Positions 1 through 37,664 of a stretch of 37,664 bases of DNA are shown piece by piece; the stretch's first letter is position 1, and the number at the start of each line of letters is the position of its first letter. The notes beneath the pieces are model-generated. The model saw only the letters and a list, made by a program, of their open reading frames with translations, searched no databases and was not told the DNA's origin. Where the stretch lies: positions 1-37,664 of the IMG/VR virus record IMGVR_UViG_3300026125_000008, one strand, 5' to 3'. Both the position numbers and the translations under genes were made by a program. The stretch is from a virus. Taxonomy: Duplodnaviria; Caudoviricetes.

Positions 1-59
1 TTAAAGACTTCCCATTTAGTAGGTTCATTTCTTCCTGGATAATCATCAAAATCAACCAT
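1..59 (-). CDS. Partial hypothetical protein running off the left edge
   Basis: ATG at 59-57 overlaps the TAA of 59..313 (TAATG coupling) with an upstream AAGGA; reads MVDFDDYPGRNEPTKWEVF to the edge without a stop. Confidence 0.55.
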   Translation of the reverse strand, partial: MVDFDDYPGRNEPTKWEVF

Positions 60-313
60 TAAAATTCCTTATTAGTAATTTCTTTTTGAAGTATAATAAC
101 TCTTAAATAAGATAACTCACTTTTTAATACTTCAATCTCTTCACTACTTAACTTTGCAATTCTTACAAGTCTCTCAATTTTTTCTAATTCTTCAAGAATT
201 AAATCTTTTGTTATAGGTTGAGGTAACCTCTCTTCCATATATTGTTTTTCTTTAATATTATTTACTAAATTATTTCTTTCTTCAAAGTCCATTTGTAATT
301 GTTTCATTTTCAT
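59..313 (-). CDS. Hypothetical phage protein
   Basis: 84 aa ORF, GGAGG RBS, translationally coupled to 313..708. Confidence 0.7.
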   Translation of the reverse strand: MKMKQLQMDFEERNNLVNNIKEKQYMEERLPQPITKDLILEELEKIERLVRIAKLSSEEIEVLKSELSYLRVIILQKEITNKEF

Positions 314-708
314 TATTTACCTCCTCTTATTAAATATTTAATTGCATTATGCAGTTTATCAGGGCAATCTGTAAAGAACCCTAAACCTTTATTACATGAA
401 GGACACAATAACCCTCTTGTATGACCCTCTTCATGACAATGATCTATGTGTAATTCTCCACTACTTCCACAAATCTTACAAGAATGATTTTGTTCTTCTT
501 TCATTTCATTTAATTGTTCTAATGTTATATTGTATTTATGATTTAAAGCAATAGATTTATATGCTTCTGGTTTTTCTGTTCTATATCTCTTTTGACTTTC
601 TCTATGACACTTTTTACAAATATTAGTATAACCATCTTCACTACTCTTTAAAGCAACAAACTTATGCAACTTTTTTTCTTTATTACATACCCTACATACT
701 TTACTCAT
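313..708 (-). CDS. Endonuclease VII-family HNH nuclease
   Basis: CxxC pairs plus HIDHCH...RGLLCPSCNKGLG motif; AAGGA RBS. Confidence 0.88.
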   Translation of the reverse strand: MSKVCRVCNKEKKLHKFVALKSSEDGYTNICKKCHRESQKRYRTEKPEAYKSIALNHKYNITLEQLNEMKEEQNHSCKICGSSGELHIDHCHEEGHTRGLLCPSCNKGLGFFTDCPDKLHNAIKYLIRGGK

Positions 709-809
709 TTTAATAAATCCTTTTTTTATTTAAGTTGAGTAATTTTACCATTTTTTAAGAATAAAATATATGTTTTTATTTAATTTTAAGTTTATTTTTT
801 ATAAAATAT

Positions 810-1406
810 TTATATTTCTTCTATTAAGTTATCTCTCAACATTTCAAGTGTTGGAGTAGGTAATTTTTTTAAATCTTTTAACTTAAATATTACACTTTCA
901 AATGACAATATAAAAGCAATCAATTTATTTCTTAATTCTTGTTCTGTTAGTTTTTCCCCTGCTATATTTATAGTTTTAAACCAATCTAATTTCTCTTTAT
1001 CAGTTCCTTCACAAAAATAAATCATTAACTTATAATCTAATATTTGATTTTTTTCATCATTAGTAAGATTATAAAATGCTTTTGGATTACCATCATTATC
1101 AATTAAAGAAAATTCTCCTTCTACATATTGACAAATAGATATAGTTCTTTGTTGTCCATCTAATACTTCATATTCATCTTCTGTATGGTTTTTCTTAACC
1201 CAATACATAACATTTAAAGGAAATCCTTTAATAATTGTTCTAATAACTTCTTCTTTTTGTTTATCTTTATAAACAAATTCTCTTTGATATTTAGGTCTAA
1301 TATCTAATTTACCTTCATAACCTATAATACCTTCTTCTGTAAGAGAATTATCTTCATAATCTTTAACTAAATCTCTTACACTTACTTCTTCTAATTTTAT
1401 TTCCAT
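810..1406 (-). CDS. DUF262 (GmrS/ParB-Srx-like) protein, C-terminally truncated and fused to an unrelated 38 aa tail
   Basis: RPKYQREFVY, LDGQQR and WFKTINIAGEKLTEQELRN motifs; no HNH nuclease domain follows. Confidence 0.8.
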   Translation of the reverse strand: MEIKLEEVSVRDLVKDYEDNSLTEEGIIGYEGKLDIRPKYQREFVYKDKQKEEVIRTIIKGFPLNVMYWVKKNHTEDEYEVLDGQQRTISICQYVEGEFSLIDNDGNPKAFYNLTNDEKNQILDYKLMIYFCEGTDKEKLDWFKTINIAGEKLTEQELRNKLIAFILSFESVIFKLKDLKKLPTPTLEMLRDNLIEEI

Positions 1407-1436
1407 TATAATTTCCTTTTATTTAATATTATAGTT

Positions 1437-2363
1437 TTAATCTTTCTTTGGATTTTTGTTTTTGATAATTATTCTGTTATATATTTTTCTTCCATTAATA
1501 AATGTATAACATTCATATCCTATCCACCTTGCAGAATTAGATAGTCCTAATAACTCAAATTGATTAGGATTAAATTTATCTATAATAGTTATAGGGACAC
1601 CCATAACACCTTCATAATCTAACGGAATTTCTTTTATTTTATCTATATTTATTATTTCATAATTATCATACTTTGGATAATCTTGTTCATTTTCTTTATA
1701 GGTTTTAAATAATAATAATTCTTCATTTCTTTTTTTATGTTCTAAATTAGAATACCAACAAATGTTTCCAAATTTTTTAATAGTTCCATCAGGTTGAACA
1801 AATTCTTTAACTGAATTTATCCCCAACCATAATTGATTGTTTTTAATAAATTGAAAAGTTTCTTTGTAAGTTATTGCATTCATAGAACCAATTATTAAAA
1901 ATTTTTTATCATATTCAATAAGTTGAGCAACATATTCTCTAAATAATGAAAAAGGTGGATTAGTAATAACAATATCTGATTCTTTTAGTATTTCAATACA
2001 TTCTTCACTTCTAAAATCTCCATCACCTATTAAATCAGTTTTAATAATTTGTCCTTGTTTATCAAGTTCTAATTTGTAAGATTTACCACCATCTTTTTCA
2101 TAATGAGTTGTAATAACTTTTTTTAAACCTAAAAAATCAAAAGCATTAGTAAAATATTTAAAAAAATTACTCCATTCAGGGTCATCACAATTACAATAGA
2201 CTATTTTATCTTTAAAATATTTTTTGTAATTCTTAACTTCTTTTTCTATATCTGATAATTGTGTATAAAATTCATCATTTTTAACTGCTCTTGCTTTATG
2301 TAAATTACTATTACTACTTTTATTTTCATTCTTATTTGTTTTAGTTTCTAAATTTTCACTCAT
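1437..2363 (-). CDS. Adenine-specific DNA methyltransferase, EcoRI family
   Basis: KNDEFYT, YCNCDDP, ITNPPFSLFRE and MGVPIT motifs typical of this family; appears full length. Confidence 0.9.
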   Translation of the reverse strand: MSENLETKTNKNENKSSNSNLHKARAVKNDEFYTQLSDIEKEVKNYKKYFKDKIVYCNCDDPEWSNFFKYFTNAFDFLGLKKVITTHYEKDGGKSYKLELDKQGQIIKTDLIGDGDFRSEECIEILKESDIVITNPPFSLFREYVAQLIEYDKKFLIIGSMNAITYKETFQFIKNNQLWLGINSVKEFVQPDGTIKKFGNICWYSNLEHKKRNEELLLFKTYKENEQDYPKYDNYEIINIDKIKEIPLDYEGVMGVPITIIDKFNPNQFELLGLSNSARWIGYECYTFINGRKIYNRIIIKNKNPKKD

Positions 2364-2649
2364 ATTTATTCCTTTTAATTTCAGTTCAGTTATTGATTAA
2401 CTTCTTCTGTTTAACTTGTTCATTTCTATATTCTTAATTTATTCTTACTTATTGCTTTGTTGATATTTTTATTGTAAAAAAAATACAAAATCAACAAATG
2501 TTTTTAACTATCTTTTATTATAATAATTAATAAAAGACTTTTTATCTATAATTCATTTTTTTACCATTTCTGAACCTATTCTATATCATCAAAGGTAGAA
2601 TAGGGTTTTAATATAAATCATAATTGACCCTTTACTTTTTTATATTATA

Positions 2650-2838
2650 CTACAACTCTGGTGGTAGTTTGCAGTATATTTTTATTAGTTCTTCTTTACT
2701 TAATTTATTAAGATACCACTCAGTATAAGACATATCACTATTTAAGATAGAGAGAATGTAACTTCTTCTCTCTTGTTCTTCATTAGAAAGGTGCATCTTC
2801 ATCTTCCTCATATGTAAATACTTCTTTAATTGTATCAC
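2650..2838 (-). CDS. Small hypothetical protein overlapping the SSB 3' end (true start probably a downstream Met)
   Basis: Same strand as the operon, GAGGA-type RBS near internal Met codons; start uncertain. Confidence 0.45.
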   Translation of the reverse strand: MIQLKKYLHMRKMKMHLSNEEQERRSYILSILNSDMSYTEWYLNKLSKEELIKIYCKLPPEL

Positions 2839-3199
2839 TTAATGACCTCCTTACTTCCTTTGCTTCCTTTACAGGTGGTTCTATATCTTTATTACCATTC
2901 TTTCCATTCATTTCAGTAGCCTCAAATGCAGTTAATACAATATTTTTAACTACTTCATTATTTTGTTTAGTATATACTTCAACATCCAAAGAACCATCAA
3001 ACTCATATAGTGTTTTATTCTTTAATTCAACTGTATCACTAATTAAAGTTGCATTCATAAATAAAGTATTCCACTCACCACTTTTATAATCTTTTGTATC
3101 TATTTTAATTGCAAAAGTATTTAATTTTGTTCCTTTGCTTGTAGTTACTATTTTAGGGTTAATAACCTCACCTTTAATTTTTACATAACATCTTGCCAT
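2783..3199 (-). CDS. ssb: Single-stranded DNA-binding protein
   Basis: OB-fold-like N-terminus and acidic C-terminal tip EEDEDAPF; lies next to a helicase. Confidence 0.8.
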   Translation of the reverse strand: MARCYVKIKGEVINPKIVTTSKGTKLNTFAIKIDTKDYKSGEWNTLFMNATLISDTVELKNKTLYEFDGSLDVEVYTKQNNEVVKNIVLTAFEATEMNGKNGNKDIEPPVKEAKEVRRSLSDTIKEVFTYEEDEDAPF

Positions 3200-3209
3200 T
3201 TCTTATCCT

Positions 3210-4328
3210 TTATATAACTTTATTTTTACTTCCATTTAATTTATCATCTACAACTACAAAGCCTTCTGGCATTTGAGTTAAAACACCTTTATCATTTCTT
3301 ACATATATTCTCTCCTCAAACTTTGTAAAGTTTGCCTTTGTAATTTTCACTTTTACATAGTTTTCACAAAATATTTTGTTCTTTTTATTATTTGGGTCTT
3401 CTATTCTACATCTTTCTAACCCTAAAACAAACCTACTATTTCCAACTAATGAAGAAGCACCTCTCATATTTGCCTCACTTGTTGCTACATTAGCATTCAA
3501 TGATTGCTTTGTTTCATGATGAATAATAAGAATACCTGTATTTGTTTCTCTTGCAAAACTCTTTAAATCCTCTAATAACATAGACATTTCTACATTATCA
3601 TTTTCATCATACTGTTGGTTAATAACACTTAAAGTATCAATAATAACTAAATCAATATTATTATCTTTAATTTTTTCTTTCATTTCATCTATAACTGTAT
3701 GTTCTGCAGCAGCAAAATCATTATATACTTTCTTATCTTTTTTATACATTGCACCTTTTGTACTCATATCAAAGAAAAAGAAATTGTTCTCTACTTCATC
3801 AATTGCCTCCTGTTTCTCAAACTTGTCCTTTGGTAAATATGCCTCTATACAATCATATGCTCTCCTCATCCATTGTTTATAACCATCTTCAAAACTAAAA
3901 TAACCTATAATAGGTATTTCTTTTAAACCTTCTAATAAGAAGTTTGCAGCATTAGTTGATAAATTACCTTGTGATACATTTGATGTTAAATTTAATGTAG
4001 AAAATAGTAAATGGTTAATCCAATGACCTTTTCCTGCACCACTTGCACCACTTAAAAAACCAAGTGTTCCTCTCTCAATTCCTTTACATACAAAATCAAT
4101 TTCAGGTTTCTTTGTTAATTTAATAATATCAAAGAATGTATATGTATTATTATTAGTACAGTCTTTAATTATCTCTTCTAATTGTTTTTGCCAATTAAAT
4201 ATAAACTCTGCTTCTGTTTCACCTTTTACTTCATTTGTTAATAATATAGATATTTCTTCCTCTGCTTTCTCTCTATCAAATGTAATAGTTTGTGCCTTAA
4301 TATCTAAATAATCTTTAATTGTTGTCAT
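3210..4328 (-). CDS. RepA/AAA_25-family (RecA-fold) replicative helicase
   Basis: Walker A GASGAGKG, Walker B VIIDT, IIHH and RGASSL motifs; start placed at the ATG at 4328 after GGAG. Confidence 0.85.
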   Translation of the reverse strand: MTTIKDYLDIKAQTITFDREKAEEEISILLTNEVKGETEAEFIFNWQKQLEEIIKDCTNNNTYTFFDIIKLTKKPEIDFVCKGIERGTLGFLSGASGAGKGHWINHLLFSTLNLTSNVSQGNLSTNAANFLLEGLKEIPIIGYFSFEDGYKQWMRRAYDCIEAYLPKDKFEKQEAIDEVENNFFFFDMSTKGAMYKKDKKVYNDFAAAEHTVIDEMKEKIKDNNIDLVIIDTLSVINQQYDENDNVEMSMLLEDLKSFARETNTGILIIHHETKQSLNANVATSEANMRGASSLVGNSRFVLGLERCRIEDPNNKKNKIFCENYVKVKITKANFTKFEERIYVRNDKGVLTQMPEGFVVVDDKLNGSKNKVI

Positions 4329-4617
4329 TGTGTTCTCCAACTAATTTATTATATTTACTACCTAATCTTATTTTTCTCATAACTACATATTGATTATCAT
4401 TATATACTAATGTTATTTTAATATATTTTCCATTTTTAAGTTTATTTAATATTCTACCTAATTTAGAACTACTCCAACCAAGAAAATCACATAACATTGT
4501 ATTACTTTTATAACAAACCTCATCATCTCTTCTAAAATGATGAATAATTGATAATAATAATAATTCATCTCCATTTAATTTTTTAACTAACCCAATAGGT
4601 GTTTTTAGATATTCCAT
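4315..4617 (-). CDS. Winged-HTH protein, probable replication initiator-like
   Basis: CYKSNTMLCDFLGWSSSKLGRILNKLKNGKYI resembles phage initiator HTH domains; AAGGAG RBS; first gene of the replication operon. Confidence 0.7.
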   Translation of the reverse strand: MEYLKTPIGLVKKLNGDELLLLSIIHHFRRDDEVCYKSNTMLCDFLGWSSSKLGRILNKLKNGKYIKITLVYNDNQYVVMRKIRLGSKYNKLVGEHNDNN

Positions 4618-4645
4618 TGTTCTCCTTTTTTATATTTGTAGTGAA

Positions 4646-4677
4646 ATGATAACATATAAAACTTAAAAAAAACTTAA
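4646..4677 (-). promoter_or_regulatory. Sigma70-type promoter of the replication operon
   Basis: Minus strand TTAAGTTTTTTTTAAG, 10 nt, then TATCAT preceded by TGn. Confidence 0.65.
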
Positions 4678-4699
4678 TTATGAATATATCTCTAAAAAT

Positions 4700-5770
4700 A
4701 AACCTATATTCATTTTTGAGGTGCCTTCAAATGTGGGAAGTAAAATATATATCTTCAATATATATATTTAATGAAGGTAAATAAATTATACCTTCAATTT
4801 AAATGAGATTACATATAAATGAGTAGATGTTAAATGAGACATCCTTTAAAAGGTGTTAAAGGTATCTTCATTATACTGTTTATTGTATTTCATTTAAAGG
4901 TAGAGAGAAAAACTTTTATGAGTTTTCTCTCCTTAATTCCTTTTACCTTTTATTTTAAAGGAATATATCTTTTACTATTACCACCTGTAAATAGAGAAAA
5001 ACTTTTAGAGTTTTCTCTATACCTCTTTATTTTGCATTTCTTTAATGGTTTTTGTAGTCTCCTTATAATTTGAGTAGAAGATTACTTTTAATGTAGTTTC
5101 TGTTTAAAATAATGTAGTCTCCTTGATAAAGTGAAAGGTTTTTGAATGGAGATTGTTATAAGGAGATTGAGTAGAGTGTAAGTAGAGTGTAAGAGTTAAA
5201 GAAATTACCTCTACTATAAAGAATGCTATACACAATGGAAATGGTTAAAGTTATTACCTTATTATTTAGTTAAAGAGGTTTCTTTAAAAGTTATTATAGA
5301 TGAGATTTCCTTAAAGTATAGAATGGTATTAGTTGTTTTTGGGGAAATCTCAATACTTGTGAAATCCAGCAAAGGAAGATACAAGTTCTAAAACCCAAGA
5401 AAAATAACAAAAAAAGTTTAGGTCATTTCCTAATTAAGGAAGTGCCCTTTTACATATGAAACCCCCATAAAATGGGACTTCTTTAAATTATTACTTACTA
5501 ATTATTTCCTTTTTTCCACACTTCCATTCCACAAAAGAAACTACCTTTTAAGGAAGTCTCCCTATATTTTTACTTTTTTTTTCATTGATAGGGGGGGGTG
5601 GGGTCCCCTCTTTTATTTTTAAATATTTATCTTACCCCCATAGGAAAATTATAAAATTTTAAAAACCCAAAGCCTTCTTAAACCCTTTTTAAATGAAACT
5701 TCTTTAACCTTTTAACCAAATTACTACAACCATTAAAGAAACCTCTTTAAAATGCAAAATAAAGGTATCT
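4700..5770. repeat. Non-coding region rich in degenerate direct and inverted repeats
   Basis: Two copies of AGAGAAAAACTTTTA(T)GAGTTTTCTCT (4903-4931, 4991-5020); exact 18 bp inverted pair 5270-5287/5733-5750; 15 bp pair 5025-5039/5750-5764; G tract 5591-5603. Confidence 0.75.
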
Positions 5771-5820
5771 ACAATAAAAAGAATATACTTTCAAAAGAAT
5801 AACCACTTAAAAGGAAGTAA

Positions 5821-6669
5821 ATGGAACACATTAAAGGACTTGGAATACCTTACATGGGAAGTAAAAGAAAATTAGCACCAAAAATAGTTGATAAAATATT
5901 GGAAGATAACCCTAAATGTAAATACTTTTATGACCTTTTTGGTGGAGGTGGTGCTATATCTTTTGAAGCCTCACAAAGAATAGATAATGTTTATTACAAT
6001 GAGTTTGATACTGGTATAACTGAATTATTACAAAAGATAAAAAAAGAAGGTATTACAGAAGAATTTTATAAATGGATTGATAGAGAAACTTTTTTTGAAA
6101 TGAAAGAAGGTAAATGTTGGGAAGGTGGTTTTATTAAAACTTGTTGGTCTTTTGGTAATAATGGTAATAGTTATATGTATAGTAAAAATATAGAAGAAGA
6201 AAATATAACTGTAAATGAAGCAAGATTAAAACAACAAAGAATATTTACAACTACATTAAATGATAAAGAGAAGAAAGAATTAAAAGAAAAAATAGGTTGT
6301 ATAGTAGAAGGTGGTAATGTTAGAGTAATATCACAACATTTAGAAAGAATACAACATTTACAAAAATTAAAAGATTATATCAATTTTAATATAAGTAATT
6401 TATCATATGAAAAAGTAGAAATAAATACACCAGTTGAAGAAACAATTATATATTTAGACCCTCCTTACCAAAATACTTATCAATATCAAAATGATATTGA
6501 CCATGAAAAATTGTGGGAGTGGGTGAGAAATTGTCCTTATAAAGTTTATATTTCAAGTTATGAAGCACCTTTTGAAGAAGTATTAAGTATGGAACACAGA
6601 ACAACAGTAGCACAAAAAGCAAATAATAAAGTAGTTGAAAAGTTATTTGTAAATAAACCCTTACAATAA
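5821..6669 (+). CDS. DNA adenine methyltransferase, D12/Dam-like
   Basis: PYMGSK, DLFGGGG (SAM binding) and YLDPPY (catalytic) motifs; AAGGA RBS. Confidence 0.88.
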   Translation: MEHIKGLGIPYMGSKRKLAPKIVDKILEDNPKCKYFYDLFGGGGAISFEASQRIDNVYYNEFDTGITELLQKIKKEGITEEFYKWIDRETFFEMKEGKCWEGGFIKTCWSFGNNGNSYMYSKNIEEENITVNEARLKQQRIFTTTLNDKEKKELKEKIGCIVEGGNVRVISQHLERIQHLQKLKDYINFNISNLSYEKVEINTPVEETIIYLDPPYQNTYQYQNDIDHEKLWEWVRNCPYKVYISSYEAPFEEVLSMEHRTTVAQKANNKVVEKLFVNKPLQ

Positions 6670-6675
6670 TTTTAC

Positions 6676-6681
6676 TATAAT
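6676..6681 (+). promoter_or_regulatory. -10 box upstream of the tRNA cluster
   Basis: TATAAT ending 17 nt before tRNA-Ala. Confidence 0.5.
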
Positions 6682-6698
6682 TTCCTTCTTCAAAAAGT

Positions 6699-6773
6699 GG
6701 GGACATAGTCTAACTGGTAAAACTCTACCCTTGCAAGGTAGTAATAGGAGTTCGAGTCTCCTTGTCTCCACCA
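6699..6773 (+). tRNA. tRNA-Ala(TGC)
   Basis: Acceptor GGGGACA/TGTCTCC with G3:U70, anticodon arm CTACC-CTTGCAA-GGTAG, TTCGAGT T-loop, encoded CCA. Confidence 0.93.
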
Positions 6774-6776
6774 CTT

Positions 6777-6852
6777 GCTGGAATAGCTCAACTGGTAGAG
6801 TACTTGATTTGTAATCAAGCGGTTAAGAGTTCAAGTCTCTTTTCCAGCTCCA
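6777..6852 (+). tRNA. tRNA-Thr(TGT)
   Basis: Acceptor GCTGGAA/TTCCAGC, anticodon arm CTTGA-TTTGTAA-TCAAG, encoded CCA. Confidence 0.93.
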
Positions 6853-6854
6853 AT

Positions 6855-6929
6855 GCTGTGTTAGTTAAATGGTTATAATTCTTGACTGTCACTCAGGAGT
6901 TAGGAGTTCAATTCTCCTACACAGCGCCA
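6855..6929 (+). tRNA. tRNA-Asp(GTC)
   Basis: Acceptor GCTGTGT/ACACAGC, anticodon arm CTTGA-CTGTCAC-TCAGG, G73, CCA. Confidence 0.92.
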
Positions 6930-6937
6930 CTTCAAAA

Positions 6938-7011
6938 TGGGATATCATCTAATGGCAGGATATTACACTTTGACTGTAATTGTATAGGTTCAAGTCCTAT
7001 TATCCCATCCA
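6938..7011 (+). tRNA. tRNA-Gln(TTG)
   Basis: Acceptor TGGGATA/TATCCCA, anticodon arm TTACA-CTTTGAC-TGTAA, CCA. Confidence 0.92.
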
Positions 7012-7014
7012 AAA

Positions 7015-7089
7015 TGTAGTGTAGAACAATGGTAGTTCATCTGACTGTTAATCAGAGGGTTGGGGGTTCGAGTCCCTCCACTACAGCCA
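7015..7089 (+). tRNA. tRNA-Asn(GTT)
   Basis: Acceptor TGTAGTG/CACTACA, anticodon arm TCTGA-CTGTTAA-TCAGA, G73, CCA. Confidence 0.93.
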
Positions 7090-7147
7090 CTTTATATAGT
7101 CTCACATTTTATGATATAATTTTATAAACCACTCAAAGGAAACTTCA

Positions 7148-7462
7148 ATGAATGAAAAAGAATTAGAAAAAGAGATAACTGACAAAGGTTTAAATGCACC
7201 AAGACTAACACCAGAAGATATTGATAGAGTAATTAAAGAAGAGTATTATTACAGACAACCAGATACAACTTTAACAATTTGTATTTTAATTTTACAAAAT
7301 GGGTTTATAGTTACAGGGGAAAGTGCTGCTGCTTCAATAGAAAACTTTGATAGAGAGATTGGTGAAAAGATTGCAAAAGGAAATGCAAGAGAAAAGATTT
7401 GGCAATTAGAAGGTTATTTATTAAAAGATAAATTATTTAGGGGAGTTTTAAATGAAAAGTAA
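7148..7462 (+). CDS. Phage Gp49-family protein
   Basis: APRLTPEDI...LTIC...NGFIVTGESA...NFDREIG...IWQLEGYLLK pattern. Confidence 0.85.
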   Translation: MNEKELEKEITDKGLNAPRLTPEDIDRVIKEEYYYRQPDTTLTICILILQNGFIVTGESAAASIENFDREIGEKIAKGNAREKIWQLEGYLLKDKLFRGVLNEK

Positions 7463-7697
7463 ATATATATTAAGAATAGTATTAAAAGAAGAAACAGTAG
7501 ATAAATATATAAAATCAAATAAAAATAAATTAGGTCAAAAAGTTATAAAAGAATTTAATCAATTTTGTTTAAAAAGAGAATTACCATTAAATACAGAGTT
7601 AAGATATTTAATAGGTGTTTATGATACAGAAGTTGAAAGATTAAAAACTTTAAAGGAGTTAGACCTTGAAGAAGTAGAAATTAGAAAGGGGTTCTAA
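7452..7697 (+). CDS. Hypothetical protein
   Basis: 81 aa ORF, GGAG RBS, overlaps both neighbours. Confidence 0.7.
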   Translation: MKSKYILRIVLKEETVDKYIKSNKNKLGQKVIKEFNQFCLKRELPLNTELRYLIGVYDTEVERLKTLKELDLEEVEIRKGF

Positions 7698-7945
7698 TGG
7701 ATGCAGAAAAAATAATAGATACTTTTATAGAGGAAGTAAGAAATCACTATATAGAAAATAGTGAAGACTTATTTAAAAATGAAATAGTAAAGCAAATGGA
7801 TAGTAGAGAATTATTAACACTATTAAAAAAAGAGAAATATATTGTAGATGATTTTGTAAATGGAGTAGAAATAAGAAGGGGTTCTTTTAGTTCTTCTTAT
7901 GGAAATATAATTAGAAGAAATAATAAAATATTAGTATTAGAGTAA
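7697..7945 (+). CDS. Hypothetical protein
   Basis: 82 aa ORF, TAATG coupling. Confidence 0.7.
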   Translation: MDAEKIIDTFIEEVRNHYIENSEDLFKNEIVKQMDSRELLTLLKKEKYIVDDFVNGVEIRRGSFSSSYGNIIRRNNKILVLE

Positions 7946-7980
7946 TCAAAGTATAAGATATAATTGAGAAAGGAGTTTAT

Positions 7981-8664
7981 ATGCCAAAAAGACCAGAATT
8001 AACAGATGAAAGTTTTTATAAACAGTTTGGAAGTGAAATAAAAAGAGATATTACTTCAAAAGATAAAGATATTATTGAAGATATAGAGGAAGATTTTCCA
8101 GACCCAGAGGACTTTAAAAGGAAGTTAATAAGATTTTCAGATGCAGTATTTCAAGTATCAAATATAAGTACAACAGAATATATAAGGGCAGTATGGTTTT
8201 GTTCTTTATATGCACAAGGGAAATCTCAATTAGAATGTTATAGAAAAGTATTTCCTGAAAGAGTTGCAAAAAAGAAACAAGGTAATTCAACAATAGGGAA
8301 TAGTGCTTCAATGTATTTTAATTCTATGTTAGTGCAAGCAATATGGAAACAAGTAAGTGTAGCAGACCATATGTTATTTATTGATACAAGATTTAAAGCA
8401 TATCAAGTATTAGAAGAAATAATGGATGACCATATGGCAAGTAAGAGAGATAGAATAGATGCAGCAGGTAAGTTAGCCACTTTATTAAAACCACCAAAAG
8501 AGACAGAGGTAAGAGTAAATATAGGTTATCAAAGTAAAGAAATCAAAGCATTAGAAGAGAAATTGGGACAAATTGCAGATTTACAATTAAATCAATTACA
8601 AATAGGTAATATCAATAATAGAGATATAGTAGAAGCAGAAATTTTTGAAAAGGATGATGAATGA
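7981..8664 (+). CDS. Probable terminase small subunit (N4 gp69-like)
   Basis: YIRAV and RIDAAGKLATLLKPP motifs recalled from N4-like small terminases; upstream of TerL; AAGGAG RBS. Confidence 0.65.
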   Translation: MPKRPELTDESFYKQFGSEIKRDITSKDKDIIEDIEEDFPDPEDFKRKLIRFSDAVFQVSNISTTEYIRAVWFCSLYAQGKSQLECYRKVFPERVAKKKQGNSTIGNSASMYFNSMLVQAIWKQVSVADHMLFIDTRFKAYQVLEEIMDDHMASKRDRIDAAGKLATLLKPPKETEVRVNIGYQSKEIKALEEKLGQIADLQLNQLQIGNINNRDIVEAEIFEKDDE

Positions 8665-9179
8665 GTTTAGCAACAGATTTTGATGGTATTCAAAGACCAT
8701 TATTTATAAGAAGATTAGAAAATAATGGAAGTGATTTAATGAATGTAGATGGTTCTATTACACCAGTATCATTTAAATTACAACCAGCAAGTAATGAGAT
8801 TTTAAGAGTATCAAATTGGTTTATTTATATTGAGGATGAAAAAGGATTTAATATAACAGATTATGGTGCATTAGCAGGACCTTTAACAAATGGATTAGAA
8901 ATTAAAGCCTCAATAGGTGGAAGATATGGACCACTTATTTCATTTAATGTAAAAAGTAATGCAGATATTATTTCAGTAGCATATGATATGGATTTAAAAA
9001 CTTGGGGAAATGATAATGATGTATTAGTAGCAAAGATTGATTTTACAAATATGGGTCAATTTGTAAGACTTGATGGTTCACAAGGTGATTTTCTTGAAGT
9101 AATAGTAAATGATAATTTAACTAATTTAGGGAAACAAGTAATAACTGCACAAGGTTATATAGAAGATAAGGTATTTTAA
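8661..9179 (+). CDS. Hypothetical protein, possibly virion-associated
   Basis: 172 aa beta-rich ORF, ATGA overlap with TerS. Confidence 0.7.
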   Translation: MSLATDFDGIQRPLFIRRLENNGSDLMNVDGSITPVSFKLQPASNEILRVSNWFIYIEDEKGFNITDYGALAGPLTNGLEIKASIGGRYGPLISFNVKSNADIISVAYDMDLKTWGNDNDVLVAKIDFTNMGQFVRLDGSQGDFLEVIVNDNLTNLGKQVITAQGYIEDKVF

Positions 9180-9182
9180 TTT

Positions 9183-10001
9183 ATGCAAGAAAAAGAAATA
9201 GAACAATTAAAAAAACAACTACAACACCTCCAACAAGAAAATCAAACTTTGAATACAGAAATAAATAATTTAAAATCATGTAAAAAGTTTGGTTTAGTTT
9301 GGGAACAAAAAGAAGAATTTTTTGTAAAAGAAATAAATGAAAATACTATTATTTTTAAGGATTATTTTTATAATAAAAGAACAGACTTAATTTTAACAAA
9401 AAAAGGAACAAATAGTTATTATATAAATAAAAATCAAATTGTTTATAAAAAAGTAAAAGACATTGAAATATCATATTGTAAAAGAATGGTTCCAAAATTT
9501 AAAAAAATAAATGGTAGACTTCCATTAGACAATGATGTAATTGATACATTAGAACCAAATTATTTAAGAGATGTTATTAATGTTCCAGCGTTTAGAAGTA
9601 GTGACTTTTTAAAACAATTTGGTTTTCTTTTTGATTATCCCAAACCTCATAATTTAATTAAAATATTATTAAATTTACACACAAATAAAAACTCAATCAT
9701 TCTTGATTTCTTCTCAGGTTCAGGAACAACTGGACACGCAGTTCAACAATTAAACAAAGAAGACGGTGGAAATAGACAATATATAATGTGTACTAATAAT
9801 GAAAATGGTATTTGTGAAAATATTACATATGAGAGAATGAAAAGAATAAATGACCCTGAAAGTTTTGGACTTGATACTAAAAAAGTAGAACCATTACCAC
9901 ATAATTTAAAGTATCTAAAAATAGAACACAGAACAAAAATGTCAGCAACAACAAATAATAAAACAATAGAGAAGTTATTTATAAATAGAGAGGGGAAATA
10001 A
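9183..10001 (+). CDS. Internally deleted type III Mod-like DNA methyltransferase fragment with a chimeric C-terminus
   Basis: KKFGLVWE, FDYPKP, ILDFFSGSGTTGHAV and DGGNRQYIMCTNNE are present, but no DPPY/NPPY catalytic motif; the last 26 aa resemble the end of 5821..6669. Confidence 0.75.
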   Translation: MQEKEIEQLKKQLQHLQQENQTLNTEINNLKSCKKFGLVWEQKEEFFVKEINENTIIFKDYFYNKRTDLILTKKGTNSYYINKNQIVYKKVKDIEISYCKRMVPKFKKINGRLPLDNDVIDTLEPNYLRDVINVPAFRSSDFLKQFGFLFDYPKPHNLIKILLNLHTNKNSIILDFFSGSGTTGHAVQQLNKEDGGNRQYIMCTNNENGICENITYERMKRINDPESFGLDTKKVEPLPHNLKYLKIEHRTKMSATTNNKTIEKLFINREGK

Positions 10002-12413
10002 ATGGAAAAAAAGACTGTTCCTGAATATTTAGCAGAATTAGATTATGATTTTAAAAATTATATTCCTTCAAAATCTTCTGTAAAGTTTATAAATTTTATT
10101 AAATTAGTAAATTATTCAAAAGGTGGTGAAGAAAATAAAAGTCCAGTAGTGCATATGAAAATGTTGGATAGTGTATTTAATGCTCAAAAAAGAACAGCAA
10201 TTATGTGTCATAGGGGGATTGCAAAAGCACTTTCATTAGATAGTAAATTATATACAGATAATGGAATAATAACAATTAAAGATTGTAAAGTTGGAGATAA
10301 AATTATAGGTGAGAATGGACAATTTACAACAATAACACATAAAAGTGAAATCTTTAATAAGAAAATGTATAAAATAACATTAGAAGATGGAAGAAGTATA
10401 AAAGTAAGTGAAGACCATATAAATACAGTTATTCATAGAAGAAGAGTTGCATTATCACCTAAAAAGGGGACTACTATAATTGAGAGAAGGGATTTAACAA
10501 CAAAAGACTTATTAAAGTATGCCTTAACTTCACCAAGAGGGGCTACAAAAAGAAATCCAAAGGGGTATGAAAATAATTTTTGGATACCTTTACCAGAACC
10601 AGCACAATATAGTGAAAAACAATTAAAAAAAGACCCTTATGAATATGGAGTAGAATTATCAAAAAGAACAGAAGATAATCCTATACCTAATCAATATTTA
10701 TTTTCTTCTTTTAATCAAAGATTGGAATTATTAAAAGGGTATATGGATAATAAAGGAATAATAACAAATAAAGGTTCAGTTTCTTTTAAATGTGAATATG
10801 AATTACTTAAAGAGAGTTTAATGACACTTATTTATAGTTTAGGTGGAATTGCAAAGAAGAGTGGTTTTAATGTAAATATTCAAATAAATATAAACCTTTT
10901 TAAAGAAGAAAGCAAAGCAAGAAATTTTAAAGATAATTCAAAAAATAAAATAGCAATAGAGAGAATTGAAGAAATAGAGATAGAACCTTCACAATGTATT
11001 TCAGTAGATAATGAGAGTAAAACTTTTTTAACAGATAATTATATAGTTACTCATAATACTACTTTAATGGCAGAGTATATGTTCTTATATATAGCAACTT
11101 TTGGAAAATTAGATGGTTTTGGTAAAATTGATTTGGCTATTTATGTATCAGATAGTATAGAGAATGGTGTAAAGAATTTAAGAAGAAATATAGAATATAG
11201 ATATGAAGAAAGTGAGTTTTTAAAAGACCACATACCTTATATAAGGTTTACAGATACAAGATTAGAGTTTAGGAATAAAGAAGGTCATGTATTTATTGTA
11301 AAAATGTATGGTGCAAAAACAGGTGTAAGGGGGTCAAAAGAAAAAGGTATGAGACCACAATTAGCAGTATTAGATGACTTAGTATCAGATGAAGATGCAA
11401 GGTCTCAAACAATTATATCTACAATTGAAGATACAGTGCATAAAGCAGTATCAAAAGCCCTACACCCTACAAGAAGTAAGACTATATGGTTGGGAACTCC
11501 ATTTAATCAAGGAGACCCATTATATAAAGCAGTAGAAAGTGGTGCTTGGAATGTAAGTGTTTATCCAGTTGCAGAGAGTTTTGATGAGTTTACTAAACCA
11601 GATAATTTTAAAAGTGCTTGGCCTGATAGATTTACTTATGAATATGTAAAAGATGAGTATGAGAGTGCAAAGAAGCAAGGAAAATTAGATGGATTTTTTC
11701 AGGAGTTAATGTTGGAAGTTATAAGTGATGAAGAGAGAGTAATAAAGGATGAGGATATTATTCCTTATGATTATATGAAGATAAAAGATAATATAGATGA
11801 AATGAACATTTATATAACAACAGACTTTGCAACAAGTGAAAAGGGGAGTGCTGACTACTCTGCAATTTCAGTTTGGGGTGTAAATAATAATGATAACTGG
11901 ATTTGGTTAGATGGAATATGTTCAAGACAACTAATGAATAAGAATATAGATCAATTATTTAAGTTTGTGCAAATATATAAACCTATGAGTGTTGGAGTTG
12001 AGGTTTCAGGACAACAAGGTGGTTTCATTCAATGGATAAAAAATGAAATGATGAATAGAAGGATATATTTTAATCTTGCTTCTGCAAATAATACAAATAA
12101 AGAAGGAATAAGACCAAGGAAAAATAAACTTGAAAGAATGTTAGAGGTTCAACCAAGATTTAAACAAAAAAAGATATGGCTTCCAGAAAATCATAGAAAA
12201 GAAGTAATAAATGAAATGAAGCAAGAATTAAAAGGAATTACTATGACAGGTATTAAATCAAAACATGACGACCTTTTAGATACAATTTCTATGATGAATG
12301 AAATGCCAATTGTAGTTCCAAGTGTAGAACAGACTTTAAGATATGATAGTATTCATGAGGAATGGATTACAGATGATTATGATAATAACAATAATTCATA
12401 TATAATTGACTAA
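10002..12413 (+). CDS. terL: Terminase large subunit (N4 gp68-like) containing an intein
   Basis: Walker A HRGIAK/TT split by an intein, Walker B AVLDD, GTP coupling motif, nuclease motifs TTDFA and KHDDLLD. Confidence 0.92.
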   Translation: MEKKTVPEYLAELDYDFKNYIPSKSSVKFINFIKLVNYSKGGEENKSPVVHMKMLDSVFNAQKRTAIMCHRGIAKALSLDSKLYTDNGIITIKDCKVGDKIIGENGQFTTITHKSEIFNKKMYKITLEDGRSIKVSEDHINTVIHRRRVALSPKKGTTIIERRDLTTKDLLKYALTSPRGATKRNPKGYENNFWIPLPEPAQYSEKQLKKDPYEYGVELSKRTEDNPIPNQYLFSSFNQRLELLKGYMDNKGIITNKGSVSFKCEYELLKESLMTLIYSLGGIAKKSGFNVNIQININLFKEESKARNFKDNSKNKIAIERIEEIEIEPSQCISVDNESKTFLTDNYIVTHNTTLMAEYMFLYIATFGKLDGFGKIDLAIYVSDSIENGVKNLRRNIEYRYEESEFLKDHIPYIRFTDTRLEFRNKEGHVFIVKMYGAKTGVRGSKEKGMRPQLAVLDDLVSDEDARSQTIISTIEDTVHKAVSKALHPTRSKTIWLGTPFNQGDPLYKAVESGAWNVSVYPVAESFDEFTKPDNFKSAWPDRFTYEYVKDEYESAKKQGKLDGFFQELMLEVISDEERVIKDEDIIPYDYMKIKDNIDEMNIYITTDFATSEKGSADYSAISVWGVNNNDNWIWLDGICSRQLMNKNIDQLFKFVQIYKPMSVGVEVSGQQGGFIQWIKNEMMNRRIYFNLASANNTNKEGIRPRKNKLERMLEVQPRFKQKKIWLPENHRKEVINEMKQELKGITMTGIKSKHDDLLDTISMMNEMPIVVPSVEQTLRYDSIHEEWITDDYDNNNNSYIID
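10227..11057 (+). mobile_element. 277 aa intein with a degenerate LAGLIDADG domain
   Basis: Starts ALSLDS, block B SEDH, block F SQCISV, ends IVTHN followed by Thr; removing it restores the Walker A motif. Confidence 0.9.
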
Positions 12414-12424
12414 AAGGAAAGTAA

Positions 12425-13012
12425 ATGATAGCACAAGAAATATTAAACAATACATTACCACTAATTTCAGGTATGAAAGTTGAAAAAGATAAAGATTTTG
12501 ATACATTACTTACTCATTTTAATTTTGCAAAGAATAGAATAGCAAGAGATACTTTTTTATGGATTGGTGGTGAAACTATTACACTAACAGAAGAAAATAT
12601 TTATACTCTTTCTACTTTACCTTTACAAATTATAGAAGTATATGATGATAGTCTTCAAATAAGACCAAGAAATACAATGAATTATTTAGGTTATACTCAA
12701 ATATCACCTAATCAAATACATGTAAATACACCAGAAGTAGGTGTAGTATTAAATATAAATTATTATGAAGAACCAGAAGATTATACACTTGTAGATGAAG
12801 TTTTAATACCAAAAGATTTAATTGAGGCAATGCAACACTATGTTGCTTATAGGGTTTATTCTGTATATAAAAGTGAAAAAGAAGATAGTAAAAAAGCACT
12901 ACATTTACAAGAATATAACAAATTAGTAGATGAGTATTTAAGTAAAACAGATATGAATGACTTAAATTCAATAGAAGAAACTGATTTAATTTTTCAAAAG
13001 GGGTTAGTATAA
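12425..13012 (+). CDS. Putative head-tail adaptor/completion protein
   Basis: Directly follows TerL; IPKDLIEAMQHYVAYRVY resembles adaptor-family helices. Confidence 0.55.
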   Translation: MIAQEILNNTLPLISGMKVEKDKDFDTLLTHFNFAKNRIARDTFLWIGGETITLTEENIYTLSTLPLQIIEVYDDSLQIRPRNTMNYLGYTQISPNQIHVNTPEVGVVLNINYYEEPEDYTLVDEVLIPKDLIEAMQHYVAYRVYSVYKSEKEDSKKALHLQEYNKLVDEYLSKTDMNDLNSIEETDLIFQKGLV

Positions 13013-13602
13013 TGGCTTTTAATGTTCCAAAAAGTAATGCAGGAAATAGTGTATTTCCTTATAGAAATGAATATGTAATAGGTATTAAGAATGTAGAAGT
13101 AGTTCAATTACCTATTGGGTCAAGACCAGAAGTGTCTTGGAATGCAGAGACAGAGACATTAGTATTTAAAATTGCTAATAATAGTGAAGGTTTAGAAGTA
13201 TTAGCTCCACATGCAGATAATATAGGATTATTATCATCACATATAGATGAAATTGCTGCATTAGGTGAGTTTGTAGTAGATGATAGAATTATATTTATTG
13301 ATAATGAATATTTAGCAACACAAGGGCAAGTAGATTTTACTTTTATGTACACAGATAATTTACTTAAAATTGAAGTTTTTTATAATGGTAGGTTATTAAG
13401 TGAAGATGATTGGTATGCACATGATTATGATACAATCACTTTAAATGCACCAGTTGATGTTGATAATGATATCATTTATATAAGAGCATGGCATAGGATC
13501 AAAATATTTGATACAATAGGCTCAGATGAAGCAACAGTAATTGCAGACCAAGAAATTGTAATGGATACTGGGACTGTATCAGATTTTGAAGGAGAGTTAT
13601 AA
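13012..13602 (+). CDS. Virion structural/fibre-associated protein
   Basis: ATQGQVDF...VFYNG...TITL beta domain seen in phage virion proteins; C-terminal GTVSDFEGEL. Confidence 0.6.
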   Translation: MAFNVPKSNAGNSVFPYRNEYVIGIKNVEVVQLPIGSRPEVSWNAETETLVFKIANNSEGLEVLAPHADNIGLLSSHIDEIAALGEFVVDDRIIFIDNEYLATQGQVDFTFMYTDNLLKIEVFYNGRLLSEDDWYAHDYDTITLNAPVDVDNDIIYIRAWHRIKIFDTIGSDEATVIADQEIVMDTGTVSDFEGEL

Positions 13603-13651
13603 TCTCACCAACACCTTTAACCCTAATTAAAAAATAGGAGACCACTTAATT

Positions 13652-13969
13652 ATGAGTAGAATTAGAGAGAGGATTACCAGTGCCTCAATACAATCAACTG
13701 CTGGTTTTGATAGTGTTGAAAACTCAATACTTATAACAACAAATAGAATAGAAATTATAAATAATGAAATAACTTTACCAAAAAGAGGTTATGGAAATAT
13801 TGTATGGAATATGGCTATGATATTTGAAAATAATATAGATAATATTATTGTTGCGGAAGCAACTTGTAATATGGGGCTAGAAGGAACAACAGCAGTTTTT
13901 GATAGTAATGACAACTTAAATGGAAAATTTGCTGTAATAAGTTATTTAGGAAAGATAAATGAAGAGTAA
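13652..13969 (+). CDS. Hypothetical structural protein sharing a domain with 14214..15413 and 15662..16189
   Basis: AGGAG RBS; internal similarity seen by eye. Confidence 0.65.
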   Translation: MSRIRERITSASIQSTAGFDSVENSILITTNRIEIINNEITLPKRGYGNIVWNMAMIFENNIDNIIVAEATCNMGLEGTTAVFDSNDNLNGKFAVISYLGKINEE

Positions 13970-14177
13970 AGTTAAATTAAATGACCATTATTTTATAGCA
14001 TGGTTGAATATAAAGAAAGAAATAGAGTATTACATAGAAGATGGTAAAATACTTGTAGAGATGACACCAAAGGAATATGGTGAATATCTTGAAGAATATA
14101 GGGAAGATTATAAACCTGTATTATCAAAGATAAGAAAAGTTGTAAAAGAATTAAACAACTTAACCTCTAAACCTTAA
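13959..14177 (+). CDS. Small hypothetical protein
   Basis: 72 aa ORF overlapping the previous gene, AGGA RBS. Confidence 0.65.
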   Translation: MKSKVKLNDHYFIAWLNIKKEIEYYIEDGKILVEMTPKEYGEYLEEYREDYKPVLSKIRKVVKELNNLTSKP

Positions 14178-14213
14178 CAGGTTAAAATATATATATAAAA
14201 AAGGGAGAATACA

Positions 14214-15413
14214 ATGGGTGTATTATTAAGATCAAAGTCGGTTATCTATGGATTGGATTCAGATTTAGCAACTTTAACAGCGGCGGATTTAACATTACAA
14301 GGGAATATTGATGCAGAAGAAGCTTCAAGAATTAGTGAAGATGGTGTTTTAGATGGAAAAATTACTGCTGAGAAAAACAGAGCAGAAGGTGTAGAGGGTT
14401 CTTTATCTTTATTATCAACTACTGATAAAACAGATTTAGTTTCTGCAATCAATGAAGTTGCAGGTAATGGTGGAGCAGCAGTTTCTACTTTATCAAGTGA
14501 TTTAGCAACAGAAGAAGCGGCAAGAATTGCAGCAGATGGTGTATTACAAGATAATATTGATATTGAAGAGACTGCAAGAATTGCTGCTGATAATGGTTTA
14601 TCTTCTGATATTGCAACTGTTGCTGGTGATTTAGCACAAGAAGTAACTGATAGAACAAATGCAGATACAACTTTACAATCTAACATTGATGCAGAAAAAG
14701 CAAGAATTGATGCAATCTTAGCAGGTGCTAGTGCAAATACTGATACTTTTGCAGAGGTTGTAACTTTAATTAACTCTGTTGATACTGCTAATGACCAAGC
14801 ATTTGCTGGTTATGTATTATCAAATGATGCAGCAGTTGCACAAAATGCTTCTGATATTGCAACAAATGCAAGTGATATTGCAACTGAAATTTCTGATAGA
14901 ATTGCTGGTGATAGTGCTACTTTAACTTCTGCTAATTCTTACACAGATGGTGAAATCACTACATTAGATGGTTTAGCACAAGGTTATGCTTCAACTGCTG
15001 AATCTAATGCAAACTCTTATACAGATGGAAGAGAAGTAGCAATTACTTCTGCTTATGAGGCTTATGCTGATACTGCTGAGTCTGATGCAATTACTTCTGC
15101 AAACTCTTATACTGATGGTGAAATTGCTACTCTTGACGCTGCTGTTGCTGCTGATATTGATGCAATTACTGTTGCTAATATGAGTGAAGTTTTAGTTGTT
15201 TCTGGTGATAATATCACTTTAACTAAAGCAGCATTAAATGATGTAATCTTTAACTTCTCTTGTGTAAGACATACTGATGCAACAACTGGTGTTTCTTATG
15301 ATATTCCAGTAACAAAAGTATCTGGTTCAACTTGGTTATTACATGGTGATACAGCAGGTCAATTTGATACTAAATCTGTAATGGTTCAATACCAATACAA
15401 CCCAACTATCTAA
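14214..15413 (+). CDS. Coiled-coil fibre protein
   Basis: Repeated ExxARIAAD and ANSYTD units, ILAGA...DTFAE fibre motif, Ala/Asp/Thr-rich. Confidence 0.75.
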   Translation: MGVLLRSKSVIYGLDSDLATLTAADLTLQGNIDAEEASRISEDGVLDGKITAEKNRAEGVEGSLSLLSTTDKTDLVSAINEVAGNGGAAVSTLSSDLATEEAARIAADGVLQDNIDIEETARIAADNGLSSDIATVAGDLAQEVTDRTNADTTLQSNIDAEKARIDAILAGASANTDTFAEVVTLINSVDTANDQAFAGYVLSNDAAVAQNASDIATNASDIATEISDRIAGDSATLTSANSYTDGEITTLDGLAQGYASTAESNANSYTDGREVAITSAYEAYADTAESDAITSANSYTDGEIATLDAAVAADIDAITVANMSEVLVVSGDNITLTKAALNDVIFNFSCVRHTDATTGVSYDIPVTKVSGSTWLLHGDTAGQFDTKSVMVQYQYNPTI

Positions 15414-15432
15414 TTTAATTATTAAATAGTTG

Positions 15433-15457
15433 ATAAAGGGGGGGAAACCCCCTTTAT
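15433..15457 (+). terminator. Intrinsic terminator-like hairpin
   Basis: ATAAAGGGGG-GGAAA-CCCCCTTTAT after the fibre gene. Confidence 0.7.
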
Positions 15458-15473
15458 TTATAAGGGAGTTTAA

Positions 15474-15650
15474 ATGTTAGTAAAAACTCAATATGATTTA
15501 GAAATAGACAAAATATTAGAAAATGCTAATATAGATTTTGACACTTTTAAAGAAATATCTGATGTGATATTACAATTACAACAAGACATTACATTATTAC
15601 AAGAAAGTCTTGGTTCAATTGAAGACTTTGAGACTTCAATAGCAAATTAA
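15474..15650 (+). CDS. 58 aa mini fibre-like protein, absent from the ORF track
   Basis: GGGAG RBS, ATG at 15474, TAA at 15648-15650; MLVKTQYDLEIDKILENANIDFDTFKEISDVILQLQQDITLLQESLGSIEDFETSIAN fills the gap exactly. Confidence 0.8.
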   Translation: MLVKTQYDLEIDKILENANIDFDTFKEISDVILQLQQDITLLQESLGSIEDFETSIAN

Positions 15651-15661
15651 AAAGGAATAAT

Positions 15662-16189
15662 ATGGGTATTATATATTATAAAAAATATGATAAGACTGTT
15701 GATACAATTGCAGATAGAAATGCTTTAACTCCAATTGATAATATGGTATGTACTGTTAAAGATAGTATTGCTGATATAAATACTAATGGTGGTGTAGCAA
15801 CTTATAGATATAATCAAAGTTTATTACAATGGGTTTTAGTATCTAAATCAAATGAAGATACTTTAAGTTTTGTAACAGAAGAAGTAGTTATATCAAATGG
15901 TTATGCAAACCAAACAAATGTTATATTAGATAATTCAATTTGGGATGTATCAATTTTAGATGGTGATAACATTATAGCAACTCCAAGAAGTGAAGATTTA
16001 GTTATTACTAATACTTCTATTTTTGTTGGAACTGAATATAATGGTTATAAATTAAGATTTACATATAGTTTTGGTGAAATGAGAGCAAATCTTGAAACTT
16101 ATGTAGATAATGCAATTGCAAATATAAATGTAAGTTCTTCTATTGATACAACAGTAGGAACAATTACAGAGTTTGAAGGAGAATTATAA
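15662..16189 (+). CDS. Virion fibre-associated protein
   Basis: VDTIADRNAL motif seen in phage fibres; C-terminal GTITEFEGEL; AAGGA RBS. Confidence 0.65.
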   Translation: MGIIYYKKYDKTVDTIADRNALTPIDNMVCTVKDSIADINTNGGVATYRYNQSLLQWVLVSKSNEDTLSFVTEEVVISNGYANQTNVILDNSIWDVSILDGDNIIATPRSEDLVITNTSIFVGTEYNGYKLRFTYSFGEMRANLETYVDNAIANINVSSSIDTTVGTITEFEGEL

Positions 16190-17703
16190 TGAATTTAGCA
16201 CAAAGAATAGGGCAAGAGTTTAAAACATTAAGAGATAATGAATTAACTCAAAAGGTAGATGTTGAAGTTGGTAAAGGTCTTTCAACAGAAGATTATACAA
16301 CTGCTGAACAAACAAAATTAGCAGGTATAGAGACAGGGGCACAAGTAAATGTGCCTGAAACAGTAACAAGTTTAGTATTAAATGGTGATATTTTAACATT
16401 TACAGATGAAAATGGGGTTGCTACTAATGTTGATTTATCTGCTTATAAAGATGAAGATTATAGAGCAATTTCAAGTGGTGTATTAAACAATGGAATAGTA
16501 ACTTTTACAAGAGATGATACAACTACTTTTACAGTAGATTTATCTGATTTAATTGATGGTTATACATTACCTTCTGATGTAGTTCAAGATGCAAATTATG
16601 TGCATACAGATAATAATTTTAGAACTATTGATAAAACAAAATTAGATGGAATTGAATCAGGAGCACAAGTAAATGATGTTACTTCTGTAAATGGACAAAC
16701 TGGTGATGTAGTAATAAATACCGCTTGGACTGGTGGAACTGTTGGAACTGATATTCATATTGAAAACTCTGCACCTGCAATTTATTTAAAAGATAGTACT
16801 GATAATTTAGAAACTTATATACAACAAAACTCTGGTTATTTATCTACTTTTGTAGGAAATGGTGGTGTTGATGGTGTTGGTAAGTTTAGAATGTTTGGAA
16901 CTTCTGGTAAAAGATTAGCAGAAATCAATTTCCATGCAGATAGTGTAAAACCTTATATTGATAATGTAACTGATTTAGGAACTTCTACAAGAAAATATAA
17001 AGATATTTATGTATCTGGAACTGTTGATGGAAGAAATTTATCAGTAGATGGAACTAAACTTGATGGAATAGAAGCAGGTGCGCAAGTTAATCCAACTTCT
17101 ATTGATAATTTAACAGGTGGAACAATTGATGGTAATTTAAATGTAAATGGTATTTTAACACCTGATGGTTTCTTTATGAGTAATTCATCATTTCCTACTG
17201 CTGTAATCAATTCAGAAGATGAAACAGATGCAGTATTAGAATTAAGAACAAATAGTGATACAAACACAGAATGGACAATAAGAAATGATTACAGTGATAC
17301 TAATTCATTAGATTTTAGATTTAATAATGTTTCAAGTTTTAAAATAAATTCAAATGGTTTATTAAGAGCTACTGAAGGTTTTGATAATTATTTAAAAATA
17401 AAAGGTATTGCTCCATATCAAAGATTTGATGAAACTGATACAAATACTTCTGGAAGAATTACAACAAGCGGTGGAATTACTTACTTACAAAGTGGAGAAC
17501 CAGGAACTGGTGCAACAACTAATACAGATGGAACAGGAAGTGTTTATTTTTCTGGTTATAATGGTTCTAATCTTAACTCTGTAAGAGTAAAAGCAAACAA
17601 TTTAGAGATGGAAACACCAGGTTCTGGTATTAAAATGAAGTCTCCAAATGGGACAGTTTATACATTAACAGTTGATGATGCTGGTAATCTTCAAATAAAC
17701 TAA
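16189..17703 (+). CDS. Tail/head fibre protein
   Basis: GKGLSTEDYT, three TKLxGIExGAQVN repeats, VTSVNGQTGDV, and C-terminal MKSPNGTVYTLTVDDAG. Confidence 0.75.
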   Translation: MNLAQRIGQEFKTLRDNELTQKVDVEVGKGLSTEDYTTAEQTKLAGIETGAQVNVPETVTSLVLNGDILTFTDENGVATNVDLSAYKDEDYRAISSGVLNNGIVTFTRDDTTTFTVDLSDLIDGYTLPSDVVQDANYVHTDNNFRTIDKTKLDGIESGAQVNDVTSVNGQTGDVVINTAWTGGTVGTDIHIENSAPAIYLKDSTDNLETYIQQNSGYLSTFVGNGGVDGVGKFRMFGTSGKRLAEINFHADSVKPYIDNVTDLGTSTRKYKDIYVSGTVDGRNLSVDGTKLDGIEAGAQVNPTSIDNLTGGTIDGNLNVNGILTPDGFFMSNSSFPTAVINSEDETDAVLELRTNSDTNTEWTIRNDYSDTNSLDFRFNNVSSFKINSNGLLRATEGFDNYLKIKGIAPYQRFDETDTNTSGRITTSGGITYLQSGEPGTGATTNTDGTGSVYFSGYNGSNLNSVRVKANNLEMETPGSGIKMKSPNGTVYTLTVDDAGNLQIN

Positions 17704-17714
17704 TAACCTTTTAA

Positions 17715-17735
17715 ATAGAGGGAAACCCCCTCTAT
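17715..17735 (+). terminator. Hairpin after the fibre gene
   Basis: ATAGAGGG-AAACC-CCCTCTAT; weak U tract. Confidence 0.5.
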
Positions 17736-17766
17736 ACCATTTGATAATTTAAAAAAAAGGAAAGGA

Positions 17767-18069
17767 ATGGATAAAAATAATATAAATATGCAAGATTATT
17801 TAATAATTCTTCATGAAAATCAATTATCTATTAAAAACTTAACTGCTAATGTTGAAAAATTATCACTACATTTGGACAAAATGGTAGAAAAACAAACTGA
17901 AATGTTATTAGAACATAAAGATTTAGAACTTACTAAAAAAGATATATCTGGTTTAGGAACAAGAGTATCAAAATTGGAAAACTCTTTAAATTGGGTTGTA
18001 AGGTCTCTTTTTGGAGCAATTATAACAATTGGTGTAGGAATGATTTTATTTACATTAAAAGGTGGTTGA
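17767..18069 (+). CDS. Lysis-module membrane protein (XhlA-like: coiled coil plus C-terminal TM helix)
   Basis: RVSKLENSLNWVVR followed by a hydrophobic segment; adjacent to the holin. Confidence 0.6.
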   Translation: MDKNNINMQDYLIILHENQLSIKNLTANVEKLSLHLDKMVEKQTEMLLEHKDLELTKKDISGLGTRVSKLENSLNWVVRSLFGAIITIGVGMILFTLKGG

Positions 18070-18070
18070 T

Positions 18071-18517
18071 ATGAGTATATTAAGTGAAATATTCTCTTCA
18101 AGTGTAGGAGAAGTAGTAAAACAAGTAGGTGATGTTGCTGATGAACTTTTTACAAGTGATGAAGAAAAATTAGTATTAAAACAAAAATTAAGAGAAATAG
18201 AACTAAATGCAAAACTTCAATTAAAAGAAATTGAAATAAAAGAAGAACAAGAAAAAACAAAAAGATGGGAAAGTGATAATATAAATGGGTCTTGGTTATC
18301 TAAAAATGTAAGACCTGCTTCATTAGTATATTTAATGGCAATAATTACAGCAATGGCTTTTTCAGATGGAAATATAGGTCAATTTAAAATAGATCCTGCA
18401 TATGTAACACTATTTCAGACATTAGCAGTAACTGCATTTAGTGGTTATTTTGTAATGAGAACATTTGACAAGTTTAATAAAGAAAGGTATAATAATCAAA
18501 ATAATTCAAAGGAGTAA
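18071..18517 (+). CDS. Holin, 3TM-holin family
   Basis: FTSDEEK, RWESD, WLSKNVRP and YFVMRTFDK motifs with two hydrophobic helices; start moved to the ATG at 18071. Confidence 0.8.
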   Translation: MSILSEIFSSSVGEVVKQVGDVADELFTSDEEKLVLKQKLREIELNAKLQLKEIEIKEEQEKTKRWESDNINGSWLSKNVRPASLVYLMAIITAMAFSDGNIGQFKIDPAYVTLFQTLAVTAFSGYFVMRTFDKFNKERYNNQNNSKE

Positions 18518-18518
18518 T

Positions 18519-19139
18519 ATGATTATTATAAATAAAAAATATAATATGTTATTAGCAATAAAAGAAACAGATGTTAAAAAAGGTGGAAAAAAATGTTATC
18601 TTTTTAAATGTGATTGTGGAAATGAAAAAATTATTGTTGGACAAAATGTATTAAATGAAAAAACAAAATTTTGTGGTTGTTTTAGAAAAATTAAAAGTTG
18701 TAAAAACTCTAAAATAACCCATAATATGTCAAATCATAAACTTTATAAAGTTTTTAGTGGAATGATTAAGAGGTGTTATAATAAAAATAACAAAGATTAT
18801 AAAAATTATGGTGATAAAGGTGTTTTAATATATAATAAATGGTTGGAAGATAGAACTTTATTTTTTGAATGGGCTTTACAAAATGGTTGGAAAGAAGGAC
18901 TTACTATTGAAAGAATAGAAGTAAATGGAAATTATGAACCAAATAATTGTAAGTTTATTACAATGAAAGAACAAGCACAAAATAGAAGAAACTCAATACC
19001 TTTAAATAAAAAAAATGAAATATTAAGATTGTATAAAGAAGATAATACAATAAAAGATATTTCAAAACAAATGGATTTAAAGTATTCAAGTGTATATAAT
19101 ATTATTAAAAGAAATAGTGTGCCGCTAAATAAGGTATAA
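18519..19139 (+). CDS. Free-standing HNH-type homing endonuclease
   Basis: CDCG...CGC, MIKRC, YGDKG and LTIERIEVNGNYEPNNCKF motifs, C-terminal HTH; AAGGAG RBS before the ATG at 18519. Confidence 0.85.
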   Translation: MIIINKKYNMLLAIKETDVKKGGKKCYLFKCDCGNEKIIVGQNVLNEKTKFCGCFRKIKSCKNSKITHNMSNHKLYKVFSGMIKRCYNKNNKDYKNYGDKGVLIYNKWLEDRTLFFEWALQNGWKEGLTIERIEVNGNYEPNNCKFITMKEQAQNRRNSIPLNKKNEILRLYKEDNTIKDISKQMDLKYSSVYNIIKRNSVPLNKV

Positions 19140-19160
19140 TAAAAAGAAAAGGTAAAAATA

Positions 19161-19529
19161 ATGGCAAGATTTGAAATAACAACTGGAAAACCTTTTAATA
19201 CTACCTTTGTGGTTAAAGAGAATGGAACAACTACACCTGTTGAATTAGTAGGTGATGAAACAGGTGAGTTTGTTCTATCAACAATTAGTGAAGTTCCTCA
19301 AAAGGTTCTTACTAAATCTTTAACATTAGGTGAATTATTATTAGGAGAGTTTAAATTATCTTTAACTTCAACAGAAACAACTGGTTTAGATTATGAAGTT
19401 GGATTTAAAGAAGATGGTGCAAAGTTTAAAGCAACTTATAGGGCTAATTTAAGTTTTTATAATGGTGATAATACTTTATTGGCAGAAGCACAAATACCAC
19501 AGGTATATGTAATTTTTGAGGGTGAATAA
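19161..19529 (+). CDS. Virion structural protein (possibly N4 gp52-like)
   Basis: 122 aa beta-rich ORF in the tail module; homology is by recollection only. Confidence 0.55.
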   Translation: MARFEITTGKPFNTTFVVKENGTTTPVELVGDETGEFVLSTISEVPQKVLTKSLTLGELLLGEFKLSLTSTETTGLDYEVGFKEDGAKFKATYRANLSFYNGDNTLLAEAQIPQVYVIFEGE

Positions 19530-21049
19530 TGCCTATTGATTTTGAAGAAAATAAGAATAATGTAATAAATACAAAAAATAATGTAGAAGTTGAATTACCT
19601 TCTACAAATGAAACTAAAACTAAAAGTGATATAGTTGTAGAAGCAGCAGTTACTAAATGGACTATATTGGGTGATGATATATATATTGCAAATAAAGTAG
19701 ATGAATTACCTACTTGGTTTCAAGGGAAATTAGATAATTACTTAACTTATAATTCTTCATTATCAACAAATGTAAGTAATTTACAAACTGCATTTGATAA
19801 TTTAGAACAAGGATATACTCAACAAATAGGGTTATTTCAAGATGATTTAGATACTATTTCATTTAATATTCAAAATAATTATGTAACTAACTCTACTTAT
19901 TCAAGTGGAATACAAAACCTTGAAATATCAAAAGTGGGTGCAGAAGAGGCAAGCACAATAGCAAGAACAGTTATAGGTTCTTGGCAAATAGACCCTACTG
20001 GTGGTGGTGCTTGGTTTGATAGTAAAATACAGACTTTTAGTGATACTCAATCTTCACAAGCACAAAGTATTTCTTCTTTATCTGCTTCTTACAATGGTTT
20101 AAATGTAGCAATAGAAGATACTAATCAAGTGGTAGCAACAATTGAAGGTTGGTCTGCTAATGCTTCTAAATTGATAACAGGTCCAGATGGAGAAATAACA
20201 GGTTGGTCTTTTGCAGATGGTTCTAATATAAATAGTGAATTTACTATAAATGCAGACAATTTTAAAATAAGTAATTCTTCAAATACATATATACCATTTC
20301 AAATAAATAATAATAAGATTTCTTATGATGGTGTTGTAGATTTTACTAATACAAATATAGAAAATGGTTTTCCTGGAACAACTACTATAAATGGTGGTAT
20401 GATAGAAACAAATACAATAGATGCAAATAGAATAACAACTAATTATGCTTGGGTAAATGGTTCTATACAAAGTAGTGATTTTACAACAATAGGAGGTTCT
20501 GGATTTAGGTTAAAAGCAAATGCACTTGGAACAGAAACAGATCCTACTATATATGGAGCATATATTAAAGGGGCAACAATTGAAGCACCTAATATTATAT
20601 CTCAAAATCTTTTAAAGGTTCATGGTGTTAGATATACTGATTTATACCCTGGATATGGTTCTTTTAATATTGTTGGTTATAATTTTAATACTACTACCAC
20701 AAGAGAAGTAATTATAAATATAGATAGTCATTATTATGTAGAAATTACTCAAAATACATCTAGAAGATATACAGATACATTTAAGGCTCAATTGATTATA
20801 GATGGTGTAGTTCAATATGAAAGTCCAGCAGTAAGAATTGATGCAACTTATACAGGTGATTATGGTGCATATACATATGTAAATGAAAAGTTTATTAAGG
20901 TTTTACCTGAAACTCATACTTATATAACTACATTAAATGCAGGTAGTCATACAATTCTATGGAAAGCAGTACAAACAAGTGCAGTAGGAGACCAACTAAT
21001 ATTGAATTATAATTTTAGAAGTATAACTGTTACTGATTACCAAGAATAA
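19529..21049 (+). CDS. Tail tip/host-specificity protein with a DUF1983-like segment
   Basis: Coiled coil, then ITGW...SEFTINADNFKI and TTINGGMIETNTIDANRI, followed by a variable-looking C-terminal domain. Confidence 0.7.
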   Translation: MPIDFEENKNNVINTKNNVEVELPSTNETKTKSDIVVEAAVTKWTILGDDIYIANKVDELPTWFQGKLDNYLTYNSSLSTNVSNLQTAFDNLEQGYTQQIGLFQDDLDTISFNIQNNYVTNSTYSSGIQNLEISKVGAEEASTIARTVIGSWQIDPTGGGAWFDSKIQTFSDTQSSQAQSISSLSASYNGLNVAIEDTNQVVATIEGWSANASKLITGPDGEITGWSFADGSNINSEFTINADNFKISNSSNTYIPFQINNNKISYDGVVDFTNTNIENGFPGTTTINGGMIETNTIDANRITTNYAWVNGSIQSSDFTTIGGSGFRLKANALGTETDPTIYGAYIKGATIEAPNIISQNLLKVHGVRYTDLYPGYGSFNIVGYNFNTTTTREVIINIDSHYYVEITQNTSRRYTDTFKAQLIIDGVVQYESPAVRIDATYTGDYGAYTYVNEKFIKVLPETHTYITTLNAGSHTILWKAVQTSAVGDQLILNYNFRSITVTDYQE

Positions 21050-21079
21050 GATATAATTAAAAAAATTAAAGGAGTTTAA

Positions 21080-21838
21080 ATGGCAAGTTGTAGTAATAGT
21101 ATAGAAGCCTTTACAGGTCAAAATGCAGAATTAAATGTAAGTGATAAATATATTCAACTAATGGAAGATAGTTTAGGTGAAGGTTCTTTATATGAAAGAG
21201 TTAAAGATACTTACTTTGAATTATTTAAAGACTTAAATATTAGTGAAGAAGAAAAAATACAATTAGTAGCAAACAATATAGCAAACCTAGCAACAAATAT
21301 AACAGCACAAGCTATGAATACTGCTATTATGTGGGCAAAAGAAGAAAGAGATGGTGTATATCAATTAGCACAAATTAAGGCTCAAACTGAATTAACATTA
21401 GCACAAAAAGAATTAACTTCTGAAGAAATATGTAAAACAGTTGCAGAAGGTGAATTGGTAGCAGCGCAAAAAGCAGAAGTATTAGCAGCAACAATAAGAA
21501 CAGATGAATTAAATGCAGCACAAATTAAAAGTACAGAAGCAACTATTTATTCAACATTGGCTGAAAGTTATAGAAAAAGTGGAAAAGTTGTTATTTCTAC
21601 TGATACTGATAATGTGTTAAAAGGAACAAGTGGAGACCTTGCAGGTTATACTTATAAACAAGATAAATTTATTGATAGACAAATTATTTCATTTGAAGAT
21701 AGTAAAAGAAATCATGCAGCAAATAGTTCAGCACAACTAATAGGTCAATTATTAAGTGCAGAGATACCTATTGAAGAAACTGATACTGCATTCTTATTAT
21801 GGAAATCATCAATGGAATATTTAAACCAAGATAGTTAA
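21080..21838 (+). CDS. Virion structural protein (N4 gp54-like)
   Basis: Helical; ITAQAMNTAI and RQIISFEDSKR resemble N4-like structural proteins; AAGGAG RBS. Confidence 0.55.
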   Translation: MASCSNSIEAFTGQNAELNVSDKYIQLMEDSLGEGSLYERVKDTYFELFKDLNISEEEKIQLVANNIANLATNITAQAMNTAIMWAKEERDGVYQLAQIKAQTELTLAQKELTSEEICKTVAEGELVAAQKAEVLAATIRTDELNAAQIKSTEATIYSTLAESYRKSGKVVISTDTDNVLKGTSGDLAGYTYKQDKFIDRQIISFEDSKRNHAANSSAQLIGQLLSAEIPIEETDTAFLLWKSSMEYLNQDS

Positions 21839-21846
21839 GGTATTAA

Positions 21847-23436
21847 ATGAGTTTTATTTTAAGAGACTTCCTAACTCCTGCAAGAATGATGTATAATGTA
21901 AGAGTTGGGTTATATAGACAATTTGATAGAGCATTTTCTAAAACTACAATAGATGGTATAGAAGTGTATAATAATAAATTGACTTTATGGAATGGAAGTG
22001 TTACTACTAATCCAACTACAAAGAGGTTTCTTAATAAAGTAGGGTTTGAGTTTGCAAAATTAAAAACTCAAAATTATAGTGGTGTATCAAGTGTATTTAT
22101 GACTTTTGATAGTAAAAAATATTCTTATACTCCATTAGAAAAAGAAGAGATAAAAACAAAAATAGATAATCATTTTAATGTAGGTGATAAGTTTAAATTA
22201 AAAATAACATATGGTGCAGATTTTTTAAGATATTTTAAAGACCATAGTTCTATATTAAATGATATAAATTATTTAGTAAATAAATTAGATAGTGATTCAA
22301 AAAAGTATTATGCTGCTATGACTATTTTAACAGAAGAGACTGAAAATTATGATATGGAAGAAGTATATCAAGTTCAGAGATTACCTTCAAGAGTTCCAGT
22401 TATTTCTGTTATACCTGAAAATGAAGATTTTGAGACATTAGCATTATTAGATGATGGAACTTTTTTTAAAAGAAATAAAATTTCTTCTGTATTGTATAAA
22501 ACTCATCAGACTGCATTTGAAGGTAAATTAGTAGATGAAATATCTTGTATTTATGAATATGAAGTTATAGCAGTTCCAGAAAATACAAATAATCAACTAA
22601 TAAATTATATACATGATATTTCTGAAAATATGAGGATTGCTTCTATAAATATGAATATAAATAATAGAAGTGCAAAAACTAATAATTCATATTATTATAC
22701 ATATACCAATAATTCTTTAATAAAACAAGAAATATTATCTTGGCAAGATTATGATACTTCTATATTTTATAATAATTATTTAAAAGTAGATGCAGTAAAG
22801 GCAATGAGTAAGAAAGAATTTGTAAATGTATTAAGTAAAACTCTTAAAATAGACTACACTAAAAAGAAGGTTCCTTGGTGGAAAAAACTATTAGGAATTA
22901 TTATTATTATTGCATCTGTATGGTTTGGATTTACAACATTTGGAATTAGTGGTTTAGGTGGTGCAGGTGGTTGGGCTATGGCTGGTCAATTAGCAACAAC
23001 TTTAATGGTTTTAAATTTATCATTAGGTTTTGGTTTAATGATTTCTGTTACTGTTTTAGGAAAAGAAAGTATGGGGTCATTAGCAAGAATGATTGGTGGA
23101 GTTATGCAAATAACTGGTTTATTATCAAGTATTTTAGGTGTATATTCATTTATGAGTAATGCAATGAATACTGCTGTAAAAATGGGGTTTAGACAAGTTA
23201 TGCAAGGTGTTAGTGCCTTTAATGGTTTATTTAACTTTTTTAATAATGGTTCTAATGAGCAAATCAATGCAAATGATACAGAGACCCAAAATAAAGATAT
23301 AATAACAGCAAGTGATATAGAAAGTTATAGACAAGTTTTAATGGAACCAGATGCATTACAAAAAACAGACTTAATAGTTCAGAACAATTTGGGTGGAACA
23401 AAGACTGAAATAGTCAAAATGAACCAAGCCGTTTAA
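21847..23436 (+). CDS. Virion protein with C-terminal TM helices (N4 gp53-like)
   Basis: KKVPWWKK followed by several hydrophobic Gly-rich helices. Confidence 0.55.
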   Translation: MSFILRDFLTPARMMYNVRVGLYRQFDRAFSKTTIDGIEVYNNKLTLWNGSVTTNPTTKRFLNKVGFEFAKLKTQNYSGVSSVFMTFDSKKYSYTPLEKEEIKTKIDNHFNVGDKFKLKITYGADFLRYFKDHSSILNDINYLVNKLDSDSKKYYAAMTILTEETENYDMEEVYQVQRLPSRVPVISVIPENEDFETLALLDDGTFFKRNKISSVLYKTHQTAFEGKLVDEISCIYEYEVIAVPENTNNQLINYIHDISENMRIASINMNINNRSAKTNNSYYYTYTNNSLIKQEILSWQDYDTSIFYNNYLKVDAVKAMSKKEFVNVLSKTLKIDYTKKKVPWWKKLLGIIIIIASVWFGFTTFGISGLGGAGGWAMAGQLATTLMVLNLSLGFGLMISVTVLGKESMGSLARMIGGVMQITGLLSSILGVYSFMSNAMNTAVKMGFRQVMQGVSAFNGLFNFFNNGSNEQINANDTETQNKDIITASDIESYRQVLMEPDALQKTDLIVQNNLGGTKTEIVKMNQAV

Positions 23437-23474
23437 TTTGGTATAATTATAAAAATAGAGCAAAAGGATATATT

Positions 23475-25373
23475 TTGGATAAAGAAGAAGCATTAAAAGT
23501 AATATTAAGTGATATAAAACAAGCAAAAAATGCTAAAAAAGATATTGATAGTAAAATAGAAACTTGGTTAGGAGAATATGAAGGATTACCTTATGGTGAA
23601 AAGCAAAAAGGTAGAAGTAATATTGTTGTAAAAGATATTAAAAAGGCTGTTGAATGGTTTATTCCTAATGCTATTGCTCCTTTTGTAGAAAGAAATAGAA
23701 TTGTAAAACTTGAAGGTGTTACTTTTGAAGATGTTGCTCCTTCACAAGTTCATGAAAGACTTCTTAATTATCAATTTGTAAGAAAATTTAATAGATATGA
23801 TTTTATTCATGATATGTTTAAAATTGGTGCAACAGAGGGAACTACTGTAATTAGAACTGGTTGGGAATTAGAAGAAGAAGAAAGAGTAGAAGTATTTAAA
23901 GAAGTAGATGAAAATGTTATAAATATGTTAAGACAACAAGGTTTTGAATTAAAAATTGATGAACTTGATAATGGTTTATTCAATGTTAGAGCAAAAAATA
24001 TTATTACAAAAGAAAATTATCCTACTGCTGAAATTGTAAGAAATGGAAACTTTTTTCCAGACCCTTCTGCTGATTGTGCTGATGAATTAGGATTTGCAGC
24101 ATATAGATATGAAACTACTTTAAGTGAATTAAAAGAAACAGGTAAATATAAAGATGAAGATTTAGAAGAATTAGCATTATCTTTACAAGAAAATGAAGAT
24201 AGTTCATTAGAACAAACAAGAAATACAGACCTTTCTTATTATGGTAGAAGTTTAAATTATGAAAGTGAAGCAAAAGCAAATAAAAAGGTTACAGTTTATG
24301 AATATTGGGGTCATTTAGATATGAATGATGATGGTATTAGTGAAAGTATTATGGCAACTATTGTTAATGATAAATTACTTGATATTGGAGAAAACCCATA
24401 CCCTGATAAGAAAATACCATTTATTATTATTCCATTCTCTAAAATTCCATTCTCTTTATGGGGTTATCCTATTGCTGAATTGATTTCAGATAATCAAAAA
24501 GTAAGAAGTTCTTTAATGAGAGGTTTTATTGATAATGTAGCACAATCAAATAATGGTAAAAAGTTTATTAAAAAAGGTTCTCTTGACCCAGTAAATAAAA
24601 AGAAATATGAAAATAATTTAGGTGGTTTAATTGAGTTTAATATCAACCCTGAAATGATAGATGGAAACTTTAATCAATTACCTCCTTCAATCTTTAATTT
24701 ATATGAATTAGTTCAACAAGAAGCAGAAAGTTTATCTGGTATAAATAGAATGACACAAGGAATTGATAGTTCTGCATTAAATGATAGTGCAACAGGTGCT
24801 GCTATTCAAAGAGATATGGGTCAAAAAAGAATGATTGATATTATAAGAAGATATACAGAAGGATTAAAAAAATTATTCAGACATTGGATATCATATAATA
24901 AAGAGTTTTTAACTGATAAAGAAGTAATGAGAATAAGTGGTGAGTTTATTCAATTTAAAAGAGATGATATTTCTGGTGAGTTTGATATTGACTTAACAGT
25001 TGGTGTAAGTGGTGTAGCAGAGGCAAAAGTAAATCAAATGACTATGCTAATGCAACAAGTAGGTGGTCTTGCAGGTGTTGCTACTATTCCTCCTAATTTC
25101 TTTAATATGATGTTAAGTAAAATTGCAGATGAATGGGGATATGCTGATATTGCTAAATTACTTGAAGATAGCAAACAAGAAGATCCAAGTGAAGCAGAAA
25201 TTGCAGCACAACAAATGCAACAAGCACAAGTGCAAGCAGATATTGCAGAGAAGAATAGTAAGGCTGAATTAAACAAAGCCAAAACTTTTGATACAATGTC
25301 CCAAGCAAATAGTAAAAATGTAGATAATAAAATGAAGGCTTATGGAATAGTAAATCCAAAACCTCAACAATAA
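23475..25373 (+). CDS. Portal protein (N4 gp59-like)
   Basis: 632 aa; GRSNIV, LLNYQF, VYEYWG, ENPYPDKKIPF and GEFDIDL motifs; TTG start after AAGGA. Confidence 0.88.
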   Translation: MDKEEALKVILSDIKQAKNAKKDIDSKIETWLGEYEGLPYGEKQKGRSNIVVKDIKKAVEWFIPNAIAPFVERNRIVKLEGVTFEDVAPSQVHERLLNYQFVRKFNRYDFIHDMFKIGATEGTTVIRTGWELEEEERVEVFKEVDENVINMLRQQGFELKIDELDNGLFNVRAKNIITKENYPTAEIVRNGNFFPDPSADCADELGFAAYRYETTLSELKETGKYKDEDLEELALSLQENEDSSLEQTRNTDLSYYGRSLNYESEAKANKKVTVYEYWGHLDMNDDGISESIMATIVNDKLLDIGENPYPDKKIPFIIIPFSKIPFSLWGYPIAELISDNQKVRSSLMRGFIDNVAQSNNGKKFIKKGSLDPVNKKKYENNLGGLIEFNINPEMIDGNFNQLPPSIFNLYELVQQEAESLSGINRMTQGIDSSALNDSATGAAIQRDMGQKRMIDIIRRYTEGLKKLFRHWISYNKEFLTDKEVMRISGEFIQFKRDDISGEFDIDLTVGVSGVAEAKVNQMTMLMQQVGGLAGVATIPPNFFNMMLSKIADEWGYADIAKLLEDSKQEDPSEAEIAAQQMQQAQVQADIAEKNSKAELNKAKTFDTMSQANSKNVDNKMKAYGIVNPKPQQ

Positions 25374-25431
25374 CCCCTGGCTTCCTTCTGGTGTAAGTCC
25401 AAATTAAACATAAAAAGAAAGGTAACAACTT

Positions 25432-25713
25432 ATGAGTAATGAGATTACAGATAATATGTATCAAGAAGACATTGAATTAGGTGAAAGTCTTGCAAGACTT
25501 CAAAAAAATAAAGATTATAAAAGAATAATCAAGGATTTATTTTTAGATGGTGGTTCTATTAACCTTACTAAAAATATGGTTGTAGTAAGAGATAAAGAAG
25601 AAATTGTAGAACAAATTAAAGCAAGAAGTTATTTATATAGATTTCTTATGGATATTGAAAATCAAGCAATTGCCTCTATTGAAGCACTTAAAGACCAAGA
25701 AGTAGGAGAATAA
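25432..25713 (+). CDS. Small head-module protein
   Basis: LARLQKNKDYKRII; located between portal and scaffold. Confidence 0.7.
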   Translation: MSNEITDNMYQEDIELGESLARLQKNKDYKRIIKDLFLDGGSINLTKNMVVVRDKEEIVEQIKARSYLYRFLMDIENQAIASIEALKDQEVGE

Positions 25714-25714
25714 A

Positions 25715-26761
25715 ATGTCAGAAAAAACATTTGATGAATTATATAATGAAGGTTTTGAAGAAGGTAATTTAGAGTTAATTGAAACAGAACCTATAAAAGA
25801 AGAACCACAAGAAGTAGTTTTAACAGAAGAAGAATTAGGTCTATTAGAGGATATTTCAAAAAAGGAAGAACCACAAGAAGAGACACCTGAAAATGTTGAA
25901 GAAGAGACACCAGAAAATGTTGAAGAAGAGACACCAGAAGAAGGTGATACAAAAGACTTAGAACAACCCAATACTGAAAATCAAGGTGACGATCTTGATA
26001 ATGAAGAAGAGGACTCTAGTGAAGGTAGAACCATAAAATGGAAAGGTCAAGAAATTTTTATTAAGAATGATGAAATTGATACATTCTTACAAAAGGGATT
26101 TGACTATACAAAAAAAACACAAGATTTAGCCAAATATAGACCATTTATTGAAATGATAAATGAGAAAGGTCTTACATATGAGGACTTAGTAACTTATTTT
26201 GATGCTAAAAATGGTAATACAGAAGCAATTGCTGAAATTATGAAACAAGCACAAGTAGAGGCACTTGACATAGATGAAAATTCTACATATACACCAAAAG
26301 TAGAACAAAAGAACTATGAATTAAATGATATTATTGAAGATATTAAAGGTGATGAAACTTATGGTTTAAAAGTTGATAGTTATATTGCTGCTATACCAGA
26401 CAATGCTAAACAAGTATTCATTGAAAACCCAAATATTTTAAAAGGTTTTTATGAAGATGTTAAAGCAGGAGTTGCAGATAAGGTAATGCCAGAAGTTATT
26501 AAATCAATGGCAATTAACCCTAATGCAGACTTTTTGGATACTTATCAAAGTATAGGAAGACAGGTGTTTCAAAACCAACCTCAAAAAGAAGAAGTAGAAG
26601 AAAAAGAAACTACTAAACCAGAGGCAAGTAGAGAAACTAAAAAAAGGGCTTCAATTTCTAAAAAAAATAATTCTAAAATAAATGACCATAAGGACATTTG
26701 GGAAGATGATGAATTATTTGATAAAATGATGAGAATGACAGACCCTATGTATAGAAAATAA
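25715..26761 (+). CDS. Capsid scaffolding protein
   Basis: Acidic N-terminus, QKGFDYTKKTQDLA motif; directly upstream of the major capsid gene. Confidence 0.8.
   Translation: MSEKTFDELYNEGFEEGNLELIETEPIKEEPQEVVLTEEELGLLEDISKKEEPQEETPENVEEETPENVEEETPEEGDTKDLEQPNTENQGDDLDNEEEDSSEGRTIKWKGQEIFIKNDEIDTFLQKGFDYTKKTQDLAKYRPFIEMINEKGLTYEDLVTYFDAKNGNTEAIAEIMKQAQVEALDIDENSTYTPKVEQKNYELNDIIEDIKGDETYGLKVDSYIAAIPDNAKQVFIENPNILKGFYEDVKAGVADKVMPEVIKSMAINPNADFLDTYQSIGRQVFQNQPQKEEVEEKETTKPEASRETKKRASISKKNNSKINDHKDIWEDDELFDKMMRMTDPMYRK
25877..25939 (+). repeat. 24 bp coding tandem repeat, about 2.6 copies (EETPENVE)
   Basis: GAAGAGACACCNGAAAATGTTGAA repeated in the scaffold gene. Confidence 0.85.
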
Positions 26762-26793
26762 AGTTAAAAATAATTAAATAAAAGGAAATTAAA

Positions 26794-27768
26794 ATGGCAA
26801 ATACAACTTTAACACAATTACCTGCAAATATTCAAGGTTTCTATGATAGAAGACTTTTAATGAGAGCAGAAGATAGATTAGTACATGATAGATTTGGTCA
26901 AATGAGACCATTACCTGCAAACAATGGAACAAGAGTTAATTTTAGAAGATATTCTAATCTTGCACCTGCAACAACTCCATTAACAGAGGGAGTAACACCT
27001 GCTGGTTCTCAATTAAGTGTAACTGATATCAATGCAACAGTTCAACAATATGGTGATTTTATTACTTTAACAGACCAAGTTTCTGTTCATGGTTTAGATA
27101 ATACAGTAGCAGAGGCAACTGATATTTGTGGATACCAAATGGGTGAAACAATGGATGAGATTTGGAGAGATGCAATTGTTCCTAACTTAGCAAATAAAGT
27201 TTATATTGCTGCTAATGAGGCTGCTACTGTTGCTGGTGATATTATTTCTGTTGCTGCTATTAAATCAGCAATTTTACAATTAAAAACTCAAAAAGCAATG
27301 AAATTCACTCCAATGGTAGGTGCTACTGATGGTGTTGGAACAAGTGCAGTTAGAAGTGCATTCTGGGGAATTATCCATCCAGATGTTGTTTTTGATTTAG
27401 AAGACCAAGCAGGGTTTATTTCTGCTGAAAACTATGCTTCAACTAAAACACTTGCAGAAGGTGAAGTTGGTGCAGTAAAAGATGTAAGATTTATTGAAAC
27501 TAATAAAGCATATATCAATGTAGATGGTGGAGACACTAATGTTGATACTTACCACACTGCAATTTTTGGTAAAGATGCATATGGTATTGTAAATGTAAGA
27601 GGTAAAGGAAATGCTGGAATTATTGTTAAACCATTAGGTTCTGCTGGTTCTGCTGATCCACTTGACCAAAGAAGTACAGTTGGTTGGAAATCAACTACAA
27701 CTGCTAAAATCTTAAATGATGCATTCGCAGTTTCAATTGTATCTGCTTCAAGCCAAGGTGATAACTAA
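26794..27768 (+). CDS. Major capsid protein, N4 gp56 family
   Basis: PLTEGVTP, QYGDF, GEVGAV..VRF and DPLDQRSTVGWK motifs. Confidence 0.92.
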   Translation: MANTTLTQLPANIQGFYDRRLLMRAEDRLVHDRFGQMRPLPANNGTRVNFRRYSNLAPATTPLTEGVTPAGSQLSVTDINATVQQYGDFITLTDQVSVHGLDNTVAEATDICGYQMGETMDEIWRDAIVPNLANKVYIAANEAATVAGDIISVAAIKSAILQLKTQKAMKFTPMVGATDGVGTSAVRSAFWGIIHPDVVFDLEDQAGFISAENYASTKTLAEGEVGAVKDVRFIETNKAYINVDGGDTNVDTYHTAIFGKDAYGIVNVRGKGNAGIIVKPLGSAGSADPLDQRSTVGWKSTTTAKILNDAFAVSIVSASSQGDN

Positions 27769-27794
27769 TATTATATTAGTGAATAATAACTCAA

Positions 27795-27825
27795 ATTATA
27801 GTATCCTCAAAAAGGATGCTATAAT
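27795..27825 (+). terminator. Hairpin after the major capsid gene
   Basis: ATTATAGTATCCT-CAAAA-AGGATGCTATAAT; the 3' arm also contains TGCTATAAT, an extended -10. Confidence 0.6.
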
Positions 27826-27859
27826 ACTTAAATAACAACTTAACTAAAAAGGAAATTAA

Positions 27860-28333
27860 ATGTCAGTTATAAACCAAGACACAAATAAAGAATTAGAAGA
27901 ATTAGAAGAATTAGAAGAATTAAAAGAGTATGCAACTGATTTAGGCATATCATTTAGAGAAAATATAGGACTTGCAAAACTACAAGAAAAAGTAGCAGAA
28001 AAAGAAGAAGAAATTGCAAAACTTAAAAGAGAAGAAAAAATTAAATTAGCAAAAGAAAGTGCTAAAAAAGTAAAAATTATTGTAGAACCAAGAGATAGAG
28101 ACGCAGGAGTTACAGACCAATTTTTTGGATTAAGTTCTATTTCAACTGGGGCAAGAGAAAATATTAGAATACAATTTGGTGAAGAAGTTGAAGTAAGTGA
28201 AAGAATGTATGAACACATTAAATCTATTACTTATTCAGAAAAGAAATTTAAAATTGTAAATGGTGAAGATGGTATGCCTAAAAAAGAATGGTACAATAAA
28301 ACACAAACAAGATTTATAGTATCAAAAGTTTAA
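27860..28333 (+). CDS. Head-module protein (N4 gp55-like)
   Basis: Follows the major capsid gene; LKEYATDLGISFRENIG N-terminal domain; 9 bp AAGAATTAG tandem repeat near the start. Confidence 0.6.
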   Translation: MSVINQDTNKELEELEELEELKEYATDLGISFRENIGLAKLQEKVAEKEEEIAKLKREEKIKLAKESAKKVKIIVEPRDRDAGVTDQFFGLSSISTGARENIRIQFGEEVEVSERMYEHIKSITYSEKKFKIVNGEDGMPKKEWYNKTQTRFIVSKV

Positions 28334-28335
28334 TC

Positions 28336-28363
28336 AAGGTAAGAGTATTTAATACTCTGCCTT
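28336..28363 (+). terminator. Intergenic hairpin
   Basis: AAGGTAAGAGTATT-T-AATACTCTGCCTT imperfect inverted repeat. Confidence 0.45.
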
Positions 28364-28384
28364 AAAAATAATAGGAGTATTAAA

Positions 28385-28903
28385 ATGAATGAAGGTTTTT
28401 TAGGTTTATTAGGAAATAGTGGTGCAGGTATGTCTATGGCACCTACTGCTGATTTTTCAAGTGGTTTGTTAGATTTAGGAGGAATTACTTCTGGTTTAAC
28501 ATCAGGTTTTGATTTAGGTGGGGGACTACTTAATAGTGGTTTTATGAATAATATGGCAACACCTCAAATGAGTTTTGGAGCACCAGATTTAGGTCAATTA
28601 GGAACTACTAATTTTGGTAATAATATCACTAATCAAGGTGGTGGTCTTATGGATAGTTTATTTGGTAAAAGTGGTTTATTAAGTCAAGAAAATATGGCTA
28701 ATATTAAGCCTTTAATGTCTATGGGTTCTGGTTTATATAAAACTTTACTTGCTAAAAATATGATAAATGAACAAATTAAAAACTCTAAACAAGCAAGAGA
28801 AATAGCAGCAGATGAACAAGCAAGACAAAAAGATTTTATAAATACAACAAGAAAAACTTTTGGTAATAGTTCTGGGGCAACTTCAAACTATTATTCAGCA
28901 TAA
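28385..28903 (+). CDS. Probable internal virion/ejection protein
   Basis: Gly/Met/Ser-rich low-complexity N-terminus plus a coiled coil; AGGAG RBS. Confidence 0.6.
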   Translation: MNEGFLGLLGNSGAGMSMAPTADFSSGLLDLGGITSGLTSGFDLGGGLLNSGFMNNMATPQMSFGAPDLGQLGTTNFGNNITNQGGGLMDSLFGKSGLLSQENMANIKPLMSMGSGLYKTLLAKNMINEQIKNSKQAREIAADEQARQKDFINTTRKTFGNSSGATSNYYSA

Positions 28904-28913
28904 GGGGTAAATT

Positions 28914-31900
28914 ATGGCATTTCAATTACAAACACAACAACCTAATTTTTCAGGTATGGGACAACTAATTCAACAAGCAGACCCTTTTTCAGTATTAGGT
29001 AATACTATGACTGAATTAGATAATAATTTAAATCAAAGAGTTGCAAATGATTATATTAAAGGATTAGGTAGTGATGTATTGTCAAATCCACAAGGTTTAT
29101 TATCAGCATATACTAATGCTCCAAATGAAGCAGTAAGAAAAGTACTTGGAGGGGAATTAAAAAATCTTTCAACTTTACAACAAATGCAAAATGCTGCAAG
29201 TGCTGCTAATTTAGCACAAGAAAAAGGAGCATTAGAAAACTTATTACAACAAAATAAATTGGATATAAGTAATCAAACAATGCAAGATGTAATAGCAGGA
29301 ACAAAGGCTGCTAATTTACAAAAAGTTCAAGAACAACAATATCAGGAACAATTAAGACCAGAACAATTAGCACAAGAAAAATTTAAAACTGGAACACAAC
29401 AAGAATTATTTGATTTAAAGAAAAGAGAATATGATTTAAAAGCAAATAAATTACAAGAAGAAACTAATAAAATTGTTAAAAGTATGGATACTACAAATGC
29501 AGGTAAGTTATATGGAAAAGATAAATTAAAAGCAGAAACTGATATTAGAAATGAATATAATAAAGTAATGGGTGATTATATTAAAACAAAAGATAGTTAT
29601 GCTAAAATTCAAAAAACTAATACTGATACAGCAGCAGGTCAAATGTCTTTAATTTTTCAATATATGAAAATGCTTGACCCTGGTTCTACTGTAAGAGAAG
29701 GTGAGTTTGCAAATGCAAGTAATACAACAGGTATTTCAGGACAAATATTAAATGCATATAATCAAGCAAAAGAAGGTAAATTTTTAAGTCCTAAACAAAT
29801 TGAAGCATTTAAGAATGAAGCACAAAATTTAGTTAGTGCATTGGATGAAAAAAATAAAAATGTAAAAAATACTATGATGAATAGTATAAATGAATATGGT
29901 TTAAATGTTAAGAATATTTTTGGTAAAGAAAGTGAAAGTGTATTTAAAGATACTACAAATAAAGAACAAGTAAATACAACTAATCAAGTTTTACCTTCAT
30001 TAACACCTACTACAAATGGTTTAGATAGTTTAAAAAAAAATGAAGTAGTTCAAACAACTACACCAATAAATGAAAATGATACTAATACTTTTGATTTTAT
30101 TACAGACCCTAATACAGGTATTCCAGTTAAAGTTCCAAAAGGACAAACTCAATTACCTCAACAAAATGTAGAAGCACCTATTACTGGTGATACAAGTGTT
30201 CTTGATAGTTTAGGGACTGCTGGTGAAAACCTTTTAAATATTTTAAAATATAATGCCTCAAAAGGTGGTGCTACTGCAACAGCAGGACTTGCAAATCTTA
30301 ATGAAATGTTAGGATTACCTTCTGATATTTATAGAAATAGTCAAAAGTATTTACAAGAGGCTGCACAAAATGCAGAAACTGCATTAGAACCAACTTATGG
30401 TAAAGATACTTTTTTTGGTGAAGTAGCAAAAGGTATGGGTAATCCATTAAATTATGTTCCAGTTGCAAAAGGAGCAGAAGGTTTAAAACTTCTTGGTGGT
30501 TTAGTAGGATTAGATACAGCAGCAGAAATTGCTACAAAAGGTGATAGAAGTGGTGTAAGTAGTAAAGATATTGGTGATGTTGCTTTAAATACCAGTATAG
30601 GTTTAGTAGGTGGTAAATTAGTTGAAAAAGGATTAGATAAATTATCTAAAATAGAAAAATTAAAAGGAAATAAAACTCCTGAATTAGATAAAATGAAACC
30701 AGAAGATAAAGTTAAATTAGGTGAAAAATATGGGATTGATTTAATGACTTCTGATGTATTTCAACCAAAAACTTGGTTTGGTAAATTACAACAAGAAACA
30801 ACTGAAAGATTACCATTTGTAGGAACAGGAAGTAATAGAGTAAAACAATTAGATCAAAGAAAAGCAGCAGTTGAAAGACTTGGGGAACAATTTAATATAG
30901 GTGACTCAAAAGAAATAGCAGCAAATGTTATGGATAACCTTTCAAAAGCAAGAGCAGAAAAAATAAATAAATATTCAACAATGAAAGAAGAAGTATTTAA
31001 CAATGTAGGTCAAAGTCCAGTAAATGTTTCTAATACTATAAATCAAATTGATAATGAGATTACAAGATTACAAAATATTAGTGATACTTCTTATAATGAT
31101 TTAATAGGTAAATTGACTAATTTAAAAAATGATATTACTAAAAATGATGGTATCAATACTTTAAATGCTTTAAGAAAAACTTTTGGAGAGACTTTAAATG
31201 ATACTACAATGGCAGCAACTAAAACTGAAAATGATAAAGTATCAAATAAAATATATGGTTTCTTAAATGAAGATATAGGACAATTTATTAAAGATAATGG
31301 ACAACCAAAAGATTATAAAAAGTTTAAAATTGCAAATGAAAAAATAACTGGTTTATATGATGATTTAAAAAATAATACATTTAAAAATATTATGAATAAA
31401 GGGGAACATTCACCAGAATTAGTAGAAAAAATGTTATTCTCTGCTGATCCTTCAAAAGCAAAATTATTATATAAAAATCTTAATAAAGAAGGAAGACAAA
31501 ATGCTAAATCTTCTTTATTATCTAAAATATTTGAAGAAAGTAAAAGTAAAACAGAAGCAGGAGATGAAATATCTATATCAAAGTTTATAAATAAAATAAA
31601 TGAACCTAAAATGAAAAAAAATATAGATGTATTCTTTTCACCAGAAGATAAGAAAATGATAGAAGGTTTAACAGAAGTTTTACAAATGACTTCAAGATCT
31701 GATAAAGCAAATATTATGTTAGATACAGGTGGAAAAAATATTGCTGGTGCAATAACTGGTGGTGCAATTGGTGTTGCTGGTGCTACTGGTGATTTAGGTT
31801 TATTATTAGGTGGTGGCGCTGTTGGTTCATTAGGTAAAGTTTTTGAAAGCAAACCAATTATAAATCTTTTAATTAGAATGAATAAAGCACCTGAAAAAGT

Positions 31901-32030
31901 AAAACCTGCAATTGCAAATACAATAAATCTTTTATTAAAAAGAGAACTTGCAAAAGATACAGCAGGAGTTGTAGGAACAGTTGGGGCTTCACAAACAATT
32001 CAAAATATAACAGAAGATAAAAATAAATAA
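28914..32030 (+). CDS. Large internal virion/DNA-transfer (ejection) protein
   Basis: 1038 aa; Gln-rich N-terminus, YMKMLDPGSTVREGEF, LMTSDV...ERLPFVGT and Gly/Ala-rich hydrophobic C-terminus, as in podovirus ejection proteins. Confidence 0.7.
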   Translation: MAFQLQTQQPNFSGMGQLIQQADPFSVLGNTMTELDNNLNQRVANDYIKGLGSDVLSNPQGLLSAYTNAPNEAVRKVLGGELKNLSTLQQMQNAASAANLAQEKGALENLLQQNKLDISNQTMQDVIAGTKAANLQKVQEQQYQEQLRPEQLAQEKFKTGTQQELFDLKKREYDLKANKLQEETNKIVKSMDTTNAGKLYGKDKLKAETDIRNEYNKVMGDYIKTKDSYAKIQKTNTDTAAGQMSLIFQYMKMLDPGSTVREGEFANASNTTGISGQILNAYNQAKEGKFLSPKQIEAFKNEAQNLVSALDEKNKNVKNTMMNSINEYGLNVKNIFGKESESVFKDTTNKEQVNTTNQVLPSLTPTTNGLDSLKKNEVVQTTTPINENDTNTFDFITDPNTGIPVKVPKGQTQLPQQNVEAPITGDTSVLDSLGTAGENLLNILKYNASKGGATATAGLANLNEMLGLPSDIYRNSQKYLQEAAQNAETALEPTYGKDTFFGEVAKGMGNPLNYVPVAKGAEGLKLLGGLVGLDTAAEIATKGDRSGVSSKDIGDVALNTSIGLVGGKLVEKGLDKLSKIEKLKGNKTPELDKMKPEDKVKLGEKYGIDLMTSDVFQPKTWFGKLQQETTERLPFVGTGSNRVKQLDQRKAAVERLGEQFNIGDSKEIAANVMDNLSKARAEKINKYSTMKEEVFNNVGQSPVNVSNTINQIDNEITRLQNISDTSYNDLIGKLTNLKNDITKNDGINTLNALRKTFGETLNDTTMAATKTENDKVSNKIYGFLNEDIGQFIKDNGQPKDYKKFKIANEKITGLYDDLKNNTFKNIMNKGEHSPELVEKMLFSADPSKAKLLYKNLNKEGRQNAKSSLLSKIFEESKSKTEAGDEISISKFINKINEPKMKKNIDVFFSPEDKKMIEGLTEVLQMTSRSDKANIMLDTGGKNIAGAITGGAIGVAGATGDLGLLLGGGAVGSLGKVFESKPIINLLIRMNKAPEKVKPAIANTINLLLKRELAKDTAGVVGTVGASQTIQNITEDKNK

Positions 32031-32037
32031 GGGACTA

Positions 32038-32454
32038 CTAATAATAGTAGTCTCCCCAATCAATTACACCTTTATCTATATATTTTTTTAAATCTATATA
32101 CACTTCTTCTACCATTTTCTTCTCATACCAAGACAAAATTAAATTATTTTTATCTATGCTAAACTGGTCTAATTCAAAGAATTTTAACCAATCTTTTGGT
32201 TTTCTTCCTACTATTTTTGAAAGGTATTCTGCTAACTCTTCTTCTTCTTTATATATATCATTAAAAGCATAATAAATACAATGTCCCAAATGTCTAATTT
32301 CATGTATTTCTTGTATATCTTTTAGATATTTTTTTATATTAAATTTCTTATTTTCACAGTATGGTTTTAAGTATCCAGACTTAACTCTTCCAAGTTTATA
32401 TTGATCTATTCCAGTTATTTTTTCTGCTTCTTCAAAGGTTATAAAATCACTCAA
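32038..32454 (-). CDS. Hypothetical protein with a possible N-terminal excisionase-like HTH
   Basis: FITFEEAEKITGI N-terminus; TTG start after AAGGAG. Confidence 0.55.
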   Translation of the reverse strand: MSDFITFEEAEKITGIDQYKLGRVKSGYLKPYCENKKFNIKKYLKDIQEIHEIRHLGHCIYYAFNDIYKEEEELAEYLSKIVGRKPKDWLKFFELDQFSIDKNNLILSWYEKKMVEEVYIDLKKYIDKGVIDWGDYYY

Positions 32455-32465
32455 AAGTTTCTCCT

Positions 32466-33071
32466 TTAATTAGAGAAACTATTTAATAAATTAGTTCTTA
32501 ATTCTTCACTTGTTATGTATTTTTCAACAAAAATAATTAAGTTGTTTTTATCACTTTTTTTAACTTTATTAAACTCTAAAAATGTATCTACATCTATACC
32601 TCTACTCTTTAAATCATTAGAAAAAAGGTTCCATAATTCTCTTTTTCTTAATACTTCTGGGTCTTCACTTTTAGTAGTTTTTTCTACTTTATTATTCATA
32701 CTATCTGCATCTTTTACATCATCAATTGCAAACAATCCATTCATTGCATACTTCCTTGCATATGAAGAAGTAGCCCCAGTAATTTGACTCGCATCCATGC
32801 CTTTTCTTGTTTCTTCTTCTCTTGCAAAACCATTACCAATTGCAACAATATTATTATCTTTATCTCTTAATTCTGCTGTTGATTTTACATAAAATCTATC
32901 TTCTAATAAGACCATTTCATCTCTTACAATTACACTACATTCATACTTTTTTAATAGTGGTTTTAACCCTTCAAAAATATCTTCTAAACTTCTATATTTA
33001 TACTTTCCAAATCCATTATACTGGTTTTTAGGAGCATTTAATTCTACTTGAATTTTGTTTAATAAACTCAT
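32466..33071 (-). CDS. ERF-family single-strand annealing protein
   Basis: APKNQYNGFGKYKYRSLEDI and GMDASQITGATSSYARKYA...DAD motifs. Confidence 0.9.
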   Translation of the reverse strand: MSLLNKIQVELNAPKNQYNGFGKYKYRSLEDIFEGLKPLLKKYECSVIVRDEMVLLEDRFYVKSTAELRDKDNNIVAIGNGFAREEETRKGMDASQITGATSSYARKYAMNGLFAIDDVKDADSMNNKVEKTTKSEDPEVLRKRELWNLFSNDLKSRGIDVDTFLEFNKVKKSDKNNLIIFVEKYITSEELRTNLLNSFSN

Positions 33072-33189
33072 ACCTATCCTTTACTTTTATGTATATAATT
33101 ATACCAAAATAATAAAAATAATAAACTTTTTATAAATTAAATATAATTTATTTTTTTTCTATTATAATATAATCAAGCACAAATATTTA

Positions 33190-33775
33190 CTTTTTTTCCA
33201 CATTATATTTCTACTTAATTTTCCACACTTTTTGTATTACATAGTCATACACACCATTTCATAGTATTTCATTAAAAAAGTAATAATATAGGTTATTTCC
33301 ACAAATATAGGTGATAGTATAAAGAAACCCACTATATAGGGGGTTATAGAGTGATTTATTTTTTTCCTAAACTTTTCCACAAAATAAGGTGGTATTTTTA
33401 TTTTTTTGATTATAATTAAATTAGAAAGTATGGAAAATAGGGGGTTTAAGGTTTAGGCCACCTCCTTAAAAGGGAAGTGTCTTGAAACTTAAAAACCTCT
33501 TACAAATACCCTATTTATAGGGGGTTATAACCTTAATGATAGATAAAACTATCTAATTTTTTTCCACACTTTTGCCCATTTTAGGGCTTTTGCAATACAT
33601 TTAAGTTTTTTTTAAGATTTAGTAGTATATAATTCAATATATTTGTTAGGTCATCTCTCTAATGGAACTGACCTTTAACTTAAATATTGAAAAAAATTAA
33701 AAAAAAAGCAAAATAAAAAATAATTTTTAAAAAAAGTATTATAATTGATTTAAGTAATACATAGTAATACAAAAA
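33190..33775. other. Putative attP/control region upstream of the integrase
   Basis: Tandem arm-type-like repeats at 33234-33251 and 33754-33771; exact 14-mer TATAGGGGGTTATA twice; four TTTTCCACA copies. Confidence 0.5.
33601..33633 (+). promoter_or_regulatory. Sigma70-type promoter upstream of the integrase
   Basis: TTAAGTTTTTTTTAAG, 11 nt, then TATAAT (33628-33633). Confidence 0.65.
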
Positions 33776-33790
33776 AACAAAGGAAAAACA

Positions 33791-35065
33791 ATGGCAAAAA
33801 AAACAACAAAAATTAACTTACCAGGATTAACTGGACCTTCTGCAAAAGGAATATATTCTTATAAAAAAAGAACACCTGCTGCATTATTAAATTACATAGA
33901 TAAAAAAGAATTATGGATCCCAATTGGGAAAACAATTGCAAGATATGATGAAGTAGTTTCTAAAATTGAAACAGCAACTCAATTAGCAGAAAATGATTTC
34001 ATTCCAGAAGAACAAAAAAAAGAATTGATTTTAAATCTTTTAGGTGAAGAAGATAAATCAGTTTATAAAAAAGTAAAAGTAGTTTCAGAAGAAGAAGATT
34101 TAAAAATCTCAAATATTTTTAAAAGTTTCATCAAACATAAAACTGACATTTCAGAAATTAGTGATAAGACAGTTGAAGGTTATGAAAGAACATTCAAAAT
34201 TATTTTATCAATCACAGGTGATGTTTCAATTTTTAATTTCAATGCAAAGTTCATTGATGAGTTAAGAGTGATTATGAAAAGATTACCAAATTCTGGTTTA
34301 GGTAAATATCAAAAAAATGGAACAGAAGAAATTGTTAAAAAAGTTGTAAGAGATTTTTATGAGAAAAATTTTTCTTTTAGATTACCAGAAGAAGATTTAA
34401 TTAAAATATCAACTGTAAATAAATCATTAGTTCAATTTAATGCAGTGTTAAAATATTTTTATGAAAAAGGTGAAAATAATGAAGGATTTAAATATTGTAA
34501 AGTTGAACAATTTAAAGATGAAAGAGATGAGAATACATTAAGACTAACTTTTAATGAAAATGAATTATCTAAAATGTTAAATGGTTATACAATATTCTCT
34601 CAAATGGCAAGAGTATTTTATTTTTCTGGTTTAAGACCTGCTGAACTATTAAAAGGTAAATTAAAAGTAATTGATGGTATAACTGTATTTTCTCTTTTAA
34701 AAGAAGATATTACAACTGGTGTAAAATTAAAAAATAAATATTCTCATAGATTAGTTCCTGTTCATAAAAAAATAGAAAATGATATTGTTGAGGTTATTAA
34801 ATATTTTAATTCATTAAAAGACCCTTCTGGTGCCTATAGATATTTTAAAAGACATTTTGTAGATAAAAAAGTAATTAGTTCTGATATAGAAAAAAAATCA
34901 TTATATTCATTAAGACATAATTTTGCAACTAAATTAAATGAAATGAAAATTGATATGGAAATTAAAAAAAGACTAATGGGACATGCACAAGAAGATTTAA
35001 TTATGAAAGTTTATACAAAAGATGAAAAATTAGAAACTTTAAATGAAGTTATTCAATCAATGTAA
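33791..35065 (+). CDS. int: Tyrosine recombinase/phage integrase
   Basis: SGLRPAEL (R), LKN (K), YSLRHNFAT, LMGH and VYT (Y) catalytic residues; AAGGA RBS. Confidence 0.92.
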   Translation: MAKKTTKINLPGLTGPSAKGIYSYKKRTPAALLNYIDKKELWIPIGKTIARYDEVVSKIETATQLAENDFIPEEQKKELILNLLGEEDKSVYKKVKVVSEEEDLKISNIFKSFIKHKTDISEISDKTVEGYERTFKIILSITGDVSIFNFNAKFIDELRVIMKRLPNSGLGKYQKNGTEEIVKKVVRDFYEKNFSFRLPEEDLIKISTVNKSLVQFNAVLKYFYEKGENNEGFKYCKVEQFKDERDENTLRLTFNENELSKMLNGYTIFSQMARVFYFSGLRPAELLKGKLKVIDGITVFSLLKEDITTGVKLKNKYSHRLVPVHKKIENDIVEVIKYFNSLKDPSGAYRYFKRHFVDKKVISSDIEKKSLYSLRHNFATKLNEMKIDMEIKKRLMGHAQEDLIMKVYTKDEKLETLNEVIQSM

Positions 35066-35075
35066 GAGGTGTAAA

Positions 35076-35978
35076 ATGAAAAAAATACATTTCTTATATG
35101 AGATAAAAAATAAAAAGTTTCAAAAAAGTTATATAGGTGTTAGGTCTTCTAACTTTATTGATTTAGGTATTAAATACTTTTCTTCTTCTACTGATAAAGA
35201 TTTTATGGAAGAACAAAAGTTATACCCTTATAGATTTGATTATATTGTTTTATTATTATGTGATACAAGAGAAGAAGCATTATCTTATGAGGTTTATTTA
35301 CATAATCATTTTAATGTATCTAATAATGATAATTTTTATAATAAAAGTAATCAAACCTCTGTTGGATTTGATACAACAGGAATAATTAGAAGTGAAGAAG
35401 TAAAAGACAAAATAAGACAAACACAATTAAAAATATTTGAAGACCAATCAAAAAGAGAAAAATCAAGAATTGTAGCAAATAATTGGTGGTTAGAAAATGA
35501 AGAAAAAAAACAAGAATATAGTGAAAGATTAAAAAATAAAATATCAAATAATGCTAAAAAGGTTATACTATTAAAAAAATCTACTAATGAAGAAATTATT
35601 TTTAATAGTATTAAAGAATGTAGTGAATATTTAGAAGTATGTGTTACAACTATGAAATCATATGTGTATCATGGTTTTCCAAAAAAAGAAAGTGTAAATC
35701 AATTTGGTAGTAATAAAAAAGTTTTAGATTATGAATTTGTTATGATAAATGGCGAAGATTATACTAATAATATTTTTAAGCCTCCAAAAGAAAGAGGTCA
35801 AAAAATTGTGTTATATCAAAAATCAACTGATAAGATAATTACATTTTCAAGTTTAAATAAATGTATAAAGTTTTTAAAAGTCAGTAAAAATAGTTTTTAT
35901 AAATACATTAAGAAAGGGTTTCCAGAAAAACTAAAAGACTATGAAATTGTAAAACTTGAAAAAAATAACTCTCCTTAA
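35076..35978 (+). CDS. GIY-YIG (Seg-like) homing endonuclease with NUMOD-type repeats
   Basis: FLYEIKN...SYIGVRS, EEALSYE and FYNK motifs; two IxFxSxxxCxxxL repeats; GAGG RBS before the ATG at 35076. Confidence 0.82.
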   Translation: MKKIHFLYEIKNKKFQKSYIGVRSSNFIDLGIKYFSSSTDKDFMEEQKLYPYRFDYIVLLLCDTREEALSYEVYLHNHFNVSNNDNFYNKSNQTSVGFDTTGIIRSEEVKDKIRQTQLKIFEDQSKREKSRIVANNWWLENEEKKQEYSERLKNKISNNAKKVILLKKSTNEEIIFNSIKECSEYLEVCVTTMKSYVYHGFPKKESVNQFGSNKKVLDYEFVMINGEDYTNNIFKPPKERGQKIVLYQKSTDKIITFSSLNKCIKFLKVSKNSFYKYIKKGFPEKLKDYEIVKLEKNNSP

Positions 35979-35984
35979 AGAAAA

Positions 35985-36016
35985 TTAAGTTTTTTTTAAG
36001 TTTTTTGTTGTATAAT
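35985..36016 (+). promoter_or_regulatory. Sigma70-type promoter with no downstream ORF
   Basis: TTAAGTTTTTTTTAAG, 10 nt, then TATAAT (36011-36016). Confidence 0.7.
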
Positions 36017-36022
36017 ACTTGT

Positions 36023-36147
36023 ATGGTTTTACTTCATTAAGTATTACCTATCAAATATATAAAGGTTTTTTCATTTTTACCTTTGCTATATTTTTTTCAT
36101 GTTTAATCCTATTTTAAAAAGGGGTTTTTCCACCACCCCTTTTTTTT
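36023..36147 (+). ncRNA. Candidate small RNA with three anti-RBS/anti-AUG modules
   Basis: Bounded by a promoter and an intrinsic terminator; CAT...CCT units at 36035-36049, 36072-36084 and 36098-36110. Confidence 0.6.
36116..36147. terminator. Bidirectional intrinsic terminator
   Basis: AAAAAGGGGT-loop-ACCCCTTTTTTTT between the sRNA candidate and the convergent endolysin. Confidence 0.8.
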
Positions 36148-36587
36148 CAATCTTTAATCAATTCAAAATGTGGGTAATCATTAAAAACTTGATCTGTAAA
36201 AACATCATTAGAGTTCCAATCACCCCCCCATCTTATATTATGAGTTATTTTACCTTCTTCTAATAATTCTTCTGTAATTGCTTTAACAAGACCTGCCAAA
36301 TAGAAAAACCTCATTGTATCTTCAACTTGACCACTAAAAGCATTAGTCCCTTTTTTGTAAGGTATAATATCTACTGCCATTGAAGGGTAATTTTGGTGTT
36401 TTGATTTTTTATTTACACCATCTAATTTACTTAATCCTCTTTTAAAATAATCTTTTTGTTGTTTTAATGTTCTATGACCTTCCAGAATACTTATATCATA
36501 ATACTTTATTACTTCATTCATTATTATTTGTAAGTCTTTATGGCAAGTATCTAACTTATCTTGTGATTTTTGTCCAAACTTATACAT
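36147..36587 (-). CDS. Endolysin, M15-family (L-Ala-D-Glu) peptidase
   Basis: EGHRT, SKH(x6)D, RWGGDW and DYPHFEL zinc-peptidase motifs. Confidence 0.9.
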   Translation of the reverse strand: MYKFGQKSQDKLDTCHKDLQIIMNEVIKYYDISILEGHRTLKQQKDYFKRGLSKLDGVNKKSKHQNYPSMAVDIIPYKKGTNAFSGQVEDTMRFFYLAGLVKAITEELLEEGKITHNIRWGGDWNSNDVFTDQVFNDYPHFELIKD

Positions 36588-36914
36588 TTATTCTCCTTTT
36601 TCTTCCATTAGTTCCATAACTTGCATTAAGGTAGTAAATACTAATTCACCTTTATTATTTAGTTTATCTACTATCTCTTCATATTTTTCACCATAATGGT
36701 CAAATTCTTCTAATACAAATATATACATTTCATAGTCTTCTAACTTCTCTAATTCTTTTTTAATATTCTTCATTATTATAATATAATTAAAGTAATCACT
36801 ACTATCATATTGTCTATCTTGGATAAACCTATTAGTAAAGTATTCTTCTGCTCTCTTTTCTACTTTTTCATACAATTCATTTAAGTTCATCATACTTTCT
36901 CTTTCTTTTTTCAT
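36588..36914 (-). CDS. Hypothetical protein
   Basis: 108 aa ORF abutting the endolysin; start uncertain. Confidence 0.65.
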   Translation of the reverse strand: MKKERESMMNLNELYEKVEKRAEEYFTNRFIQDRQYDSSDYFNYIIIMKNIKKELEKLEDYEMYIFVLEEFDHYGEKYEEIVDKLNNKGELVFTTLMQVMELMEEKGE

Positions 36915-37015
36915 TTAATTATAACACAAAAAAAGAATTACAAAAAAAATCACTTTATAAAAAATAATTTTTATTTTTAACTTTATAATACTTTATATTA
37001 CAAAAAGGAAAAGAC

Positions 37016-37210
37016 ATGAAAGATTTAAAAACAAAAGTATTACAGATAAGAGTAACAGAAAAGGAATATGAAAAACTTTTAGAATTATCTTCTGTAATTA
37101 GTGAAGATACAGGTATAGAAGAATTAGCACCTTCTACATTTGCAAGAGGTATTCTTTTTAAAGAATTAAAAAAATTAAGAAAACAATATAAATTAGAAAA
37201 AGGAAATTAA
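37016..37210 (+). CDS. Small ribbon-helix-helix-like DNA-binding protein
   Basis: LQIRVTEKEYEKL...STFARGIL pattern; AAGGA RBS. Confidence 0.65.
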   Translation: MKDLKTKVLQIRVTEKEYEKLLELSSVISEDTGIEELAPSTFARGILFKELKKLRKQYKLEKGN

Positions 37211-37211
37211 A

Positions 37212-37574
37212 ATGAAAAAAATAAAAAAATTATATGTAGAGTTTAATCTATTAAAAAAAGAAATAGAAATGATTAAACTTGATTATTCAAAAGTAAATTA
37301 TAGTTCTATCAATGAATTAAATTACAAGTTTATTAAACTTAAAAAAGAATTATTAAAAATAAATGAAGATAATTTAGAAAAAATAAAAGATATAACTTGT
37401 TATATAAGTATAAAACATGAATTAGAAATAATAGAAGAATTAAATATACCCAGACTTTATTCTGAATATTTACATTTAGAAAAAATAAAAGAAATAGATA
37501 AGGTGATAAAAAAAATAGATGAAGAAGATTTTTTTTCAGAAGATACAATAAAAGAGTTAGAAAAAGAAGAATAA
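37212..37574 (+). CDS. Hypothetical protein
   Basis: 120 aa ORF, AAGGA RBS. Confidence 0.65.
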   Translation: MKKIKKLYVEFNLLKKEIEMIKLDYSKVNYSSINELNYKFIKLKKELLKINEDNLEKIKDITCYISIKHELEIIEELNIPRLYSEYLHLEKIKEIDKVIKKIDEEDFFSEDTIKELEKEE

Positions 37575-37610
37575 AAAAAAAGTCCAGGAAACAAACACAA
37601 CCTGGACTTT
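37573..37610 (-). terminator. Intrinsic terminator, strongest on the minus strand
   Basis: AAAGTCCAGG-12 nt-CCTGGACTTT with a long A run on the left (U tract on the minus strand). Confidence 0.75.
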
Positions 37611-37664
37611 AATTATTTTAATACAAGGAAAACAAGTAGAGTTTTCTTTATTTGAAAACTCATA

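Follow-up and report, generated by a model that had tools for sequence, protein, structure and literature searches.

A candidate small RNA with antisense start-site modules in two related tailed phages

Between a homing endonuclease gene (35076-35978, plus strand; NUMOD1-like by sequence match) and a convergent M15-family endolysin gene (36147-36587, minus strand; phrog_465, with PF13539 below cut-off), the phage genome analysed here—‘the window’, a stretch of 37,664 nt taken as a whole—carries a unit that, judged from sequence, is a credible two-member phage sRNA candidate. What we observe is its sequence, its predicted fold, its promoter at the syntenic site of a relative, G002, and an analogous architecture downstream of that promoter. 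We infer transcription, pairing and targets, and hold it about as probable as its opposite that the unit encodes a trans-acting sRNA that masks the Shine-Dalgarno (SD) sequence and AUG of a class of mRNAs starting with AUG-AAA-AAA.

The window is a 37.7-kb virus genome of 27% G+C that was judged complete. It encodes a terminase, a portal, a capsid protein, an integrase and five tRNAs and is, by annotation, a temperate tailed phage, the DNA of which is present in freshwater and seawater metagenome runs. We infer a host among the Campylobacterota from the style of the promoter and from the nearest Atlas cluster of the tyrosine integrase (33791-35065, plus strand), in which Campylobacterota is the commonest phylum and makes up most of the cluster (phylum known for six members). 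Searches with the tRNAs, the methyltransferase and the endolysin named no host, a capsid-protein scan of genomes returned no Campylobacterota genome among its matches, and scans of viral contigs found no relatives of the integrase or of the ORF at 36588-36914.

An earlier note, made from the letters of the window, had described a promoter with TATAAT at 36011 and a terminator at 36116-36147, enclosing about 125 nt devoid of any RBS-led ORF, and this description held in full. The promoter (35985-36016, plus strand) is of the Campylobacterota sigma70 type, with two TTAAG repeats 11 nt apart, a T-rich -16 region and TATAAT at 36011-36016. It fits the Campylobacter jejuni consensus as described in the available text of two papers, namely a -10 TATAAT with a T-rich -16 and TTnAAGTnTT (PMC3824568) and a periodic A/T pattern replacing the -35 box (PMC3656092). 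A generic sigma70 scan of the window did not include it among its calls. The double-TTAAG pattern occurs at two places in the window (at 33601, before the integrase, and at the unit), once in G002 (at the syntenic site) and nowhere in G001, the other of the two long relatives that capsid scans returned. The unit’s promoter has its first 16 nt in common with the promoter-like site at 33601, which itself lies in an intergenic stretch (33071-33791) with repeated TTTTCCACA motifs. Elsewhere in the window, at 2503-2650, a second plus-strand promoter-like site precedes two CAT units that resemble antisense starts, and a hairpin; this unit folds weakly (-15 to -17 kcal/mol).

With transcription starting 6-7 nt past the -10 box, the predicted sRNA would span about 125 nt (36023-36147, plus strand). 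The three antisense SD-AUG units previously proposed are present, with CAT triplets at 36035, 36072 and 36098, and RNAfold (-27.2 kcal/mol, z -5.28, none of 200 shuffles as good) gave the same picture as had been drawn by eye: two hairpins holding CAU in their loops and a single-stranded third module. Hairpin 1 (module 1; 36025-36048, plus strand) has a 4-nt CAUU loop, with the anti-SD ACC paired in its stem, and is the weakest module. Hairpin 2 (module 2; 36053-36093, plus strand) presents a U-rich loop of 12 nt, UUUUUCAUUUUU, in which CAU lies within a complement of AUG-AAA-AAA, and its anti-SD ACCUUU forms part of the 3’ stem. In module 3 (36094-36115, plus strand), both the anti-AUG and the anti-SD (UCCU, 36107-36110) are unpaired; with the anti-SDs of the other two buried in stems, it is the only accessible seed in the model and the predicted main one.

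The predicted RNA ends in a bidirectional intrinsic terminator (36116-36147, both strands; terminators were surveyed in the window only), with U8 on the plus and U5 on the minus strand and a C/U-rich loop at 36126-36134. Since this terminator is bidirectional and abuts or overlaps the endolysin stop (36147), the endolysin alone could account for it. On the plus strand, just one ATG ORF of any size is present (36099-36263, 54 aa); it lacks an SD and runs through the terminator. The unit has, in other words, what a trans-acting sRNA gene should have in its sequence—its own promoter and terminator and no ORF, although its G002 counterpart is without a U tail—together with a predicted accessible seed complementary to start sites, provided by module 3 and in part by modules 1 and 2.

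Three related phages supplied 109 genes for training a start-site model, which ranked the antisense starts among 1233 non-start ATGs, placing module 3 in the top 1.1%, module 2 in the top 2.0% and module 1 in the top 12.7%. Their summed score was reached by 19 of 2000 dinucleotide shuffles, for a region that had been picked post hoc. By the same score, the unit is not in the top eight of 1233 genome windows of 110 nt, the top windows being the sense strand of genes. Rfam 15 returned just the five tRNAs at E≤1 for the whole window, and in a local scan of the unit its best match had an E of 1.4, with all of these local matches far below gathering scores.

G002 is syntenic with the window; it has two integrases (~30% identical to the window’s one) and an endolysin that is 40% identical, while neither integrase nor endolysin was seen in G001. 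Directly behind the G002 endolysin gene, on the opposite strand and hence at the same spot as in the window, lies the promoter: this syntenic site is its best match in G002, scoring 22.5 versus 18.3 for the next best of 1560 G002 windows. It is followed by a unit of 105 nt with three CAU triplets (fold z -4.29), comprising a central hairpin with CAU in a U-rich loop, then, immediately on its 3’ side, an anti-SD left unpaired, and a 3’ hairpin whose loop is C-rich. No gene stands behind the promoter in either phage. Because the relative keeps both the promoter and, in the same location, a unit of similar build, a small RNA is likely, and the idea of an sRNA gene gains support.

The antisense-start score of the G002 unit was reached by 43 of 2000 shuffles, in a test that is less biased because the site had been chosen by position only. 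Its central 6-bp stem aligns with that of hairpin 2, its counterpart in the window, with three pairs changed on both sides (two sequences only). The G002 unit folds far better on the sRNA strand (-28.9 vs -20.6 kcal/mol); in the window, the two strands have folds of equal stability (-27.2 vs -26.8 kcal/mol). The conservation in relatives that the earlier note had proposed to check extends to the promoter and the build of the unit, but not to the bodies, the sequences of which are not significantly alike: their alignment did not rise above background (the syntenic site ranks 440th of 1560, the full unit 68th). Nor did the notion of three modular silencers carry over intact, as the G002 modules comprise one strong, one weak and one negative. 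The minimum-energy fold of G002 pairs the first and third CAU modules with each other, and the three-hairpin alternative costs 4.7 kcal/mol, yet short prefixes fold so.

Where the window has the homing endonuclease, G002 carries a tRNA-shaped RNA and a 65-aa ORF. In the former (L079:5094-5206, minus strand; Rfam tRNA, 37.5 bits), a 58-nt insert replaces the 17-nt anticodon arm; it has a TTTAAG..TAAAAT promoter-like site of its own and lies ~270 nt upstream of the promoter of the G002 unit. The ORF (L079:4825-5022, minus strand), just upstream of that promoter, has a signal-peptide-like start and no Pfam match, and its product is a possible exclusion moron. The two G002 integrases are in tandem (L079:5329-6534 and 7727-8950).

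What is demonstrably conserved—promoter and position, not the body—also fits the main rival explanation, which we consider rather unlikely: that a convergent promoter at the 3’ end of the endolysin gene damps the endolysin by antisense overlap or transcriptional interference, the SD-AUG look-alikes being incidental to U-rich hairpins. The ‘SD’ of module 2 is indeed merely one arm of an inverted repeat; on the other hand, both phages show an enrichment of antisense start sites. In the window, the U8 terminator restricts the overlap to ~30 nt of shared hairpin, although in G002 transcription could plausibly continue into the endolysin gene, the 3’ hairpin there lacking a U tail. The window’s endolysin lies outside the late operon and behind its own sigma70-like box, and would therefore need control, yet no module pairs well with its start, which is not in the top seven predicted module interactions. 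Convergent small RNAs at phage genes are known, among them lambda OOP/aQ RNA and PAK_P4as15, the latter tied to an endolysin gene (PMC12197685, available text); unlike these, the unit overlaps the endolysin mRNA only in the shared terminator hairpin.

As to the surroundings of the endolysin gene, it is encoded on the strand opposite to the late operon (holin at 18062-18517), and the box preceding it, TGnTATAAT at ~36926-36918, is divergent from an orphan gene (37016-37210, plus strand). The latter encodes 64 aa with a weak match to NikA, of the ribbon-helix-helix type (Pfam E 0.043, below cut-off), and had no relative among 1.84 billion representatives. The divergent pair (36147-37210) forms a possible small switch.

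The antisense starts may also be taken at face value. Read-through from the endolysin operon would then expose three SD-led minigenes on the minus strand (MKKI, MKKPLYI and MK) that sequester ribosomes or tRNA-Lys, for which the lambda bar minigenes provide a model. The three ATGs do open Lys-rich ORFs of 2-7 codons with closely coupled stops. Short ORFs are found at the G002 site too, but the peptides are not kept (MEKCLQQSS, MTPC and a 26-aa ORF). It is the opposite strand that carries the conserved promoter, and folding of the minigene strand in G002 is less favourable by 8 kcal/mol. Moreover, the window’s minigenes lie behind the minus-strand terminator with no space for a promoter, and the SDs of two of them would be buried in stems, so that we regard this reading as very improbable. 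An AapA/IsoA-like type I antitoxin, which would call for an opposite-strand ORF encoding a small hydrophobic toxin, was rejected, the opposite-strand ATG ORFs in the window measuring just 2-7 aa.

Pattern, model and descriptor searches for further members found no third homologue of the unit. Blastn of phages with the unit gave nothing meaningful, and BLAST against five related records gave short chance matches only, missing the G002 site. Endolysin scans gave access to the downstream DNA at 7 of 7, 4 of 80 and 55 of 80 loci; most were not syntenic, and the unit was seen only in the window’s own copy (L161). The module pattern matched 119 loci in viral contigs (53 of 64 parts of the collection), and among the matches listed it was accompanied by promoter and hairpin only in G002. 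When promoter and modules were combined in one pattern, two matches emerged, G002 and L365, of which L365 was rejected as a third member because its site lies inside a coding gene. A sequence-only model, R1, matched three sites in 97 sources—its two training sequences and L008, rejected as an ordinary terminator and gene start—and none of 43 records, with nothing new in seven further sources. A descriptor scan of 364 sequences gave 12 matches, and the nine of them that were listed held no new member; the scan is insensitive, given that it missed G002.

In a contig of run X4, a terminator with a C/U loop and U9 occupies the same place behind a related endolysin. The closest relative, a contig of run X6, is ~90% identical over 36154-37214 (endolysin 84% identical) and its sequence departs from that of the window in the 30 nt that could be seen next to the endolysin stop. 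The contents of the slot between integrase and endolysin differ among the window, G002 and the X6 contig. This variability would suit a functionless remnant, in which the promoter and terminator of a deleted accessory gene enclose gene-start stubs or chance U-rich sequence; that no third homologue turned up and that the shuffle p of ~0.01 is post hoc point the same way. Nevertheless, we deem a remnant quite improbable: the predicted three-hairpin fold is stable, the start-like units lie on one strand and the promoter on the other, and the double-repeat promoter is kept intact in a phage with an endolysin only 40% identical.

If the unit is a trans-acting sRNA, its targets might be sought among the phage’s own starts, and the earlier note had pointed to 12-nt matches within the window. 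Such matches exist, but they score no better than starts from other phages, and there is no exact complement of at least 13 nt in the window genome. Ranked by duplex energy, the leading own starts are 35076 and 313 with module 2; with module 3 they are 37016, 2363 and 37212. The anticipated excess of target pairing over controls failed to appear: compared with 156 starts of unrelated phages from 47 other loci, own starts were not significantly better (best-of-43 probability 0.57 for module 2 and 0.24 for module 3). With opening costs included in an accessibility-corrected model, module 3 is the one used in each of the seven best own interactions, which bears out the idea of three silencers only in part. 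The best predicted own target of module 3, the start of the orphan gene at 37016 (-16.1 kcal/mol), beats all 70 starts of the pool that were tried (70 of 156), yet a G002 integrase start reaches -16.3 kcal/mol, and the result is not significant. Among G002’s own predicted targets, its integrase starts rank first and third (not significant).

In both phages, only non-structural genes begin with ATGAAA, five in the window and seven in G002. The G002 modules read AUGGAA and AUGAAC rather than its own seven ATGAAA starts, and there is therefore no loop-target covariation. The proposal that MKK starts mark signal peptides found support in two Campylobacterota plasmids with 146 annotated genes: by a crude hydropathy rule, an N-terminal hydrophobic stretch followed 9 of 10 MKK starts vs 39 of the 136 other starts (p 2e-4). 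Preferential pairing of the modules with this class amounted to a non-significant trend for modules 3 and 2 (p 0.053 and 0.088) and was absent, even reversed, for the G002 modules (p 0.92 and 0.97).

For the trans-acting sRNA, we picture the following course of events. A host sigma70 promoter would drive the ~125-nt RNA and, being a host sigma70 promoter, would probably do so in the lysogen too. The RNA would pair over the RBS and AUG of mRNAs beginning AUG-AAA-AAA and repress their translation in trans, seeded mainly by the unpaired module 3. In hairpin 2, the U-rich loop with its CAU may serve as a toehold that can extend into the buried anti-SD, and the C/U-rich terminator loop may offer a further anti-SD site. 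Rather than a single gene, a class of starts would be targeted, including host exported proteins with MKK signal peptides and early genes of the phage itself and its relatives; the best single own candidate would be the neighbouring orphan gene at 37016. An extension of this mechanism, which we rate as improbable, is a class silencer whose exchangeable anti-start modules read AUG-AAA-AAA as a tag, damping at once the exported and receptor proteins of the host and early genes of Campylobacterota phages that compete with it—an RNA-based superinfection exclusion, reprogrammed by module swaps between phages.

The unit belongs to none of the known systems named below, as it has no Rfam match, no UCCC repeat and no matched own target. 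The LhrC sRNAs of Listeria monocytogenes carry three sites, in a loop, a single strand and the terminator loop (PMC4132741 and the review PMC8383071, available text), a layout that the unit resembles. However, the anti-SD motifs of LhrC are all UCCC, and it is encoded on the chromosome in multiple copies (PMC4132741, same text), whereas the repeated exposed motif of the unit is the anti-start CAU in a U-rich context, its modules differ and it is present in a single phage copy. An LhrC/RsaE-type multi-site sRNA was rejected for want of a repeated unpaired UCCC; an unpaired UCCU occurs once, and the terminator loop holds UUCCACC. CJnc190 of C. jejuni and RepG and NikS/HPnc4160 of Helicobacter pylori pair through C/U-rich loops over the RBS and start codon, NikS repressing several mRNAs by loop pairing (PMC8687705 and PMC8035401, in the sections available). 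They share with the unit a loop rich in C/U as well as its inferred host phylum, but are chromosomal, with validated, partly G-rich targets (same sections); the unit is phage-encoded, has an A/U-rich seed and lacks any sequence family match.

Among phage RNAs, the loops of the c4 antisense RNA of P1/P7 and sar of P22 pair around an RBS and block translation; unlike the unit, they have a defined target of their own, ant, with matching boxes (PMC12197685, available text). A c4/sar-type antisense RNA was rejected: there is no exact own match of at least 13 nt, and the G002 modules do not track its ATGAAA starts. A precedent for host targets, likened by description only, is svsR of prophage NC-SV, an enterobacterial and experimentally tested prophage sRNA that lowers a host envelope receptor (PMC12803456, available text). 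In the portions of the literature available, we found neither a trans-acting sRNA from a Campylobacterota phage nor a tandem anti-start-codon phage RNA; a similar RNA might be listed in supplementary sRNA tables, such as those of PMC3656092 and PMC12197685. H. pylori, the best-studied member of the lineage, is described as being without Hfq and ProQ (PMC8035401, available text). If true, our reading would add a regulator of phage origin to the lineage of this species, which has neither protein, and would mean that the start codon and the first codons, beyond the SD alone, select a class of mRNAs.

Two further features of the window deserve mention. The large terminase (10002-12413) contains ~270 residues (85-352) that are unmatched in the G001 terminase, giving no Pfam match and representing a possible insertion. 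Adjoining the replication genes, a long non-coding stretch (4617-5821) with short repeats, G/C tracts and hairpins is possibly an origin or control region.
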